Origin: Promethearchaeota archaeon
GTDB taxonomy: Archaea > Asgardarchaeota > Lokiarchaeia > Sigyniarchaeales > SOKP01
Direction of reading: 5' to 3'
NCBI GenBank assembly: GCA_048938005.1
Contig: JBHLMQ010000013.1
Coordinates: forward strand, 15,543 to 79,542
DNA: 64,000 nt
The notes under the pieces were generated by a model, which saw only the letters and a program-made list of their open reading frames with translations, did not search any database and was not told the DNA's origin. Both the position numbers and the translations under genes were made by a program. This document shows, piece after piece, positions 1 through 64,000 of the stretch. How positions within the stretch are numbered: position 1 is the first letter of the stretch; the number at the start of each line of letters is the position of its first letter.

Positions 1-1087
1 CATAGGAATGGTGATTTATGTAGATCTTATCTTTAGGAGAATCTAAGAATATTTCTTCTATAAAATCATCAACTAACAATGGGAATAATTTATCTAAATT
101 TAATTTTTTTAATCCTGTTATGAATGCAATCTTCTTTTTAATGGATTCTGGGAAGTTATATTTTGAATTTAAAATTTTTATTGATTCACTTTTATACATT
201 TTTATTAAGCTTTCCAAGGGAATTAGTTGATCAAATTCAGCGATTTGGATATTTTGATGGATATCTTGAATAATCTTTTCAAAGTAATCCTCCTCAGGTT
301 CACCCTTATAAAAATAGTTGACCTCATATCTTTTTTCAATTTCAGATGAGTTTTCATAAATATGAACCTTAAAAATATCAAATTTTCCAGTATTATAGGT
401 TTTTAATAGTTTTTCATCTCTAAGTAGGATTTTAGTTTGAGATTCTTGAGTTTTATTTCCAAAAAATGAATTTCCCAAAAATAGAAATTCATAAAAATTA
501 TTGTATCTTTTATGATTTTCAATTTTACTTTCGAAACTTTTAAATTTTTTAATTATTCTCAAATTATTGAGCAGTTTAAGAAGATCGTTTATTAGAGCTT
601 CAATATAATATTGGCAATTTTGACAAATTGAATCAACGATTTTTTTTTTAATTATGGTTGATGATCTTTTTATAGTAGTATTATAAACCAAAATTGGATC
701 ATAGAACTCATAATCTCTAATTTTATACAAAGAAGAAAAATCTGGGAAGATTTTACACTTAAATTCTTTAAATTTACATCTTTGATTCCTTGTTTTCTCT
801 ATTTTTTTATTAATCTTTCTAATCTTTTTTAAAATTTTATAATATTCTAAAATTAATTTAAATTGATGATCACTAATTAAAATCTCGTTCCATGAAATGG
901 AGATATAATTATATTTTCGATCTTTATGTTTATATAAGGTCTTTAAAAAACAGAATTTACAATTTTTTGAATTAAAGAAATTTGTTTTCTTTTGTGGGCA
1001 GTTATAACAATCTATAACTAAAATAACTTCTTTTTTTCCATCAAAATTTTCTTTTTCTTTAAAAAATGTTGGATCTTTTAAAGCCAT
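1..1087 (-). CDS. Type II/IV secretion or type IV pilus ATPase (VirB11/CpaF/FlaI-like), N-terminal part; runs off the left edge
   Basis: Not in the ORF track. Frame read by hand from ATG at 1087 (MALKDPTFF...) with CxxC motifs (CYNC, CKFC, CQNC). Ends at the edge in LFPLLVDDFIEEIFLDSPKDKIYINHHSY, which resembles the PLLxDxxIEEI...IYVxH motif preceding the ATPase core. Walker motifs lie outside the window. Confidence 0.65.
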   Translation of the reverse strand, partial: MALKDPTFFKEKENFDGKKEVILVIDCYNCPQKKTNFFNSKNCKFCFLKTLYKHKDRKYNYISISWNEILISDHQFKLILEYYKILKKIRKINKKIEKTRNQRCKFKEFKCKIFPDFSSLYKIRDYEFYDPILVYNTTIKRSSTIIKKKIVDSICQNCQYYIEALINDLLKLLNNLRIIKKFKSFESKIENHKRYNNFYEFLFLGNSFFGNKTQESQTKILLRDEKLLKTYNTGKFDIFKVHIYENSSEIEKRYEVNYFYKGEPEEDYFEKIIQDIHQNIQIAEFDQLIPLESLIKMYKSESIKILNSKYNFPESIKKKIAFITGLKKLNLDKLFPLLVDDFIEEIFLDSPKDKIYINHHSY

Positions 1088-1219
1088 TTAAACATTTTTT
1101 TCAAAGAAAAATTTAAATAACCCCCTTTTCTCTCTAAGTGAATGTTAATAGATTAAAATTTAAATGAAAAAATTTATTTATTTTAAAAAATTCACATCCA
1201 AAAGTTGCTGTGATAAATT

Positions 1220-2239
1220 ATGGCTCATCGTAAAAAACATGCACCCAGACACGGATCATTGGCATTTCTACCAAGAAAAAGAGCAATACTGATAAAAGCT
1301 CGAATAAGACATTGGTTAGACAGTTGGGATGAGATTAATTTCCTTGGTTATGCAGGATTTAAAGTAGGAATGACTCATATCACATACATAGAGGATCAAA
1401 GAAATAGTCCTTATTATGGAAAAGAATTAATGAAACCAGTTACAATCGTTGAAGTTCCACCATTAATTCTAATAGGGATTAGAGTTTATAATAAAGATGA
1501 ATATGGGAAGTATATTGTTGGAGAATTATATACTAATGAATTTAATAATTATCTATCGAGAAAAATAAATCTCCCGAATTTAGAAAAATATAATTCTAAA
1601 GAAATTAAGAAAGAAATTCTTAAGGAATTAAACAATACAAGTGAAATTAGAGGTATTTTTCAAACACAGCCATATAAAACATCGATACCTAGAAAAAAAC
1701 CAGATATTATTGAAATAAAAGTCAATTCAACGAATAATCCCAAAGAAGAATTTAATTTCGCATATAATCGTTTAGGTAAAGAAATTAGAGTAAGAGATGT
1801 TTTAACAGAGGGAGAGTTAATAGATGTAATCGCTGTGACTAAAGGAAAGGGATTTCAAGGTCCTGTTAAAAGGTTTGGAGTCAAAATTCTTACTCGAAAA
1901 AACAATAAAATACGAAGAGCTGTAGCATGTATTGGTCCCTGGCATCCTGCGAGAGTACTTTATACAGTTCCACGTGCAGGGCAATTAGGATTTCATCAAA
2001 GAACTGAATACCATAAAAGGATCATGCTAATTGGTGAAAATGAGGAAGAAATTAATCCAAAAGGAGGATTTATTAGATACGGTAAAATTCAAGTAGATTA
2101 TGTCTTGGTACTAGGTTCTATTCCAGGATCTAGGAAAAGGCTAATTAGATTAAGAAAGACAATTAGACCGCTAAAATCGTTTGATTTAAATACTCCAGAG
2201 ATTACATTCATAAGCCGAGAGAGCCAACAAAGAAAATAG
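1220..2239 (+). CDS. rpl3: 50S ribosomal protein L3 (archaeal type)
   Basis: PRHGSLAFLPRKRA, GFKVGMTH, TKGKGFQGPVKRFG, IGPWHPARV. Confidence 0.98.
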   Translation: MAHRKKHAPRHGSLAFLPRKRAILIKARIRHWLDSWDEINFLGYAGFKVGMTHITYIEDQRNSPYYGKELMKPVTIVEVPPLILIGIRVYNKDEYGKYIVGELYTNEFNNYLSRKINLPNLEKYNSKEIKKEILKELNNTSEIRGIFQTQPYKTSIPRKKPDIIEIKVNSTNNPKEEFNFAYNRLGKEIRVRDVLTEGELIDVIAVTKGKGFQGPVKRFGVKILTRKNNKIRRAVACIGPWHPARVLYTVPRAGQLGFHQRTEYHKRIMLIGENEEEINPKGGFIRYGKIQVDYVLVLGSIPGSRKRLIRLRKTIRPLKSFDLNTPEITFISRESQQRK

Positions 2240-2262
2240 TACTTAAAACTTCAGGTGATTTT

Positions 2263-3051
2263 ATGGAAAAAATTAATTTTTACAGTCTAGAGGGTGAGAA
2301 AAAAGGACTTATTGATAAACCAAGATTATTTAATTTAAAACCTAGATTAGATCTTATTAAAATGGCAAGCGTAATTTCTCAAAGTAAAATAAAACAAATC
2401 CAGGGAAGAGATTATAGAGCGGGATTAAGAAATACTGCTGAAAGTTGGGGAACGGGTCACGGAATTTCTAGAGCTCCAAGAATAAAAGGTAGCGGGTTTA
2501 TTACAGCTAGACAAGTTGGAAGAGTTCCTTTTGCCAAGGGAGGACGCCGTGCACATCCAATAAAAGCTGAAAAAAGGAGGAAAAAAAAAATAAACAAACG
2601 TGTAAATAAAATATCTGTAATTTCTGCCATTTCAGCTTCTGGAAATAAATTTTGGGTTAAAAAGAGAGGGTATAATATTGAAAATATACCTGAAATTCCT
2701 TTAGTTGTTGACGATAAAATCCAAACTATTAAAAAAACTGTACGAATCTATTCAATATTATGTAATTTAGGATTAGAAAAAGATTTAATTAAAATTAAGA
2801 ATAGTAGATATATTAGAGCAGGAAAGGGTAAATCACGAGGGCGAAAGTATAAAAATAAAAAGGGTATTTTAATCGTAATTAAAGATGATTTTGGTATTGT
2901 TAAAGCTTCAAGAAATATTCCTGGAACAGATGTAATTAAAGTGGAGGATTTATCAATTAAGAATTTAGCCCCTGGAGGAACATCAGGTAGGTTAATCCTT
3001 TGGACTCAATCTGCTTTCAATGAATTAAATAATTATGAGGTGTTAATTTAA
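2263..3051 (+). CDS. rpl4: 50S ribosomal protein L4
   Basis: TAESWGTGHGISRAPR, RAGKGKSRGRKY, LAPGG; follows rpl3. Confidence 0.97.
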   Translation: MEKINFYSLEGEKKGLIDKPRLFNLKPRLDLIKMASVISQSKIKQIQGRDYRAGLRNTAESWGTGHGISRAPRIKGSGFITARQVGRVPFAKGGRRAHPIKAEKRRKKKINKRVNKISVISAISASGNKFWVKKRGYNIENIPEIPLVVDDKIQTIKKTVRIYSILCNLGLEKDLIKIKNSRYIRAGKGKSRGRKYKNKKGILIVIKDDFGIVKASRNIPGTDVIKVEDLSIKNLAPGGTSGRLILWTQSAFNELNNYEVLI

Positions 3052-3315
3052 ATGGAAAATTTTTTTAAAATTATTAAAAAACCATTAATTACCGAAAAGA
3101 CATTTGATTTGATTGAAAAAGAAAATAAGCTGGTATTTATGGTAAATAGAAAGTCAAATAAAAGTCAAATTAAGAGAGCTGTCGAAAAAATACATAACGT
3201 AAAGGTTATTAAAGTTAATACTATGATTACACCTCAAGGTGAGAAAAAAGCCTTCATCAAACTTCATCCAGATTATTCTGCTCAAGATATTGCGATTGAT
3301 TTAGGTATATTTTAG
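3052..3315 (+). CDS. rpl23: 50S ribosomal protein L23
   Basis: PLITEK...NKLVF...KVNT...GEKKAFIKL; follows rpl4. Confidence 0.97.
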   Translation: MENFFKIIKKPLITEKTFDLIEKENKLVFMVNRKSNKSQIKRAVEKIHNVKVIKVNTMITPQGEKKAFIKLHPDYSAQDIAIDLGIF

Positions 3316-4434
3316 CTAATTATTTTTTTTAAATTCTTCGTAATTTAACTTCTGAATTTCTACAGGATTAACAATCTTAATATTTTCTATTAATTTAATA
3401 GACTCCATTTTTAATAGTTTTTCATATCCCAAATCATTTAATATTAAAATGTAAATAACATATTTGGGATAATATTTTTCAATGATTCTGCGAATGTAAT
3501 TAGAATTTAGATTTTGTAAGATTAAAAATAAGAAATTTTGCTCAATTAAAAATAGGTTCTCATTTAATCTCAAATACTCAATTTGATTATTTAATAGATT
3601 TTCTTCAAGCAACTCAATCATACGTGATAATTCTAATAAATGTGACTGTTTAATAGTTTTAAAAAGATCATAAAAATCATTTAATAAAAAGTAGGCATCT
3701 ATTATTCCTAATCTCCAAAGCAAATTGAAAATTGCCTTAATTTTAAGATCTTGCTTTTTTATTAAATTACAATGGAAAAAACTGTTAATGTTTTTATCTA
3801 TATTAGAAGTGAACTCATTATTTTCACAAATCTCTACAAGGTAAGATGTTAATTCAATAATTTCATTATGATCTATTCGAAAATGAAATATTAAATGCCC
3901 TTTTTTGCTTAGATTTTTAATTAGATTTGAAAAGTTATATATAAATAATACTTTATTTTTAATTAAATCTAAATCAATGCTATAAAAACTAAAAATTTTT
4001 GACTCTTTCTCAGAAGAGATCAAAATTGATTCAGATGATTTATTGATAGATGTATATGAATTTATTCTTTTAAAAATAATTTTTAAAAATCTTTCCTCTA
4101 AGAGCTTTTCTTTTATGAATTTAAAAGGAAAATGAGTTTCAATCATTTTTTGTTGAACTTTATTAAAAGCCTTAATTATTCCTTCTTTTGTATCATCTTC
4201 AAAATTCAACAATAATAATTTTTTGATTTTTTTATAAATATCTATTTGGATTGAATAATATTGAATTATCCTCTTCTTTAAAAATTCATTAAAGAGGGAT
4301 TCAATCAAATTAAGATTTAAATCTTCTAGAATTGCGAATGCTATTATTTTATTATTTTTACTTAGGCTCTTATAGAAAATTAAGTGATTTTCAATGAGAT
4401 ATGAAAAAAGTTTATACTTGCCCTTTTTAACCAT
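3316..4434 (-). CDS. Hypothetical protein (372 aa)
   Basis: Long ORF, no recognised motif. Confidence 0.7.
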   Translation of the reverse strand: MVKKGKYKLFSYLIENHLIFYKSLSKNNKIIAFAILEDLNLNLIESLFNEFLKKRIIQYYSIQIDIYKKIKKLLLLNFEDDTKEGIIKAFNKVQQKMIETHFPFKFIKEKLLEERFLKIIFKRINSYTSINKSSESILISSEKESKIFSFYSIDLDLIKNKVLFIYNFSNLIKNLSKKGHLIFHFRIDHNEIIELTSYLVEICENNEFTSNIDKNINSFFHCNLIKKQDLKIKAIFNLLWRLGIIDAYFLLNDFYDLFKTIKQSHLLELSRMIELLEENLLNNQIEYLRLNENLFLIEQNFLFLILQNLNSNYIRRIIEKYYPKYVIYILILNDLGYEKLLKMESIKLIENIKIVNPVEIQKLNYEEFKKNN

Positions 4435-4559
4435 TACATTAATATTTTAAATTAGATTTATAAAAACATAAATTTTTTCGAATAACAATAGATAAAAATG
4501 GTATGAAAAAGTTATAATAAATTTGACATTATATAAGTAAAAAGAATTGGAGTCTTAAA

Positions 4560-4736
4560 TTGAGTAAATTCGAAAGGTATAAACAAAAAGCTGACGTTTA
4601 TATATATCCACATAAACATTGTAAGAAGTGTGGAGAAATGATCTCTGAAGCTCATTCTTATTGTGCTGAATGTTATAAAAACTTAAAAGAAAAGAAAAAA
4701 AGGAGATGGTTCAGAAGGAAAAAATTGAATAGTTAA
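4560..4736 (+). CDS. Small Zn-ribbon protein (DUF2116-like), 58 aa
   Basis: Not in the ORF track. TTG start, LSKFERYKQKADVYIYPHKHCKKCGEMISEAHSYCAECYKNLKEKKKRRWF...; PHKHCxxCG...CxxC pattern. Confidence 0.75.
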   Translation: MSKFERYKQKADVYIYPHKHCKKCGEMISEAHSYCAECYKNLKEKKKRRWFRRKKLNS

Positions 4737-4775
4737 ATCATAGGATTTTTCCTTTTATTTGACTTATTCAAAAAA

Positions 4776-6482
4776 TTAAATATTAAATCTTTCTAATAAC
4801 CAATTTTTATCTAAGAGGGTTAAAAATGGTCCTAATCGTGGACCGCTTTTTTTACCTAAAATAATTTGATAAATTGCTTCAAATAGTTTTCTTGGAGAGA
4901 TATCTAAATCATTTTTTGCTATAGAAAAAATTTTATTTTGAATAAAATTTGCATCTAATTCATCATTTTCATTTAAGAACTCCCTTAATAAATGTATCCC
5001 TTTTAGTTGCTTTTTATCTAATTTCTTTATCGTATTTATAGTTATTTTATTTGGAATTGTGAAAATCTCTACTTTTCTTAGAATCTCTTCTTTAACTTTC
5101 GAATCTGTTTCGTTTTCTAATATTGTTTTTATTTCTTCAATCCAATTATTAGTTTTGGTTAAAAGTGCCTCAAATTCTTCTATACTAACTATATTATCAA
5201 AATTATGTTCTTCCATGTAGGATTTTGCTTTTTCATAGAGTATATCTAAATCTAAAATATTTTGAATTTGTGCGAAAAAAGTCAAAAGCTTCAAGGGTAA
5301 TTTTTTTGATTTTGTTTTAGGGAAATCATTTATCTGTGTTAATGGAAAAATGTATTTAAAAAATCTATTTTCTTCAGACTCATTTAATATTTCCAAATCA
5401 TAGTAAGAATTTTCCATTTTTTCATAATATTCATAATATTGAGGAAGTTCTTCAATCCTAAAAGCGATATGCTTCAGTGGAATTGTTTTTAAAATAATTG
5501 TCCTATAAATCTTTGGATCAGCCATTTCTAGATACTTTTTTGGTGTAAAAACAATACCTTTAGATGTTTTCATATCATAATTTCCAAGTCTTAACCATTC
5601 ATATGGAACTTTTACAGGGCCTTCATATCCATATATTTCTTTACATAATTCTAAACCAGTATCATATGCACCACCCTTTACGCTATGATCCTTGCCTGCA
5701 GGTTCACATGTCGTTTTATAAATTGCCCATTTTGCAGGCCAATCTATTCGCCAATTTAATTTTAACCTCCCGCTCCAAATTGATATTTTTCCGGAGTGTC
5801 CACATGCTTTACACGTATAGGTTACTTTTTCTTCGTCATAAAAATATTCTTTTGCTCTATTTGGTTGAATAGAACCATCTTTACTGACATGCTGGATTGA
5901 ATTGCATTCCTCACAAATAACCATAACTGGTAACCAGTTTTTTTGCATTTCTATAAATTTTGGCTTTAATTCTTCTTTTAGAGTAGGCAATATATATTTT
6001 TTCAAGATTTCCTTAATTTTTTTAGTATTTTCCAGAGCAATCTTTATTTTTTCTTGCATCTTTTTAGTTTTGTATAATTCATGTGACCAAATTACAACAA
6101 TTCTTATTCCAAAATCCGGAAATGATTCTATTAATTCATTACCAAAATGATGTGCATAACTTTCGCATCTACAATCATCGTAAGGGCATGGAATCATAGC
6201 AAATGGTTTTCCAAGATGTTTTTTCCGAAATTTTTCAGGAATATATGCTGGAAATCGCTTAGCTGCATCTAGACTATCAAAAAATAATAAATTATTAACA
6301 ATATCACCATTTTTTTCAAAAACCCTTCTTAAGGCATCGCAAATTATTATTTCTCGTAAAATTCCTAAATGGATATGACCCGATGGAGTCTTACCTGTAG
6401 AAAGTGTAATTTCATCAACTTTACGGGAGTAAATTTCTTCAACAATTTCTTCTATCCAATGAACTGGAAAATCTTCATTCAA
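4776..6482 (-). CDS. lysS: Lysyl-tRNA synthetase, class I
   Basis: HW..., TPSGHIHLG (HIGH), KLNWRIDWP, EPAGKDH, MKTSKG, GPRLGPF. Confidence 0.96.
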   Translation of the reverse strand: MNEDFPVHWIEEIVEEIYSRKVDEITLSTGKTPSGHIHLGILREIIICDALRRVFEKNGDIVNNLLFFDSLDAAKRFPAYIPEKFRKKHLGKPFAMIPCPYDDCRCESYAHHFGNELIESFPDFGIRIVVIWSHELYKTKKMQEKIKIALENTKKIKEILKKYILPTLKEELKPKFIEMQKNWLPVMVICEECNSIQHVSKDGSIQPNRAKEYFYDEEKVTYTCKACGHSGKISIWSGRLKLNWRIDWPAKWAIYKTTCEPAGKDHSVKGGAYDTGLELCKEIYGYEGPVKVPYEWLRLGNYDMKTSKGIVFTPKKYLEMADPKIYRTIILKTIPLKHIAFRIEELPQYYEYYEKMENSYYDLEILNESEENRFFKYIFPLTQINDFPKTKSKKLPLKLLTFFAQIQNILDLDILYEKAKSYMEEHNFDNIVSIEEFEALLTKTNNWIEEIKTILENETDSKVKEEILRKVEIFTIPNKITINTIKKLDKKQLKGIHLLREFLNENDELDANFIQNKIFSIAKNDLDISPRKLFEAIYQIILGKKSGPRLGPFLTLLDKNWLLERFNI

Positions 6483-6713
6483 TTTTTCTTCCCCTAAATT
6501 ACTTTTTCTTTATTGGTGTAATGAATCTTTCCTTTTTAATTTATTTCGGTATATATAAATTAGACTAATTTAATTAAAAAGATCGAAAGAAAATTCTTAG
6601 TTATTTAGAATATTTATTTATTCAAAATACATAATCGAAAGTTATGTTTTAGCGACAGCAAATAGCAAATTATAAATGATTATTTTTGTTTTTAAATGGT
6701 AGTGAGTTAAATT

Positions 6714-8546
6714 ATGAGGATTGCTGTTTTAAATAAGGATTTTTGTAAACCAAACAAATGTAGTCCTTTTGGAGAAAAGCCTTGTATTAAATATTGCCCC
6801 AGAGTGAGAACAGGAGATAAAACAATTGTTTTAAGCCCAGATGAGAAATTTGTCATCATTACTGAAAGTTTATGCTCAGGAGAAGGTATATGCATTAAAA
6901 AATGTCCTTTTAATGCAATTAATATTGTAAATTTACCTGATCCATTAGAGAATCAAATATCATATCGATATGGGCAAGATCAGTTTTCATTGTTTCGAAT
7001 GGCAATCCCTAAAAAAGGAAAAGTCCTTGGATTAATTGGACAAAATGGAATTGGAAAAAGCACATTACTTAAATTGTTATCAAATGAGATAAAAATAAAT
7101 TTAGGAAAATTTGGTGATGAAGCTCCTGACTGGAAACAAATAATAGAACATTTTAAAGGATCAGAACTGCATCAATATTTTAATGAAATTAGAGAAGGTA
7201 AGATAAAGATTGTTCATAAACCTCAAAATATTACAGTAATCCCAAAGTTCGTATCAGGAAAGGTATATGATTTATTGAGTAAAAATGCCAAAGGAGAACA
7301 ATTAGATCAAATCTGTGCGAAATTGAATCTCATTGAAATATTAGAAAGAGAAATATCAGTATTATCTGGAGGTGAATTGCAAAGAGTAGCTATTGCAGCA
7401 GCTTATCTCAAAGATGGAGATATATATTTATTTGATGAACCAAGTTCATATTTGGATGTAAGTGAAAGAATTAAAATGGCTAAATTAGTTCGTAGCTTAT
7501 CTGAAAAAGGCAAAACTATTATTGTTGTTGAACATGATTTAGCAATTTTAGATTATTTAAGTGATTACGTTTCAATTTTATATGGACAACCTGGTGTTTA
7601 TGGGATAGTTTCACATCCACAGGGTGTTAGAGTTGGTATTAATATTTATTTAAATGGATATATAAAAGATGAAAATGTCAGATTCAGAGAAGAACCTATC
7701 ACATTTCACGAACGGCCACCCCAGGAATCATTATTCGATAGTGGAGATGTCGTTTTTTCTTATGACGATATCGAAATTTCTTTAGGAAATTTCCAGTTGA
7801 CTGCTTCTGGTAGTGAAATTCATGCAGGTGAACTTATTGGGATTCTAGGGCCAAATGGAATTGGTAAAACTACTTTTATTAATTCGCTTGCTAATAAAAT
7901 TCATATTAATAATGAAGAATATGGTGATAAAATTGAGGAAAATGATGCGGGAAATATTCAAAAATTAAAAGTTGTTGTGAAGCCACAATATATTAAAATT
8001 GAAGAGGAAGGATTAGTGTCTAAGCTTATTACACAAATTAAGTTAGCTCCCCATTTAAGTCAGTCCTATAAAAAGAGATTGATTAAAAATTTAAATCTAG
8101 AAAATATAAAGGAGAGAAATTTTTCAGAATTAAGTGGTGGGGAATTACAGCGGGTTGCAATTGCTAAATGTCTTTCAACTGAAGCAGATATTTATTTATT
8201 AGATGAACCTTCAGCATTTTTAGATGTTGAGATGAGATTGCAGGTTGCTCAATTATTGAGAAAATCTATCGAAGAGTTAAAAAAATCTGGATTTGTAGTA
8301 GAACATGATATTATAACTCAAGATTTTATAGCTGATTCAATAATAGTATTTGATGGTACTCCTGGATTAGAAGGTAATGGTTTACCCCCTCAAAATTTAA
8401 GGGATGGGTTTAATACATTTCTGAGAATGATGGGAATTACATTCAGGAGAGATTCTGCTACCAAAAGACCTCGTGTAAATAAACTAGGAAGTAATAAGGA
8501 TGTATATCAGAAGCGGATTAATGAATATTATTATATCCCAAAATAA
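6714..8546 (+). CDS. abce1: Ribosome recycling ATPase ABCE1/Rli1
   Basis: N-terminal Cys-rich Fe-S domain, two ABC cassettes (GQNGIGKS, GPNGIGKT, LSGGELQR twice), C-terminal FRRD...RPRVNK. Confidence 0.97.
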   Translation: MRIAVLNKDFCKPNKCSPFGEKPCIKYCPRVRTGDKTIVLSPDEKFVIITESLCSGEGICIKKCPFNAINIVNLPDPLENQISYRYGQDQFSLFRMAIPKKGKVLGLIGQNGIGKSTLLKLLSNEIKINLGKFGDEAPDWKQIIEHFKGSELHQYFNEIREGKIKIVHKPQNITVIPKFVSGKVYDLLSKNAKGEQLDQICAKLNLIEILEREISVLSGGELQRVAIAAAYLKDGDIYLFDEPSSYLDVSERIKMAKLVRSLSEKGKTIIVVEHDLAILDYLSDYVSILYGQPGVYGIVSHPQGVRVGINIYLNGYIKDENVRFREEPITFHERPPQESLFDSGDVVFSYDDIEISLGNFQLTASGSEIHAGELIGILGPNGIGKTTFINSLANKIHINNEEYGDKIEENDAGNIQKLKVVVKPQYIKIEEEGLVSKLITQIKLAPHLSQSYKKRLIKNLNLENIKERNFSELSGGELQRVAIAKCLSTEADIYLLDEPSAFLDVEMRLQVAQLLRKSIEELKKSGFVVEHDIITQDFIADSIIVFDGTPGLEGNGLPPQNLRDGFNTFLRMMGITFRRDSATKRPRVNKLGSNKDVYQKRINEYYYIPK

Positions 8547-8868
8547 GTAGATAATATTTGAATCATTATCTAATTCATTTTTAATAATTAACTATTACTT
8601 TATACTCCATAATTTCGATTGGAGAAATTTTTATTAATCAAATTAAGATTTAATTCGAAAATTTGTATTATTTCTTTCTTAATAAGATTATTTAAATATT
8701 TTCAAATTTATTTTAACTGGGCTCTATTCTAAAATTTATATATATATTTTTTCTTCTATTCTAAAATAAAATTTGCAGTGGAAATATAATGGTATCTATT
8801 GATAATATTATTTTATTAACAAATTCCTTTGAATTATAAAAAAATATAAAATAAGGAAATTAAAGTTA

Positions 8869-9123
8869 TTAATCTTTTAATTTCCAGAAAACGAGTGGAC
8901 GACCTCTTTTTCCGTCATTCCGTGAAAATTTTTCGATTAATCTTCTTTTTTGGAGCTTTACTAGATTATCATATATTGTTGTTCTTGGAGTTTTGAGTTC
9001 TTCTACTAAATCTTTGCGAGTTACCGGTCCAGTTTCCTTTAAAATTTGTATTAAATTATATTGTATAGGTGATAAATATCCTTTCTGGTCAGAATAACTA
9101 TTAATTAAGATTTTATTTACCAT
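8869..9123 (-). CDS. Winged-helix transcription regulator (TrmB/ArsR-like)
   Basis: TRKDLVEELKTPRTTIYDNLVKL...GRP wing. Confidence 0.8.
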   Translation of the reverse strand: MVNKILINSYSDQKGYLSPIQYNLIQILKETGPVTRKDLVEELKTPRTTIYDNLVKLQKRRLIEKFSRNDGKRGRPLVFWKLKD

Positions 9124-9231
9124 TATTTATTCCTCCACTTTTAATACAGATTTAAAAACGACAATTTTTCGACTTTTTAATTTTTAAAGAGAAAAATTTA
9201 TTCTTATGATCTAGTAAGTTCCAAATGATAT

Positions 9232-9258
9232 ATAAATAATGCTTATTTATGCATTATT
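9232..9258. promoter_or_regulatory. Overlapping inverted repeats at a TATA-like element between divergent regulator genes (candidate operator)
   Basis: ATAAATAA-tgc-TTATTTAT (9232-9250) and AATAATGC-n8-GCATTATT (9235-9258). AT-rich, so chance is possible. Confidence 0.3.
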
Positions 9259-9333
9259 ATCATCAACTAGCATAATATTTATTAACATAAATTTTTCTAT
9301 ACTTAATATAGAAATATATATTTTAAACTAAAA

Positions 9334-9705
9334 ATGACTGAGACTACAAGAACAACTGTCACGTTGAATAAAAGTTATATGAAGTTGGTTGAAGATTTAG
9401 TGGATGTATTTGGAGCTACAAAAGCACAGGTAATTTCTAATATTGTAGAATATTTTTTTAACGATAGTAAAAATGATCCTCTTTTAGAAAAATTAAGGGC
9501 TAGAAAAAGGAAAGAAAAACCTCCTGAGAAATCAGATATTGAAAATAGAATTATAAAATATTTAAAAAGAGCAGATAAAATACCTTTTGAAGTATTTGTG
9601 AATCATTTAAAATTAGATAGTGAATTTGTAATAGATCACCTTGATGAGTGGGGGGAAAAATATGATTTTATGTATGTCGATAATAAAATAATTAAAAGCA
9701 AGTAA
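9334..9705 (+). CDS. Putative DNA-binding protein, N-terminal ribbon-helix-helix-like
   Basis: RTTVTLNKSYMKLVEDLV...TKAQVISNIV beta-helix-helix pattern; C-terminus wHTH-like. Confidence 0.6.
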   Translation: MTETTRTTVTLNKSYMKLVEDLVDVFGATKAQVISNIVEYFFNDSKNDPLLEKLRARKRKEKPPEKSDIENRIIKYLKRADKIPFEVFVNHLKLDSEFVIDHLDEWGEKYDFMYVDNKIIKSK

Positions 9706-9740
9706 GATGTAAAGCATTTACGCTATTAATCTTCTAGCCA

Positions 9741-9941
9741 TCATCTAAATAATTCTAAGAAGTTATTTGAAAGTCCCACAGTCCAATCTAATATCGAAGT
9801 TATAACTCCAACAATAATAAAGAAAATAAATAAAGCAAAACCAAGTAATAAGGCATATTCCACAAGATTTCCTCCATATTCATCAGAGAAGAATTGTTTA
9901 ATTTTGGATCCAAATTTTTTTATGAGATTTTTAAAGTTCAT
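9741..9941 (-). CDS. Flp/Fap-like type IVb pilin
   Basis: Basic leader, FFSDEYG|GNLVEYALL with E+5/Y+6, then a hydrophobic helix; 66 aa. Confidence 0.8.
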   Translation of the reverse strand: MNFKNLIKKFGSKIKQFFSDEYGGNLVEYALLLGFALFIFFIIVGVITSILDWTVGLSNNFLELFR

Positions 9942-10014
9942 TGCTAATTTATTTTTTAAAATAGTTTTATAAACTAAACGATTAAAAAAAAAAGTAGAAT
10001 TGAATAGACAAATC

Positions 10015-10428
10015 TTAAGAAATTAAAATCTTAAAGACTTCATTAAGATGCTCTTCAGATGCATGGGACCTTGGGATTTTAATTCGAAATTTTTTATCAT
10101 CGAAATTTCTTGGAATTATATGAACGTGAAAATGTTTTATTACTTGACCAGCAGCTGTAAAATTATTTTGAAGTATATTATATCCATCAATTTTTAATTT
10201 ATCATGAATCATAGTTGCTAAGCTCTTTACAACTTTATATAGTTCAGTAAGCTCATAATCAGGGATATCCTCTAAATTTGAATAATGGTTTTTGGGTATC
10301 ACTATTGTGTGTCCATTAGAAATAGGAGAAATACTTAAAAAAGCAAGATTTAAGTCATTTTCAAATACAATTTTTGAAGGAATTTTCTTATTCGTTATTT
10401 TGCAAAATATACAATCTGTTTCATTCAT
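10015..10428 (-). CDS. HIT family nucleotide hydrolase
   Basis: CIFCKI, GHTIVIPKNH, AGQVIKHFHVHIIPR. Confidence 0.93.
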   Translation of the reverse strand: MNETDCIFCKITNKKIPSKIVFENDLNLAFLSISPISNGHTIVIPKNHYSNLEDIPDYELTELYKVVKSLATMIHDKLKIDGYNILQNNFTAAGQVIKHFHVHIIPRNFDDKKFRIKIPRSHASEEHLNEVFKILIS

Positions 10429-10567
10429 TTATTTTAAACATTCTTATTATTAAGATATTTTTTATATAATTTATATAATTTAATTTAAAATTAAAAAATC
10501 TTTACTCAGTTTTAGCATAATAAAAAATACATATTTTTCATCTTAATGCTCGTAGATAGTAATTGTA

Positions 10568-11383
10568 ATGTTGCTTCAAGAAATAAAAGCGATCTTAGAG
10601 AATAAATTATCTCCTAAACTATTTAGGATGAGTTCTGATATTTATGGAATACATTATGGTAAAAATAATAACATTAAACTAATAAAGAAGGTATTGCTTA
10701 CGATTGATTTAAGTTTAGAAGCAATACACTTTGCCCTAAAAAACAAGGTTAACTTAATAATCTCTCATCATAGTATAATTAATAAACCAATAAAAAGATT
10801 TAATCAAGTCCTCGTAAATAAATTGTCATTGCTTTCGAAATACCCATTATCAATATTTGTATTAAATTCGTCATTTATTGCAGCAGAAGGAGGGATTTCT
10901 GACACAATTATGGAAGTACTTTATCTAAAATTAGAAACCATATTTCAAGTGAAAAATTATAAAGGTATTAAAATACCTATCGGAAGAATTTGTTCACCTA
11001 TGATTTATTTAAATAAAAAGCATCCATTTAGATTAGAAAATTTAATAAACCGGATAAAAACAAATCTGGATTTAGAAGCAGTTTTATATGTTGGAGATCT
11101 TAAAAGTATTATAAAAAGAATTTGTATTGTAGGTACAAATATGTCGAATATAAAATATATTAAGAAAGCAATGAATCTTGGCTGTGACTGTTATATATCA
11201 GGAAAAATTAATTATTTTGATGGAATTTTTGCTAGGGAGATAGGACTTAATTTAATAGAAACATCCTATTATAAAAATGGATTATTAGCGATGAAAAAAC
11301 TAAGTAATATATTGAGTTTAGAGTTTCCTCAGGTTGAATTTATCTTATTCGAATCTAAGAATCCTATTAAAACTTATATCTAA
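10568..11383 (+). CDS. Nif3-like protein, degenerate metal site
   Basis: IKKVLLTIDL...NLIISHH, IKRICIVG, DCYISG. Confidence 0.8.
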   Translation: MLLQEIKAILENKLSPKLFRMSSDIYGIHYGKNNNIKLIKKVLLTIDLSLEAIHFALKNKVNLIISHHSIINKPIKRFNQVLVNKLSLLSKYPLSIFVLNSSFIAAEGGISDTIMEVLYLKLETIFQVKNYKGIKIPIGRICSPMIYLNKKHPFRLENLINRIKTNLDLEAVLYVGDLKSIIKRICIVGTNMSNIKYIKKAMNLGCDCYISGKINYFDGIFAREIGLNLIETSYYKNGLLAMKKLSNILSLEFPQVEFILFESKNPIKTYI

Positions 11384-11480
11384 GGGATATAATAAAAGTT
11401 TAAATCTTTTAAGAAATATTTTGAATTTAAAATATTAAAACTTTTTACTTCATATTTGAAAAATTATTTGTGAGAAAATT

Positions 11481-12062
11481 ATGACCATAATGGAGTATAA
11501 TGGGAAAAGACCAGAAATAAGTCCACTTAGTTATGTATCACCAATGGCCACACTAATCGGGGATATACGTATTAATGATAATGTGATAATTTGGCCAGGA
11601 TCAATCATACGCGCAGAAAATTCACCGATTATTATAGGTGAATATACTACAATATTTGACGGAGTTATGATGTTAACCCGTTCTCAAAAAAGCTCAATAA
11701 ATATTGGGAGATATTGTATAATAGAATCTGGAGTAACTCTTTTAGGATGTTTTTTAGAAGATTATGTTCAAATAAAAGAGGGGACTTTAATTTTTGAAGA
11801 AGCTTCTATTGGAGAAGGCTCAATAATTCTAAATCAAAGTCAAGTTCCACCAGGTTTAACAATTCCAGCCCGAGCTGTTATGAGAGGAATTCCAGTTGAA
11901 CCGATAAGAGAGCAAACTCGTAATGATGTACTTAAACAGAAAGAAAAAGCAGAAAATTATTCTCAGTTATTTATTAAAATCAAAGAACAATTACCAAACG
12001 CTCAAAGTTATTTATTAACTTTACCAGATTTCATTAAGTTAATGTTAAAAAAAGAAGATTAA
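11481..12062 (+). CDS. Gamma-carbonic anhydrase-like left-handed beta-helix protein
   Basis: YNGKRPEI...ATLIGDI...IWPGSIIRAE...IIIGEYTTI, hexapeptide repeats, GIPVEPIRE. Confidence 0.85.
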   Translation: MTIMEYNGKRPEISPLSYVSPMATLIGDIRINDNVIIWPGSIIRAENSPIIIGEYTTIFDGVMMLTRSQKSSINIGRYCIIESGVTLLGCFLEDYVQIKEGTLIFEEASIGEGSIILNQSQVPPGLTIPARAVMRGIPVEPIREQTRNDVLKQKEKAENYSQLFIKIKEQLPNAQSYLLTLPDFIKLMLKKED

Positions 12063-12082
12063 AAAAAAACTAAAATTTTAAG

Positions 12083-12970
12083 TTATACCATAATATTTAA
12101 CATTTTTACAAGTTCTTTATAACGTGAGCGAAGAGTTACCTCAGTTACCCCTACCAAATTTGCTATTTCCTTTTGTGAAATTTTTTTATCCTTCTTTTTA
12201 CAAACTAAATATAATGCTCCTGCACATAAACCTTTTGGATCTTTCCCACTTGTAGAAAATTTGGTAGTAAAAGTTTGCAAAATTTTTATTGTTGTATTTT
12301 CCGCATCTGCATCTAACTCCAATTCTGCTATAAATCTTGGAATAAGAGAGATGGGATCTGTTGAGGGAGCTTTTAAATTTAATTCTCTAATTAATGTTCT
12401 ATAGCATCGTCTTACATTTTTAGCACTTATAGATGTCTGATCTAAAATTTCCTGTAAAGTTCTTGGAATTTTTCTTTCCCTACATGCGAAATATAAGCAA
12501 GCAGCTACCATCCCATTGATTGATCTTCCACGAAGTAATTTCTTTTTGAAAGCTTCAATATATAATCTTATTGCTGCTTTTTTTACATGATTTGGTAAAT
12601 TTAAATTACTACCAATCCGTTTTAATTCTGTTGTTGCAATTAACATATTCCTTTTATCCCATGTCATACGAGAATTCCATTTAGCAGCTCTTTTCAAGTC
12701 AGGGCTTTTAATATTAGTTTTATCTATAATTGTACTTAAACCCATATCCGGTAATAAAATTGAAATTGGAGATCCTGTTCTTTCTCTTGACTCTTTTTCT
12801 TGTTTAGTGAATGCCCTTTTTCCACTGTGAGATATATCAACAATTCTCTCACTTATTACTAAACCACACTGTCCACACACAGTTTCTCCTCTCTCATGAA
12901 GTAAAATAATTTTACCCCTACATTCAGGGCATAAATTCGATAAATTACTTAAATCTGATTCAACTTCCAT
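12083..12970 (-). CDS. tfb: Transcription initiation factor IIB
   Basis: Zn ribbon CPEC...CGQCG, RGRS, two cyclin folds, VTEVTLRSRYKEL. Confidence 0.96.
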   Translation of the reverse strand: MEVESDLSNLSNLCPECRGKIILLHERGETVCGQCGLVISERIVDISHSGKRAFTKQEKESRERTGSPISILLPDMGLSTIIDKTNIKSPDLKRAAKWNSRMTWDKRNMLIATTELKRIGSNLNLPNHVKKAAIRLYIEAFKKKLLRGRSINGMVAACLYFACRERKIPRTLQEILDQTSISAKNVRRCYRTLIRELNLKAPSTDPISLIPRFIAELELDADAENTTIKILQTFTTKFSTSGKDPKGLCAGALYLVCKKKDKKISQKEIANLVGVTEVTLRSRYKELVKMLNIMV

Positions 12971-13210
12971 AATAATAACCTTAAATTATTTCTAAAATTA
13001 TTTATTTCCCTATTTTTGTTGCTATTTTAACAGACTTTAACCCGTATAGCGAATAAAATATGGTTTTGAATACTAACTAAACTTAATGTGACTGAAAATC
13101 TAATATATTCTTTGATGCAAATAATATAAATATAAATATATTATATAAATGTTTCGCTCAGAATTTGTATATATTTTATTAATTTAGTATTGTTTTCTAT
13201 AGTTAAAAAA

Positions 13211-13843
13211 TTATAGAAAAAATGGAAGACATGTATTGAAACCAAACAAAATTCCTCCTCCTACACCAGAAATCAGAAAGGCTAATGTTTTTCTTGGATT
13301 AATGATTAACCGATTATTATTAATGAGATACCATAAACTTAATAAAATATCTAATATCGAAATTAACGAACCAAACGAAAAAAAATAATAGATCGTTTTT
13401 TCGTAAGGAAACTGAGAAACGCTAATATCCATTATTCCATTCAAGTAAAAAGGATCAATTTCACTAAAAGAAATAAAATTAAAGATTAATCTATCTGGTA
13501 AAGGATCTAAAATCCAAATTAAAAAATATGTGACATAATTAAATAGAATTCCAAAAGCTAAAACAATATAAGAACATCCTAGTATTAACCTTGGTTTTAT
13601 AAATGGGTCTTCTTCGTTATTTTTACCAACTAATCTTGATTGTCTATAAACACCTCTTAATCGTAATAAAGTTAATATTCCAACAGATAAAATTATAAAA
13701 ACAAAAATATATTTCATGTATTTACAGAAAATTAAAAAAAAATTATTAAAAGCTATACACCAGTTTTCTAATCCCCTAATTATGTCATTAAGTATATCAT
13801 CTATAAATAAATTCTTTATATTGACTTGTCCAAAAATAACCAT
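13211..13843 (-). CDS. Hypothetical membrane protein
   Basis: About 4 hydrophobic segments. Confidence 0.7.
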   Translation of the reverse strand: MVIFGQVNIKNLFIDDILNDIIRGLENWCIAFNNFFLIFCKYMKYIFVFIILSVGILTLLRLRGVYRQSRLVGKNNEEDPFIKPRLILGCSYIVLAFGILFNYVTYFLIWILDPLPDRLIFNFISFSEIDPFYLNGIMDISVSQFPYEKTIYYFFSFGSLISILDILLSLWYLINNNRLIINPRKTLAFLISGVGGGILFGFNTCLPFFL

Positions 13844-13897
13844 AACACATTATTTTCTAATATTGCTTATTTAAACTCTACAAAAATCAATACAAAT

Positions 13898-14329
13898 CTA
13901 AGATATCTTTTCACATTCACTATTTATAACCTTCATGGTAATATTAAAATCTTGCCACCAATCTTGCCCTTGTTGAGCTACTAACATTGGATCTCTCTTA
14001 CGAGAGTCTAAGCACCTAATTTCTTCTTTCTGCGCTTTTATTTTTCCTTTCCATATTTGAGAAATTATATTTTGCAAATTAATTTTCACTTTTTTAATTA
14101 ATTCTTCATATGGAACTGAAACGTCTTCGGTCTTCTGTAGTCTTTGAAGCTGGGTAAACTTTACCCTTTCTTTCGCTCGATTTATATCACTACAACTAAT
14201 TTTGATAGAAAAAGGTTCCTCTTTCCCCCATTTACAATATTTTTGAATATCACATAAAGAACAATAACTTTCAAAACTAATTATATAATCCTCAAGGCCA
14301 ATAATAGAATAATTCAGAGTTTTGGGCAT
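13898..14329 (-). CDS. Hypothetical protein with CxxCxxxxxC...C
   Basis: 143-aa ORF, YCSLCDIQKYC; possible metal site. Confidence 0.7.
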   Translation of the reverse strand: MPKTLNYSIIGLEDYIISFESYCSLCDIQKYCKWGKEEPFSIKISCSDINRAKERVKFTQLQRLQKTEDVSVPYEELIKKVKINLQNIISQIWKGKIKAQKEEIRCLDSRKRDPMLVAQQGQDWWQDFNITMKVINSECEKIS

Positions 14330-14478
14330 TTTTTTACCTTTGTTAATTAATTATAAAATGTACCCTTTAATCTATTATATTTTAGGTCAAAAAATTTTTT
14401 AAATACTATATATTAAATTTATTCGTTAATTAACGTTTTTTAAAATAAATAAGTTAATTTTATTAAAATTCCCGTTAA

Positions 14479-14552
14479 GGGAGAGTGGCTTAGCCTGGTA
14501 TAGCGCACGGCTGATAACCGTGAGGTCGGGGGTTCGAAGCCCCCCTTTCCCA
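14479..14552 (+). tRNA. tRNA-Ile(GAT)
   Basis: Acceptor stem GGGAGAG/CTTTCCC, anticodon arm CACGG-ctGATaa-CCGTG, GTTCGAA T-loop; CCA not encoded. Confidence 0.95.
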
Positions 14553-14606
14553 TTATTTTTCATATGAATTAATTTCAATTACATTCATTCAATTTTTTAA
14601 TTATTA

Positions 14607-15221
14607 TTGTATATTATAAATTTAGAAATGAAGAATTTAATAATCTCCGGAACACCAGGGTGTGGAAAGACATCAGTATCAAAAGAAATATCTAATTCAA
14701 CGGGAGCTAAAATTATATCTTTGAATGAATTGGCAATTTCTGATGAATTTTCGTTTGAATATGACGAAGATAGAAAAACATACATTGTAGATCTTGATAT
14801 ATTTCTTCCTTATATCTTAAAAAAAATTAATGAGATCAAAAAAAATGATCCTCCTTTTCTAATAATAGAAAGTCATTTTTCTGATATTATTCCAGAAAAA
14901 TTTATTGATTATGCATTTATTTTAAGGTGTGATCCGGATGAATTAGTTAAAAGATTGGAAAAAAAAAGATATACTTCAAAAAAAGTTGCTGAAAATATTC
15001 AAGCAGAAATTTTGGGTAATTGTGTAAACCATTTTATTCAAAAACGAACAAAGGTACCTCTTTTTGAAATTGACACCACAAATCTTAGTATTAAATCAGT
15101 AGCAAGAATTATTTTAGATATTGTAGTTGAAAATAAAAATGGATATGAGTATTTTATAGGTAAAATCGATTGGTTAGAAAAATTATTCCAAGAAAACCGA
15201 TTAAATGAATTTTTTGATTAA
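14607..15221 (+). CDS. Adenylate kinase, AK6/Fap7 family
   Basis: ISGTPGCGKT, IIESH, LRCDP...RL..R.Y...KV.ENIQAE, IDW. Confidence 0.9.
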   Translation: MYIINLEMKNLIISGTPGCGKTSVSKEISNSTGAKIISLNELAISDEFSFEYDEDRKTYIVDLDIFLPYILKKINEIKKNDPPFLIIESHFSDIIPEKFIDYAFILRCDPDELVKRLEKKRYTSKKVAENIQAEILGNCVNHFIQKRTKVPLFEIDTTNLSIKSVARIILDIVVENKNGYEYFIGKIDWLEKLFQENRLNEFFD

Positions 15222-15239
15222 AAATCAAAATTAACCAAA

Positions 15240-16901
15240 GTGGAAAATTTGAACTGGGAGATATCTGATATTGATGCTCTAGGAAGAATTGGAAAATTAA
15301 TTGTAAATAGAAAACAGTTAATTACTCCAAACTTATTTCCTGTGGTTCATCCTTTTAAAAAACTAATTTTAGCTCCAGATTTGAAGAAAATAGGTGTACA
15401 AGGTGTTTTTACAAATGCTTATATTATCTATCAGAATCCTCGGATACGAGATGATATTATAAGAAAAGGCTTGCATTCACATTTGAATTTTGATGGCATA
15501 ATCGCAACTGATAGTGGAGCGTTTCAAAAATATATGTATAGAAAACATAATTTAGAAATTAAAGCAGAAGATATTGAAAAATTCCAAGAGGACATTGGTA
15601 CAGATTTTGCCGTAATTTTAGATGACCCTGTCCAGCCAGATGATGATTATGATATAGCCAAGAATAAGGTTGATATAACAATTGAGAGAGCTAAAGACAA
15701 TGTTATTCGTAGAAAAAAGGACACATGTTTTTGGTTTGGTCCAATCCATGGAGCAAAATTCGATGACTTATTAAAAAGAAGTACTTTTGAGATGAATAAA
15801 TTAGACTTTGCAATTTATGCAGTTGGTGGTTTAGTTAAATTACTACTAAATTATAGGTTTGACTTAGTAATTAGGATACTTCTAAATGTAAAAAAGAATA
15901 TTTTATGGAATAAACCCCTTCATATTTTTGGATTGGGATTACCACAATTCTTTTCCTTGGCTGTGGCATGTGGATGTGACATGATGGATTCAGCAGCATA
16001 TGTTTTATTTGCAAAGGAAAATAGATATTTCACATTGTCTACAGGCACAAGGAAATTAGAAGATTTAGAAGAATTTCCATGTAATTGCCCTATATGCTGT
16101 AAATACAAACCCAAAGAAGTATTAAATCTCGACAAGAAATTAAGAACTGAACTTTTAGCCAAACATAATTTATATATTTCTTTTTCTGAATTAAGAACAA
16201 TACGTCAAGCGATTAAAGAGGGTAATTTATGGGAGCTTGTTGAACAACGGATTCGAAATCATCCCGGTTTAGTAAAAGCTTCAAAATTAATTAAATTATA
16301 TCTACCATTATTTGAGAGTCAGGAGAAATTGTATAAAATGCATGGTAGATTATATTCCTCTCCAGAGAGCATACAGAGACCTCTCTTATATCGTTATGAA
16401 TTAAAACTAAAAAACAACTATCGAGTTCCAGAAGATGCGAAATTTTTAGTAATTCTACCTGAATTAGATGTAAAGGGAGATCAATCACCAAGTATTAAGA
16501 AATGGCTGGAACAATTAGATACTAATTCATTAATTCCTAGAAAGTTTCTCCATATTACTTTTTTTTCCGATTTTTATGGGATTATCCCACTAGAATTAAG
16601 CTCCTCATTTCCTATGGGTCAATATGAAGCAATAATGCCCATATATGAAAATGATTTAATTTATTATAACTTGGTCCAAAAAACAGAATTATTCTTTAAT
16701 CTCTACTCTAAGTATTATTCTAAATGTGGAATATTAATCCCTGATAACTTTATAAATCAATTCAATGAAATTGTGGAGTTCCCTAAAAAAAATATTATGA
16801 AAAATCTAACTAAAGCGTTAAATTCTAATTATAAATTGGAGATTGCTTCTTGCATTGATATAATCACTCTTATTAAATATTTAAAAAGTGATGAAAAATA
16901 A
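15240..16901 (+). CDS. tgtA: Archaeosine tRNA-guanine(15) transglycosylase
   Basis: TPNLFPVV, TNAYII, TDSGAFQ, HIFGLG, DSAAY, Zn site CNCPIC...HN. Confidence 0.93.
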   Translation: MENLNWEISDIDALGRIGKLIVNRKQLITPNLFPVVHPFKKLILAPDLKKIGVQGVFTNAYIIYQNPRIRDDIIRKGLHSHLNFDGIIATDSGAFQKYMYRKHNLEIKAEDIEKFQEDIGTDFAVILDDPVQPDDDYDIAKNKVDITIERAKDNVIRRKKDTCFWFGPIHGAKFDDLLKRSTFEMNKLDFAIYAVGGLVKLLLNYRFDLVIRILLNVKKNILWNKPLHIFGLGLPQFFSLAVACGCDMMDSAAYVLFAKENRYFTLSTGTRKLEDLEEFPCNCPICCKYKPKEVLNLDKKLRTELLAKHNLYISFSELRTIRQAIKEGNLWELVEQRIRNHPGLVKASKLIKLYLPLFESQEKLYKMHGRLYSSPESIQRPLLYRYELKLKNNYRVPEDAKFLVILPELDVKGDQSPSIKKWLEQLDTNSLIPRKFLHITFFSDFYGIIPLELSSSFPMGQYEAIMPIYENDLIYYNLVQKTELFFNLYSKYYSKCGILIPDNFINQFNEIVEFPKKNIMKNLTKALNSNYKLEIASCIDIITLIKYLKSDEK

Positions 16902-17332
16902 CTGTTTTAGACAAAATTTACGCTTATGGGCATGAAAATATTTTTGGTATTCATAGCACAACTATAGAAGTTACTAAGGACAAAAATTTAACAAAGAAAG
17001 GTAATTGCATAATAGGGGTTAACGCTACAAAAGCTTGTTTTGATTTAAGCCCCAAATTAAAAAAAAATATTAAAAATGGAAATAAGATAAAAATTACGTT
17101 AAAAATTGATGATCTTCAGGATTCTTTTTATGGTTTTGGAAGTAAAGAGTTAAAATTATTAGATAAGGATGATATTGTCTTTCGAAAAAGTAATTATATT
17201 TGTGATAGAACTATTTTGATAAACTGTACTAAAACATCAAGCGAATTAAGTCGTGAATTAATTGAAAAATTAAAAAACCCTAGAAATAAATTATCAATCA
17301 TATTTGAATTAAATGAGATAAATGGAAAATAA
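16898..17332 (+). CDS. DUF371 family protein (apparent ATA start)
   Basis: Not in the ORF track. Open frame ITVLDKIYAYGHENIFGIHSTTIEVTKDKNLTKKGNCIIGV...FRKSNYICDRT matches DUF371; in-frame TGA at 16892-16894. Confidence 0.85.
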   Translation: MTVLDKIYAYGHENIFGIHSTTIEVTKDKNLTKKGNCIIGVNATKACFDLSPKLKKNIKNGNKIKITLKIDDLQDSFYGFGSKELKLLDKDDIVFRKSNYICDRTILINCTKTSSELSRELIEKLKNPRNKLSIIFELNEINGK

Positions 17333-18476
17333 TAATAAACCAGAAGTTCATTATGTCAAACTGAAAAATAACGATGTTCAGAATTTTATTGATCTTATAA
17401 AAAACAATCTTAATTCAACCCCATTTATTAACCATAAATTTAAAATTTTGCATGAAAATGATTATGTATTATTTCCAATTATTAAAAACCAAGTTCTCCG
17501 TGACAGAGTAATTAAAATAATAAATAAACAAATTAATCTTGAATTTATTTCCAAAAAAGGTCAAATGAATGAATATTATAAATATAAGACTCTTCAAGAA
17601 GCGTTAGAAGGTAAATTACCAGATAAATATTTAAATATAATCCCAAAATCTTATGATATTATTGGACATATTGTAGTTATTGAGTTTGATAAGTTTAATC
17701 ATATAAATGATAAAGACTTTAAAAATTATAAGGAAGAGGTTGCTAAAGCGATATTATTCGTGAATAAAAATGTTAAGACTGTTTATGAGAAAAAAAGTCA
17801 AATAAAGGGAAAATATCGCTTAAGAAAACTAGCCCTTTTATATGGTGAAGATAAATCTGAAACAATTCATAAAGAAAATGGCTGTAATTTTAAATTAGAT
17901 ATTAAGAAAACCTATTTTTCTCCAAGGTTGGTTTTTGAACGACGTAGAATTGCTTCAAGTGAGATAAAGGAGAATGCTTTAATCGTTGATATGTTTGCAG
18001 GAGTGGGTACATTTGCTATACAGATTGCAAAAAATAGAAATGTGAAAATATATGCTTTTGATTTTAACCCTGATGCTTATAAATACCTAAAAGAAAATAT
18101 TATTATAAATAAACTAAAAGGAGAAATAATCCCATATAAAATTGATGTCAAGGATCTCCTTAAACCTGCCAACCGAATAGGTCAATCATTATTACATAAA
18201 ATAGATAGAATAATTATGAACTTACCCGAGAATTCGATTGAGTTTATTAGGGAAGCTTGTTTTTTAATGAAAAAATCTGGTGGTGTACTACATTTCTATC
18301 AATTTTCAGAAAAACCAAAGCCAATTGAGAAAACTTTAAAGATTCTCGAAGAAAATTTATCGAATTTAAATTGGGAAATTGAAAATGTAATTAATTCCAA
18401 AAAAGTTAAGCATTACTCACCCAGATCTGATTTAATTGTCGTAGATTTAAAAATAAAATCTTTAAACCGATCTTAA
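17322..18476 (+). CDS. trm5: tRNA methyltransferase, Trm5/Tyw2 (Met-10+) family
   Basis: SYDIIG, HKENG, YFSPRLVFERRRI, DMFAGVG, DRIIMNLP. Confidence 0.88.
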   Translation: MENNNKPEVHYVKLKNNDVQNFIDLIKNNLNSTPFINHKFKILHENDYVLFPIIKNQVLRDRVIKIINKQINLEFISKKGQMNEYYKYKTLQEALEGKLPDKYLNIIPKSYDIIGHIVVIEFDKFNHINDKDFKNYKEEVAKAILFVNKNVKTVYEKKSQIKGKYRLRKLALLYGEDKSETIHKENGCNFKLDIKKTYFSPRLVFERRRIASSEIKENALIVDMFAGVGTFAIQIAKNRNVKIYAFDFNPDAYKYLKENIIINKLKGEIIPYKIDVKDLLKPANRIGQSLLHKIDRIIMNLPENSIEFIREACFLMKKSGGVLHFYQFSEKPKPIEKTLKILEENLSNLNWEIENVINSKKVKHYSPRSDLIVVDLKIKSLNRS

Positions 18477-18553
18477 AATGCAGATAACATAGAAAATATA
18501 TGGATTAAAATATAAGATATATAAATTGCTAGTTTAATGTTTAGGAACAATAG

Positions 18554-18628
18554 CGGACCTAGCAGGATTCGAACCTGCGACTTTCGGATTAGAAGTCCGA
18601 CGCCCTATCCAGGCTAGGCTATAGGTCC
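18554..18628 (-). tRNA. tRNA-Arg(TCT)
   Basis: Reverse complement GGACCTA...TCGGA-ctTCTaa-TCCGA...GGTTCGAATCC...TAGGTCC-G. Confidence 0.95.
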
Positions 18629-18913
18629 TCTATTTATCTATAAAATGTCTTATATTAAATAAAATATCATATATGATGTTTAAATTTTATTATGATTTTT
18701 AAGTGTATTTCACATATGAGATAACTATAAATAAAAAGGATTTTACAATAACTCCCTGAATTTAATTTCTATCGGATATTTTGAGTTAAAGGGTCTTAAT
18801 AAATTAATAAATTGTTAACATATTCTTTTTAATAAATAAAATTCTTTAATAAAATTTAAGACTTATATTTATTATATTATCTAGATTTGGTAAATTAAAA
18901 GAGAGTATTAATT

Positions 18914-19636
18914 TTGCTTAGGAAAAAGAATTTTCTTCATCAAAATATTCCATATTCCTTTATCTGGAATAAAATACACCATAAAGCAAAATACTCTCAA
19001 TTAACTGCTAACCAAAACGAGTTAAATAAACTTAAGGAACATTTTAAAAAAGTTTGTGATGGATTAATTCCTAATAATTTATTTAATTCAAAAGCATTTC
19101 CACGGGCATCTCAGTTTAAAATTAAAGGTATGAAATCCGCTTTTATAAGAAGTTTTAGCAAAAGTTTGATTAGATCAGGTAAGGTTCGATATCATGATTC
19201 TAATTCGAAATTGCCGAAGTATGTTCAAAAAGTTTTTGATAACTATCGGGTGAATAATTTTACAATTACTCCTGGGCATGAACCAATTTTGAAGAATATT
19301 TTAATTAAAGATAAAGATGCTATTGCAATAGAAGTTCCGATTTGGAATGAAGAAAAGAATAGAGTTATTACTGGTCATATTGATTTGATTCAAATTGAAA
19401 ATGAAGTAGTAAAAGTAATTGATTATAAACCTGAAGGAAACTTTTTACTTTCTCTACCACAAGTTGCTATGTATGGATTTTTAATTAAATCTAAATTAAA
19501 TATTAAAAAATTGAGATGTATTTCATTTAATCACCAAGGTGCTTGGGAATATGATCCAAATATATTACAAACAGACATTAAAGAATATTTAATCTCCCTT
19601 CGAATTAATGAAAGACCTTGGGAAACTTTTCTTTGA
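18914..19636 (+). CDS. PD-(D/E)XK nuclease (RecB-like)
   Basis: E.P...GHIDLI...VIDYK...QVAMY motifs. Confidence 0.8.
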   Translation: MLRKKNFLHQNIPYSFIWNKIHHKAKYSQLTANQNELNKLKEHFKKVCDGLIPNNLFNSKAFPRASQFKIKGMKSAFIRSFSKSLIRSGKVRYHDSNSKLPKYVQKVFDNYRVNNFTITPGHEPILKNILIKDKDAIAIEVPIWNEEKNRVITGHIDLIQIENEVVKVIDYKPEGNFLLSLPQVAMYGFLIKSKLNIKKLRCISFNHQGAWEYDPNILQTDIKEYLISLRINERPWETFL

Positions 19637-19648
19637 AGTTATGGGTAA

Positions 19649-19924
19649 TTAGAGGTTCTTTCCTTTAGGTTTTGAAGGTTCAGTTTTTTCCTCTGATTTT
19701 AAATATCCACGAAATAAGAAATAACATAAAAATAATGAAATAAATTCGGTAATAATACCAAAAAATGTAATTATTGTACCATTATATCCTAAATATCGGA
19801 GTAGTAAAGCGCATGCTAAACCGGCGGACGCTAAAATTACAAAAATTATACCTTTTATTATTTCAAAAAAAGAATCTTTTATATACACAAGTTCTTTTTT
19901 AATCCATGAGAATATCGAAGCCAT
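19649..19924 (-). CDS. Small two-TM membrane protein
   Basis: Two hydrophobic helices. Confidence 0.65.
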   Translation of the reverse strand: MASIFSWIKKELVYIKDSFFEIIKGIIFVILASAGLACALLLRYLGYNGTIITFFGIITEFISLFLCYFLFRGYLKSEEKTEPSKPKGKNL

Positions 19925-20086
19925 AAGAATATATTCCTTGTTTTCTGATTAGCTTTTAATTAAATTAAATAAAGATTATTTTAATATCTTTATTATTTCT
20001 AAGAAATAATTTAAAAACAAGTTATTCAAAAAAAAGATTATTATATCTTTTATATAATACATAGCGGCAAAAAATTCTAATCAATA

Positions 20087-22501
20087 TTAAAAAGATCTCT
20101 TTTTATTTTTAAATTTAGTATATAATGCTTTATCTAATAGACTTCCTATTTTCACAGCAATTTGATTCCCAATTTCATACCTTTCTCCATCAAGTAGATT
20201 TCTTTTTTCCTCAGGAGTAGGGATTTTACCTAGTCTTTTCATTAAGATTTTTTCAATAATATCATTTACAATATTTTTAGTTTTCTCGTAATTAGGTAAT
20301 TTAATATCTGAAGTGAAGTTTTTAATTTTTTCAATGGCGAAATTAAAAAATTGGCAGATTAAATCTATAGGATCCCCTCTTCTTTCACTGTGAAGTTTGA
20401 TATTATCTGTTGCTATTTTTGTGTCTTTTTCTTGCCAATATAACTGATTTGGGTTAATCCCAGGACTATTAATTCGCATAAGTGAACTTGTGATTCTACG
20501 TTCAATCCAATTTAAAGTACTTAATTCTTGTTCTTCTCGAATTTTTTTTGCTTTTTCTTCTTTTTCTTTTTCTTTCGATTCTATTATTTGTTCTACTTCT
20601 AACTTACGTGTTTGTTCAGATTTTTCAAATCTTTTAATAATATCATAACCAATAGAATATGAAATGGGAGAAATTAAATCCACTTTCAAGTTTAATGGAG
20701 CAATATCCTCGTATATTGGGCTTTCTTTATTTTTTAATTCTGAAATAGCCGTTTTTAAAGAGATCTCCATCAATCGGCTTAAAATGAATCCATTAACTTG
20801 AAATGGCTGATTATCAGCATTAAGTACAATAACTAATTCTTCTTGTCTTTTATTTAACCGTTGAATAATTAATTCTTCAAGTTTAATTTTAACCCATTCC
20901 TCCGAGTCAGTCGTTCCATAGATTTTTTTTAAAGCTAAAAGAATAAGTGATCTATCATTAGAAACCTTAAAATACAACTCTATTATTCTACTAAGCTGCC
21001 TTAAAATCTTGGATAATATATAAAAGAAAATATCTTTTGCTAATTGATTAATAATGTCCTCGAAATCCAAAATAAATAATATATGAGAATAATTTATTAA
21101 CTTTAACTCATTTAAAAAGACCTTATCGATAACTTGCTTTTTTCCAATATACTCTCTTAACTCATTAATACTTGTTCCCATTTTTTCTTCTAAAACTCTT
21201 AATAAATCTGGATATTTATTAAGATCTTTGTTTATTATGTTTAATAATTCAAATTCAGAGACTTTATCGGACATTTCTGAGATTTCCCTGATATATTGAA
21301 AATCTAATTGGGAAATCGCCTTTTTTGCTAAATAGAATAAATTTTGTTTATCGTCATTTAAAGATACAATATCTAGTCTTTTTATATTATATCTAACCAT
21401 GCTACTTTTTACTTTATCAGATAATTCCTCATCAATATTTAAGAAATATAAAACATTGTAAACACCATATTTATTTAAAACATAAATGATATCGTCAAAA
21501 CTACATTCATTTAAACATTCTAAGAAATAGATAAAATCATTCGGATTCTCTTTTAATTTTTTAATTAATACGAATTTTAAAAAGCTTAATACTTTTTTTT
21601 CGAATTGATCATAATTTATTTTCTCCTTAAGACCATCTTCAATTTTTTTTATTAAATCTTTCTTTAAATTATTTGCGGCTATAAAAGTATTCAATCCAGG
21701 TATTGAAATAGGAAACCGGTCAAAATTGAAATCTAAAATTTTCCTTTTTATCATTCTAACTGGCATTGCTTCAATTTGTAGTTCCTTATAAGATTTAAAC
21801 TCGAAATCCTTTTTAGTTTTCTTTATTAATCGATTTAATGTTGCTAATTCTATGAATTTATCTTCCTTCTCTTCCAACTCTAATTTTTTCTCCAATTTAA
21901 CAGATATATCTTTAAAAGCCGCGCTTTTTTCTAAAATTTCTTTTTTAACTTCATTGGTTAGTCCTATTAAATCACCTATTAAATCGTAAAAATAAAAAGG
22001 CGGATAATTTAATATAATTTCTCTTAATTCTTGCTCAATTTGAATTTCAATATCTTTTATCATCTTCTCTTTTTGAATTTCTTGAAGTTCAGGTTTTCTT
22101 TCTTCAATTAACAACGAAATAAATTTGTTTTCTAAATCGATCAATTTATTGAGAAGATTAACTTCTAAAAATAATGAGTTTTTTAATAGGGAACTAACCT
22201 CTTCAAAAATAATCTTTTTTTCTGTGAGTTCTAAATTCTTGGTAGAATCGTAAGTAAATTTATCTAAATCAAAAGTCTTTTGAACCCTGATTCCTATATT
22301 ATGATATATATGAACAGTTGCTGTGGCAATTAATAAATCATTAAAGCTAGTTTTCTGGCTAATAAGTTCAAAGATTTTATTCTTATCAGCTTCCCTTTTA
22401 AAATGGGAAATTATTAAATCAACTGTTTGAAAGAATCTAAACGTACTTTCAACTGCAGTTGTTTTTCTCTTAACTCCGCTAATCATAATTCCTTCACCCA
22501 T
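20087..22501 (-). CDS. Large hypothetical helical protein (804 aa)
   Basis: Long ORF overlapping the end of the upstream gene; coiled-coil-like segments. Confidence 0.8.
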   Translation of the reverse strand: MGEGIMISGVKRKTTAVESTFRFFQTVDLIISHFKREADKNKIFELISQKTSFNDLLIATATVHIYHNIGIRVQKTFDLDKFTYDSTKNLELTEKKIIFEEVSSLLKNSLFLEVNLLNKLIDLENKFISLLIEERKPELQEIQKEKMIKDIEIQIEQELREIILNYPPFYFYDLIGDLIGLTNEVKKEILEKSAAFKDISVKLEKKLELEEKEDKFIELATLNRLIKKTKKDFEFKSYKELQIEAMPVRMIKRKILDFNFDRFPISIPGLNTFIAANNLKKDLIKKIEDGLKEKINYDQFEKKVLSFLKFVLIKKLKENPNDFIYFLECLNECSFDDIIYVLNKYGVYNVLYFLNIDEELSDKVKSSMVRYNIKRLDIVSLNDDKQNLFYLAKKAISQLDFQYIREISEMSDKVSEFELLNIINKDLNKYPDLLRVLEEKMGTSINELREYIGKKQVIDKVFLNELKLINYSHILFILDFEDIINQLAKDIFFYILSKILRQLSRIIELYFKVSNDRSLILLALKKIYGTTDSEEWVKIKLEELIIQRLNKRQEELVIVLNADNQPFQVNGFILSRLMEISLKTAISELKNKESPIYEDIAPLNLKVDLISPISYSIGYDIIKRFEKSEQTRKLEVEQIIESKEKEKEEKAKKIREEQELSTLNWIERRITSSLMRINSPGINPNQLYWQEKDTKIATDNIKLHSERRGDPIDLICQFFNFAIEKIKNFTSDIKLPNYEKTKNIVNDIIEKILMKRLGKIPTPEEKRNLLDGERYEIGNQIAVKIGSLLDKALYTKFKNKKRSF

Positions 22502-24789
22502 TCTCTATAAACTTCTTTAAAATTATCTGATATTTCAAATCTAGCATTATTGTGCCAAAATTTGAAATCTATTACATGAAAAAGTTCTCCCTTAAACAAT
22601 TCTCTTTCCTCATTTGTTAAAATATGTTTTAAAGTTACCGTTAAAGGTCTTGGTACTAATTTCGAAAAATATTTTAATTCCATATTTTTAATATAATTAT
22701 AAAAAGTCTCATCCTCATCTAAATTAAAATAATTAATGGGAATTATTTTCTCTGTTTGAGGATTTAGATAATTCAACTCATTTTTAATATTATTCTTAAC
22801 ATACTTCGGGAATTCAATATTAATATCAATACTAAATTCATAATTCTTATAAAATTCAAGTAATAAACTTTTTTCTTCAGGATTAGGTATTTTGGCTATA
22901 TACATGTCTAAAAAAGCCAGAAAATTTTCAATTTTTTGCTCATTTGATTCTCTCTCTTCAAAATATCCAATAAAATCATTGTATACCTCCGTTAATGTCC
23001 AAATTTTTTGTTCTTCTGGTTTAAGAAATTTCTTAGAATAATCTTTTATCCAATCTAGAATATAAAATTTCCACTCAAGGTTTATACCTCCTATTCTCTT
23101 TTCTAAAAATCTACGAAATCTATTCGCAAAAGTTACAGGATCACTGATTTCTTTATCAGGTTCCTCCTTAATATATCGATTTATTGTAGAATGTCGTAGA
23201 ACATAGCTTAACAAATAACGGAGCTCTCTTGAAAATTTCTTAAATTTCTCAATATGTTCTCTTATTCTTTCAGTATTAGATTCCATCTGGATTTCTGCAA
23301 AAGAGATTAAATCATCTATTTTCAAATCTATTACGTTAAGGAAAATATCAATATTCTTATCAACTATTAAAGTGAATTCTTTTATAAGTTCTGCTTCATC
23401 ATATTTGAGATCCTTTTTTAATAGAATCGAGTGTGTTTCAATATGATTAAAAAGAAATGCTTTAAATTTTCCAATTAATCTCTGTCCTAAAATTTTAGCC
23501 GGTTTTTGCTCCCTATTAAATTTCTCATTTAGGTTTTCAATTAATTTTATAGTTAATGTTTTTAATCTACGATAAGAAAGATATTTTGGAAGTGACCTCC
23601 TAATTAAATTTAGACTTTTTTTAATAATTTCAGAAAAATAATTGAAAACCGAAGTTAATTCTATTATTCTCAAACTTTTTTCTTGCTTTATTGAATGTTT
23701 GATAAATTTTTTAGTTATTTTGAAAATTTCTTCAAAATTTTCATTTTCTAATTTTCCTTTATTTAAAATAAAATGTTCAAATTTGTATAATAATTCATCT
23801 ATATCTCCTATTTCTCCTGTAATGAGAAAATTTCTAGAATATTCTAAAAATTTATTTAGAAATCTTTGTAAAACGACTAGTAATTTATCTATAGAGGAGA
23901 TTAACCATTCTACTGTATGAGGTTCATCATATACTTGTATTTTTTTGCTAATATACTTAATTATAAAAACAACTATTTCATCTTGAGATTCATCTAATGT
24001 TCCTGTATTTGCCAAATTAATGAGATTAGTTCCTAAGTTTAAAGTCTTGTCAACAATGAAATTAGCACTTGGTTCAGATATTGAATATTTAAGATGTTCA
24101 ATAGCTTGTTGTCCATCAAATGGAGTTTTCAGCTTTTGAAATTTAGAATTTAAAAAATTTATCTCCATAGGTCTTTTATACCATAAAATTTCAACATTAG
24201 AGATAATTTTAGCATATGTACTTAACATTTCCTTTTCTGTTGGGAGAGTCCTGCTTAAACCTATTAGTTTTCTGTTCCATTTTTCTTCTATTAGTTCTCC
24301 ATAGAGTTTTTTACTAAATCTAGAGGCGAATTTGTTATACAACTGTTGTTTATTTTCTTTGTTTAATCCTGGGTGATTAGATAACTCTTCTACTTCAAAA
24401 AATAATTTACTTATATTATTCAATGATTCTCTAGATTTATGTATATCTAAAACTCCAGTTTCAGGTTTTAACGCAAGTAGCAAGCTTTCACAATCTTTAA
24501 ATTTGCCTGGTATGAAAATCATTGATTTTGGGAAAATATTAATTCGAGCACTTTTTTCATCAAAGTTGTATAAATCAAACTCTATACTAAACACTTCTGC
24601 TCCCGTATAATCCCGTAAAAAAGCATTATACATTGTTAGAAATCTAATAACTTCTTGTGAAAGCTCAATGACTTTTTTTCTTGTTAGCCTTCCAGGACCA
24701 ATTACATCTCCAGCAATAACATCATTTGGAGAGGAATATCCAAATATCAATGAAAACTGGTAACTTATAGATTCGCGAGTTGTTATCAT
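22483..24789 (-). CDS. Large hypothetical helical protein (768 aa)
   Basis: Long ORF, no recognised catalytic motif. Confidence 0.8.
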   Translation of the reverse strand: MITTRESISYQFSLIFGYSSPNDVIAGDVIGPGRLTRKKVIELSQEVIRFLTMYNAFLRDYTGAEVFSIEFDLYNFDEKSARINIFPKSMIFIPGKFKDCESLLLALKPETGVLDIHKSRESLNNISKLFFEVEELSNHPGLNKENKQQLYNKFASRFSKKLYGELIEEKWNRKLIGLSRTLPTEKEMLSTYAKIISNVEILWYKRPMEINFLNSKFQKLKTPFDGQQAIEHLKYSISEPSANFIVDKTLNLGTNLINLANTGTLDESQDEIVVFIIKYISKKIQVYDEPHTVEWLISSIDKLLVVLQRFLNKFLEYSRNFLITGEIGDIDELLYKFEHFILNKGKLENENFEEIFKITKKFIKHSIKQEKSLRIIELTSVFNYFSEIIKKSLNLIRRSLPKYLSYRRLKTLTIKLIENLNEKFNREQKPAKILGQRLIGKFKAFLFNHIETHSILLKKDLKYDEAELIKEFTLIVDKNIDIFLNVIDLKIDDLISFAEIQMESNTERIREHIEKFKKFSRELRYLLSYVLRHSTINRYIKEEPDKEISDPVTFANRFRRFLEKRIGGINLEWKFYILDWIKDYSKKFLKPEEQKIWTLTEVYNDFIGYFEERESNEQKIENFLAFLDMYIAKIPNPEEKSLLLEFYKNYEFSIDINIEFPKYVKNNIKNELNYLNPQTEKIIPINYFNLDEDETFYNYIKNMELKYFSKLVPRPLTVTLKHILTNEERELFKGELFHVIDFKFWHNNARFEISDNFKEVYREWVKEL

Positions 24790-25113
24790 AATTTAATTCC
24801 ATTAACCAGTAGTAATTCTTAAATCAAGATATTATAAATATTAAATGTTCAGGCAAATACCTAAAATAAAAAATCAAAGGTTGTTTTAAATATTTTTAAG
24901 TTTATAAAGTATTAAAATTTACTTTTGAATAGTAAATAAAGTACACCTATAAAAATATTATAGTAGAAATAAGAGAGTAAGATAATGAATTTAAAAGTCT
25001 TGATTTATTAATCGCACTCTATAAAGATTATTTAATTTTTTAAAATAAAAATATAATAAGAGAAAAACTATATTAATAATAATAAAAACTTAAAGCATTC
25101 AAGGTGTTGGCTT

Positions 25114-25518
25114 ATACAATTTGGGTCTGATTTAGGAATTAATCAAGAGGATATTGAAAAAATTAGCCCTCAAATTACTTTTATAACCTCTAATGCAGAT
25201 ATAGAAGCTATAGCACTTGTAAGTTTTGAAGGGTATCAAATAGCTTTTTCAGCTTTACCACAATATCATGTTGATGGAGATCAATTTTGCGGACTTGCGA
25301 GTGCACTATTAATGACAGGAAGATCAACTATTCAGACTTTATTTCAGGAAGATTTGAGTGAAATCATAGTTCGGGCACAAGATGGCTATATCGTAATTAC
25401 TAATGCGGGGCGACTAGTGATTGTCTGTGCAGGAACAATAATTGATACACTTATGAAGACAGTAAAAGTTATGCGCATTGCAGCAAAGAATCTTTATAAA
25501 ATTTTCGAAAATCGCTAA
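25114..25518 (+). CDS. Roadblock/LC7 (MglB-like) protein, ~134 aa; the track's ATG at 25312 is probably internal
   Basis: Frame is open upstream: DIEAIALVSFEGYQIAFSA...DQFCGLASALLMTG...EIIVRAQDGYIVI gives a full roadblock pattern. ATA at 25114 follows AGGTG. Confidence 0.85.
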   Translation: MQFGSDLGINQEDIEKISPQITFITSNADIEAIALVSFEGYQIAFSALPQYHVDGDQFCGLASALLMTGRSTIQTLFQEDLSEIIVRAQDGYIVITNAGRLVIVCAGTIIDTLMKTVKVMRIAAKNLYKIFENR

Positions 25519-25707
25519 AAAATGTTCTCTTTTTACTCACTCTTTTAGAGACAATCTTATTTTACTTAATTTTCTTTCAAGAGTCTAGAATTTTTAAGCT
25601 CAAAAGTGAACATATTTTTCAACAAGTTTTAAAAAATTTCCATAAGTTTTTATTTATAGATGTATAAACAAGATTTAAAAATACATGATTGATTTTTTTT
25701 GACAATT

Positions 25708-25758
25708 ATGGCAACTGTAAGAAGTATTACTTGGCAGTGGCCTTGGCGTTGGCAATAG
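25708..25758 (+). CDS. Trp-rich leader peptide (uORF) of trpB2, MATVRSITWQWPWRWQ
   Basis: ATG GCA ACT GTA AGA AGT ATT ACT TGG CAG TGG CCT TGG CGT TGG CAA TAG; four TGG codons, 150 nt upstream of trpB2. Confidence 0.8.
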   Translation: MATVRSITWQWPWRWQ

Positions 25759-25786
25759 AGTCAACTACAATGGATTTTACTTAAAA

Positions 25787-25801
25787 TTGTTTTTTCATTT
25801 T
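25787..25801 (+). terminator. U-rich tract between the leader ORF and trpB2 (candidate conditional terminator)
   Basis: TTGTTTTTTCATTTT about 30 nt after the uORF stop. Archaeal terminators are oligo-U, but the genome is AT-rich. Confidence 0.35.
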
Positions 25802-25908
25802 AATATTTCTTCTCAAAATATTAAAAACTCTTTTTAAATGCGCATTATCTATATTGATTTCCAATATCTAAATGATACACATCTTAAGATGTGAAAAAAT
25901 GAATATAA

Positions 25909-27324
25909 GTGGTAATTAAAATGGTGGATTACTTTAATAGTAGAATTTTTTTACAACCAAATGAAATTCCAAAAGAATGGGTAAATATTTTACCAGATTT
26001 ACCCTCTCCTATGACACCCTTAATCAATCCGATGGATGGGAAACCCGCTTCCCCAGAAATGGCATTTGCTATATTTCCTAAAGAATGTGTAATGCAAGAA
26101 GTTTCTCAAGAATCTAATATACCCATTCCTAATGAATTAAGAGAAATTTTTGCGAGCACGTATCGCCCTAGTCCTCTCCATCGTGCTTTAGCTTTAGAAA
26201 AAGAATTAGGTATAGAAGGTGATGAAATTAAAATTTTTTATAAAAATGAATCTTTATCTCCTACTGGTTCGCACAAACCTAATACTGCTATTGCCCAAGC
26301 ATATTATGCAAAGAAGGAAGGAACAGAAGAACTAGTCACCGAAACAGGTGCAGGACAATGGGGTTCAGGCTTAGCATATGGATGCAATCTATTTAAACTT
26401 AAATGCACTGTGTATATGGTAAGAGCAAGCTTTTTACAAAAACCAGGCAGAAAAATTTTAATGAGATCTTTTAATGCTGATGTTCATGCAAGTCCTTCGA
26501 AGCTCACTGAATCTGGAAAAAAATTTTTAGAAAAGGATCCAGGGCATCCAGGTAGTTTAGGAATTTCCATATCTGAAGCATTAGAGCATAGTATGAGAAG
26601 TGATAAAATAAAATATTCTCTAGGAAGTGTAGTTAATTTTGTACTTTTACACCAAACCATTGTAGGACAGGAAGCTAAAATTCAATTAGCGAAAGTAGAT
26701 ATTGAAAAGCCAGATATAATAATTGGGTGCATGGGAGGCGGTTCAAATTTTTCAGGTTTGATGATTCCATTTGTCAGAGATAAACTCCGCGGAATAAGTC
26801 CAGATATAGAAATAATTGGTGTGGAACCTCGAGCATGTCCAAGTGTATGTAAAGGAGAGTATAGATGGGATTTTGGGGATACATCGATGAAGGGACCTAT
26901 AGTAAAGATGCATACTTTAGGACATACTTTCATCCCAAGCCCAATTCATGCAGGAGGATTAAGATACCATGGAATTGCTCCTATTATTTCAATATTATAC
27001 AACAATCGAATTATCAATGCTACTATGCATCATCAAACTGAAGTTATTAAAGCAGGTATTCAATTTGCAAATGCTGAAGGAATACTTCCTGCCCCAGAAA
27101 CCGCTCATGCTGTAAAAGAAGCTATTGATCAAGCATTGAAAGCTAAAGAGGATAATGAAAAGAAAGTTATCTTGTTCAATTTTAGTGGTCATGGATTTTT
27201 TGATTTATTAGCTTATAAAAAATATATGACAGGAGAATTAATGGAATATGAATTACCAACAGAAGAAATCCAAAAAGCTTTAGCGTCAGAAGAGATGCCT
27301 ATAATTGATGAATCTCAATTTTAA
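25909..27324 (+). CDS. trpB2: Tryptophan synthase beta chain, type 2 (TrpB2); start may be ATG 25921
   Basis: IPKEWVNILPDLP, GSHKPNTA (PLP Lys), TETGAGQWG, GSLGISISEA, GGGSNF, IHAGGLRYHG, FNFSGHG. Confidence 0.95.
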   Translation: MVIKMVDYFNSRIFLQPNEIPKEWVNILPDLPSPMTPLINPMDGKPASPEMAFAIFPKECVMQEVSQESNIPIPNELREIFASTYRPSPLHRALALEKELGIEGDEIKIFYKNESLSPTGSHKPNTAIAQAYYAKKEGTEELVTETGAGQWGSGLAYGCNLFKLKCTVYMVRASFLQKPGRKILMRSFNADVHASPSKLTESGKKFLEKDPGHPGSLGISISEALEHSMRSDKIKYSLGSVVNFVLLHQTIVGQEAKIQLAKVDIEKPDIIIGCMGGGSNFSGLMIPFVRDKLRGISPDIEIIGVEPRACPSVCKGEYRWDFGDTSMKGPIVKMHTLGHTFIPSPIHAGGLRYHGIAPIISILYNNRIINATMHHQTEVIKAGIQFANAEGILPAPETAHAVKEAIDQALKAKEDNEKKVILFNFSGHGFFDLLAYKKYMTGELMEYELPTEEIQKALASEEMPIIDESQF

Positions 27325-27434
27325 ATAATAATTATTATTTCTTTTTTTTTTTATATTTTATACCTTTAATGTTCAAGAAAATATTAAAACAAAAGAAACC
27401 TTTAAATATTAAAATTTCATGAGTTTGACCGTTA

Positions 27435-28418
27435 TTGAATATTTTTTCGATAATTATTATATGCTCTTTCTATTTTTATGGATTGATTCTTTTATATATC
27501 ACTTATTTAGCAAGGAGAAATAGAGAAAAAAGTGCGTTTATAAATAATTTAACAAATAGTTTAGTTCTAATAATTTCTATTACGACTAACCTCATTCTGA
27601 TAAACTACTTAAATCTCTCAAATAAAGAATTTATATTATTTCCTTTTAATATTTTAATGATCAGCTTTATTGTTTTATTTTTTCCCTTATTCTATTTATT
27701 TATTTCTCGAGAGAAACATAAAATAAAAAAAAGGGAAAAAAAGAGTAATAAGATTGGACTTCAATCATTTACAGAACTACCCCTTAAATACGATATATAT
27801 AGAAAAATAACTCACCTAGTTGTATTAGGAATAGTATTTATTTATTTTATTTTTGGATTTTTAAATCATAATTTAGTTGTCTTTTTAGTAGGTATTTCAT
27901 TGATTGGTTTATTAACTGCTGAAATAGTAAGAATTTTAAAACCTGAGATCTATCCTTTAAAACCAATCAATCAATTATTACGAGAAAAAGAATTACATAT
28001 GAGAGTGGGACCTCATATATCTTTGAGTATTGGATGTTTCTCTGTAATTATAATATACGGTCTAATTCAACCGAGTGGGCCTATAATAATCTGTTCTTCA
28101 ATGGTAATGTCTATTTTTGGAGACATTGCATCTAATTTGATAGGTCGAACAATAGGAAGTAAACAAATAAGAAATACAAAAAAGACATATGAGGGATTAC
28201 TTGCTGGAATCATCGTTGCTTTTTTCTCAGGAATAACAATCTTATTTTTTCTAAAAGATTTTTATAAATTCAATATCTCAGTATTATTTTTAATTCCTTT
28301 TATAGGCGCAATGCTTATAGGCATATTGGATTATCTAGACTTAGAGATCGATGATAATTTGTCTTATAATTTCTGTTTATCAACAGTATTATTTTTTATT
28401 TCAGCTTCTTTACTATAA
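27435..28418 (+). CDS. Dolichol/phytol/diacylglycerol kinase-like membrane protein (CTP-dependent)
   Basis: RKITH, LLREKE, FGDIASNLIG, KKTYEG, IDDNL. Confidence 0.8.
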   Translation: MNIFSIIIICSFYFYGLILLYITYLARRNREKSAFINNLTNSLVLIISITTNLILINYLNLSNKEFILFPFNILMISFIVLFFPLFYLFISREKHKIKKREKKSNKIGLQSFTELPLKYDIYRKITHLVVLGIVFIYFIFGFLNHNLVVFLVGISLIGLLTAEIVRILKPEIYPLKPINQLLREKELHMRVGPHISLSIGCFSVIIIYGLIQPSGPIIICSSMVMSIFGDIASNLIGRTIGSKQIRNTKKTYEGLLAGIIVAFFSGITILFFLKDFYKFNISVLFLIPFIGAMLIGILDYLDLEIDDNLSYNFCLSTVLFFISASLL

Positions 28419-28475
28419 AATAATTTTTTTCCTGTTTAATTAACATAAATTTTTTCAATCAAGGTATTTTTTTTT

Positions 28476-28988
28476 ATGAAAATGTTAGAAGAAAAATTAA
28501 AAATTGATAAAATTTCTAAAGGGACTGTTATTGATCACATTGATGCAGGATATGCTTTAACCATTCTTAATCTTACCGGTATTGATGAATCCAAAAATTT
28601 AATGACAATAGGAGTTAATGTTTCATCAAAGAAATATCAAACGAAAGACATTATTAAAATTGAGAACGTTTTCTTAAATGAAACTCAAATGCAACAGATA
28701 TCTATACTTTCCCCAAATGCTACAATTTCTTTAATTGAAAATTATAAAGTAATTGAAAAAAAAAAGGTAAAACTTCCACAGATAATTAAAAAATTGATAT
28801 TATGTGTTAATCAGACATGTATTTCAAATTCAGAAAAAGAACCTATCGAGTCTGAATTTCTAGTCTTAGAAGAAAAGCCCCTGAAAATACAATGTGTTTA
28901 TTGTGAACGTATATACAAATTGGAAGAAATTATTTTTACCTCAAAAGAAAAGAAAGAGAAGAAAGTAATACAACGAATACAATTATAA
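28476..28988 (+). CDS. pyrI: Aspartate carbamoyltransferase regulatory chain
   Basis: GTVIDHI, KDIIKIE, CVNQTCIS...CVYCE. Confidence 0.95.
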   Translation: MKMLEEKLKIDKISKGTVIDHIDAGYALTILNLTGIDESKNLMTIGVNVSSKKYQTKDIIKIENVFLNETQMQQISILSPNATISLIENYKVIEKKKVKLPQIIKKLILCVNQTCISNSEKEPIESEFLVLEEKPLKIQCVYCERIYKLEEIIFTSKEKKEKKVIQRIQL

Positions 28989-29005
28989 ATAGAAATTCGT
29001 TTATC

Positions 29006-29446
29006 CTATAGAAAGAGCTCGAGAATTGACGAGAAACCAGGGATATAAAAAAGCAGAGTATGAAGGAAAATACCTACAATCATAAATAAGAAGAAAAAAA
29101 TACCTATACCTGGTAAAATAATATTTTTCCAATTCCATTCTTCTTTATCATAATCATATTTTAATATAACAAAACTCACAACAAAAGGAAATAGAAACCA
29201 CCAGAACAGCATCCATAACAATAAAAACCAACCTATTAGCCCGAAAATAAGTCTTCCTACAAGTGCACTCAGTGCTCCTGTAAGTGCACGAATCCAATAC
29301 ATCTTTGTTTCCTTTTCTAGCCGAAGATCTAAAGTTTTTGATGGTCTTTTTTCAATTTGAATAGACTTTACTTGTAGTTCTTTCTTCTTCTGTTTTATTA
29401 ATCTTTGTCTTCTTTTTTTAATATCCACCTTCTTGCGCTTTCCCAT
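29006..29446 (-). CDS. Three-TM membrane protein, EMC6/Rab5ip-like
   Basis: Basic N-terminus, then YWIRALTGALSALVG...; G-x-x-x-F-F...L-H-T-L C-terminal pattern resembles EMC6. Confidence 0.55.
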   Translation of the reverse strand: MGKRKKVDIKKRRQRLIKQKKKELQVKSIQIEKRPSKTLDLRLEKETKMYWIRALTGALSALVGRLIFGLIGWFLLLWMLFWWFLFPFVVSFVILKYDYDKEEWNWKNIILPGIGIFFFLFMIVGIFLHTLLFYIPGFSSILELFL

Positions 29447-29517
29447 GATTATTATTATAAATATTATTTATTATAAAAATCATTATATATATTGACAAAC
29501 TAAAAATCGAATATAAA

Positions 29518-31575
29518 ATGATTAAAGCGGCTAGTGAATTCTCTAATTTTGACGTCTTCGCTATTGTTAAAGAATTAGATTCGATCCTGAATAATGGTAC
29601 AATTCTAAATATCTACGATATTGAAGATTTATTGATAATAAAAGTCAATACTAGTTTTGGAAAGAAAAATTTAATAATTAAGAAAGATTCTCGGATTAAT
29701 TTAACTGAATATGATTATCCTATTCCAAATTATCCCAGTCAATATATTAGATCTCTACGAAAATTATTAAAAAATCGAAGAATATTAAAAATTTCCCAAC
29801 ACCAATTTGATAGAATTATTATAATCGAATTAAGTAATAAAGATAACCAACCTTGGAAATTTGTTATAGAATTATTTAATAAGGGAAATTTCTTACTGTT
29901 AGATGAAAAAAATGTCATACAAATTGCCAAAAAATACAGAAAATTTAGAGATAGAGAACTTCTCGCAAAAAGAGAGTATATGTTTCCCAAATCTCAGGGA
30001 AGTAATTTTTTAACAATAAATAAAAAAGAATTTAAAGAATTATTTGAAAATTCAGATGTAGAAATTGTTCGAGATCTATCTAGAAAGATTCATATTTCTG
30101 GTTTATATAGTGAAGAAATATGTTATAGAGCAGATATTAATAAAAATGCTTACGGAAAGATCCTTAGTGTTGATGAATATCAACAATTATATGAATCTTT
30201 CAAAAATTTAAGAAATCAATTACTATTTGGTCATATTAATGCACAAATTGTGTTTGATCAAAACGGGAATCAACTTTCTGTACTTCCTTTTGAAATTGAT
30301 ATTCTAAAAAATTATGATAAAAAAAAATTTAATTCATTTAATAAAGCAGTTGATGAATATTTTTCAAAAATCGATTCTGATGCTCTGAAGAGTCCAAGTG
30401 ATCAAAAAATTGATGATCAAATAAAAACACAGGAGAAAATATTAAAAAATCAAAAAGAATACCTTGAAGAGCTGAAAAGTAAAAAAGAGAATTATTATAA
30501 AATTGGAGATCTAATATATACTAAACTAAATTCATTAGAAAAATTAAGATCTGTAATTTTAGAAGCAAAGGAAAAAAAGTATAAATGGGAAGAAATAAAT
30601 AAAGAATTAGAAAAAGCAAAAATGAAAAATCTAAATGGAACTGAATTATTCGTAAAAATTATTACTTCAACTAATCAACTCTTAATAAAAATCAATGGTA
30701 ACGAGGTTTATTTAGATTTAAAGAAAAGTGTTGGACAAAATGCTAATTCTATATATACTAAAGGAAAAAAAGCTGAAAAAAAAATAAGTGGAACAATTAT
30801 CGCAATTGCTAAAACTGAAGAAAATATTGATAGATTAAAACTTAAGAAAGAATCAATGGAAACCGAGGTTGATTTTTTAATAAAAAAGCCAAAGAAAAAA
30901 TGGTATGAGAAATTCAGATGGTTTATTTCTTCCGATGGATTTTTAGTTATTGGAGGTAGAGATGCTAGCTCGAATGAAATAATTTTTTCAAAATATTTAA
31001 AATCACATGACTTAGTTCTACATACCAATTTTCCAGGTTCACCCTTAACCATAATAAAGAATCTTGAAAATAAGAAAATTCCAGAAGGTACTATACAAGC
31101 AGCAGCTGATTTTGTTGCAAGTTACTCTAGAGCATGGAAAGAAAATTGGGGGATAGTTGATGTTTTTTATGTAATGCCTGAACAAGTATCTAAAAATCCC
31201 CCCTCAGGAGAATTTTTACCAAAAGGATCATTTATGATATCTGGTAAGAAAAATTTTATTAAAAATGCAAAAACAGAACTTGCAATAGGTTTGAATTTAA
31301 TAGAAATAGAAAATGAAAGTATTAATGGCGTTAAAGTCAACTATCCTAAAATAATTTGTGGTCCTAAACGAGTAATAGAAAATCAATCTGAAAAGATATT
31401 GATAATAAAACCATCGAAAAAGGGATTAAGCAAAGGGAAATTAGCTAAAGAAATAAAAACCTATTTCCTCAAAAATACAGATAGGGAATTAAAGAAATGG
31501 GTGAAATTATTATCTCTTGATGAGATTATTTTATTCCTTCCCAATGGGTTTTCTAAAATTGAACTACCCAATTAA
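29518..31575 (+). CDS. rqcH: Ribosome quality-control factor RqcH/NEMF (NFACT family)
   Basis: SNFDV, FDRII...ELF..GN, KWYEKFRWFISSDG...GGRDASSNE, SGEFLPKGSFMISGK. Confidence 0.93.
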   Translation: MIKAASEFSNFDVFAIVKELDSILNNGTILNIYDIEDLLIIKVNTSFGKKNLIIKKDSRINLTEYDYPIPNYPSQYIRSLRKLLKNRRILKISQHQFDRIIIIELSNKDNQPWKFVIELFNKGNFLLLDEKNVIQIAKKYRKFRDRELLAKREYMFPKSQGSNFLTINKKEFKELFENSDVEIVRDLSRKIHISGLYSEEICYRADINKNAYGKILSVDEYQQLYESFKNLRNQLLFGHINAQIVFDQNGNQLSVLPFEIDILKNYDKKKFNSFNKAVDEYFSKIDSDALKSPSDQKIDDQIKTQEKILKNQKEYLEELKSKKENYYKIGDLIYTKLNSLEKLRSVILEAKEKKYKWEEINKELEKAKMKNLNGTELFVKIITSTNQLLIKINGNEVYLDLKKSVGQNANSIYTKGKKAEKKISGTIIAIAKTEENIDRLKLKKESMETEVDFLIKKPKKKWYEKFRWFISSDGFLVIGGRDASSNEIIFSKYLKSHDLVLHTNFPGSPLTIIKNLENKKIPEGTIQAAADFVASYSRAWKENWGIVDVFYVMPEQVSKNPPSGEFLPKGSFMISGKKNFIKNAKTELAIGLNLIEIENESINGVKVNYPKIICGPKRVIENQSEKILIIKPSKKGLSKGKLAKEIKTYFLKNTDRELKKWVKLLSLDEIILFLPNGFSKIELPN

Positions 31576-32315
31576 TTTTTACTCAATATCTTTTTTATTT
31601 TGGGAATATTTTTATGATTATCAAATAGTATTCCATCAATCTGTAATTGGATGAGGCTTTTTATCTTTTCAATTGGGTTCTCATAATCAATAAAATCCCA
31701 TGAAAGGGCAAACACATCATTTTTATGACAGATTTCTATGAACTCTTTAGTAATTAAGTTTGATCTTAAGCTGATCATGTCGATTTTAAAAGGGAGGCTT
31801 TTTCGGCGCCCTAATTTAAGAAAATCTACTAATTTTAATCCAATTCCTTTTGTTATGTTATAACATATTTTACTTTCAGGAAATCTTTTTTTCATCTCTT
31901 TTAAATCATCTAGTCGCCGACAACTAAAAATACATTCATTTATTAACTTTTTTTTTTTAACGAAATTACAAATATCTTCTCTTACATTCGTTCCTTTTAA
32001 TTCTATCATGAATTTTACTCTACCTATAAACCTTTCTAGTACATCTGATAAGCTTGGTATTTGTTCTTTTTTAATTCTTGTTTTAAAATTTCTAATTTCT
32101 GCAAAAGAACAATCTTTCACTAAACCATGACCATTTGTAGTTCTGTCTAATGATGAATCATGTAAAATAATAAGCTGTCTATCTTTAGTTCTATGAATAT
32201 CGAATTCTATATATTCTGCACCAAAATTTACAGCCTCTTCAAATGCACCAATTGTATTTTCATCAAAATTAGTTCTAGTCCCTCTATGTCCAATATAAAA
32301 AAATTCTGGGCTCAT
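31572..32315 (-). CDS. Glycerophosphodiester phosphodiesterase
   Basis: GHRG...ENT..AF...IEFDIHRTKD...HD..LDRTT, IELK. Confidence 0.92.
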   Translation of the reverse strand: MSPEFFYIGHRGTRTNFDENTIGAFEEAVNFGAEYIEFDIHRTKDRQLIILHDSSLDRTTNGHGLVKDCSFAEIRNFKTRIKKEQIPSLSDVLERFIGRVKFMIELKGTNVREDICNFVKKKKLINECIFSCRRLDDLKEMKKRFPESKICYNITKGIGLKLVDFLKLGRRKSLPFKIDMISLRSNLITKEFIEICHKNDVFALSWDFIDYENPIEKIKSLIQLQIDGILFDNHKNIPKIKKILSKN

Positions 32316-32339
32316 TTCAAAATTATAATAGATTCTCTT

Positions 32340-32756
32340 TTACAGCTCTTGAACAATATATAAGTAGATTAAAATGATAATAAGTCCCAAAAGAGTAAAA
32401 ATAAAAACCCAAGGATTTAGGATTGTTTGCCCTATTGAAAAGCCAATAAGTAAAAATAATTCTTTCCAATCTAATGGTTTGCCAATTAATTCTTTATAAT
32501 TAGCGAGACTCGTAATCATAAACAAAAAAAACAAAAGGATCACGATTACTTTAACTAACACATCAAAAAATGCCCATAACATACTCTGATTCAAAAAAAT
32601 AGTTATTATTTCAAGATTAAATAAGAGTGAAATTATATAAAAAACACCTCCTAAAATAGCAGATATTATTACCGATCTATAGGCAAATTTTTCATCGGAT
32701 CTATATTTCTTCCTCTTTTTTAGCTCCTTTTCTGGTTCTTTCGGAAATTTTGACAT
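32340..32756 (-). CDS. Hypothetical membrane protein
   Basis: Four hydrophobic segments. Confidence 0.7.
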   Translation of the reverse strand: MSKFPKEPEKELKKRKKYRSDEKFAYRSVIISAILGGVFYIISLLFNLEIITIFLNQSMLWAFFDVLVKVIVILLFFLFMITSLANYKELIGKPLDWKELFLLIGFSIGQTILNPWVFIFTLLGLIIILIYLYIVQEL

Positions 32757-32757
32757 T

Positions 32758-33567
32758 TTATCGCTTAATTCTTTCTATTTTTTCTTTTAATTTAAAAATT
32801 CTGTAAATATAAAACCCATAAAGAATTCCCAGAATACTAAAAATTATAATTGCCAGTACAAGGATAACTATATTCCAAAGTGGTGATTCTGTAGTAGGAA
32901 ATGATTTAATATTAATCAGTATTATTGTGCTTTTTATGATCCCACTTGGATAAACTGGCATTTTTCCGTAAGTAATGTTAAAAGAATAAGCGTTACCATA
33001 ATCTAATAAAACATCTTCCCCGTTTCCATTGCTGCTAGTAATTGGAATTGAAAATTCATAAATTGAGGAAATATCTTCTAATTTTGCTGCTCCATCACCA
33101 TTATAATTACTATCGTTTAAAAATATACTATTATTTATGTAATAATCGAGGTAATTAAATTCATTTTCCGAAATATTTGAAAATTGCAAAATTTTAGCAT
33201 CAATAAAGTCTTCTTTATTCTCTGAAGAGCTATTTGAAATTATAATGCCTACAAATTCAGTGGTATTATGATATTCATGTTCTAAATCAATTTGTACAGA
33301 GATATAAAGATTCGAATTATCTTGCATAACCCATAATTTAACAGGTAAACCTACAGGAGGAGAGCCACCTAAATTAATCTGAACTTTTGTAGCCTTATTC
33401 CATTCTTGAGAGGAAATATCAATATACCCATCAATTATTGGAGCTTCTCCAAACTCAGAATCAATTTCTTCAGTTGCGCCATAACTATCAGATATAAAAA
33501 GCCAGGAACTGATAGTAATGTTTATTATTATGATGCAGATTATTCCTTTAAGAAATATTTTTTTCAA
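32758..33567 (-). CDS. Secreted, C-terminally anchored protein with CBM9/DOMON-like domain
   Basis: Signal peptide; APIIDG...EW...DNSNLYISV...YEFSIP; C-terminal TM followed by basic tail. Confidence 0.65.
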   Translation of the reverse strand: MKKIFLKGIICIIIINITISSWLFISDSYGATEEIDSEFGEAPIIDGYIDISSQEWNKATKVQINLGGSPPVGLPVKLWVMQDNSNLYISVQIDLEHEYHNTTEFVGIIISNSSSENKEDFIDAKILQFSNISENEFNYLDYYINNSIFLNDSNYNGDGAAKLEDISSIYEFSIPITSSNGNGEDVLLDYGNAYSFNITYGKMPVYPSGIIKSTIILINIKSFPTTESPLWNIVILVLAIIIFSILGILYGFYIYRIFKLKEKIERIKR

Positions 33568-33766
33568 GATTATTAAGCCATATATTATATATTGTTCTAA
33601 TTTCTGTGCAATTCAATAATAAAATTGATAATTAAAATTTAATTTAATATTTTTCGCATCATCCTTGTTTTTTTCTAAATAGGCTGAACTTTAACATAAA
33701 ATTTAACTATTAAATATAAAAAAGAGAGATTCAATTATCTAATTAAAATAATTTGAAAATATTAAT

Positions 33767-34216
33767 TCAAGATTGATAATTAGGGAGAATTATTACACAA
33801 TTAAATTTATTTAAATATACAACAATATAGTTTATCAGACTTTTAATCTCACGTTTTGCTTCTGGCAAATTTTTGTTATTATAATCTGCAAATGGTTTTG
33901 GTCCTATCGCAATAAGAACTCCAGATAAATCTTTTTCTCTTTTAATGAATAACCAGAAAGGCATTTTTTTTTCATTATCTTTTACAATCATAAGCATCCA
34001 AGGATTTAATGTCCAGTCAACATTATCAGGCCCTATAACTTTTACTATTGCTTTTTGAGTATTATATTTTTTAGTCATACGTATTGCTTTAACAAGAGCA
34101 TTGAAGTAGCTTCTTTTTATCTTTAAATATCCGCCATAATATTTTTTAGCATCATATAATTCGAGTTCTTTTTCTATACCACCTGAAGATTCTAAAAAAA
34201 CTTTCCAAATATCCAT
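33767..34216 (-). CDS. Hypothetical protein
   Basis: 149-aa ORF in a tight operon with rnp2/rnp3. Confidence 0.7.
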   Translation of the reverse strand: MDIWKVFLESSGGIEKELELYDAKKYYGGYLKIKRSYFNALVKAIRMTKKYNTQKAIVKVIGPDNVDWTLNPWMLMIVKDNEKKMPFWLFIKREKDLSGVLIAIGPKPFADYNNKNLPEAKREIKSLINYIVVYLNKFNCVIILPNYQS

Positions 34217-34218
34217 AA

Positions 34219-34659
34219 TTAATTTTGTTTGCTTTTTTCTAGTTGAATTTCTTCTATTTTTATTTCTTTAAATATATTTTTAATCTTTTCTAATGATTCC
34301 TTTAAATCCTTACCTTTTATTTCAGCTAGACTTAAATTCAAATAACACTCATAAAAAAGCTGTTTTGTTATTAGTAGTACTCCTGATGTATGAATAACTT
34401 GAAAATTTTGGAGGACTTTGGATATCTTATCAAATATTTCATTGGAAAAATTAAATCCTGTAAATGTAATCTTTATTATTTTGTCATTTTTTATTGGATA
34501 AACTGATATTTTTATGGAGTTTTCTATTGTTGATTGAATTATTAAAAGAAATGGGTAATTCTCCATATTTTTGATGTCTAGCAATGAAATTTTTAAAATA
34601 GCTTCGGAAATATCATTAGTACGCTGAATATAAGCTTTTGTTAAATTATATACTTTCAT
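34219..34659 (-). CDS. Hypothetical protein, possible C-terminal ACT-like fold
   Basis: 146-aa ORF; VIHTSG...YECYL pattern. Confidence 0.6.
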   Translation of the reverse strand: MKVYNLTKAYIQRTNDISEAILKISLLDIKNMENYPFLLIIQSTIENSIKISVYPIKNDKIIKITFTGFNFSNEIFDKISKVLQNFQVIHTSGVLLITKQLFYECYLNLSLAEIKGKDLKESLEKIKNIFKEIKIEEIQLEKSKQN

Positions 34660-34665
34660 GTTCAG

Positions 34666-35037
34666 TTAAAAAATATTTTTTTCATCTAAATCTATCTTTT
34701 TTATTAGGTTCGTTTTTTTAATTGATCGTATAGTCCCAGAAGTTTTTATAGGTGAAAATATCACTCTAGTTCCATTAATTTCTTTCACAAGGCTCAATGC
34801 TGAAATTATTGTTTCTTTAGATTGGTGAGAGCATCTTATAATTCCATAATCTTCATCTAAATTAAGCTCTATTAACCATAATCCTATTTTATTTGCCCCC
34901 TTCATTCCAAAATAACGCCATATTGATTGCCAAATTGATTTTAAAATTGAACTTTGTGTAAGATTTATTTTACTTTCTTTAATTATTTTAAAATAGATAT
35001 ATCTTTGCCGTTCCTTTATTGGTATTTTAATCATCAC
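34666..35037 (-). CDS. rnp2: RNase P protein Pop5/Rpp14
   Basis: RQRYIYF, YFG..G, GIIRCSH, TSGTIRS; next to Rpp30. Confidence 0.92.
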   Translation of the reverse strand: MMIKIPIKERQRYIYFKIIKESKINLTQSSILKSIWQSIWRYFGMKGANKIGLWLIELNLDEDYGIIRCSHQSKETIISALSLVKEINGTRVIFSPIKTSGTIRSIKKTNLIKKIDLDEKNIF

Positions 35038-35746
35038 CTTTAATTAATCTAACTTCAGGTTCAAATTTATTATCACGACGTTTTTGAGTTTTTTCTAATA
35101 ATAACATTGGATTAATTTTAAAAATTTTTTTTGCTTTATCTAAAGAAATTTCTAAAAGAGAATGACAAATGCTTATTAAAGCTCTTGGATGCCTAAAGTT
35201 ATACATATCGTCAAAATTTCCACTTATAATACAATTAGCTTTTAATTTTAGGGCTAATTGCATTGATCTATAAAGATTTCTAAAACTTTTTGACTGATTT
35301 ACCTTGCTTTTTCCTATAATCGGAGCTAATGAAAATTCTATAAATGAATTATTTTGTTTAGTTAGTGAAATTACTCCTGGAGTAAGTGTCTTTATTATTT
35401 CTGGATCAGAAAAAGAAACAATATCCACTCTTGAATCTCTTGCTGCATATAATTGAACTTCTTTGTTTAATGACTCAATTGAAAGAATTTCCGAAAAATT
35501 ATTAAAATGTTTTATCTTTTTTTTAAAATCTTCAGGATTATTTAATCTTAAATTAATTCGATAGAAAATATTTATTTTCGTCTCTTTTTCTATTTTCTCC
35601 TTTATATTTGATGGTATTGAGAGTTGATTACCTCTAGGTTCTAAAACTACATTTTTTATCCCTAATTTTTCACAAAATTTTAATTTTTTTTGAATCTCGT
35701 TAAAATCATCAAAATTTACTAATAGCCGTGATTCAAAATATGACAA
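35027..35746 (-). CDS. rnp3: RNase P protein Rpp30
   Basis: AARDSRVDIV, IEFSL, ISG...RHPR; overlaps the pop5 start. Confidence 0.88.
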   Translation of the reverse strand: MSYFESRLLVNFDDFNEIQKKLKFCEKLGIKNVVLEPRGNQLSIPSNIKEKIEKETKINIFYRINLRLNNPEDFKKKIKHFNNFSEILSIESLNKEVQLYAARDSRVDIVSFSDPEIIKTLTPGVISLTKQNNSFIEFSLAPIIGKSKVNQSKSFRNLYRSMQLALKLKANCIISGNFDDMYNFRHPRALISICHSLLEISLDKAKKIFKINPMLLLEKTQKRRDNKFEPEVRLIKGDD

Positions 35747-35872
35747 AAATAATATAACCTCAAATGAAATGCTTGACTCTTTATAATAATGTTAAGAATG
35801 GTAAAAATAAAAAAATTTTATTGTAAATAAATATTTAAATTTTTAGTTTTTGAAATTAAGTGAGGATTTTTA

Positions 35873-37162
35873 GTGGTTAAAAAAAGAACTCATTCAGAAA
35901 TAAGAAAAAAGATTGAAAATGGCTCTGCAGTTATATTTACTGTTCAAGAATTAATAGATTATATCAGTGAAGGTAAGAAAATTAAATTTGAAGATGTTGA
36001 TATTATCACAACAGCAACTAAAGGTCTCATGAGCGGAATTATGGGAATCTTCTCGTTTCGACTCTCACCTCCAAAAACATTGAGAAAATTTACTGAAGTA
36101 AGTGTCAATGGAATTCCCGCTTTTCCAGGACCATGCCCTAATGAATATTTGGGTATAGTAGATTTAATCATTTATGGCACTACACAGAGTAAAACAATAG
36201 ATAATTATTGCGGTGGTTCTCTTTTTAGAGAAATTGTAGAAGGAAAAATTATAAAAATTACAGCTAAGAGTGCTGAGGGTGAAACTATTGAAAAAAAAAT
36301 GAAACTTGAAGATATGCAATTCGCTAAACTAGCAGGGACAAGACAAGCTATTAAAAATTATAATGCAATGATCAATTGCGAGCCATATAAGGTTGAAACT
36401 ATCTTTTCTTGTCTTCCTTTTAATGAAAACAAATCCCAAATCACATTTTCTGGATGTGGAGCATTAAATCCATTTCAAAATGATCCTGAATTTGAATCAT
36501 TTGGTGTTGGATCTCCTGTTCTTGTAAATGGGGCAATAGGGTATCTCATGGGCCCTGGAACTCGTAATTATATCGAAAAGCCAAATATGATGACTATTGC
36601 GCAATTTAAGGGAATGAAACCAGAATATATGGGAGCGTTTAAAACTTCTTATGGATTAGAACCTATCTGTAGCTTGGCACTCCCAATTCCTATTTTAAAT
36701 GAAAGAATTTTTAATAATATAGTGAAATCTGATAAAGAAGTTAAACTTTCAATATTAAGTCTCGTAGGTCGTGAAAAGGTAGGGGAAATTACTTATGGTG
36801 ATGTATGGGATAATAATTTCCTTATGAAGTTTAATCCTGATGCTTGTAAAAATTGCATAGAATGTAAAGCTATTGATAAATGTCCTACAAATGCTTTTAT
36901 TTTAAAAAATGGAGCGATTACAGCTATAGATCGATCTCGCTGCTTTAATTGTGGTAATTGTACTCATTTATGTCCAGAGGCCTTTATATTAGAGTTAAAG
37001 ACAATTAAATTCGAGGGTAATGATATTCCAATAGTTTTAAGACAATCTGATAGACATGGTGCCATATTATTAGCTGAACAGTTGAAATCTATGATTCTTA
37101 AAGGAGATTTTCCCATAAAAAAACCGATTAATAAATTACAGTTCGCAAAAACGGTAAAATAG
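35873..37162 (+). CDS. DUF39 / methanogenesis marker 16-like metalloprotein with ferredoxin domain
   Basis: DVDIITTATKGLMSG, GPCPNE.LG.VD, SGCG.LNP.QNDP, CxxCxxC...CP and CFNCGNC...CP. Confidence 0.85.
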   Translation: MVKKRTHSEIRKKIENGSAVIFTVQELIDYISEGKKIKFEDVDIITTATKGLMSGIMGIFSFRLSPPKTLRKFTEVSVNGIPAFPGPCPNEYLGIVDLIIYGTTQSKTIDNYCGGSLFREIVEGKIIKITAKSAEGETIEKKMKLEDMQFAKLAGTRQAIKNYNAMINCEPYKVETIFSCLPFNENKSQITFSGCGALNPFQNDPEFESFGVGSPVLVNGAIGYLMGPGTRNYIEKPNMMTIAQFKGMKPEYMGAFKTSYGLEPICSLALPIPILNERIFNNIVKSDKEVKLSILSLVGREKVGEITYGDVWDNNFLMKFNPDACKNCIECKAIDKCPTNAFILKNGAITAIDRSRCFNCGNCTHLCPEAFILELKTIKFEGNDIPIVLRQSDRHGAILLAEQLKSMILKGDFPIKKPINKLQFAKTVK

Positions 37163-37179
37163 TAATTAATACAGTAATT

Positions 37180-37623
37180 ATGGTAGAATCTAAATTATCT
37201 AAATTTGATCAAATTGACCTCTTAGTAAGAGATCTTGAGAAAACGGCAAAATCTTGTAATACTTTACTAGATTTTAATGGAAAAATCAATATTGTTGTAC
37301 AGATTAATACGGTTTTTTATAAAGAAAAAGAAGCTACATTTAAGATGAAAAAAATTAGGCAATATTTTGGCGGGAAACAGTTTGAAATTATTGAATTATT
37401 AGAATCCACGGGTGATCATCTATATTCAGAATTTCTTAAAGAAGGGAAGGAACGTATTCACCACTTAGGAATATATACTAAAAAGGCAAATGAGTTAATC
37501 GAATATTTTAAAAATGAATAATATATTGAAGTTATTCAAACTGGAAAATACGAGAAAGTAAAATTCAATTATTTAGATACCATTGAATCTCTTGAATTTT
37601 TTGTAGAATTGATCTCTTTCTAA
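37180..37623 (+). pseudogene. VOC/glyoxalase (methylmalonyl-CoA epimerase-like) gene with an in-frame TAA
   Basis: After TAA 37519-37521 the frame continues YIEVIQTGKYEKVKFNYLDTIESLEFFVELISF*, which is the expected VOC C-terminus. Confidence 0.75.
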
Positions 37624-37694
37624 TAGTTCCTCTTTTTGTTTACATTTTTGGTGTTTTACTAAGCTTTATTTTTTATTTTTAATAACTATATTAT

Positions 37695-39431
37695 ATGTCT
37701 AAACAAACCTTCAATGGTGGAGATTTAGTTGTTAAATGCCTTCTGAAGGAAGGGATTACAAAAATTTTTGGTATTATTGGCGGGGAATTATCGAGAATAT
37801 ATGACGCTATAGAAAGATGGGGACGTGAAAAAGGTATTGATACTGTAATGGTTCGTCATGAACAAGCAGCAGGGCATATGGCAGACGCATGGGCAAGGGC
37901 AACTGGGGAGATTGGAGTGTGTATGGGTACTGTTGGACCAGGGGTTACTCATCTTGTACCTGCTGTATCAGCAGCTAATGCAGATTCAATTCCAATGCTG
38001 GTAATTGGTGCACAAATCGGTCGTATGTTTGAAGATACTGGAATATTACAAGGAGGACTTGATCAAATGGCTTTAATGAAACCTATTACAAAATTCCAGG
38101 TTTCAGTTGAAGAACCATATGAGATACCACATGCTGTACAAAAATGCATCAAAATCGCCATGTCTGGAAGGAGAGGTCCAGTTTTTCTTGAGTTAAGGGA
38201 AACTGCATTAGTAAGGGATGCCAATGAAGAGGATGTAAATAAAATTCTAGCACCAGATAAATATCGAGCTAAATTTCGACCTGCTGGTAATCCAGAAGTA
38301 ATTAAAAAAGCTGTTGAAGTTTTAAAGAAAGCAAAAAGACCAATAATCGTAGCAGGAGGGGGCGTAATTGCCTCAGAAGCACATGAGGATTTACAGAAAT
38401 TATCTGAAACGTATATAATCCCCACAGGAACATCTTTTAATGGTGTAGGGACAATTGGAAGAGATCAAAAAACATTTATTGGCTCAAAACTGACTTCTAG
38501 TACATATAGAAGTGCTGCATCTGAAGCAGATGTCGTTTTGTCCCTTGGTTGCTCATGGAATTATACATTACTTTATGGTACGGCACCATTCTGGAATCAA
38601 AATCAAAAAATAATTCAAGTAGATATTGATTCAAAAGAAATTGGCAAAAATAGACCTGTTGAAATTGGGATTATCGGAGATGTAAAAGCAGTTATCCAAC
38701 AACTTTTGAAAGAGATGGAAGGAATGTTTCCTAAAGAAAAAATTAAAGAATGGTCTGAATGGAATGATTACTTACAAGATCTGAGAAAAATTGATGAGTT
38801 ACAAATTCAGAAACTATTAAAATATGAAAAATTACCTATGAAACCTCATAGATTAGTATTTGAAGTGTTAGATTTTATTCCTTCTGATACTCAGTTAGTA
38901 ATTGATGGAGGGGATATATTCGTATTCACAATGGATCTAATTAATCAAAAAAGTCGTTCTCCAAGAAGCTTTTTCCGTTCTGTCTCAATGGGACATTTAG
39001 GAACAGGAGTACCTTATGCTAATGGTGTTAAAATGGCAAAACCCGATAAGCTTATAGTATGTATAACTGGAGATGGTAGCTTTATGTTTACAATTCAAGA
39101 ATTAGAAACTGCTGTAAGATTAAATCTTCCTATAATTGTAGTAATTGCCAACAATTGTGCTTGGGGTATGATTAAGAGTTATCAAAAAAATAATCTCCAA
39201 AAAAGGTTCTGCGATGTTGATTTTCCACCTATTAATTATGCTGAAATCGCCAAAGGATTTGGATGTTATGCTGAGAAAATATCGAAACCAGAAGATATCA
39301 AACCTGCTTTACAACGAGCAATAGATTCTAAAAAACCAGCAGTTTTAGATGTAAATATTGCTTTTGAAACACCCCCTGCAATGAAGTTCCTTGGTCTCTA
39401 TAAGAAAAATAAAGGATTGTTTGGAAATTGA
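37695..39431 (+). CDS. ThDP-dependent enzyme (acetolactate synthase-like / IlvB family)
   Basis: VRHEQAAGHMADA, GPG, GPV, GDGS...NN ThDP motif. Confidence 0.9.
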   Translation: MSKQTFNGGDLVVKCLLKEGITKIFGIIGGELSRIYDAIERWGREKGIDTVMVRHEQAAGHMADAWARATGEIGVCMGTVGPGVTHLVPAVSAANADSIPMLVIGAQIGRMFEDTGILQGGLDQMALMKPITKFQVSVEEPYEIPHAVQKCIKIAMSGRRGPVFLELRETALVRDANEEDVNKILAPDKYRAKFRPAGNPEVIKKAVEVLKKAKRPIIVAGGGVIASEAHEDLQKLSETYIIPTGTSFNGVGTIGRDQKTFIGSKLTSSTYRSAASEADVVLSLGCSWNYTLLYGTAPFWNQNQKIIQVDIDSKEIGKNRPVEIGIIGDVKAVIQQLLKEMEGMFPKEKIKEWSEWNDYLQDLRKIDELQIQKLLKYEKLPMKPHRLVFEVLDFIPSDTQLVIDGGDIFVFTMDLINQKSRSPRSFFRSVSMGHLGTGVPYANGVKMAKPDKLIVCITGDGSFMFTIQELETAVRLNLPIIVVIANNCAWGMIKSYQKNNLQKRFCDVDFPPINYAEIAKGFGCYAEKISKPEDIKPALQRAIDSKKPAVLDVNIAFETPPAMKFLGLYKKNKGLFGN

Positions 39432-39434
39432 ATA

Positions 39435-40274
39435 TTGATTTTTTATAATTTATTTATTAAATTTAAGGGAATAAATATGAATAACGACAAATTTTTAGCC
39501 GGAAAAATAGCCCTAGTTACAGGGGCTGGAAGTGGATTTGGTCGTGAAATGGCAATTGCTTTTGCAGGCAAAGGTGCCAATTTAGTACTAAATGATATAA
39601 ACATTGAAAGCATCGAAGAAACGAAAGATATCATTTTAAGATCATACAAAGTAGATACTCTGCCTGTAAAAGCAGATATTTCTGATTTTAACCAAGTTAA
39701 AGAGATGAGAAAAAAAGTTTTTGAAAAATTCGATAATATTTTTATATTAGTTAATAATGCAGGTGTAAGATTAGGAACATTTTCACTTGTTACAAAAGAA
39801 GAGGACTATAATAAAATCATGGATGTAAATGTTAAAGGTGCTTGGAATGTAACAAAAGCATTTTATAGAAGAATGAGTAAACAGGATTTCAAACCTATTG
39901 CAGGAAAAATTATTAACATAGCATCATGTGCAGGTACTGAATGTGGCGCTAATCCATATATCGGGATATATAGTGTAAGTAAGGCAGCGCTTATTAGTTT
40001 TACAAAACTTTGGGCTCTGGAACTCGGATCGAGTAATATTACAGTAAATGCAATATGTCCAGGATTATTTTTAACACCTATGTACAAAAATAACCCAGAA
40101 TTCATTCGAGAGTTTATGAAAAGAAGAAATATTAAACTTCCAATAAACAGGATTGGTGAATCTAAACAAGTAGCTGATGTCGCTCTATTTTTAGCTTCAC
40201 CTGCTTCAGATTATATTACTGGCCAGAATATCATTTTAGATGGCGGGATGACAGTTTCAGTAAACACATTATAG
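39435..40274 (+). CDS. SDR family oxidoreductase (likely start ATG 39477)
   Basis: TGAGSGFG, NNAG, YSVSK, VNAICPG, DGG. Confidence 0.92.
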   Translation: MIFYNLFIKFKGINMNNDKFLAGKIALVTGAGSGFGREMAIAFAGKGANLVLNDINIESIEETKDIILRSYKVDTLPVKADISDFNQVKEMRKKVFEKFDNIFILVNNAGVRLGTFSLVTKEEDYNKIMDVNVKGAWNVTKAFYRRMSKQDFKPIAGKIINIASCAGTECGANPYIGIYSVSKAALISFTKLWALELGSSNITVNAICPGLFLTPMYKNNPEFIREFMKRRNIKLPINRIGESKQVADVALFLASPASDYITGQNIILDGGMTVSVNTL

Positions 40275-40328
40275 AATATAAGAATTAATTAAGAATTTGA
40301 TTTATTTGGTCAAAATCATATAATACTG

Positions 40329-40913
40329 CTATTTTCCACGACCTTTATTTGCTCTAATACTTGGTCGTGTTTTTTCTGAACCCCATCCTTTCTTATGTAA
40401 TCCTCGAGCTCTTTTTCCCGCAGAAGTAAGACCACGAGTAACTCTTTTCGAGTGTTGAGGTTTAGTCATCCAATTAATTTTAGGATCGGATTTAATGACC
40501 GGGTGGTTTGGATCTACTAATAATACTTCATAGTACCAGTGTCTACCATCAGAATAAACTTTATAGCTATTTAGAACCTGCATGTTTGGATACTTTCTTT
40601 GAACACGTTCTTCCGCAATCCATTGAAGGTTCTTTCCTGTTGTATATTTGGAAACACCCATTGCTCTCGGTTTTCTGCCTCGTTTCGGACGTGTTTTATG
40701 CATTCCTCCTTTTCTTATTCTAGCTCTCACTATTATATATCCTTGTTTTGCTTTATACCCTAAAGTTCTTGCTCGATGAAGTTTGGTTGGTTTTTCAACT
40801 CTTTGGATTGATCTACCCTTTCGGTATTCAATTCCACGTTGCCAATGTGGTGTTTGATAGCCTTTTTCGTGTTTTTCAAAAGTCTCTTTCACATGACTAT
40901 ATCCTGACTTCAA
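40329..40913 (-). CDS. rpl15e: 50S ribosomal protein L15e
   Basis: [29 protein letters not shown]. Confidence 0.97.
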
Positions 40914-41112
40914 TTTATCCTAGCACATCCTTGAATTAATATTTATTAAAAATAAGCATATTTTATTATTTTTATGGTTATTCAATTTTTACATTGAAAT
41001 CCTAAATTCTTTTGGTAATTCAGAGTTAACATAATTGTCTTTTAATTAAATACCTGTTTAAGTAAATCACTTGTTCTCTTTAAATAGTTAAAATCAAAAA
41101 TTAAAGTGTACT

Positions 41113-42339
41113 ATGTTTAAATCAAAAAAGATTGAATCAAAATCGTATTTTAAGATAAATTATGTTTCTTTTGTATTCATTTATTTGGTATATTCATCCA
41201 TTTTTGTTTTTCTTAATAATTACTTCCCAATTCTTTTTTTTGATGTATTAAATATTAATCGATTTATGTTAGCGTTTATGCAATTTTTAGCTTACTCTCT
41301 TCTATTATTTCGCCCTATGTTTGCTGCAATAACAGATAAATATAGAATCAATGGTTATCAACGGAAATATTATATTATACTTTCAGGATATTCTTTAGCT
41401 CTTATCTATATCTTAATGGGTCTTTTTGTTACTAATATTTTTGTTTTTGGAGTTTTTTTATTCTTAATTTTTATTTCTAGTACAATGTTAGATGTTTCTA
41501 CAAAATCGTTAGTTATAGATATTTCACCAACTAATGAAATGAAAAAACGTTATATTTTTTATATGTTTGTTGGCGAAGCTTTAGGAAAATTTTTTCCTTT
41601 CTTTCTATATTTTCTTTTACTCAGGGACGTTTATTCATTAAGCTCTTGGGAAAATTTTATTATTTGTAGCTACCTTTTTTTAATACCTTTATTAAGCATC
41701 TTACCATTTATTAGGGAAATTAATCAAGATAAACCTCAAGTAATTGAAAACTCTGAAAATTTTATTATATCTAGTAGTAAAGATGTAAATTTTTCTCCAT
41801 TTTCTAAGCTTACTTTTATCTTATTTTGTGTTTTTGTATTTTTTGCTTTTAGTGACGGAATTTTTGCATATTCTTTTTTCCCATTTTTATTGAATAAATT
41901 TGGACCTGATAAATTTAACCTTTTTAACTTTTTTTTACTTTTTTACTTTCTATTAAGTATCTCGAGTAGTGCAATCGGGAGTTTTCTTATAAAAAGAACA
42001 GAACCTAAAAAAATTATATTAATTTTAATCCCAGTGGTAGGAATTATATATACGATGTATACCGTTGTCCCTTTTACATTTTTTACCATATTATATTTTA
42101 TTGGATGCTCTTTAGCGACAATTACTAATCTTAATATTTCAGCTTATATGATGAAATTTAAAAAAGGAAATAAATCCATCTACTTTCATCTTATTGCATC
42201 CTTCAGACAGCTTTCAATCTTCATTTTTCTTCCATTAGGAACATTACTTTCCAGCTTCATCACCACAGAATATCTTATTATCATTGGAGCTATTTTACTT
42301 AATGTATCTCTAATTCCTTTGATAATTATAAAACCTTGA
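41113..42339 (+). CDS. MFS transporter (AmpG/BT1-like)
   Basis: About 12 TM segments; RPMFAAITDKY...RK, LDVSTKSLVID. Confidence 0.8.
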   Translation: MFKSKKIESKSYFKINYVSFVFIYLVYSSIFVFLNNYFPILFFDVLNINRFMLAFMQFLAYSLLLFRPMFAAITDKYRINGYQRKYYIILSGYSLALIYILMGLFVTNIFVFGVFLFLIFISSTMLDVSTKSLVIDISPTNEMKKRYIFYMFVGEALGKFFPFFLYFLLLRDVYSLSSWENFIICSYLFLIPLLSILPFIREINQDKPQVIENSENFIISSSKDVNFSPFSKLTFILFCVFVFFAFSDGIFAYSFFPFLLNKFGPDKFNLFNFFLLFYFLLSISSSAIGSFLIKRTEPKKIILILIPVVGIIYTMYTVVPFTFFTILYFIGCSLATITNLNISAYMMKFKKGNKSIYFHLIASFRQLSIFIFLPLGTLLSSFITTEYLIIIGAILLNVSLIPLIIIKP

Positions 42340-42370
42340 CACTTATATCATTTTTTTAGAAATAAAAAGA

Positions 42371-44014
42371 TTAAGGATATATTTCTCCATGTTTCCAATA
42401 TTGAGGAATAAATAAATCAAAATCCTTTTCCCCATTTCTATACAAATGAGCAAATTTAAAATATCCTTCTCTCATAATCTTGAAATCACCTTTATCAAAG
42501 AAAGGTGTTTTGTTTTTTATTTGATCCGAAACATATTTTTTTACCCATGCATAATTCAAACTTAATGATTCAAGAAAGTCCAATTCTTTACTAGGTTTTA
42601 CTATCTTATTATAAACTCGATGATCATCGAGTGGTTTTCTCCACCACTTGTCATAGTAGATTTTACCTCCATACTTCACTTCACATTCATTATATATTAT
42701 ATTGGGGGGTATTGCTTTATAATACCTAATATCCATTATTATTTTGTATTGTTCGCTTAAAGATTTGCCACCAAATCTTTTTCCAATAAAAAAATCTCGA
42801 TTATCTTTTATAGTTTGTCGTGTTTCACTTGGAAGCCCGATAATTAAAAAAATCCAAATATTTGTATTTATTTCATTTGAAAATATTATTAGATCTTCCA
42901 TCTTTTTTATATATTTTTCATAATCAGCATCATTCTTGGAATTTAATTTATTTAAGTTTTTAAGCATCGAAATTGAGGCAGACTCAAATCCAAAATATGG
43001 TTCAATATCTAGATCTCTGTAATATAAAAGGTCCATTTTTGAACATACATCGACTCTATCATATACAATTATTTTATAAGGAAATCCTCTTTCACTATTT
43101 TTTAAGATTCTTAATTCTTTAAAAAAACTTTCTCTAACACTTTTTCTTGGGAAAAAAATCGGATCACTGATAGTAATCCCATTTGGATTGAGCCAATTGG
43201 TTTCTCTGATGATTTTTAATTCTTCAATACATTTATCAATCGCTCTCCATCTATAATTTTTGTGAAAAACTGGGTATTTTCCAGAAAGACAAAGTTTACA
43301 ATGAAAGACACAACCCCGCCCAAAATCAATATTTAATCTCAAATTTTTAAGTTTATCTTTATATCGCTTCATGAGGGAAAAATCGATGAGGGGTAAATCG
43401 TTTAAACAAGGAAAGAAGCCACCTTCTATGATATGGGGTTTCATTTTGTTTTTACGATCAATTTTCAGATTGTTATTTAGAAGGTGTTTGAGTAAGTTGA
43501 AAAAAGCCAATTCTCCTTCTCCTTTTACTAAATAATCAAACGGAATAACTTTTTCAGGGAATTTTTTAACAATAAATGAAGGTATTTTTTCATCGCGGAA
43601 CTCTTCTGGAAAGAATGTGGGGTGATAGCCTCCTACAGTGATTACACATTTAGGGTTTATTAGAGATTTTATTAGATACGCAATTAAAACTGAATTTAAG
43701 TATTCATAGGAAGAATAACATGAGAGAGCTATAATATTAAAAGCAAAATTATCATATAAATTAGAAAAGAAAGCCTCCAGTTCCCTTTTATATTCATCTA
43801 AATTTTTAAATTCAAATGATGGTAATCCTTCCAATCGTAAATCAATAAGAATTTCTTCAAATTCGAAGGGTATCTCTTCCTTTCTCGAATTTATATAATT
43901 AGAGATCCGTAAAAAGTAAGTATAAAATGCTTTATGAGAATGGACTAATTCTTGAGGAAAAAGATACATAATTCTGAATTTTTCTTTATTATTATATAAT
44001 CGTTCTATTTTCAT
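42371..44014 (-). CDS. Cobalamin-dependent radical SAM protein
   Basis: B12-binding domain (IALSCYSS, VGGYHPT, DYLVKGEGE), GRGCVFHCKLC, GFESAS, IIGLPSET. Confidence 0.9.
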   Translation of the reverse strand: MKIERLYNNKEKFRIMYLFPQELVHSHKAFYTYFLRISNYINSRKEEIPFEFEEILIDLRLEGLPSFEFKNLDEYKRELEAFFSNLYDNFAFNIIALSCYSSYEYLNSVLIAYLIKSLINPKCVITVGGYHPTFFPEEFRDEKIPSFIVKKFPEKVIPFDYLVKGEGELAFFNLLKHLLNNNLKIDRKNKMKPHIIEGGFFPCLNDLPLIDFSLMKRYKDKLKNLRLNIDFGRGCVFHCKLCLSGKYPVFHKNYRWRAIDKCIEELKIIRETNWLNPNGITISDPIFFPRKSVRESFFKELRILKNSERGFPYKIIVYDRVDVCSKMDLLYYRDLDIEPYFGFESASISMLKNLNKLNSKNDADYEKYIKKMEDLIIFSNEINTNIWIFLIIGLPSETRQTIKDNRDFFIGKRFGGKSLSEQYKIIMDIRYYKAIPPNIIYNECEVKYGGKIYYDKWWRKPLDDHRVYNKIVKPSKELDFLESLSLNYAWVKKYVSDQIKNKTPFFDKGDFKIMREGYFKFAHLYRNGEKDFDLFIPQYWKHGEIYP

Positions 44015-44314
44015 TCTTTCTTATTTTGTTATTTCTGGTTTGAGTAAAATTCGAATTTATTTTAATGTGTAATTTATTTTCTTTACTTTTCTTTTTAAAC
44101 AGCCATAATTTCCACTATTTAAATTATTTTCTTTAAAAATCTATTAATTAAACAAACGATTTATTAAAATAATCAAGATCAATAATAGGGAAAATGCTAA
44201 ATGAATTTACTGCTATTAGTGGTGGATTCTAAACAGAAATAAATGTTTGAAATTAAGAGCAGTTGAAAAATAAGAAAATAAAATAAGAGAATCTATAAAT
44301 GATTCTGAAGCCAA

Positions 44315-44344
44315 TTAACCTCCAATTTCTCCACTATATGGCAT
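44315..44344 (-). CDS. Candidate mini-peptide MPYSGEIGG
   Basis: ATG CCA TAT AGT GGA GAA ATT GGA GGT TAA; TTTAAAAA ends 21 nt upstream; T-rich tract downstream. Confidence 0.5.
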   Translation of the reverse strand: MPYSGEIGG

Positions 44345-44453
44345 ACTATGTATTCTTCATTCAAATTTTTAAAGTAAACCAAAAAAAATTACAAATAAAT
44401 TAAAAAATAGAAACATATCTTATCATAGAATAAAGAATTAAAAGTTATTTTAT

Positions 44454-44522
44454 ATATTAGGATATACTTTTTACGAAACTTTAGAGGATTTATCTAAGGG
44501 AAAAGAATTAAACCAAATATAA
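44454..44522 (+). pseudogene. Truncated duplicate of the 5' end of the 1211-aa gene
   Basis: ILGYTFYETLEDLSKGKELNQI* versus MLGYIVYETLEDLSRGKGLSQIQ. Confidence 0.8.
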
Positions 44523-44677
44523 AACATTAAGAATATCAAGATTGTTAATATGTAAATTTCTGGACGCGTCTGCTGCTATAAGTATTGGATTGTAAATAAA
44601 AGTAAACATTTGAATTTAAGAAAAGTTGAAAAATAAGAGAATAAAATAGGAGAATCCATAAATGATTCTAAACCTAA

Positions 44678-44707
44678 TTAACTACCTATTTCTCCAGTTA
44701 ATGGCAT
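44678..44707 (-). CDS. Candidate mini-peptide MPLTGEIGS
   Basis: ATG CCA TTA ACT GGA GAA ATA GGT AGT TAA; same start, stop and length as copy 1, with synonymous changes at Ile and Gly. Confidence 0.5.
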   Translation of the reverse strand: MPLTGEIGS

Positions 44708-44815
44708 ACCATATATTCTTCATTCAAATTTTTAAAGTAAACAAAAAAAAATTCCAAATAAATTAAAAAATATAAAAATATCTAATCATAAAATAAAGAA
44801 TTAAAAATTTTTTTT

Positions 44816-47800
44816 ATGTTAGGATACATTGTTTATGAAACTTTAGAAGATTTATCCAGAGGAAAAGGATTAAGCCAAATACAAAATGTTTTCAACATTT
44901 TAAATTCTGAATTAGCTGATTATCTTAAACTACAGCCCCTATATCAAGAGATAATTATAAAATTACTTAATAAAGGAGGTTTTAAAAAAGGAGCAAACGT
45001 ATCCATCCTTGATTTTGGAGTTAAGAGAATTGTTAAAAATAATAAATTAATGTTAGAAATAAATGAAAATTATAAAAAATTTTTACCCTTTATTTTGTTT
45101 AGAGAAGCATGTTATTCCTTCATTCCTAAAGACGTGAGTGACCTTGTTAAAATATGTATTAACCAAATTGTAGAAAATAATCTCATTAGATTATCAACCT
45201 CTAAAGATTGGAAGAAATTAATAAGAGATTCTTTAGTAGACAGGATGTTTATTCACTCTCAGTTCGATAAATTACAAAAATTTTTCAATATTGAGGCAAA
45301 AGAACCGTTAGAGAGCTCAACTCAATTTTTTTTTAATGAAATGAGAGAAAATAGATTATTGAGCCAAAATGATAATATTGATAAGTTTTATGATATAATT
45401 TATGAAAGATTTACCTATAAAACATCTAGATCTTTATTTAATTCAGATATTATAGAAACATTAAGAATAATGATCCACCTTTTTTACAAAACCAAATCAT
45501 ATTTAAATTTATCAGATTATCAATCCCTATTCAAAAAATTCAAGGAAAATAAACAGATAGATACAGATTTAAGTTTGAGAAAATTTGCCGAAAATATGCA
45601 ATGGATTAATAAATGTTCTTCCATTGCGCCTTCCTATGATATTGATTATGGGGTTATTGACCTTTGTGTAATTATAGGTATTATAAAATTTAATCCTCTT
45701 TTAGAGAAAAATAAAATCAAAATTTTAATTGAAGAATGGCCATTTTACCATTCTCTAAAATTCTCAGAAAATAGTCTCGCAACAGAAGTTTTTTTATATT
45801 TTAATGTTCCTAGAATATACTTAAATGATTTATTAAATTATTTTGGTAGATTAGAAGAATATGGTTATATAATTAGAAAGGAATTATATCAGGAATTTAA
45901 AAAAACCTCTCCTATAAATCTAAATTATTTTAAAGATATCGCCAATGTAAGAAGAATTATTTATCCCAATAATATTAGTTATGAGGAAAAGTATGAGATT
46001 GAATCTAACATAAAATATTCTACGATTTCTCACCCTCCTCCCCTATCCATTTTTGATTTCATAATTCTAGATCGTGTAAGAAATCTATCAGTTACGGGTC
46101 TAACCTTTGATAAAAGAATAGAAACGCTAAATTCTATAAAAGAGGATGTCGAAAATGAATTACGAAAACAAAGAGTTTTTAATGAAGAGTTTAAGGTTAG
46201 TTTAGATAAAATATTAAATTCATCTAAATTAAAACACCAATTCTTACAGTTTATAGAGAAAAATAAGAACAAAGGATTTTTATATTCATATTTTCAACTG
46301 AGCCATACTTTAAATTACATAGATTTAATTAGAAACATTTTAAATGATCATCCTGAAATAACAAATAGCCATCTACTCCAGACATTCCTAAATACAAAAG
46401 CAATCTCTCAAATTATCGAAGAACAATTACTTATTCGAAATAAAAATATAAAAAAAAGTATATTTCGAAATTTTATTTCGCTGTATTTTCAATCCATAAG
46501 CTTATTTAAAGAAAAAATAGGAAAAATTCAAGCCTTTTACAATGTATTAGATGCTTGTAATAACCTTAAAATTTTAGATTTGATTAATATAAAAAAAATC
46601 GTAAGTAATTCCAATTTAGTTGAAGAAATTTATCGAAAAAGAGAAGAAAGATATGAGGATATATTCAAATCCGTAACCTTATATAAAATCACAAACGAAA
46701 AGATTGAATCCACCATTGAAACGTTTCTAAATTGTAATCCTCCTTTATTGAACCCCCTTTTAATAAATACAATAATAACAAGCACATTTGCTAAATATTA
46801 TCCCGAATTAATATTAAAAGACACACCTAAGGCTTATGATGGCCTAAAGAAACTGAAATTATATTTTCCAAGAATATTTATCTTTAAAACAACAGAATTA
46901 TATACTAAAAGAAATTTTATTTGTATTGAAACCTACTTTATAAATATAAAAGAAAAAGGATTATTTTTATCTATTTTATGTACTTATTTTAAAGATTCGA
47001 TCATTAAAATAACACGTTATTTTTGGAGGGGGGTTAGGAGAAGATGGAAACTTGATCCAAAAGAGTTTTATGATTATGAAAATCAACAATTTTTCTATTC
47101 AAAAGACTTATTTGAACAACTCCAAATATATACTCCGAAAATTCTTGGAGAAAAATTAGAGTTGCCTAAATATCCATTGAATGATAATGTACCAGAAATT
47201 TTTTGGTCAGGAAAAGAGAATATGGAAAACTTGGTAGCTACTGTAAAGAACAGAATCTCGCGTCAAGATATTGATTTTAACGTACAAAAATTAGGTAATT
47301 TGCTAGAATTTATAAGAAATTTAGAAACAAATTTATTAGATCGTACTAAATTTATTGATGTTAAAGTTAAAAAATATTTTAAGAGATATGTAAATTCGAT
47401 AAAATTTATTCCAGCTTTTCAGAAATTTGGCTTATCCCCGTATTGTTTATATTTTCGTCCATTTGATTATAAATATGTCGATTTCAGGCTTCTGTTTATA
47501 AATACTTTTAGGGTTATTAAATATCCTGCTTGTGTTGAGACTAACACACCAATTTTTTGTGAGTTTATATTTCCCTTCAGGACTCCTAATAAAACTTATT
47601 TAAATTGGCTTGTAAAATCAAAAAAAAATGTTTTTGAGTATTGTCTTTTCTATAAAAAGAAATTTTATGAGGTTATTCACTTTAATCGCAATTTAACAAA
47701 AGAAGGTTGGAGCTATTCATCAATTAGATTTAAATCATACATGCAAGATGTGTTATTCAATCCTTCATATAATCCAAAGATTTCCAAAATAAGAGAATTT

Positions 47801-48451
47801 GATATGAATGAAAAGTATGACCTTAATATTTATGGACCAAAAACTCAAGAATATGAATCTTTAACTCAATTATATAATACCCATGCTATCGATATCAAAT
47901 CATACTTAGGAACAAAAAGATATTCCATTATTAACAATATTACTGATCTCCTTCAAAAGAAATTAATTTTCCCTTATCTATCATTAAAAAATTTAGATTT
48001 TCAAGAGAAAATTTCAATAATTTTACCCAATATTAAACAGGATTTAAATGATAAGATTATAAGGATATTTAGTTTTTTCAATATGTGTCGAATATATGAA
48101 ATCGAAGGGGAATTCTTTATTTATGGTTTTGAAGATGTGAAATCATTTGAAAACGGGCTTTTAATCGAAATTTGGCTGCCTAAATGCGAATTGGATGAAT
48201 TTATTGAAGTTTTTGATTTGTTATTTCAATATTTTAATGTGAAACATCGCCTAATCTTAAGTGATATAGTTAATGGAAATACCTTACTCAAGTCAATTTA
48301 CGGAAATTTAGACTTTCTAAATTCATATAACCCACTATTAAATCTAAAATGGAATGAAAAAGATAAGATCTGGATGAATCATAAGCTTTTTAATGAAAAA
48401 TTCGAACCAATTTACCCAGATTTAATTCCTAACAAAATAAATCAAGTTTAA
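44816..48451 (+). CDS. Large hypothetical protein (1211 aa), possibly with repeated wHTH/AsnC(RAM)-like modules
   Basis: Long soluble ORF; segments such as PSYDIDYGVIDL, FIPAFQKFGL and ITDLLQKKLIFPYL resemble Lrp/AsnC linker and HTH parts (weak). Confidence 0.75.
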   Translation: MLGYIVYETLEDLSRGKGLSQIQNVFNILNSELADYLKLQPLYQEIIIKLLNKGGFKKGANVSILDFGVKRIVKNNKLMLEINENYKKFLPFILFREACYSFIPKDVSDLVKICINQIVENNLIRLSTSKDWKKLIRDSLVDRMFIHSQFDKLQKFFNIEAKEPLESSTQFFFNEMRENRLLSQNDNIDKFYDIIYERFTYKTSRSLFNSDIIETLRIMIHLFYKTKSYLNLSDYQSLFKKFKENKQIDTDLSLRKFAENMQWINKCSSIAPSYDIDYGVIDLCVIIGIIKFNPLLEKNKIKILIEEWPFYHSLKFSENSLATEVFLYFNVPRIYLNDLLNYFGRLEEYGYIIRKELYQEFKKTSPINLNYFKDIANVRRIIYPNNISYEEKYEIESNIKYSTISHPPPLSIFDFIILDRVRNLSVTGLTFDKRIETLNSIKEDVENELRKQRVFNEEFKVSLDKILNSSKLKHQFLQFIEKNKNKGFLYSYFQLSHTLNYIDLIRNILNDHPEITNSHLLQTFLNTKAISQIIEEQLLIRNKNIKKSIFRNFISLYFQSISLFKEKIGKIQAFYNVLDACNNLKILDLINIKKIVSNSNLVEEIYRKREERYEDIFKSVTLYKITNEKIESTIETFLNCNPPLLNPLLINTIITSTFAKYYPELILKDTPKAYDGLKKLKLYFPRIFIFKTTELYTKRNFICIETYFINIKEKGLFLSILCTYFKDSIIKITRYFWRGVRRRWKLDPKEFYDYENQQFFYSKDLFEQLQIYTPKILGEKLELPKYPLNDNVPEIFWSGKENMENLVATVKNRISRQDIDFNVQKLGNLLEFIRNLETNLLDRTKFIDVKVKKYFKRYVNSIKFIPAFQKFGLSPYCLYFRPFDYKYVDFRLLFINTFRVIKYPACVETNTPIFCEFIFPFRTPNKTYLNWLVKSKKNVFEYCLFYKKKFYEVIHFNRNLTKEGWSYSSIRFKSYMQDVLFNPSYNPKISKIREFDMNEKYDLNIYGPKTQEYESLTQLYNTHAIDIKSYLGTKRYSIINNITDLLQKKLIFPYLSLKNLDFQEKISIILPNIKQDLNDKIIRIFSFFNMCRIYEIEGEFFIYGFEDVKSFENGLLIEIWLPKCELDEFIEVFDLLFQYFNVKHRLILSDIVNGNTLLKSIYGNLDFLNSYNPLLNLKWNEKDKIWMNHKLFNEKFEPIYPDLIPNKINQV

Positions 48452-48514
48452 AAATATAAAATCGAATAAAATTTAATATATTTTAAAGATCTAATTGCGA
48501 GAGTTATTGAATAT

Positions 48515-49000
48515 ATGGGAAAAAATAAAAAAGAAGAAGAACCAACCAAAAAAATCAAAGTTGAGGATAAGGAAGGGCTAACGCTATCTTATGATAAGGG
48601 AGAATTAAATGACCATTTCCCGCACTTGATAAAGGAAATGTCTGAAAAAGAGAAATCAATTAAGATAAAATCTATTGAAAATGAAGTTGAGCAAATAAAT
48701 GATGAGAAACCACAGGAATCCAAGAATTTATATCCAAATGAATTATATTCTCCTAGAGCGATTGATTTTATTAGAAGATGTGCAAAAGAAGAGGAGGCAA
48801 TTGATATTTTGGATTATTTATTGAAAAGGAATGAAATTTCTCAAGAAGATTATAATTCTTACAGAAATATCATTTCAAAAGAAGGAGGTTTGAAGAAACT
48901 TATTAATGAAAGCGGTGGACCAAAAAAACCGGGCTACTATTTGGAAAAATATTATTTTAAGGACAATAAAAATCAAAAATTAAATAGTAATGAGGATTAG
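48515..49000 (+). CDS. DUF2095 family protein
   Basis: FPHLIKE...P.AIDFIRRC...EEAIDILDYL.KR.EI...GYY. Confidence 0.8.
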   Translation: MGKNKKEEEPTKKIKVEDKEGLTLSYDKGELNDHFPHLIKEMSEKEKSIKIKSIENEVEQINDEKPQESKNLYPNELYSPRAIDFIRRCAKEEEAIDILDYLLKRNEISQEDYNSYRNIISKEGGLKKLINESGGPKKPGYYLEKYYFKDNKNQKLNSNED

Positions 49001-49007
49001 TATCATT

Positions 49008-49082
49008 TGACAAATGATGACCTTATGACAAAGTTAGCTGCTTGCTCTGTAGCGATGACGTTGTCGCCCCAAACTGATGTCA
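49008..49082 (+). ncRNA. C/D box guide sRNA
   Basis: Terminal stem TGACA/TGTCA, box C ATGATGA 49014-49020, C' CGATGA 49053-49058, box D CTGA 49074-49077; GC-richer than the flanks. Confidence 0.8.
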
Positions 49083-49096
49083 TCCCTTATTAAAAA

Positions 49097-49345
49097 TTAT
49101 TCCTCTAATCCTTTTCGAAAATGAACTCCTTTGTCTGTTAAAAAGTACTCATTATTGTTTTTTGATATAAGCCCTAATTCGAGTAAAACTGGAATTCTAC
49201 CATTTATACAGGATAATGGCAACCCAGAAAACAATTTAATAGTTTCATAATTTCTTGCGCCTTTATCGATTGCTACAAGAATTTCAATTCCCATATAACC
49301 TAAAAGGTTTTTTAACTCTTCTTGAGTTTCTTTTTCTTTAGTCAT
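49097..49345 (-). CDS. Small winged-helix protein
   Basis: EIL...GLP...RI..L.ELGLI....YFLTDKG. Confidence 0.7.
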   Translation of the reverse strand: MTKEKETQEELKNLLGYMGIEILVAIDKGARNYETIKLFSGLPLSCINGRIPVLLELGLISKNNNEYFLTDKGVHFRKGLEE

Positions 49346-49371
49346 TATTAATCGTTTGAATAAGTAATATT

Positions 49372-50577
49372 TTATGGGAGTTGTCTTTTTTTAGAATTTT
49401 TACTTTTTTTACTTTTTGAAGTTTCTTTACCTTCTTTTATTCTGGTTATATATTTGTCTGCAACTACAGGTTCGGATTCTTTAGGTAATAATTTCCTCAT
49501 CCATTCAGGAAAAGCTGTGGTAATTTGTAAATTTGTTTTTAAAACAATATAAGTTTCCCCGTTATAATTTAATTCTTCAATAACATCATAGGTTTTTAAG
49601 AAATCTATATTTTCCATTAAAGAATCTAGAGATTTCTTTGACACTAATTTAGGTAATTTATCTTTTGAAATTAGTCCATTTCTTAATTCTGAAAGAACAT
49701 TATATTTCTTTGGATCCGCCATTATTTGAAATAATGTAAAAGCATCTTCTTTAATTTCTTCTGTAGTTTTTTTCTCATATTCACTATAATATTCTTGAAC
49801 TTTAGGAAGGAGTAACTCTATAAGTTCTGGTCTATCATCAATATACTCAATGACACTATCGGGTGGTATTCTTTCAGCATTTACTTCTTTTACTAGAAGT
49901 ACATACTTCTCAACTAAACCTATTTGATTTATAAAAATAAATTGTCGTTCATCTAAAGTTTCAATAATTTCATTGAAATCTTTTTCAGGGAAATTTCCAA
50001 TAAACCATTCTCTTAGCCCTTCTAACGAAATAGGGCCTTCTGATAATTTTTCTAAGGTTTTAAATATATGTCTATCATTTAATAAAATAGCAATTTTCTC
50101 TTCTTCAGTTTTTTCTCTTGTGTCTTCGATAATTGCCCAATATAAATTATTTACCCATGCTTTAATTAAAGATTCATTTTTAATAATGCTCTCTTGATCA
50201 TCATCGTCAAAATTGTTAATATCCTTTATATAAAATGCTGTAAAAATCTCTTCATTCGATTGCAATTGTTCTGAAAACTCAGCACATAAAATTGAGATTT
50301 TCTCTTCAATTTCAGGAGGAATCTGCTGGTCAAGAATTGTTGAAACCATCAACATTTCTTTATTTCCCCGAGCCCAATCAGAATGAATCTCAAAGTAATA
50401 ATTCATTGATTTTAGATTTTCAAATGAATGTGTAAAAAAACCCTCACTAAATTGTTGATCCATGATATTAGCTATTTTACCTGATAATTCATTATCTAAC
50501 ATATTCTTTGGATAAGAATAAAACACTAAAGGACCAATTTTGCGATGAAAATATGATAAGGCAACGATAGTCTTCAA
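49372..50577 (-). CDS. Longin/uDENN-like N-terminal domain protein with wHTH-like C-terminal repeats
   Basis: SYFHRKIGPLVFYSYP, then YYFEIHSDWARG, resembling the F..xxGP...ARG pattern of uDENN/longin. Confidence 0.6.
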   Translation of the reverse strand: MKTIVALSYFHRKIGPLVFYSYPKNMLDNELSGKIANIMDQQFSEGFFTHSFENLKSMNYYFEIHSDWARGNKEMLMVSTILDQQIPPEIEEKISILCAEFSEQLQSNEEIFTAFYIKDINNFDDDDQESIIKNESLIKAWVNNLYWAIIEDTREKTEEEKIAILLNDRHIFKTLEKLSEGPISLEGLREWFIGNFPEKDFNEIIETLDERQFIFINQIGLVEKYVLLVKEVNAERIPPDSVIEYIDDRPELIELLLPKVQEYYSEYEKKTTEEIKEDAFTLFQIMADPKKYNVLSELRNGLISKDKLPKLVSKKSLDSLMENIDFLKTYDVIEELNYNGETYIVLKTNLQITTAFPEWMRKLLPKESEPVVADKYITRIKEGKETSKSKKSKNSKKRQLP

Positions 50578-50774
50578 TTAATGAATCTCCATAGCGGCTT
50601 ATTTATTAAATAACAAGAATAGCTAATATTTATCTGTTTAACTTAAAATAAATTAATATTAAAGATTATATATTATTAAAGATAAATAAATTTATCTTAA
50701 CTTAACCTCTAATATCCTAGGATAATTATTATAAGCTATCAACTTTCATTATTATTATAAATTTAAGATAATAG

Positions 50775-51530
50775 TTGAATATGACAATGTGTCCAATAAA
50801 ATTAGTTGGATTTGATTTAGATGATTGTTTATTTGACTCTACAGGATTATCTGAGAGAGCTAGAATTAAAGGGATTGATGCGATGATTAACTTAGGCTTA
50901 ATAATAGAAAGAGAGAAAGCAATTCGGATAATAAAAGAAATAGTGGAAGAATATGGTTCAAATTCTTCAAAACATTATAATTATTTCCTTCGAAGATTGA
51001 ATCAGATGGATGAAAACATAGAATTTATATCTTATAACGACCGATTTAAATATATCGCTGCTGCAGTTATGGCATATCATGAAGAGAAAGTAAATTCAAT
51101 AGAATTATATGATGATGTTGCAGAATGCTTAAAGAAATTAAATGCCCTCTCTATAAAAACAGTAATTATAACCGATGGAATCCCTATAAAACAATATGAA
51201 AAGATATTAAGACTTAAAATTGATGAAACAATAGATTTAGTAGTTATTTCCGATGAAATAGGGATAAAAAAACCTAATCCTGAACTATTTAAATACTGTT
51301 TGAAAAAGTTTGGAGTTAAGGGTAATGAAACAATATACATTGGAGATCGGATTGATAAAGATATAATTCCAGCAAATTTGAATAATATTTATAGTATTTA
51401 TCTTCATAGAGGAGGAAAATATGACATTTATAAAGAGAATTTTAACATCCAAGAAAAATTTAAACCTAATTATGAGATTTCGAATTTAAATGAATTATTT
51501 GATATAATCGACGAGATAAACAATAAATAA
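50775..51530 (+). CDS. HAD-IA hydrolase (archaeal MJ1437-like)
   Basis: FDLDD, ITDG, KKP.P, IGDR..KDI. Confidence 0.9.
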   Translation: MNMTMCPIKLVGFDLDDCLFDSTGLSERARIKGIDAMINLGLIIEREKAIRIIKEIVEEYGSNSSKHYNYFLRRLNQMDENIEFISYNDRFKYIAAAVMAYHEEKVNSIELYDDVAECLKKLNALSIKTVIITDGIPIKQYEKILRLKIDETIDLVVISDEIGIKKPNPELFKYCLKKFGVKGNETIYIGDRIDKDIIPANLNNIYSIYLHRGGKYDIYKENFNIQEKFKPNYEISNLNELFDIIDEINNK

Positions 51531-51549
51531 CTGTATGGTAATATAAGAA

Positions 51550-52368
51550 ATGAGAGTAGCATGTATTCAACCCCAAATTTTTCAAGAAAGAACTAGATGC
51601 TATTTTGAAATTGAGCAAATTTTAAAAAATCTACTAGAAAAACATAATAAATGCGATATAATATGTCTACCTGAAAGGTGGGTTCCATTTTTCAGTAATT
51701 CAATTAAAAATTTTCAGGAAGAAAGAGGAAATGATTATAGTTTTGTAAAGAATTTAGCTAAAGAGTACAATGTAAAATTTTTATCTGGAGGTATTTGGGA
51801 GAAAAGAACTAAAATAAAAAAACCAGCGATAACATGCTATTTTTTTGATGAAAATGGTGAAGAAATCGGCCGGCAAGATAAAATTCACCTTTATGCTTAT
51901 GAACAAGAATATTTTGACCCCAGTAAAGAATTGATGCTATTTAAAATTAACAACTCCTACTATTTTACAATTCTTATTTGTTTCGATATGGCTTTTTTTG
52001 AAACTCCTCGATTAGCAGTGGAAAATGGAGCAGATATTTTATTTTCTCCTACTCAAATAAGGGAGGATGGAATGGAAAATTGGGATATTTATCTAAAAGC
52101 ACGTGCTCTTGAAAATAGAGTGCCAATTGTGGCATCTAACGCTTTAGGAAATTATTTAAAAAGAAAATTTCTTGGGAATAGTAAAATTATTTCTTTTTAT
52201 AAAGGAAATATATCTCCGTCTAAATTAAAAATTGTAGAAGGCCCTACAGGTTCAAGTGGTTTTATTTTTGATGAGATAGATTTAAATTTTCCAAGAAAAT
52301 TAAGAAATATTCGCTTAAAAGAAAAAATTGATAAGAACAAAATAAAAGTTAAAATAATTAATAATTAA
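51550..52368 (+). CDS. Carbon-nitrogen hydrolase (nitrilase family)
   Basis: E-K-C triad: LPE, KIHL, ICFD; ARALEN. Confidence 0.9.
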   Translation: MRVACIQPQIFQERTRCYFEIEQILKNLLEKHNKCDIICLPERWVPFFSNSIKNFQEERGNDYSFVKNLAKEYNVKFLSGGIWEKRTKIKKPAITCYFFDENGEEIGRQDKIHLYAYEQEYFDPSKELMLFKINNSYYFTILICFDMAFFETPRLAVENGADILFSPTQIREDGMENWDIYLKARALENRVPIVASNALGNYLKRKFLGNSKIISFYKGNISPSKLKIVEGPTGSSGFIFDEIDLNFPRKLRNIRLKEKIDKNKIKVKIINN

Positions 52369-52397
52369 AGAAATCAAATATGATCTTGTAAATTGAA

Positions 52398-53354
52398 ATG
52401 AATAGTTCTAAAGAACTCAAAAAAATACTTTTCTGTGGATTAGAAAGTGGTGGAAAAACATCAATCCTATTATTATTAGATAAAAAATTTAGTCTATTAC
52501 CTACAGTTAAACCAACTATAAAAGCAAAAAGGACTTTTTATACAAACTCATTATTGGGAATTACGGTTGTCCGTTGGGATTTAGGGGGTCAAAAAAGTTA
52601 TAGAAAAATATATTTGGGTGATAAAAGTAAATATTTCACCGAAATGCAATCGATTTTTTATGTTATAGATATACAAGCACCTGAAAAATTTGAAGAGGCA
52701 TTGATTTTTCTAAAAGATATTATAAATATCACCTCAGAATCGCCTCCTGATAATTTTCAGTTCTTAATCTTATTACATAAATATGATCCTGATATAAAAA
52801 ATAATAAAAGTATAGTAAAAAATGTAAAGTACTTTGAAAATGAAATCTCATCAATCATTAAAGATGTCAAATTTTCTATCTTTAAGACCTCAATATATGA
52901 TGAACCAAGCTTATTGAAGGCTTTCTCTGATGGTGTTTTTTATGCCACTCACAAATCTAAAATGTTTCAAACCTTATTGAAAGATTATATGGGCAAGACT
53001 TACAGTAGTTCTACACTTCTATTAGATCGAAATGGTTTTATTGTTGCTAGTAGAAGCACAAATGAGGCTTATCAAGAAGTATGTGAAGCTATTGCTCCAA
53101 GGTTAACTAAAGCATTAGAAAAATTAGAGGAATGGGAAATAAATCCAGTTGATATTGTAACAAATGTAGAATTCCCAGAGAAAAAATCAAATTTTCAAAA
53201 AGAAGGAATTATCTTTCTTAGAAAATTAGATATAGGTGATACCAGACTTTATTTGGTTGCCCTCTGTTTAAATAAGAAAGTAAAAATTATGTCCTATGAA
53301 TACTTACCATTATTAGCTGAAAATTTAAAGAATCTATTAGAAAGTTTTGATTAA
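52398..53354 (+). CDS. Small GTPase (Rag/Arf-like) with C-terminal roadblock/longin-like domain
   Basis: G1 GLESGGKTS, PT, G3 WDLGGQ, G4 HKYD, G5 TSI; LLDRNGFIVAS tail. Confidence 0.85.
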   Translation: MNSSKELKKILFCGLESGGKTSILLLLDKKFSLLPTVKPTIKAKRTFYTNSLLGITVVRWDLGGQKSYRKIYLGDKSKYFTEMQSIFYVIDIQAPEKFEEALIFLKDIINITSESPPDNFQFLILLHKYDPDIKNNKSIVKNVKYFENEISSIIKDVKFSIFKTSIYDEPSLLKAFSDGVFYATHKSKMFQTLLKDYMGKTYSSSTLLLDRNGFIVASRSTNEAYQEVCEAIAPRLTKALEKLEEWEINPVDIVTNVEFPEKKSNFQKEGIIFLRKLDIGDTRLYLVALCLNKKVKIMSYEYLPLLAENLKNLLESFD

Positions 53355-53570
53355 CCTTTAACTATAAATTGAAATTCTAACTTAATTTCCATAATTTCAA
53401 TTTGGAGTAATTTCCATATAATATTGCCCAAAAACACTGATTATTTTTATGAATTAGAATTTACCAATAATACCTCACTAAAATATAATTTATTTTTACT
53501 TTCAGTGACCCCTCCGGGGGTGGGGTTTAAATATTTAATTCTAAAATCAATTAAAATAAAGGTTATAAAA

Positions 53571-54761
53571 ATGATTATAAAATCCAATGTTAATAAAAAT
53601 TTTATAGGACCGAAAGCTTTGTTTGACCCAAATTATATCCCACCCCAATTATTGTATCGAAAAAACGAAGAAAAATCTTTATTCTCGATTTTAGACGATT
53701 CTATTTCTGATAAGTTTTGTCTTAATATTTTGTATCAAGGCGTAAGTGGTATTGGGAAAAAGGTAATAGTAAATAAAGTAATTAATGATCTTTTAATTCA
53801 GAATAAAGATCACATCAAAATTAATAAAATTAGTGTAGATTGTAGAGAAAAAAAGCTTGAAGAACTAATATTCTCATTACTAAATGAACTAGATAGCTTT
53901 TCTAATTTTAACTTTGATTTACAATCAATCTTAAATTCAGATATTTCCCACTTATGGAGTACATTTAAATATATTTGTAATAAAATTAATTCTCCTCTAT
54001 TTTTTATATTTAATAACATCGAATATTTAGAGCCTGAAATATTTAATAAATTCTTACAATTTGGTAAGGAAGCCAATATAACTTTAATCTCGACAGTTAA
54101 TAAAACTTTAAGACATGGAACAATAGATTTACTTTCTGAATTTGATTTCAAAAACAGATTAAATTTTTTCACTTATCATGAGCTATATTCTATTCTGAAG
54201 CAAAGAGTTTTATTAAGTTTTTCACACGAAATTGATAATGACTTAATTAGATATATAACAGATTTAATATGTGAGCAATATGTTCCTGTTCCGGGAAAAG
54301 GAATTGAAATTCTTCGAGATATATATCCATTATTAAAAAGTAATAAAGGGGTTAATAATTTTGAGTTATTAGAGATTTGCCATAACGAATTTGATACATT
54401 TCAAATTGCTGATGAATTTAATATAATAAATTATCTTTCTGAAGAAGATATATTAACTGTTTTATTCTTAGACAATCTTTCGAATTATTTTATAAGTAAA
54501 ATGAATTATTATATCTCTTTCAATGAATTACAAGAATTGTACGAAATTTCCTGTGAGACTTTGGAATATGAAAAGAATTTTAATGAATTTTGTCAGTTGA
54601 CCAAAAACCTATTAAATATTGGAATTATAAAGCCCTCAAAAAGAATATTTCGCAACACTGATGCTGATAAGAGGTATACCAATACAAATTATGATTTATT
54701 CTTTATATTATTAAATCCTAAACAAATAAAGGTTATAATTGATACAATTTTTAACCAATGA
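53571..54761 (+). CDS. Divergent Orc1/Cdc6-like AAA+ protein (track start 53424 is probably too early)
   Basis: FDPNYIPPQLLYR..E, GVSGIGKK, F..Y.EL..ILKQR; Walker B degenerate. Confidence 0.75.
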   Translation: MIIKSNVNKNFIGPKALFDPNYIPPQLLYRKNEEKSLFSILDDSISDKFCLNILYQGVSGIGKKVIVNKVINDLLIQNKDHIKINKISVDCREKKLEELIFSLLNELDSFSNFNFDLQSILNSDISHLWSTFKYICNKINSPLFFIFNNIEYLEPEIFNKFLQFGKEANITLISTVNKTLRHGTIDLLSEFDFKNRLNFFTYHELYSILKQRVLLSFSHEIDNDLIRYITDLICEQYVPVPGKGIEILRDIYPLLKSNKGVNNFELLEICHNEFDTFQIADEFNIINYLSEEDILTVLFLDNLSNYFISKMNYYISFNELQELYEISCETLEYEKNFNEFCQLTKNLLNIGIIKPSKRIFRNTDADKRYTNTNYDLFFILLNPKQIKVIIDTIFNQ

Positions 54762-54938
54762 TGTATAATTTTAAGATTTAATTTGAATAATTTCTACTTT
54801 CAATAGTAAAATTCCATTACAAACGATTTCGAAAATAGGAAAATGTCAAACATATTTTTTTAATAGTGTAGGTTATATATTTATAGGTGTAATTACACTA
54901 TTTTTTTATTAAATAAAGAGTAGAAATGGAGGAAAATT

Positions 54939-57900
54939 TTGACTCATATTAAAAAAATTTCCATGACTGGATTTAAATCATTTGGCGATCGGACGGTAAC
55001 TATTAGATTGTCAAGTGGTTTTACGTGTATTGTGGGTCCGAATGGTGCAGGCAAATCTAATATAATAGATGCTTTATGCTTCGCGTTAGGCAGGTTAAGC
55101 AAAAAAACAATGAGAGCAAAAAGTCTGGAAGATCTCATCTTTGCTGGTTCACGAGGAAAAAATCCCTCCCAAAGAGCTTCAGTTACATTATATTTTGATA
55201 ATTCTGAAAATCTTTTTCCAGGAGGAACGGATACTTTTGAAATCACACGTACAATCAAAAAGGGTGGGGGAGGTGGATATAAAATGAATGCAAAAAAAGC
55301 TACCCGCCAACAAATACTTAATGCATTAGCTGCAGCAAATATAGATCCAGACGGAAGTAATCAGTTTGTCCTTCAGGGGAAAATTGTTGAATTGACTCAC
55401 ATGAATGCAGATGATCGAAGAAATTTTATTGAGGAATTAATTGGCCTTCAAAAGTATGATGAAATGAAAGATGCTACATTAAAAGAGTTAGAAAAAGCAG
55501 AAAGAGACTTAGGGCAATTTGAAGCAATCTTCAAGGAAGTTTCTACTCAATTAAAAAAAGTTGAAAAAGAGAAAAATGATGCATTAGCATGGAGGGAATT
55601 GGATGACCAAATAAATTTTTTGAATTCACAGCTGATTGCATTAAAAATCTCAAAATTACGAGAAGAAGAAGATGAATTGGAAAGAAAAATTGAGAATTCT
55701 TTAAAAATCATTGAAGAATTGCAAGAAAAAGTAAAACGACAAGAAGATATTTTAAATCAAGAATCGCTTGTTATGGATAATATTCAAAAAACCATTACTG
55801 AGAAAGAAAAGGAAAGAGAGGCGATAACCGAAAATATTACTCAGATAAAGACACAAATATCTTCGAGTCAAACAACATTAGACTTAGCTAAAAAATCAAT
55901 TGAAAAATTGACTAAAGAAATTGAAACTTTAGAAAGTAAACAAATGAAACTTGAAGAAGAACAAACATTTGATTCATTAATAGAAAATTTATCAAATGCA
56001 ATTTTAGAAAACGAAAATCATATTGAAGAAGCTAAGAAAGAAATTGAAAAAAGACAACAAAACCAAGCTCAATTAGACGCTAAAATTAATAATACCGAAG
56101 ATGAAAAATCTCTTTTTAAAGCAGAAATTTCCAAAATACAACAAGGTATTTCATCTAATAACGCTCAAATTAAGATGCTTGGAGGAAATATAAAAAAAAA
56201 TGAAGAAAAGAAGGAAAAATTAGAAAATGAGCTACAGAAATTAAAAAGAGATGCTGAAAGCATCGATGAAGCCATAGCAGCAACTAAAAAGGAAGAATCG
56301 GAAATTAGAAAACGAATAAATGGCTTAAATACTAAAATATCAAAAGAAAATCAAAATCAAAAAGATTTAGAAAATAATATAAATGAAATTCAAACACAAA
56401 AAAATCAATTGAACTCTAAATTAGCAGATTTTCAAGCTTCCCTATCATCATTAAACACTGAAATTAAGATGAATCAAGGCAATATTCAGGAACAGAATGA
56501 AAAGAAAACTTCTATCGAGAAAAAGATTGCAGATTTAAGTAAAGGAAGAGACGCCGAAAAAGCTGTAAGAGAATTACTAAAAGAATATGAGAATCTTAAA
56601 AAAGATTTAAGTAAATTTAGGGAGAAATTTAAGCAAGAAAATTCAATTTATAGGAAAAATGAGCAAGATCTTGAATTAATTAAAATGAAGAAGGATTCCT
56701 ATGAATCTGAAATTAATGATAACAAAGCAAAAATTGATAACATTAATACAGAACTAAAAATTCTTACAAAAGAATTAACAAAATTAGATCGAGAGAAAAA
56801 TAATTCAGAATTGCAAGCTAACGCAATAAATAAAAATCTTACAAATATCATAAGTGAATCACAAAAACTTGATTACAAAAAAGAAAATGTTCAAAAGCGT
56901 TTAGAAGACCTTTTAAAAGAAAAAGATAGTCTCACTAAAAAGATAGAGTCTTCTGAAGAAGAATACGACAAGAACACGAAAGATATAACAGGAATTCTCC
57001 AAATATTGAATATGCTCACCCAGAATATTAACATCTCAGTTGAATCTATTAAGAGTAATATACAACAATCGAATGCAGAAGCAATCGAAACCTCTGCAGA
57101 AGATTTCAAACAATTCATTTTAGATATCATTGATATTATGAAAACAGTCGAGGGTATTGGAGCTGATGAAGAAAAACATGCTGAAATGACAGAAATGATT
57201 AACTCTATTATGCAAACTTTAAAAATGTTTACAGATAACGCTGATGATACAATTAATCAATTAATCGATAAAGTAAAGGAATCCGCTGACGTGGAGGTAC
57301 AGACTTCAACAGCAACATTTGATAGTTTTGTTCAAGATCTAATGGAGATTCTTGAAAATGTATATCTCTCTTTAAGAAAATTAACTATGTCTAAAAGTCA
57401 AGAATTATATAAACAATTGGAAGAGATTTCAGAAAGTATTAAATCTCAGACGGACGATTTTAACATAATTGAGAAACAATTAACTGAAAGTAATATTCAA
57501 GAAAAACATTATTCTGAAAATCTATCAACTTATAATAAAAGACTTGAAGAAATCAATAAAAGAAATACCGAATTGAATGAGAGAATTAAGAAAGGAGAAA
57601 TGGAAATTAATGAAAGAGAGGAAATCATTAATACAAGACAAACGGAAGTTAACACCTTGGATAGTGAGATTAATAAATTAAAAGAACTTAAGGATGCGTA
57701 TTGGGAGAATATTTCTAAAATCCAAGATGATATCGATAACAAACAAAAAGAATTAGAAAATCTGAGAGAAAAAATACAAGAATTACATGGAATTCAAAAT
57801 TTATTCGACAATATCACAGAAATTGATGACAATATAGAAAAATTGAACAATTTAATTGAAGAAAAGAAAACTATAATTATAAAAACAGAAGAAAACATTA

Positions 57901-59390
57901 AAAATATTCAAGGTGAACAAAATTTATTACAAAAAAATATTGATGAGCTTGTTTTACAGAAAGAAAATTTCTGGGAAATAACGGAGGATTTACGAAAACA
58001 AATAGATAATGAAAATAAAACACTTGAAGATACAATGGATCGTCTAAGAGCACTTGAAAATGTAATGAGGATTATTAATTCTATAGAAGATATTAAAAAA
58101 GAGAACACGGACGCGAATAATAAAATTGAAACTTGTTTAAATGATATAGAAAAATTAAATTCTCAAGTTGAGGAAATTCAAAAAAATGTGGATCAAAAAC
58201 AACAGGTAATAGATTCTCTGAGGAATGAAAAAACTGAAGAGTTAGAATCACAAAAAGGAGCTCAAAAAAGATTAAATAAATTGAACAAAGACTTACAGAA
58301 ATCTCAAGGAAAATTAAATGAGTTGAATAAAAATAAAGAAAGAGAACAAAAGATCATAGGGCTAGGTCAAGATATTAAAGATACTGAAGAACAAATAGAA
58401 TCAATAATAAAAGAATTAGAACGCTTCAAAAAAGATTTAAATAATGAAAATGTGAAGAAAAACGAAAAACAAAACGAGATTGATAAATTTATCCAAGAAA
58501 AGGACGATTCATGGAAAAAACAAAAGCAATATCAGAAAATTATAACAGATTTAAAATCAGATTTATCAATGGAAAACTCTAAAGTAAACAATTTTGAATC
58601 AAAAAAAATAATGTGTATTGACCAAATTGAAACTTTATTTCAACGTTCTAAAGAATTTGGTTCATTACCTCCTGTAACTGATGATCTATCAGAAACAGAA
58701 TTACAATCAGATATCACAGAAGCGACACAAAAGAAAAAAGCTTTAGAACCTGTGAACTTAAAAGCAATTGAACAATATGATGCCGTAAAAGAAAGATTTG
58801 ATGAGATAGATATGAGACGACAAACAATTCAAAGAGAAAGAAAATCTATTTTAGATGCAATTGATAAAATTGAGTTAGAAAAAACACGAACTTTCATGAA
58901 AGCTTATCATGAAATTAATCGAGAATTCTCTCGTATATTTCAGAAATTATCCCCTGGAGGTTCAGCTAAAATGATACTAGATCGCCCAGATAAACCTTTT
59001 GAGGGAGGTATAAGTATTGAAGCAAGACCAAGAGGCAAAAAAATTAGTTCATTGGAAATTCTAAGTGGAGGCGAAAAAACATTAGTAGCGCTATCTTTTA
59101 TTTTTGCTGTTCAAGAATTTTATCCCGCCCCATTTTATGTAATGGACGAAATTGATGCTGCTTTAGATGGTCCGAATGTACATCGTGTTTCAATGATAAT
59201 TAAGGAATTTGCTTCTCAAGCCCAATTTATGGTGATAAGCCATAGAGAAGAAAATATAGTCAACGCTGACAGGATCTATGGAGTGTCAATGCAACAAAGT
59301 GGAATAACTGATATTTTTAGCGTTGATTTGGAAGAAGAGGCTAAAAGACTTCTTGAACTAGAAGATATCGAACCAACTATTACAGAGTGA
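54939..59390 (+). CDS. smc: Chromosome segregation protein SMC (long, atypical centre)
   Basis: GFKSF, GPNGAGKSN, VLQG, PVNLKAI, LSGGEK, VMDEIDAALD, ISH; followed by scpA and scpB. Confidence 0.95.
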   Translation: MTHIKKISMTGFKSFGDRTVTIRLSSGFTCIVGPNGAGKSNIIDALCFALGRLSKKTMRAKSLEDLIFAGSRGKNPSQRASVTLYFDNSENLFPGGTDTFEITRTIKKGGGGGYKMNAKKATRQQILNALAAANIDPDGSNQFVLQGKIVELTHMNADDRRNFIEELIGLQKYDEMKDATLKELEKAERDLGQFEAIFKEVSTQLKKVEKEKNDALAWRELDDQINFLNSQLIALKISKLREEEDELERKIENSLKIIEELQEKVKRQEDILNQESLVMDNIQKTITEKEKEREAITENITQIKTQISSSQTTLDLAKKSIEKLTKEIETLESKQMKLEEEQTFDSLIENLSNAILENENHIEEAKKEIEKRQQNQAQLDAKINNTEDEKSLFKAEISKIQQGISSNNAQIKMLGGNIKKNEEKKEKLENELQKLKRDAESIDEAIAATKKEESEIRKRINGLNTKISKENQNQKDLENNINEIQTQKNQLNSKLADFQASLSSLNTEIKMNQGNIQEQNEKKTSIEKKIADLSKGRDAEKAVRELLKEYENLKKDLSKFREKFKQENSIYRKNEQDLELIKMKKDSYESEINDNKAKIDNINTELKILTKELTKLDREKNNSELQANAINKNLTNIISESQKLDYKKENVQKRLEDLLKEKDSLTKKIESSEEEYDKNTKDITGILQILNMLTQNINISVESIKSNIQQSNAEAIETSAEDFKQFILDIIDIMKTVEGIGADEEKHAEMTEMINSIMQTLKMFTDNADDTINQLIDKVKESADVEVQTSTATFDSFVQDLMEILENVYLSLRKLTMSKSQELYKQLEEISESIKSQTDDFNIIEKQLTESNIQEKHYSENLSTYNKRLEEINKRNTELNERIKKGEMEINEREEIINTRQTEVNTLDSEINKLKELKDAYWENISKIQDDIDNKQKELENLREKIQELHGIQNLFDNITEIDDNIEKLNNLIEEKKTIIIKTEENIKNIQGEQNLLQKNIDELVLQKENFWEITEDLRKQIDNENKTLEDTMDRLRALENVMRIINSIEDIKKENTDANNKIETCLNDIEKLNSQVEEIQKNVDQKQQVIDSLRNEKTEELESQKGAQKRLNKLNKDLQKSQGKLNELNKNKEREQKIIGLGQDIKDTEEQIESIIKELERFKKDLNNENVKKNEKQNEIDKFIQEKDDSWKKQKQYQKIITDLKSDLSMENSKVNNFESKKIMCIDQIETLFQRSKEFGSLPPVTDDLSETELQSDITEATQKKKALEPVNLKAIEQYDAVKERFDEIDMRRQTIQRERKSILDAIDKIELEKTRTFMKAYHEINREFSRIFQKLSPGGSAKMILDRPDKPFEGGISIEARPRGKKISSLEILSGGEKTLVALSFIFAVQEFYPAPFYVMDEIDAALDGPNVHRVSMIIKEFASQAQFMVISHREENIVNADRIYGVSMQQSGITDIFSVDLEEEAKRLLELEDIEPTITE

Positions 59391-59404
59391 GATGGTGAGC
59401 AAAA

Positions 59405-60406
59405 ATCTCAGAAAAAGAACAAAACTCTAAAGAAAATTATAACTTTAATGATTGGACTGTAAAAGAATTAAGAGAATTTGCATCGAAGAATAATATTAAC
59501 TTACCTTCTAAGTCTAAAAAACAAAATATCATAGATTTACTTCAGGAAGTTGTATCACATCCTGAATTCACAGATAGAACTCAGGAAATTGAAGAGATGG
59601 AAGAGGAACTAGTTGCTGGATTTGATGATGAGGAAGACCTTGCTTTGTTGAGAAAACAAAAAATTGAATTAAAATTCTGGCAAAAACCACCATTTTCAAG
59701 TCTACTAGATACCGAATTGGCAAAAGAATCAGAAATTGCATTTTATGATTTAGCAAAATTGGTTGATGAATTTTTTGATCAGATGCTTCATGAAGAATTG
59801 ATAAATTATAAGATTTCTGGAATAGCGCTTAAAACTTCTGCAACTTTACATCATTATAAAATCTCAAGCATAATTAGAGAAGAAGAGCAAATTCAGAAAA
59901 GAGAAGAATTAGAAAGATTCAGACAAAAACATGGAAGAACAATTCCAAAAGCATTGCCTCAACCCATTCAACCTAAAATGCAAATCGCCACAAAAGAAGA
60001 ATTATTTGATGCTATGAGATCTGCTATTATAGAGGTTATGCAAAATAAAGAAAAGTTAAGAAGAAGACGGATGAGAAAAGAAGAGCTTAAAGAACAAAGG
60101 ATCCAAATTAGGTCTAAAGCACAACTACCCAAAGAACTTTTAAAACATATTAGCGGAAGGGATCAATCAATAGAAGAATTGCATGAATCATGGTACAATC
60201 GAATTAAAGCCACAATTAATTTAGATAATAAAGAATCAAGCTTTTTTGATTTAGCAAATATTATTAAAGATGAAGAAAAAAGTAGTATAGGCCGGAAATT
60301 TTCTTTAGTAAGAATGTTTTTAGCTTTGATGTTCCTCTCTTCTGGAAATAAATTACTTTTATCTCAAGATGAAGATTTTCAAAATATTTCAGTTAATGTT
60401 AGATAA
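59405..60406 (+). CDS. scpA: Kleisin ScpA with N-terminal HeH/SAP-like extension (track start 59597)
   Basis: C-terminal FLALMFL...L.QDEDF.NI kleisin wHTH; frame open 64 codons upstream, including WTVKELREFASKNNINLPSKSKKQNIIDLL. Confidence 0.8.
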   Translation: MSEKEQNSKENYNFNDWTVKELREFASKNNINLPSKSKKQNIIDLLQEVVSHPEFTDRTQEIEEMEEELVAGFDDEEDLALLRKQKIELKFWQKPPFSSLLDTELAKESEIAFYDLAKLVDEFFDQMLHEELINYKISGIALKTSATLHHYKISSIIREEEQIQKREELERFRQKHGRTIPKALPQPIQPKMQIATKEELFDAMRSAIIEVMQNKEKLRRRRMRKEELKEQRIQIRSKAQLPKELLKHISGRDQSIEELHESWYNRIKATINLDNKESSFFDLANIIKDEEKSSIGRKFSLVRMFLALMFLSSGNKLLLSQDEDFQNISVNVR

Positions 60407-60436
60407 AAATAAATTTCGCGAGATTTTAAAATTATT

Positions 60437-61312
60437 ATGAATAAAATTGATGAAAATTTAAAAGAAAATTTAGAGGGAGAATCTAAGGAGGATATTGAAA
60501 GAATAGTTGAAGATCTCCCTGATGAAGAATCGGAATTAGAGGAGATTGAAGAAGATTTTCATGAAATTGAAGAAGATTCTATTAATGAAATTAATGAGGA
60601 GGTACTTGAAGTCGATATTAAAGCTTCTGCAATAGAAAAAATGGATCAGATTGTTGAAGGTAAATCTATAGACAGGGAAATATTAGAAGGGGTATCAATC
60701 GAAAAACAACTAAGAGATTTTAATAGAAACTTAATTGAAGCTTCACTATATGCTGCGGGTAGACCTTTAACAATCGAAGAACTAGCCAATAAGTTGGAAT
60801 TCCCCAAAAAAGAAGTAGAAGAATTAATCAATGAAGTAGCATTTGATTATCTGGAACGCTCAACTTCATTAGTTATTGCTCAAATAGGGGATAGATACCA
60901 AATGCAGATTAGACCAGAATATACAGAACAAGTTTCTAAATTTGCTAAAGGTGGAGCAATAGCAGAAAGATATTTAAGAACCTTAACTGTTATTGCTTTA
61001 AAACAACCGATTTTAAAGTCAACGGTAATTAAAATAAGAGGGACTGGAGCATACGAGCATGTTAAGTATCTTTTAGATAATGGATTTATAGATGCTGTAA
61101 AAAAAGGAAGAACTCACGAATTAACGACAACAGATAGATATGCTGATATGTTTGGATTACCAAAAGATAAAACTGAATTAAAACGAGCAATGGTTAAACA
61201 ACTAGGAATTGAAGAACTTTCCAATAGTGAGCAACCGGAGGAAAATGAAGATAATTTAACAAGTGAACTATCGGTTGAGAGTGAAGAAGAAAAAGATGAA
61301 ACTCAATTTTAA
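60437..61312 (+). CDS. scpB: SMC-Scp complex subunit ScpB with acidic tails
   Basis: IEASLYAAGRPL, TLTVIALKQPI.KS...IRG, TTDRYADMFGL. Confidence 0.93.
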   Translation: MNKIDENLKENLEGESKEDIERIVEDLPDEESELEEIEEDFHEIEEDSINEINEEVLEVDIKASAIEKMDQIVEGKSIDREILEGVSIEKQLRDFNRNLIEASLYAAGRPLTIEELANKLEFPKKEVEELINEVAFDYLERSTSLVIAQIGDRYQMQIRPEYTEQVSKFAKGGAIAERYLRTLTVIALKQPILKSTVIKIRGTGAYEHVKYLLDNGFIDAVKKGRTHELTTTDRYADMFGLPKDKTELKRAMVKQLGIEELSNSEQPEENEDNLTSELSVESEEEKDETQF

Positions 61313-61348
61313 TATTCTTAATAAGTTCTTGTAATTCTGTATATTTTT

Positions 61349-64000
61349 TTAGAGTAGGATTTTAAGCTGTTCTCCAAGGATCCTCTTTCTCTCCTTTAGT
61401 TGTTCTAGGTTTTCTCGCTCTTTTTGAACTATTTCTGGATTTGCTCGTTGGGCAAAAGGGCTACTCAGTTTTTTTTCACTTTTTTGTTTTTGTTCCTCAA
61501 TTAAATCAATTTGTTTCGAAATCCGTTCAATTTCCATTTTTATATCAATTATTCCTTCTAATGGAAGATATATTATTATGCCTTGAAATACAATTCGAGC
61601 AGAATGTTTAGGTATGTCTGTTTCATCAATCTTAAATTGTTCTTTATCTATGTGGGATAAAGCGATAATTTCTGAAGCAACATTTTCAATTAATTCTCGC
61701 TTATTTCCAGTTTGTATAATTAGTGGAATTTTTAAACCAGGCTTCACGTTGAACTCCTTTCTAACACGTCGAATTTCATGAATTAAGGTAGTGATCAAAT
61801 CAAAATCTTGATCAAGCATGTCATCTATTAATGATTCATCGGATTCAGGCCATTTTGCTACAATTAATGCAGGTCCATCTTTTACTACTTCTGGTAATGT
61901 CTGCCATAAAGCCTCTGTTAAAAAGGGTGTGATGGGATGGAGAAGGCGTAATGATGTTTCTAAAACATTAAGTAAAATAGATATTGGAGTTCGTTTATCT
62001 GGTTCATTTTCATCATAAATCCGAATTTTGGAAATTTCGATATACCAATCACAAAACTCATCCCAAAAAAATGTCCGTATTGATCGAGCTGCGTTTAAAT
62101 AATCATAGCCTTCATAATAATTATTTACTTGGGCGATCATTTTATTTAATCGAGAAAGAATCCAACGGTCTCCAACATGAAGTTTATCAGTTGGATATGA
62201 TGCAGAAAACCTTTCAATCTCTTCTATTTTATCAAGATTACCCAAAATATAATTTGCTGATTGCCAGACCTTGTTACAAAAATTTTTAGAGGATCTAAGA
62301 AGCCCCTCACTAAGATTTAAGTCTTTACCGGGGACAGTGTTGGCAATAAATGTGAAACGTAAAGCATCAGCACCATATTTTTCGATAATTTTTAATGGAT
62401 TATATTCCGCAATATTTTCCATAGATTTACTAATCTTATAACCCTGTTCATTGCGAATAATTCCGTGAAAATAACACATTCGATACGGTGATTGTTTAGT
62501 TAATTCTAAACCTAACATCATTTCTCGAGCAACCCAGAAGAATAGAATATCATAAGCAGTTTCGCGCATATCATTAGGATAATATCTTATGAAATCTTCA
62601 CTATCCACATTTGGCCAACCTAAGGTTGCAAATGGCCATAAACCAGAAGAGAACCAAGTATCTAAAACATCCTCATCTTGCTTCAGATCTTTATTATTAC
62701 AAGTAGGACATTTTGTAGGTTCTTCCATTTCACAGATTTCATGTCCATTTGAACAGTACCATACTGGAATCCGGTGTCCCCACCATAATTGACGACTGAT
62801 ACACCAATCTCTTATATTTTCCATCCATTGATAGAATCGTGTTTCTTCTCTCTCTGGTATCATCATTGTGACTCCACTTCTTACCGCATCCATTGCCTCT
62901 CTTGCGAGGGTTCGAGTCCTTACAAACCATTGGGTTGAGATACGTGGTTCAATTATAGTATTACATCGTTGGCAATGACTTATTGTATGAGAATAAGGTT
63001 CAATTTTTTGTAATAAACCCTCTTTTTCTAAATCTTTGACAATTTCATCTCTACATTCAAACCGATCCATATTTGCATATTTTCCCGAATATTCTGGAAT
63101 CATCTTACCAGATTCATCCATAATTGTTATTGCTTCTAAATTATATTTAATTCCAATTTCATAATCGTTTGGATCATGAGCAGGAGTAATTTTTAAAGCA
63201 CCAGTTCCAAATTCGGGATCTACATATGAATCTTCTAAAATAGGAATTTTACGTCCGAGTACGGGCAACACTGCAGTTTTACCCTTATATTTGGAGAATT
63301 CTTGATGTTTTGGGGCAATAGCAACCGCAGTGTCTCCTAATAATGTTTCGGGTCTAGTTGTAGCTAAAGTTATAAATTCTGTTGCACCTTCTGCCCATTT
63401 ACCAGATGCCCAGTCTCCTTTTGGTCCATTCCATTTATCTGTAATAATCGGATATTTTAAATACCATAAATGGCTTTCATGCTCTTCAGATTCTGCTTCT
63501 AAATTTGATATCGCAGATTCACATCTTCCAGGACACCAATTTACCATATATCTTCCTCTGTAAATTAATCCCTTCTTATAGAGGAGGTTAAATGCTGTTA
63601 TCACTGCTTTATAATATCTTTTATCTAGAGTAAACCTATTACGAGTCCAATCACAAGAGGCTCCCATACTTCTGGATTGGTCTAATATTATATTTTGACA
63701 TTTATTTGTCCAATCCCATACTTCCTCTAAAAACTTTTTTCGACCAATTTCTTTCCTGTAAATCCCTTTTTTAGCTAATTCTCTTTCCACTACATTTTGC
63801 GTTGCTATCCCTGCGTGATCTGTTCCTGGAAGAAAAAGAGTTTCTTTTTGTTTCATACGTTCATAACGTGTCATAAGATCTTCAATTGTAAGGACTATTG
63901 CATGTCCTAGATGAAGAATACCAGTTACATTCGGAGGAGGAAGCGTAATACAAAAACGAGGTCCGTTTTCTTCCACTAAACCTAATTCACGTTGTTTTTC
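61349..64000 (-). CDS. valS: Valyl-tRNA synthetase; 5' end lies beyond the right edge
   Basis: PPPNVTGILHLGH, GTDHAGIATQ, ATTRPET, DWCISRQLWWGHRIP, DVLDTWFSS, KISKS; frame is open to base 64000. Confidence 0.97.
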   Translation of the reverse strand, partial: EKQRELGLVEENGPRFCITLPPPNVTGILHLGHAIVLTIEDLMTRYERMKQKETLFLPGTDHAGIATQNVVERELAKKGIYRKEIGRKKFLEEVWDWTNKCQNIILDQSRSMGASCDWTRNRFTLDKRYYKAVITAFNLLYKKGLIYRGRYMVNWCPGRCESAISNLEAESEEHESHLWYLKYPIITDKWNGPKGDWASGKWAEGATEFITLATTRPETLLGDTAVAIAPKHQEFSKYKGKTAVLPVLGRKIPILEDSYVDPEFGTGALKITPAHDPNDYEIGIKYNLEAITIMDESGKMIPEYSGKYANMDRFECRDEIVKDLEKEGLLQKIEPYSHTISHCQRCNTIIEPRISTQWFVRTRTLAREAMDAVRSGVTMMIPEREETRFYQWMENIRDWCISRQLWWGHRIPVWYCSNGHEICEMEEPTKCPTCNNKDLKQDEDVLDTWFSSGLWPFATLGWPNVDSEDFIRYYPNDMRETAYDILFFWVAREMMLGLELTKQSPYRMCYFHGIIRNEQGYKISKSMENIAEYNPLKIIEKYGADALRFTFIANTVPGKDLNLSEGLLRSSKNFCNKVWQSANYILGNLDKIEEIERFSASYPTDKLHVGDRWILSRLNKMIAQVNNYYEGYDYLNAARSIRTFFWDEFCDWYIEISKIRIYDENEPDKRTPISILLNVLETSLRLLHPITPFLTEALWQTLPEVVKDGPALIVAKWPESDESLIDDMLDQDFDLITTLIHEIRRVRKEFNVKPGLKIPLIIQTGNKRELIENVASEIIALSHIDKEQFKIDETDIPKHSARIVFQGIIIYLPLEGIIDIKMEIERISKQIDLIEEQKQKSEKKLSSPFAQRANPEIVQKERENLEQLKERKRILGEQLKILL

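What the first reader, a model, noticed from the sequence alone, without database searches (positions are those of the whole stretch)
25640..25921. Trp-rich leader peptide upstream of trpB2: candidate ribosome-mediated attenuation in an archaeon
Seen: a TATA-like TTTATTTATA (~25649-25658), then the uORF MATVRSITWQWPWRWQ* (25708-25758) with four Trp codons in W-x-W-x-W-x-W spacing, standing out as GC-rich in AT-rich DNA. A weak hairpin GTTGGC-aataga-GTCAAC spans the stop, followed by a U-rich tract (25787-25801) and then a tryptophan synthase beta gene. Established: Trp-codon leader peptides sense charged tRNA-Trp in bacteria (trpL). The archaeal trp control I know of is mainly repressor-based (TrpY), and archaea terminate at oligo-U tracts with aCPSF1/FttA. 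Inference: ribosome stalling under Trp limitation blocks termination or cleavage in the U-rich spacer and allows trpB2 expression. No strong bacterial terminator/antiterminator pair is visible, so the mechanism would differ from trpL and may resemble ribosome masking as in tnaC/Rho, or eukaryotic uORF control.
Basis: partly seen in the sequence, partly recalled or inferred. Interest (0 to 1): 0.88.

Follow-up and report, generated by a model that had tools for sequence, protein, structure and literature searches.

The report
Tryptophan-codon leader ORF in Asgard archaea
A tiny gene packed with tryptophan codons sits in front of a tryptophan-making gene in this Asgard archaeon and in many of its relatives, which suggests that archaea, like bacteria, can use a stalling ribosome to sense amino-acid shortage.

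Summary
ATG 25708 to TAG 25758 encodes MATVRSITWQWPWRWQ, 162 nt upstream of a TrpB-like (trpB2) gene.

It is not chance. An ATG ORF with clustered Trp codons lies upstream of trpB2 in 26 of 28 loci of the same order, against 0 of 28 on the antisense strand and about 0.6 in shuffles. It also occurs in several other Asgard families. In 53 of 62 loci the TGG triplets are in frame with an upstream ATG and a nearby stop; the other two frames give 0 and 1. Relatives that carry a full trp operon have the same kind of leader before trpD. His-rich leaders precede hisIE-hisG-hisD.

The last Trp codon sits in the 5' arm of a conserved hairpin with the stop codon in its loop, followed by a T-run.

The best reading is a ribosome-sensed Trp leader. 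How stalling switches expression is inferred only: no terminator/antiterminator alternative is predicted, a second promoter before trpB2 cannot be excluded, and no RNA data were available.

My searches found no description of this in archaea.

The parts
25647..25658 (+). TATA-like box (TTTTTATTTATA) of the leader promoter, about 50-60 nt before the uORF ATG
   Evidence: The TTTTTA core is invariant or nearly so in 17 same-genus loci. TATA-like boxes sit 45-60 nt before the uORF ATG in other families too. Promoter function is inferred.
25708..25758 (+). Leader ORF MATVRSITWQWPWRWQ*
   Evidence: The ORF is kept in frame despite a variable N-terminus and 3n indels. There is no SD-like motif before it in this genome; GGTG lies 4-14 nt upstream in GC-richer families.
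25732..25752 (+). Four Trp codons (25732, 25738, 25744, 25750) spaced by one codon
   Evidence: The stretch TGGCAGTGGCCTTGG is nearly invariant in the genus. Frame test 53/0/1 of 62 loci.
25741..25773 (+). Hairpin P1: inner stem GUUGGC/GUCAAC (25748-25753 with 25760-25765), outer CCUUG/CAA(U)GG; Trp codons 3 and 4 in the 5' arm, stop codon in the loop
   Evidence: 88% of cells paired in helix 1, some double changes. The same design is seen in other families.
25787..25801 (+). U-rich tract 1 (T6 at 25790-25795), candidate archaeal termination site
   Evidence: A T5+ run starts 31 nt after the stop in most same-genus loci. The termination role is inferred.
25798..25826 (+). Hairpin P2 (UUUUAAUAUU / AAUAUUAAAA), all A-U
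   Evidence: 80% of cells paired and 5 of 10 pairs with changes on both sides. Its predicted probability does not depend on P1 or on the ribosome mask.
25828..25839 (+). CTCTTTTTAAAT: second T-run directly after P2, or the TATA box of a separate trpB2 promoter
   Evidence: Strongly conserved. A similar TTTTTAAAT..CATTA is kept in uORF-less relative L142. Its role is unresolved.
25843..25874 (+). P3 imperfect palindrome CATTA-N4-TATTG-ATTTC-CAATA-N3-AAATG (RNA hairpin or DNA operator)
   Evidence: It is unique in the genome. It is also present in the duplicated leader before the trp operon of G017 and in uORF-less L139 and L142.
25878..25893 (+). P4 hairpin CACATC-TTAA-GATGTG
   Evidence: It is conserved in the genus and in L043.
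25909..25916 (+). SD-like GTGGTAAT before trpB2
   Evidence: SD-like motifs peak at -20..-11 before genes of this genome (183 against 16-53 in every other bin, 862 genes).
25921..27324 (+). trpB2 (TrpB-like PLP enzyme), the only trp gene found in this genome
   Evidence: No TrpA, IGPS or chorismate-binding (TrpE-type) match in G000.

Best explanation
The 16-codon ORF at 25708-25758 is a cis-acting leader that reports the supply of charged tRNA-Trp through the speed of its own translation, and so sets expression of the downstream trpB2.

Shown: the ORF, its Trp codons and its stop are conserved as a reading frame across many Asgard genomes. The leader accompanies Trp genes of two kinds (stand-alone trpB2 and trpD-led operons). 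The last Trp codon(s) lie in the 5' arm of a conserved hairpin (P1) whose loop holds the stop codon. A T-rich tract follows.

Inferred: with Trp plentiful, the ribosome finishes and leaves, P1 folds, and transcription ends, or the RNA is cut, at the U-tract(s) at 25787-25801 and/or 25831-25835, probably with the archaeal U-tract/aCPSF1(FttA) machinery. With Trp scarce, the ribosome waits on the Trp codons, holds the 5' arm of P1 and stays close behind the polymerase, so transcription runs on into trpB2.

The sensing part is well supported. The output step (termination, rather than RNA stability or interplay with a second promoter) is not.
For: Conservation of the ORF. An ATG ORF of 5-60 codons with at least 2 Trp in 5 residues lies within 450 nt upstream of trpB2 in:
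- 26 of 28 order-level loci (antisense 0 of 28; shuffles mean 0.6, max 2);
- 19 of 26 further loci of the family (antisense 0; shuffles 1.0);
- 13 of 54 loci of other families of the phylum (antisense 0; shuffles 2.0).

Frame test: of 62 loci with TGGNNNTGG, 53 have an in-frame upstream ATG and a stop within 8 codons; the +1 and +2 frames give 0 and 1.

N-termini and lengths vary (11-59 aa) while the Trp codons and the stop persist.

Link to Trp genes: the first gene (trpD) of trp operons in relatives is preceded by W-rich leaders in 5 of 6 assessable regions. L043-L046 use ATG and L041 uses TTG.

The same logic applies to another amino acid: His-rich leaders precede hisIE-hisG-hisD in 7 of 30 HisG loci, antisense 0 of 30.

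Structure: P1 plus P2 have 84% of cells paired against 30-45% when slid, and 7 pairs changed on both sides (10 of 500 shuffles reach this). The GG of the last Trp codon is in a 5' arm in 37 of 62 leaders. Mean folding z is -1.13 against -0.07 for control segments. A T5+ run starts 31 nt after the stop in most genus loci.

Promoter and start context: a TATA-like box lies about 45-60 nt before the uORF ATG, and GGTG lies before the ATG in GC-richer families.

Physiology: G000 has no TrpA, IGPS or TrpE-type match, so trpB2 is its only route to Trp.
Against: No transcript data: 0 of 20 listed runs are RNA, so co-transcription of the uORF and trpB2 is not shown.

No alternative pairing is predicted. 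Masking a stalled ribosome removes P1 (0.43 to 0.04) but leaves P2 (0.46 against 0.45) and SD accessibility (0.61 against 0.60) unchanged.

P1 lies about 16 nt before the T6 run, which is too far for a bacterial-type intrinsic terminator. The terminator scan found none on the + strand.

The spacer holds a conserved TATA-like run and a palindrome. These persist in two family members that lack the uORF (L139, L142). Seven family loci have no TGGNNNTGG at all, so trpB2 may have its own promoter and the leader is dispensable.

The uORF in this genome has no SD-like motif.

Related genomes are not independent samples, so the counts overstate significance.
Confidence: 0.6

Rival explanations
1. There are two separate units. 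The uORF is a tiny transcription unit ending at the T-tract. trpB2 is transcribed from its own promoter (TATA-like 25831-25839) and controlled by a protein bound to the palindrome at 25843-25874. The leader influences trpB2 only indirectly (occlusion, a small contribution of read-through) or not at all.
For: The block TTTTTAAAT..CATTA..TATTGATTTCCAATA..CACATC is as conserved as the uORF. It is kept in L139 and L142, which lack the uORF. TATA-like sequences with promoter-like spacing also lie between the uORF and trpB2 in family f5. No structural switch is predicted.
Against: This does not explain why a Trp-codon ORF is kept next to Trp genes in several families and before trpD operons. The His leaders lie only 81-87 nt before hisIE in 6 of 7 loci, with a hairpin plus U-run directly before the SD, which leaves little room for a second promoter. 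The palindrome occurs nowhere else in the genome, so there is no regulon support. In G017 the whole leader, including P3 and P4, was copied in front of the trp operon as one piece.
Confidence: 0.2
2. The leader senses Trp by ribosome stalling, but the output is post-transcriptional: mRNA stability or processing around P1, or translation of trpB2, rather than transcription termination.
For: The evidence for sensing is the same as above. P1 is not placed like a terminator hairpin. Archaeal termination is reported to rest on U-tracts and aCPSF1 rather than hairpins (PMC8716108 and PMC7515710, abstracts in the listing).
Against: Predicted SD accessibility does not change with the ribosome mask. 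The distance from the uORF stop to trpB2 (106-357 nt) is long for translational coupling.
Confidence: 0.15
3. The ORF encodes a functional Trp-rich micropeptide, such as a cofactor or partner of TrpB2, rather than a sensor.
For: Within the genus the N-terminus MATV.. recurs. Families f5 and f18 share the start MGFALT. The His-rich ORFs have a conserved middle (..VIRSDDV..).
Against: Across families only the Trp codons, their position at the C-terminal end and the stop are kept, while length varies from 11 to 59 aa. The same design with His codons precedes his genes, which fits sensing and not a shared peptide function.
Confidence: 0.06
4. The conserved element is an untranslated nucleic-acid motif (UGG/TGGC repeats bound by a protein, as TRAP binds triplet repeats), or the antisense Pro-rich ORF 25764-25675, or chance.
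For: CAG and CCT between the Trp codons are nearly invariant at their third positions, so there is constraint at the nucleotide level. A 29-aa antisense ORF exists.
Against: Frame test 53/0/1 of 62. Many families have only two TGG. There is no TRAP (PF02081) match in G000. The antisense Pro frame has a start and at least 20 aa in only 17 of 47 loci, with erratic lengths. Antisense and shuffle controls are near zero.
Confidence: 0.04

Closest known systems
Bacterial trp leader (trpL, Rfam Trp_leader RF00513): ribosome-mediated transcription attenuation
   Same: A short ORF rich in the cognate codon directly upstream of trp biosynthetic genes. The Trp codons sit in the 5' arm of a hairpin with the leader's stop codon between the arms; the E. 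coli 1:2 hairpin is recalled from memory, not taken from a call. A U-rich tract lies downstream, and a dedicated promoter lies before the leader.
   Different: The domain is Archaea, and archaeal RNA polymerase terminates at U-tracts with aCPSF1/FttA (abstracts). No 2:3 antiterminator or 3:4 terminator alternative is predicted. There is no Rfam match. The Trp codons alternate (WxWxWxW or WxW) instead of standing in tandem. The regulated gene here is a stand-alone trpB2 in a genome without the rest of the pathway.
Polycysteine leaderless short ORFs of mycobacteria (bioRxiv 10.1101/834739; title and abstract seen in the listings)
   Same: Cognate-codon-rich small ORFs as the first cistron act as amino-acid-responsive attenuators of operon genes, outside the classic enterobacterial hairpin scheme.
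   Different: These are bacterial, leaderless and sense cysteine. I did not read the details of the mechanism.
tnaC / Rho masking in E. coli (recalled)
   Same: A ribosome held near the end of a leader ORF could keep a termination factor from the nascent RNA.
   Different: TnaC senses free Trp through a conserved nascent peptide and induces a catabolic operon. Here the peptide's N-terminus is variable and the genes are biosynthetic, so starvation must switch them on. Not tested.
TrpY repression of the trp operon in Methanothermobacter (cited in PMC1854888, passages)
   Same: It is archaeal, Trp-responsive control of trp genes. The palindrome at 25843-25874 could be an operator of some such repressor.
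   Different: TrpY is a DNA-binding repressor and involves no leader ORF. I ran no TrpY search.
Eukaryotic uORF control (GCN4/ATF4 type; recalled)
   Same: Upstream ORFs tune expression of amino-acid pathway genes, in the lineage whose closest prokaryotic relatives are Asgard archaea.
   Different: Those sense eIF2 ternary complex through re-initiation, not cognate-codon stalling. No homology is implied.

Membership tests
trpL-type ribosome-mediated attenuator (bacterial Trp leader, RF00513) | Short ORF with clustered Trp codons immediately upstream of trp biosynthetic gene(s) | tested here: met
trpL-type ribosome-mediated attenuator (bacterial Trp leader, RF00513) | Leader ORF conserved as a reading frame in orthologous loci | tested here: met
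   26 of 28 against 0 of 28 antisense. Frame test 53/0/1 of 62.
trpL-type ribosome-mediated attenuator (bacterial Trp leader, RF00513) | Mutually exclusive antiterminator and terminator hairpins selected by ribosome position | tested here: not met
   Only P1 responds to the ribosome mask. P2 is unchanged (0.46 against 0.45) and so is the SD (0.61 against 0.60). The alifold consensus shows no alternative.
trpL-type ribosome-mediated attenuator (bacterial Trp leader, RF00513) | G+C-rich terminator hairpin directly followed by a U-run before the structural gene | tested here: inconclusive
   The scan finds none on the + strand. The all-A-U hairpin P2 is followed by CUCUUUUU, and T6 lies 16 nt after P1.
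trpL-type ribosome-mediated attenuator (bacterial Trp leader, RF00513) | Match to the Rfam covariance model | tested here: not met
   There are no leader families at gathering score, nor at E up to 10 on 25560-25960.
trpL-type ribosome-mediated attenuator (bacterial Trp leader, RF00513) | Trp-dependent premature termination or read-through shown on RNA | not testable with these tools
   No RNA run is listed.
TRAP (MtrB)-mediated attenuation | TRAP protein and about 11 (G/U)AG repeats in the leader | tested here: not met
   PF02081 is not found in G000, while the control rings in B. subtilis. The repeats here are 2-5 UGG triplets in frame with an ORF.
T-box riboswitch | Rfam T-box model match upstream of the gene | tested here: not met
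TrpB2 (TrpB-like PLP enzyme, TIGR01415 / NF009057) | Score above the curated cut-offs over the full length | tested here: met
   633.4 bits (cut-off 366) and 586.4 bits (cut-off 518.85). The canonical trpB model TIGR00263 scores 149 bits, below its cut-off of 392.
Archaeal U-tract / aCPSF1(FttA) terminator | Run of at least 5 U at the transcript 3' end, with the aCPSF1 factor present | tested here: inconclusive
   T6 at 25790-25795 and T5 at 25831-25835 are conserved. 3' ends were not mapped, and I did not search aCPSF1 in G000.

The most novel reading that the evidence does not exclude
Leader-peptide sensing of charged tRNA is a general regulatory layer in Asgard archaea. It is seen here for Trp (trpB2 and trpD operons) and His (hisIE-hisG-hisD). 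It works with archaeal U-tract/aCPSF1 termination, or another archaeal output, and with a single ribosome-occluded hairpin in place of the bacterial terminator/antiterminator switch. This would be the first attenuation system described in Archaea, found in the closest prokaryotic relatives of eukaryotes. It would also be regulatory evidence that the 'TrpB-like' enzyme really supplies tryptophan.
Probability: 0.5. Interest if true: 0.9.

Novelty: new variant of a known kind. Interest (0 to 1): 0.85.

Why it matters
Attenuation by leader peptides is the textbook case of regulation through coupled transcription and translation, and it is known from bacteria. My searches of the held library found no archaeal case. 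A 2021 review of transcription-translation coupling in archaea contains neither 'attenuat' nor 'leader peptide'. A 2007 paper lists only M. thermautotrophicus and T. kodakarensis as archaea with known trp regulation.

A conserved Trp, and apparently His, leader in Asgard archaea would have four consequences:
- It would show that ribosome-based amino-acid sensing exists in archaea.
- It would give a natural, compact test bed for how a translating ribosome talks to the archaeal polymerase and its termination factor.
- It would offer a Trp-responsive control element for archaeal genetics.
- It would support a real role in Trp supply, presumably from indole, for the stand-alone TrpB2. That enzyme carries only a 'TrpB-like' name, and it is the only trp gene found in this genome.

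Tried and rejected
Expression data: the look-up of sequencing runs listed 20 holders, none on record as RNA, so no RNA holder is listed. Read laying on 4 DNA runs only confirmed the sequence.

Translational switch: masking a stalled ribosome did not change predicted SD accessibility (0.61 against 0.60, 17 sequences).

Antiterminator: the P2 probability is the same with and without the mask. RNAalifold gave only short local helices. The single-sequence fold has z -1.76.

Known RNA families: none apart from two tRNAs elsewhere in the window. The E-value scan gave only E>2 noise.

TRAP-like protein: not found.

Regulon for the palindrome and other blocks: no second copy in G000.

Other cognate leaders in G000: of the ten best candidates, none precedes a gene of the matching pathway. 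An M-rich ORF before an AA_kinase gene on a 2.8-kb contig was left as probable chance.

A second W-rich small ORF (G000 C56:14783-14842) is the antisense reading of a Pro-rich 65-aa ORF and was rejected.

The antisense Pro-rich ORF over the uORF itself was rejected.

TATA position statistics in G000 gave no sharp peak, so they could not decide between one and two promoters.

A mini-ORF at CAATGG (25770) was rejected: that position varies (ATG, TTG, ATA, ACG, GTG) and fits the bulge of P1.

The sigma-70 promoter hits are irrelevant for an archaeon.

Supplementary files of papers were not asked for, and they might hold sORF lists that bear on the novelty claim. Subscription papers are outside the library. 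I did not test amino acids other than Trp and His in relatives.
Full report
THE OBSERVATION. The window reads ATG at 25708 and TAG at 25756-25758. Between them lies MATVRSITWQWPWRWQ, with four TGG codons at 25732, 25738, 25744 and 25750. Around it sit a TATA-like TTTTTATTTATA (25647-25658), the hairpin GTTGGC-AATAGA-GTCAAC around the stop (25748-25765) and a T-rich tract (25787-25801). The next gene starts at ATG 25921. It scores above the curated cut-offs of NF009057 (633 bits against 366) and TIGR01415 (586 against 518.85), 'TrpB-like PLP-dependent enzyme', that is TrpB2. It scores below the cut-off of canonical trpB. The contig is archaeal: it carries RNase P p30 and Rpp14/Pop5, TYW2, NFACT and a Roadblock/LC7 gene just upstream. 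The nearest named TrpB2 records are 'Promethearchaeota archaeon' MAGs at 76% and 72% identity. The genome has 29.8% G+C. Contigs of four DNA runs from four studies carry the uORF unchanged; the only differences are at 25610 and 25631.

IS IT CHANCE? Within this genome, 63 entries among 69,549 small ATG ORFs have three or more Trp in seven residues, mostly inside coding sequence. Among 3,468 intergenic small ORFs that have a co-directional gene within 450 nt, this one ranks third for enrichment of a single residue, behind a poly-G and a poly-F run. One such ORF alone would prove little. The weight lies in comparison.

CONSERVATION. TrpB2 was found in 32 of 41 relatives and in 138 of 201 genomes of the phylum at E<=1e-60. 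I scanned up to 450 nt upstream of the gene for ATG ORFs of 5-60 codons with at least two Trp within five residues. Loci with under 300 nt of upstream sequence were dropped, which removed L020.
- Order-level set: 26 of 28 loci on the sense strand, 0 of 28 on the antisense strand, and a mean of 0.6 (maximum 2) in 20 shuffles.
- Further loci of the same family: 19 of 26, 0, and 1.0.
- Six extra family loci: 3 of 6, 0, and 0.1.
- Other families of the phylum: 13 of 54, 0, and 2.0.

The hits outside the order are clustered. Family f5 has ..FWAWRWLTWP, f9 has ..QWHWGPRGPV and variants, f18 has ..SWHPWHSWRWQ, and f24 has one hit. None was seen in f6, f7, f10, f11, f15, f17, f21, f22 or f23. The looser criterion also counted single ORFs in f14, f16 and f20, about as many as shuffling yields. 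Named records agree: Promethearchaeota L058, Candidatus Borrarchaeum L110 and Thorarchaeota L133 carry leaders. L059 has W-x3-W. Thorarchaeota L136 has none. Some loci use TTG starts (L213, L214, L217; L041). Related genomes are not independent, so these counts describe breadth and are not a P-value.

IS IT TRANSLATED? Of 62 loci with TGGNNNTGG upstream of trpB2, 53 have the TGGs in frame with an upstream ATG, no intervening stop, and a stop within eight codons after the motif. For the +1 and +2 frames the numbers are 0 and 1. In the genus alignment the N-terminal codons vary and indels come in multiples of three, while ATG, the Trp codons and the stop stay. One locus, L010, has a 1-nt deletion after the fourth Trp codon. 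Across families the peptide is 11-59 aa long, with no shared sequence except the Trp cluster at the C-terminal end. In GC-richer families a GGTG motif lies 4-14 nt before the uORF ATG, and a TATA-like box lies 45-60 nt before it. In this genome the uORF has no such SD, although SD-like motifs are common before its genes. The antisense Pro-rich frame (29 aa here) has a start and at least 20 aa in only 17 of 47 loci, with erratic length. I reject it.

LINK TO TRYPTOPHAN. G000 is 95% complete with 7% contamination. It has no match to TrpA, IGPS or the chorismate-binding (TrpE-type) family, while the controls ring in 14 of 14 genomes. TrpA was found in 10 of 41 relatives and in 2 of 24 of the genus. 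So trpB2 stands alone here. The same was noted long ago for Pyrococcus horikoshii (PMC1854888, passages). I fetched 7 regions from relatives with a full operon. In six the start of the operon could be examined. Five have a Trp-rich leader directly before trpD (Pfam Glycos_transf_3): L043 MATEKIILFRWQWLWRA, L044 ..FFCTWWPWQ, L045 ..FWFWWAWRL, L046 MAILPRTIAWSWRR, and L041 with a TTG start ..SWTIWAWRL. L042 showed none. L047 has no upstream sequence. In G017 the operon's leader is a copy of the trpB2 leader, including the downstream blocks and a remnant of the trpB2 start.

THE SAME DESIGN FOR HISTIDINE. HisG occurs in 44 of 81 genomes of the order and not in G000. In 7 of 30 HisG loci, against 0 of 30 on the antisense strand, an ORF ending in ..SHLHHHLHHK..YLHHWLHHE or the like lies upstream of hisIE-hisG-hisD. 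The gap to hisIE is 81-87 nt in six loci and 35 nt in L235. After its stop comes a long hairpin whose arms covary (UCCGAUGAA/UUCAUCGGA; CCCAAUGA/UCAUUGGG). Then a short hairpin plus UUU(U) stands directly before the SD. This makes a general leader-peptide layer in these archaea likely. Because the spacer is so short, it also argues for co-transcription of leader and operon.

ANATOMY OF THE TRPB2 LEADER. The 17 same-genus sequences share these elements:
- the TATA-like box;
- the uORF;
- hairpin P1 (25741-25773), with Trp codons 3 and 4 in its 5' arm and the stop in its loop;
- the motif CAWTGGAT;
- a T-run that starts 31 nt after the stop in most loci;
- an all-A-U hairpin P2 (25798-25826);
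- CTCTTTTTAAAT (25828-25839);
- an imperfect palindrome P3 (25843-25874);
- a hairpin P4 (25878-25893);
- an SD-like GTGGTAAT and the start codon.

For P1 plus P2, 84% of cells pair against 30-45% when the partners are slid. Seven pairs change on both sides, a value reached by 10 of 500 shuffles. The P1 design recurs in distant families with other sequences. Examples are CUUGGCAC-UAGAG-GUGUCAAG in L024, GCGACCG..CGGUCGC in L022, CCUGGCG..CGCCAGG in L046, GUGGC..GCCAC in f5, and GGGGUCC-N4-GGACCC, which starts in the last Trp codon, in f9. Over 62 leaders, the GG of the last Trp codon is in a 5' arm of the minimum-energy fold in 37. The mean z is -1.13 against -0.07 for control segments. The third positions of CAG and CCT between the Trp codons are almost invariant, which fits a constraint on RNA as well as on coding.

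MECHANISM: SHOWN AND INFERRED. Shown: a conserved, in-frame Trp-codon ORF with its own promoter-like box, a hairpin that a ribosome waiting on the Trp codons must open, and T-runs downstream.

Inferred: with Trp-tRNA plentiful the ribosome leaves, P1 folds and the transcript ends at the T-runs. With Trp-tRNA scarce the ribosome holds P1 open and stays near the polymerase, and transcription continues. Archaeal termination is reported to depend on U-tracts together with aCPSF1/FttA (PMC8716108, PMC7515710, PMC11616081; starts of abstracts in the listing). A perspective states that factor-dependent termination probably requires uncoupling of transcription and translation (PMC13681488, passage). 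That gives a plausible output without a bacterial antiterminator.

Against a trpL-like switch, four results stand. P2 and the SD are predicted to be indifferent to the ribosome mask. P1 is 16 nt from the T6 run. The terminator scan finds nothing on the + strand. Rfam has no match.

THE MAIN UNCERTAINTY. Seven loci of the family have no Trp motif upstream (L139, L142, L144, L145, L147-L149). Two of them, L139 and L142, keep the P3/P4 block, and L142 also keeps a TTTTTAAAT..CATTA. The downstream block is therefore a separable module. It could be a core promoter with an operator, or a 5'-UTR element. trpB2 may thus have a promoter of its own downstream of the uORF. The palindrome has no second copy in the genome. 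TATA-position statistics could not decide the matter. No RNA run was available. I therefore put 0.6 on a cis-acting Trp-sensing leader, and less, about 0.35-0.4, on termination at the T-runs as its output.

KNOWN SYSTEMS AND NOVELTY. The system works like bacterial trpL in its sensing logic and in the placement of the Trp codons and stop in a hairpin. The E. coli detail is recalled from memory. It is not a member of that RNA family: the model does not match and no alternative hairpins are predicted. It is not TRAP-like and not a T-box. The mycobacterial polycysteine uORFs are the nearest analogue outside the classic scheme (10.1101/834739, abstract only).

Ten searches of the held library found no archaeal leader-peptide attenuator. 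The passages checked were unrelated. One search reports that uORFs in M. jannaschii 5' UTRs are no more frequent than in random sequence. One search shows that a review of archaeal coupling mentions neither attenuation nor leader peptides. 'Not in print' therefore holds only for these searches.

VERDICT. It is a conserved Trp-codon leader in Asgard archaea, with a His counterpart. It is most likely a ribosome-based amino-acid sensor. Its output mechanism is open and may differ from the bacterial one.

Noticed in passing
L226:172-318 (also L224, L225, L227, L230, L232, L235): His-rich leader ORFs (for example ..SHLHHHLHHK*) lie 81-87 nt upstream of hisIE-hisG-hisD in six loci and 35 nt in L235, in 7 of 30 HisG loci of the order. 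They are followed by a covarying hairpin and by a hairpin plus U-run before the SD. The middle of these 33-54-aa ORFs (..VIRSDDV..) is conserved, unexplained.
   Followed up: partly
L043:12059-12310: In G017 (same genus) the leader before the trp operon is a copy of the trpB2 leader. It includes the P3/P4 blocks and a remnant of the trpB2 start (a 15-codon ORF), followed by about 250 nt before trpD.
   Followed up: partly
window 25102-25518 (+): A Roadblock/LC7 ORF (Pfam 8.9e-08 over residues 28-108 of the stop-to-stop frame) has no in-frame ATG, GTG or TTG before 25312, which would cut the domain. This points to a non-canonical start or an assembly error.
   Followed up: no
L175, L176, L180, L181 (family f9; named relative L133, Thorarchaeota): The leaders end in W-x-W-G-P-(A/R)-G-P-V*. 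The codons of GP.GP form a G+C hairpin, GGGGUCC-N4-GGACCC, that starts in the last Trp codon. The loop, and with it the middle residue, varies.
   Followed up: partly
L164, L165 (f5) and L201, L202 (f18; named relative L110, Ca. Borrarchaeum): These long leaders (45-59 aa) from two families share the N-terminus MGFALT/MGLALT and end in four Trp codons. The post-stop motif GCCACUGCAAUGG of f5 resembles GCCAACUGCAAUGG of the window's genus.
   Followed up: no
L139, L142, L144, L145, L147-L149: These family members have no Trp leader upstream of trpB2. L139 and L142 still carry the ATTGAT(T/C)(T/C)CCAAT palindrome and the CACAT.. hairpin.
   Followed up: partly
L082, L084, L126, L077 (bacterial TrpB2 loci): Small ORFs with WWW or WWWW lie upstream of TrpB2 in several bacterial MAGs. 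They are probably ordinary bacterial Trp leaders.
   Followed up: no
G000 C56:14783-14842 (L254:2786-2983): A W-rich small ORF here is the antisense reading of a 65-aa coiled-coil plus Pro-rich ORF (..PPGPPGPPGPPPEP..). It is not a leader.
   Followed up: yes
window 20087-24789 (-): Two large adjacent ORFs (804 and 768 aa) have no Pfam match.
   Followed up: no
window 25725-25769: In run X5 the contig depth rises from about 37 to about 290 over the Trp-codon core only. The loose ends show other N-termini, so many related organisms in that sample share this core.
   Followed up: no

Follow-up and report, generated by a model that had tools for sequence, protein, structure and literature searches.

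A candidate family of 8-14-codon genes linked to a large protein and an MFS transporter in Asgard archaea

Bacteria are well known for communicating through peptides and for making natural products from ribosomal peptides. In the RRNPP and Rgg-SHP systems of Firmicutes, a short peptide gene lies beside, and often divergent from, the gene of a cytoplasmic receptor-regulator, with many paralogous pairs per genome; receptors of the RRNPP type belong to the TPR proteins, and the corresponding peptides are excised from longer pro-peptides that are secreted. Very short ORFs also serve as leader-peptide attenuators, as in the drug-inducible cat, cmlA and erm leaders. Among natural products, the 5-aa precursor of the biarylitides is encoded by the gene bytA. 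An excerpt of PMC13417212 gives the length of the gene for this 5-aa precursor as 18 bp. No comparable peptide system in Asgard archaea was found among the literature matches listed.

We analysed a 64,000-nt stretch of an Asgard archaeal genome (Promethearchaeota archaeon), hereafter the window. Its first-pass annotation had proposed that two tandem 9-codon ORFs form, together with the genes of a B12-type radical SAM enzyme, an MFS transporter and a 1211-aa protein (BIG), a very short peptide cassette of precursor, maturase, exporter and sensor. Both ORFs are indeed present on the minus strand, and the gene order is as described, with the MFS gene, the convergent radical SAM gene and then the 1211-aa ORF (Table 1). 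This organization resembles RRNPP systems in that a small peptide gene adjoins the gene of a large cytoplasmic protein with predicted helix-turn-helix-type modules, and also in its paralogous pairs with diversified peptides and in the transporter of the neighbourhood. Nevertheless, the Asgard gene encodes the 8-9-mer directly and, since the ORF specifies only these 8-9 residues, there is no signal sequence; the partner is predicted to combine a pseudo-zincin with an Lrp/AsnC-like fold, and the linked transporter belongs to the MFS rather than being an ABC exporter or an Opp importer. With the minimal RiPP clusters of biarylitides, as far as excerpts of PMC13417212 and PMC12951456 describe them, the locus shares a few-codon leaderless gene beside its partner that is missed by gene callers. 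However, biarylitide clusters contain one P450, whereas the Asgard system has none and its constant partner is a 1200-aa protein devoid of a recognisable catalytic site; moreover, the Asgard peptides are 8-14 aa long, lack the aromatic cross-link motif of biarylitides and are encoded by archaea.

Table 1. Positions of the genes, repeat units, putative expression signals and predicted BIG domains in the window.
Feature	Position	Strand	Remarks
MFS transporter	41113..42339	+	408 aa; subfamily travelling with the mini-ORF and BIG
Radical SAM enzyme	42371..44014	-	547 aa; divergent, class-B-like (B12-binding domain)
Tandem repeat unit 1	44163..44524		holds promoter region, mini-ORF and terminator, plus a dead 5' remnant of the BIG gene
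T-rich tract 1	44262..44287	-	past hairpin 1; archaeal terminator-like
Hairpin 1	44288..44306	-	AGAATC-ATTTATA-GATTCT; 8 nt past the copy 1 stop
Mini-ORF copy 1	44315..44344	-	MPYSGEIGG; 9 codons + TAA; nearer the radical SAM gene
TATA box of copy 1	44366..44373	-	TTTAAAAA; conserved GTTTAC ahead of the box
Tandem repeat unit 2	44526..44886		continues into the live start of the 1211-aa gene
T-rich tract 2	44625-44650	-	past hairpin 2
Hairpin 2	44651..44669	-	AGAATC-N7-GATTCT; 8 nt past the copy 2 stop
Mini-ORF copy 2	44678..44707	-	MPLTGEIGS; 9 codons + TAA; beside the 1211-aa gene
TATA box of copy 2	44729..44736	-	TTTAAAAA; spacing as in copy 1
BIG	44816..48451	+	1211 aa
BIG residues ~12-208	44849-45439		zincin-peptidase-like domain, R96-E97 where HExxH would lie (predicted model)
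BIG residues 210-774			double module of NirDL/Lrp-AsnC-like type, interrupted by a helical insert (predicted model)
BIG residues 775-1200			further helical and ferredoxin-like units (predicted model)

The tandem duplication of about 363 bp, said to carry in each unit the start of the large gene or its remnant, was confirmed. The direct repeat 44163-44451 / 44526-44814 is 82% identical over 289 nt and extends as 44441-44524 / 44803-44886 at 81%, with a spacing of 363/362 nt; in the remnant of the 1211-aa ORF (44454-44524), the ATG has become ATA and an in-frame TAA is present. DNA contigs from three other runs, belonging to two studies, cross the copy junction or the inter-ORF stretch without mismatch, and one of them covers 44316-44707, so the duplication is not an assembly artefact. 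No RNA run was listed among those containing the locus. In a variant strain, a TAA to TAG change in the stop of copy 1 is the sole ORF change among the differences listed. The two mini-ORFs are identical at 24 of 30 nt (80%), compared to 82% for the repeat, hence the duplication alone shows no selection. Inside the window, the caveat that two 30-nt ORFs could be conserved passively within a duplication is therefore justified, whereas the comparison with other genomes, presented below, contradicts it. We propose that this is one of several independent duplications in the family, which would give the window genome two expressed alleles. In the window, conservation of the ORF does not exceed that of its flanks, which also favours a non-coding element: a short ORF would then be open by accident within a small RNA, or within a promoter/operator module serving the large gene. 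Such an element would be consistent with the nearly palindromic TATA box, with the sequence-conserved hairpin arms, which could be a palindromic protein-binding site, and with a purine run of the ORF that is predicted to pair with the T-tract.

The first-pass annotation had suggested searching homologous loci for similar ORFs and examining their conservation at the codon level, and both comparisons bore out the coding character of the ORFs. A covariance model (R1) was run over 135 genomes of one Promethearchaeia family (Lokiarchaeia-type) and matched in 27 of them, with no match in 19 genomes of other families of the order. In each of the 23 further matches inspected, the aligned position holds an intact ORF of 8-14 codons, and the peptide consensus of the family is M-P-x-x-G-E/D-x-x-P/G. 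Among 16 distinct 9-codon sequences, changes in the codons for Pro2, Gly5 and Glu/Asp6 and in the stop are limited to third positions, the stop exchanging TAA and TAG; variation over the three positions of the Gly5 and Glu6 codons amounts to 0, 0 and 0.87 bits. Conservation in the family alignment peaks at the TATA box, whose region is the most conserved block, at ATGCCA, GGAGAA and TAA, and at the hairpin arms. The ORF is kept at the loci homologous to the window: G019 encodes three times the same MPYSGEIGG as copy 1, these ORF copies being identical at 30/30 nt while the upstream flanks of its copies 1 and 3 differ at 7/45 nt; G014 has MPVGEAGN, with an in-frame 3-nt deletion; in G015, a GTG start stands behind GAGGAGGT within a 37-nt insertion; and G002 has MPRGGEIGS although this genome lacks a large-protein gene. 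Such ORFs seldom arise by chance, since only four MPxxG[ED] ORFs of 8-9 aa occur on both strands of the whole 3.72-Mb genome, two of which are the window pair. Copies 1 and 2 have a longer open read-through frame past the TAA, but in G019 this frame is shifted, which indicates that it is not coding. Variation of conserved codons confined to third positions, stop swaps, in-frame indels, and the preservation of ORF length and of the M-P start on unrelated nucleotide sequence in other classes all argue against a non-coding element. Neither does Rfam offer one: in the region of the mini-ORFs nothing reached the gathering score, the best match being mir-268 (26.9 bits vs 47), and snoRNA matches had E > 4. 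A C/D-box sRNA had been read by eye in a 'TGAATGAAGA ... TCAGA' stretch, but this reading was dropped, since G014 does not preserve the box-like bases.

The proposed leaderless promoter was borne out in the window, where an identical TATA box ends 21 nt before each ATG, implying a leaderless mRNA. Other genomes have Shine-Dalgarno-led versions: sites of the GGAGG/GAGGT/GGTGA type were detected by a motif test within the 20 nt before the start in 21 of 31 mini-ORF instances, and in the remaining 10, which have no such motif, the TATA box, as read by eye, lies ~22-25 nt before the ATG. Most lineages have gained a correctly spaced Shine-Dalgarno site, which likewise argues against a non-coding element; on all these grounds we consider such an element hardly credible. 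Taken together, comparison with other genomes supports the mini-ORF as a real conserved coding unit, and places both 30-nt ORFs in an undescribed and unannotated family of 8-14-codon genes.

A T-rich tract follows each stop, as had been noted, with a hairpin between the stop and the tract. Over 35 family copies, 92% of the cells of this hairpin are paired and double changes are seen in 5/6 pairs, counts that come from an alignment fitted to the covariance model itself; copy 1 has an unremarkable folding energy (z -0.5), that of copy 2 being lower (z -2.4). Each copy could thus be read as its own transcription unit, made of a BRE-like GTT(C/T)AC with the TATA box, the ORF, the hairpin and the T-tract. 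The hairpin begins 4-12 nt past the stop in both sequence classes of mini-ORFs, i.e. inside the footprint of a terminating ribosome, which is what one would expect of a cis-acting leader peptide whose translation sets the formation of the hairpin and T-tract and, in turn, read-through into the downstream gene. In the window the co-oriented downstream gene is that of the radical SAM enzyme, and in genus g22 and 12/40 distant loci it is the MFS gene, found 100-250 nt downstream. The cat/cmlA/erm leaders are similar in having an ORF of fewer than 10 codons immediately followed by a hairpin and, sometimes, an MFS gene downstream. Unlike these leaders, the Asgard units have their own promoter and terminator and are duplicated as a whole, a full set accompanying each tandem copy in G000, G019, G100, G003 and G091. 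They also often have no co-oriented downstream gene: the third copy of G019 is of this kind, and the next gene converges on the mini-ORF in G079, G080, G022, G004 and G093, so that nothing lies downstream for regulation in cis there. Conservation acts, moreover, on amino acids (positions 2, 5 and 6) and not on regulatory codon runs, and hairpin-dependent attenuation is not known as an established mechanism in archaea. Control in cis by such a leader peptide therefore appears to us distinctly improbable.

The linkage of the mini-ORF to the MFS gene and to the gene of the 1211-aa protein, postulated from the window, extends to other genomes. The large protein is adjacent and divergent in 19 of the 27 genomes with the element, and one MFS subfamily, in either orientation, adjoins the element also in 19/27. 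No large-protein gene was seen beside the element in 8/27 genomes, three of these loci being short or at the end of a contig. The window transporter matches PF07690 (MFS_1) with 37.7 bits against a gathering score of 33.4, and a crude scan gives 9 hydrophobic segments. The large-protein family itself is present in 109/135 genomes of the same Lokiarchaeia-type family, with up to four genes per genome, and its distant paralogues are accompanied by mini-ORFs of other sequence. Some of these lie downstream (MPGAHEGHPIM twice, MPGYEDWPVM, MPASEGRP), others (MPGQHDVIP, MPGEHGIAP and similar) ~260-285 nt upstream on the divergent strand. Upstream mini-ORFs were counted at 12/40 loci vs 0.41 expected, and at 11 with a Shine-Dalgarno site vs 0.036 expected, the 255-315-nt interval for these counts having been set after the data were seen. 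About half of the 40 loci have no mini-ORF by the criteria used; none of 10 distant loci has an MPxxGE-type ORF upstream of the large gene, and three of them have a different class downstream. In G016, the cluster runs from the large gene through MPGYEDWPVM and a radical SAM gene to a convergent MFS gene.

Sequence and profile searches with BIG returned no relative in Pfam, NCBIfam, PADLOC or the PDB, and neither BIG nor 40 family members matched the Pfam HTH_AsnC-type or AsnC_trans_reg families at E <= 1 or any Pfam TPR family; the only leads in the ESM Atlas were weak ones (0.84), pointing to archaeal HTH proteins. The full protein was modelled with AlphaFold (pLDDT 87.6, pTM 0.87). Its best structural match is NirDL (4czc_A, Z 13.6, 295 residues aligned), and Lrp/AsnC chains (2p5v, 2e7w, 2cg4, 8q90, 3i4p) align with residues about 205-655 at Z 6.0-6.6; the model contains the wHTH + RAM (beta-alpha-beta-beta-alpha-beta) arrangement of Lrp/AsnC regulators. 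Thus, the predicted fold is akin to that of these regulators and of the siroheme decarboxylase NirDL/AhbAB, but BIG fuses four units, contains a helical insert of 230 residues, carries an additional peptidase-like domain at its N-terminus and is not a member of these families by sequence. Since NirDL is an enzyme, an Lrp-like fold is no proof of DNA binding. The N-terminal domain, folded alone (pLDDT 90.2), retrieved zincin-fold proteins in ~45 of the 50 top rows of VIA-align (3cia, 1z1w, 4m65, 4qhf and others, Z 8.5-6.9), along with the TFIID chains 6hqa_A and 5fur_I; as the best Z, 8.5, is in the range typical without a true match, the zincin assignment draws on the uniformity of this list. 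Foldseek found no match at E <= 0.001 for either the full or the N-terminal model, and AcrB rows among its output (TM 0.07) were spurious. The predicted domain recalls the M1 aminopeptidases, thermolysin, minigluzincins and inactive relatives such as TAF2. In contrast to active zincins, R-E-A-Y/C-x replaces HExxH in 57 aligned members, with R96 and E97 each conserved in 55/57 and no zinc-ligand His at either HExxH position, which makes peptidase activity unlikely. A pseudo-peptidase joined to an Lrp/AsnC-like fold would be compatible with the hypothesis of a sensor role suggested in the first-pass annotation, but is not proof of it.

The radical SAM enzyme has the CxxxCxxC motif (C236-x3-C240-x2-C243) in its translation, yet it is divergent: Pfam scores are 24.5 bits vs a cut-off of 32.1 for PF02310 and 16.6 vs 29.5 for Radical_SAM, and twelve NCBIfam class-B-type subfamilies match it with E of 6e-10 to 0.03, all far below their cut-offs. 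It has no sequence relative in the PDB and one weak PADLOC match (PDC-M51A, 25.6 bits). Orthologues occur in 4/24 genomes sampled from the genus (G019, G015, G014, G002), together with one 35%-identical paralogue. Its assumed role as a core maturase is not supported by gene linkage: the enzyme adjoins the element in only 5/27 genomes (the window and the four with orthologues), vs 19/27 for the large protein and for the MFS transporter alike. It is best read, from these gene neighbourhoods, as a clade-specific accessory and not as the core of the system.

These observations bear on a minimal RiPP cassette, in which the 9-mer would be a leaderless precursor, the radical SAM enzyme its maturase (e.g. 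for C-methylation or cross-linking), the MFS protein the exporter, while BIG would serve as scaffold, as another tailoring enzyme or as a factor of immunity or regulation. The mini-ORF is adjacent to and co-oriented with the radical SAM gene in all five genomes and in the paralogous cluster of G016, as expected for a precursor gene. BIG homologues adjoin radical SAM homologues in 4/16 further loci (G077, G066a, G144, G016) and in four orthologous loci (G000, G019, G015, G014); multi-copy hypervariable precursors are typical of RiPPs, and leaderless minimal precursors have a precedent in the biarylitides, in the excerpted text of PMC13417212. On the other hand, the enzyme is absent beside 22/27 elements, and no orthologue of it was found in the majority of genomes in which peptide, large protein and MFS transporter are all retained. 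In the 900 nt upstream of more distant radical SAM homologues from other genera (34-44% identity), MP-type ORFs are lacking. Neither Pfam nor NCBIfam detected an RRE/PqqD-like or SPASM domain in the enzyme, and the peptide totals 8-9 aa and has no leader. Between the ORF and the enzyme gene lie a terminator-like hairpin, the T-tract and about 300 nt, and none of the residues shared by the peptides is an obvious target for a radical SAM enzyme. What survives of the proposed cassette is the conserved peptide gene with its MFS and BIG linkage, whereas a radical SAM core, a leader and a recognition element do not, and we regard a RiPP pathway of this type as unlikely.

We favour, with slightly more confidence than doubt, a reading in which the peptide is translated and functions together with its cognate large protein and the transporter. 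The peptide would be the product itself and not a by-product, acting in trans with the neighbouring, presumably cytoplasmic ~1200-aa protein; the N-terminal zincin fold of the latter, deprived of zinc ligands, could bind the peptide, the rest of the molecule being predicted to consist of Lrp/AsnC-like (wHTH + RAM/ACT-like) modules. The dedicated MFS transporter may move the peptide or its derivative across the membrane and, in the subclade of the window, the cobalamin-type radical SAM enzyme, inserted between the mini-ORF and the MFS gene, probably modifies it. A point against this reading is the possibly short lifetime of a free 8-9-mer inside the cell. More speculative, and in our view doubtful, is a full Asgard peptide signalling pathway, in which unprocessed 8-9-mers would be moved by the MFS transporter, captured in the dead peptidase cleft of a cognate 1200-aa receptor-regulator and relayed to four fused Lrp-like DNA-binding modules, paralogous pairs forming separate channels and the radical SAM enzyme editing the signal in some lineages.

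The 8-14-codon genes described here are invisible to gene callers but appear to be under selection at the amino-acid level, showing that ORFs of ~30 nt can be recognised by comparative genomics alone. If our preferred reading is true, they would be a second, independent example of leaderless mini-genes. They may mark a peptide system in the archaea closest to eukaryotes and, if the pairing with the large protein is one of ligand and receptor or of substrate and enzyme, it would offer a testable route into the regulation or the chemical ecology of those archaea.

Both mini-ORFs of the window, nine-codon reading frames carried one each by the two units of a ~363-bp tandem duplication, were found as the first-pass annotation had described them, together with the repeat, the upstream box and the neighbouring genes. 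TTTAAAAA lies 21 nt ahead of both ATGs, and AGAATC-N7-GATTCT stands 8 nt past both stops, followed by a T-rich tract. Repeat unit 1 ends with a dead remnant, ~24 codons long, of the 5' end of the gene for the 1211-aa protein (hereafter BIG), in which the ATG has become ATA and an in-frame TAA is present. The duplication is real, since contigs of three further runs (two studies) cross the copy junction or the inter-ORF stretch. The G+C content of the window is ~26%, and the whole genome, both strands considered, holds four MPxxG[E/D] ORFs of 8-9 aa, two of which are these mini-ORFs. Six differences are listed for a variant strain in 44286-44315, with none in sense codons, none in the stem and three in the loop; one of them changes the stop of copy 1 from TAA to TAG. 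Since the two copies are identical at 24/30 nt, which is not above the identity of the whole repeat, the window by itself cannot show selection on the mini-ORF.

Features of the window and of compared loci (G, compared genome, G000 being the window's own; L, locus in such a genome, with its own coordinates)
Feature	Position	Strand	Remark
Mini-ORF copy 1	44315-44344	-	MPYSGEIGG; ATG-CCA-TAT-AGT-GGA-GAA-ATT-GGA-GGT-TAA
Mini-ORF copy 2	44678-44707	-	MPLTGEIGS; ATG-CCA-TTA-ACT-GGA-GAA-ATA-GGT-AGT-TAA
Tandem repeat, main part	44163-44451 / 44526-44814		82% identity
Tandem repeat, continuation	44441-44524 / 44803-44886		81% identity
MFS transporter	41113-42339	+	PF07690, 37.7 bits
Radical SAM	42371-44014	-	547 aa; CxxxCxxC motif; weak B12-binding and Radical_SAM matches
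Repeat unit 1 to radical SAM start	44015-44160		TATA-like boxes; G000 and G019 closely similar by eye
BIG	44816-48451	+	1211-aa ORF, assigned to no family
DUF2095 gene	48515-49000		archaeal, uncharacterised; directly 3' of BIG, likewise in G019
tRNA genes	14479-14552; 18554-18628		the window's sole Rfam matches at gathering score
G019 inserted genes	L027:4687-5079; 5367-5813		between radical SAM and MFS
G091 mini-ORF group	L077:1501-1989		between BIG and MFS
G124 395-aa protein	L080:1639-2826		same gene in G113
G077 14-codon ORF	L036:1237-1281		MSIGYAWSGGYGTP
Acyl-CoA synthetase alpha-type genes	L137:5283-6737; L141:5286-6713; L132:5230-6711; L145:5259-6713		just 3' of BIG paralogues

A covariance model of the element (the mini-ORF with its promoter, hairpin and T-tract), built from eight copies, matched 27 of the 135 genomes of the taxonomic family, including 14/53 and 12/42 in two genera, and none of 19 genomes from the order's other families; the genomes in all counts are related, hence the counts are not independent. 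In all 23 further matches inspected, the aligned position holds an intact 8-14-codon ORF, for instance MPSTGEGGG, MPYSGETGA, MPYGGENGG, MPHGGEIVP, MPHAGETLP, MPFQGETQP, MPHAGDAVP, MPYEEGDL and MPSGTGDG. By a motif test, sites of the GGAGG/GAGGT/GGTGA type occur in the 20 nt ahead of the start in 21 of 31 mini-ORF instances, and we read the other ten as leaderless, like the window copies. Conservation along the family alignment peaks at the TATA box, ATGCCA, GGAGAA, TAA and both hairpin arms, and falls at codons 3-4 and 7-9. Among 16 distinct nine-codon sequences, Pro2 is CCA/CCT, Gly5 GGA/GGT/GGG, position 6 GAA/GAG/GAC and the stop TAA/TAG; the entropy at Gly5 and Glu6 is 0 at first and second positions and 0.87 bits at third. 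This third-position-only variation, with the 23/23 intact ORFs, indicates constraint on the mini-ORF as coding sequence. In an alignment that had been fitted to the model, 92% of hairpin cells are paired (26-59% in slid controls) and double changes are seen at five of the six pairs, a number reached by 0/500 shuffles.

The mini-ORF is also kept upstream of the radical SAM gene in 4/4 orthologous loci. Among 24 sampled genomes of the window's genus, BIG orthologues are present in 21, and radical SAM orthologues (57-62% identity) only in G019, G015, G014 and G002. G019 carries three copies of MPYSGEIGG, two in tandem and one just past the two inserted genes, of which one encodes a 130-aa product whose only match is to the C-terminal region of ThiF (E 1.3e-7). 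In G014, an in-frame 3-nt deletion gives MPVGEAGN. In G015, a GTG-start ORF, (M)PLSGEPNA, is preceded by GAGGAGGT, which lies within a 37-nt insertion between TATA box and start. G002 has MPRGGEIGS and a degenerate second copy, and a search with the N-terminal 400 residues of BIG did not find the BIG gene there. In G016, a distantly paralogous cluster (identity 42% for BIG, 34% for radical SAM and 27% for MFS) has MPGYEDWPVM between BIG and radical SAM. Together, by presence at homologous loci and by coding constraint, the family-wide results bear out the mini-ORF of the RiPP or peptide-signal proposal. At the level of sequence, the mini-gene is shown to be autonomous, conserved and coding, with whole units duplicated repeatedly.

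BIG stands beside the element, divergently, in 19/27 element genomes, and an MFS from a single subfamily, whose members are 27-40% identical between cluster types, is near it in 19/27. In the window's genus, MFS and mini-ORF are convergent; in the second genus the MFS is co-oriented and downstream, with a hairpin loop of ~45 nt. Comparison of loci thus shows the mini-gene linked to BIG and one MFS subfamily, whatever the orientation. The persistence of the linkage despite MFS inversion, and a G019 copy that has no co-oriented gene after it, speak against a purely cis-acting leader. The proposed role of the radical SAM as RiPP maturase fared unevenly: the gene adjoins the element in 5/27 genomes and is absent from 22/27 loci, which argues against a core maturase. 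However, radical SAM homologues lie beside BIG in 4/16 further loci checked, plus all four orthologous loci, which keeps a RiPP-like branch alive. The TATA-like boxes ahead of the window's radical SAM gene make its own promoter probable.

Related ORFs occur in other contexts in five genomes (MPHAGDAVP, MPHGGEVIP, MPHGGDAVP, MPNTGEQGAKRMNK; model E-values 0.003-0.009). G091 has three differing mini-ORFs (MPHGGEVMPEDL, MPRAGETLL, MPHGGEVCP) within <500 nt, in two orientations. The 395-aa protein of G124, without a Pfam match, converges on a stand-alone MPHAGDAVP and contains HEGYPGHH, which we take to resemble the DUF885-type metallopeptidase motif; DUF885 structures are also among the fold matches of the BIG N-terminal domain.

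A library of 1.84 billion proteins yielded 273 representatives of the BIG family at E <= 1e-3, mostly of ~1200 aa, and neither the single sequence nor the profile matched any sequence in Pfam, NCBIfam, PADLOC or PDB. Residues 1-1200 were modelled by AlphaFold2 with 57 sequences (pLDDT 87.6, pTM 0.87), and Foldseek gave no significant match with this model. The structural matches obtained by exhaustive VIA-align search are of moderate strength. Model residues 210-774 matched siroheme decarboxylase NirDL, a fusion of the Lrp/AsnC type, with Z 13.6 and 295 residues aligned; for Lrp/AsnC regulators Z was 6.0-6.6, and residues 12-208 matched a block of zinc metallopeptidases. When the N-terminal domain was folded separately (pLDDT 90.2), zincin-fold proteins made up ~45 of the best 50 rows, including M1 aminopeptidases, thermolysin, M36, M3, DUF885, minigluzincins, SprT, BepA and Ste24, as well as BlaR1, ACE and TAF2 chains; the best Z, 8.5, is by itself not decisive. 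By our reading of the order of helices in the model, R96-E97-A-Y/C-x would stand on the active-site helix at the place of HExxH; R96 and E97 are each conserved in 55/57 members, and there is no His. The model also comprises four helical + beta-alpha-beta-beta-alpha-beta units. From the fold matches, the R-E pair without His and the four units, we read BIG as four Lrp/AsnC-like modules joined to a peptidase-like domain that has lost its metal site; the protein probably binds its target and does not hydrolyse it. As NirDL is an enzyme, BIG may, but need not, bind DNA.

Searched with its N-terminal 400 residues, BIG occurs in 109/135 family genomes, which cover all 13 genera, and the number of paralogues reaches four; it occurs in 0/16 sampled genomes of other families. 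In a group of ~43% identity, the mini-ORF follows BIG in the same orientation (MPGAHEGHPIM twice in G003, MPGYEDWPVM, MPASEGRP). Among 40 further paralogue loci, SD-led ORFs lie on the divergent strand, ~260-285 nt upstream of BIG (MPGTANTTP, MPGQHDVIP, MPGEHGIAP, MPNSGIIP, MPGCADATP, MPATCDTTP), then comes a different hairpin, CTCCCGC...GCGGGAA. An MP-ORF starts 255-315 nt upstream in 12/40 loci, where the genome-wide rate would give 0.41, and one with SD in 11/40, where 0.036 would be expected, this interval having been chosen after the data were seen. Inspection and an SD-plus-hairpin scan gave variants with other N-termini (MNFQGETVP, MIFGGETIPK, MNPGLAGGPPRY, MAPGCGNIIP), and roughly half of these 40 loci lack a mini-ORF by position, SD and hairpin. 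The MFS subfamily is <=1.6 kb away in 22/40.

The 14-codon G077 ORF, G+C-rich in an otherwise AT-rich spacer and followed by a T-tract, has a BIG paralogue on one side and a radical SAM homologue (41% identical) on the other, and may be another mini-ORF class tied to radical SAM. In G129 (L153), a mini-ORF-like frame, xPGNDAICPRY, lies divergently ~270 nt upstream of BIG. It comes with a GAGGT site and a terminator hairpin, with ATT at the expected start and no ATG/GTG/TTG; it may have a non-canonical start or be a decayed copy. Four genes downstream of BIG paralogues encode an ADP-forming acyl-CoA synthetase alpha-type protein (CoA_binding + Succ_CoA_lig), a gene of like size and position occurs in ~14/40 paralogue loci, and the element's neighbour in G094 and G013 is CdhD. 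Such neighbours may reflect mere synteny, or else a tie to carbon and energy metabolism.

For gene size, the nearest precedent is the biarylitides, although the P450 that defines them is absent here; for architecture, it is the RRNPP/Rgg-SHP pairs, whose defining TPR receptor and processed pro-peptide are likewise absent. Among the entries listed in a literature search, none described mini-genes of this kind, or the BIG family, in Asgard archaea. We propose that the mini-ORF peptide would be the functional product, that the peptidase-like cleft would be the simplest place for it to meet its cognate BIG protein, and that the MFS would move the peptide or a derivative; in the window's clade, the radical SAM may modify it. 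The system may serve signalling, regulation or biosynthesis. As judged from the loci compared, the taxonomic family is shown to hold paralogous BIG/mini-ORF pairs with different peptides, which in G124 and G113 occur within one genome.
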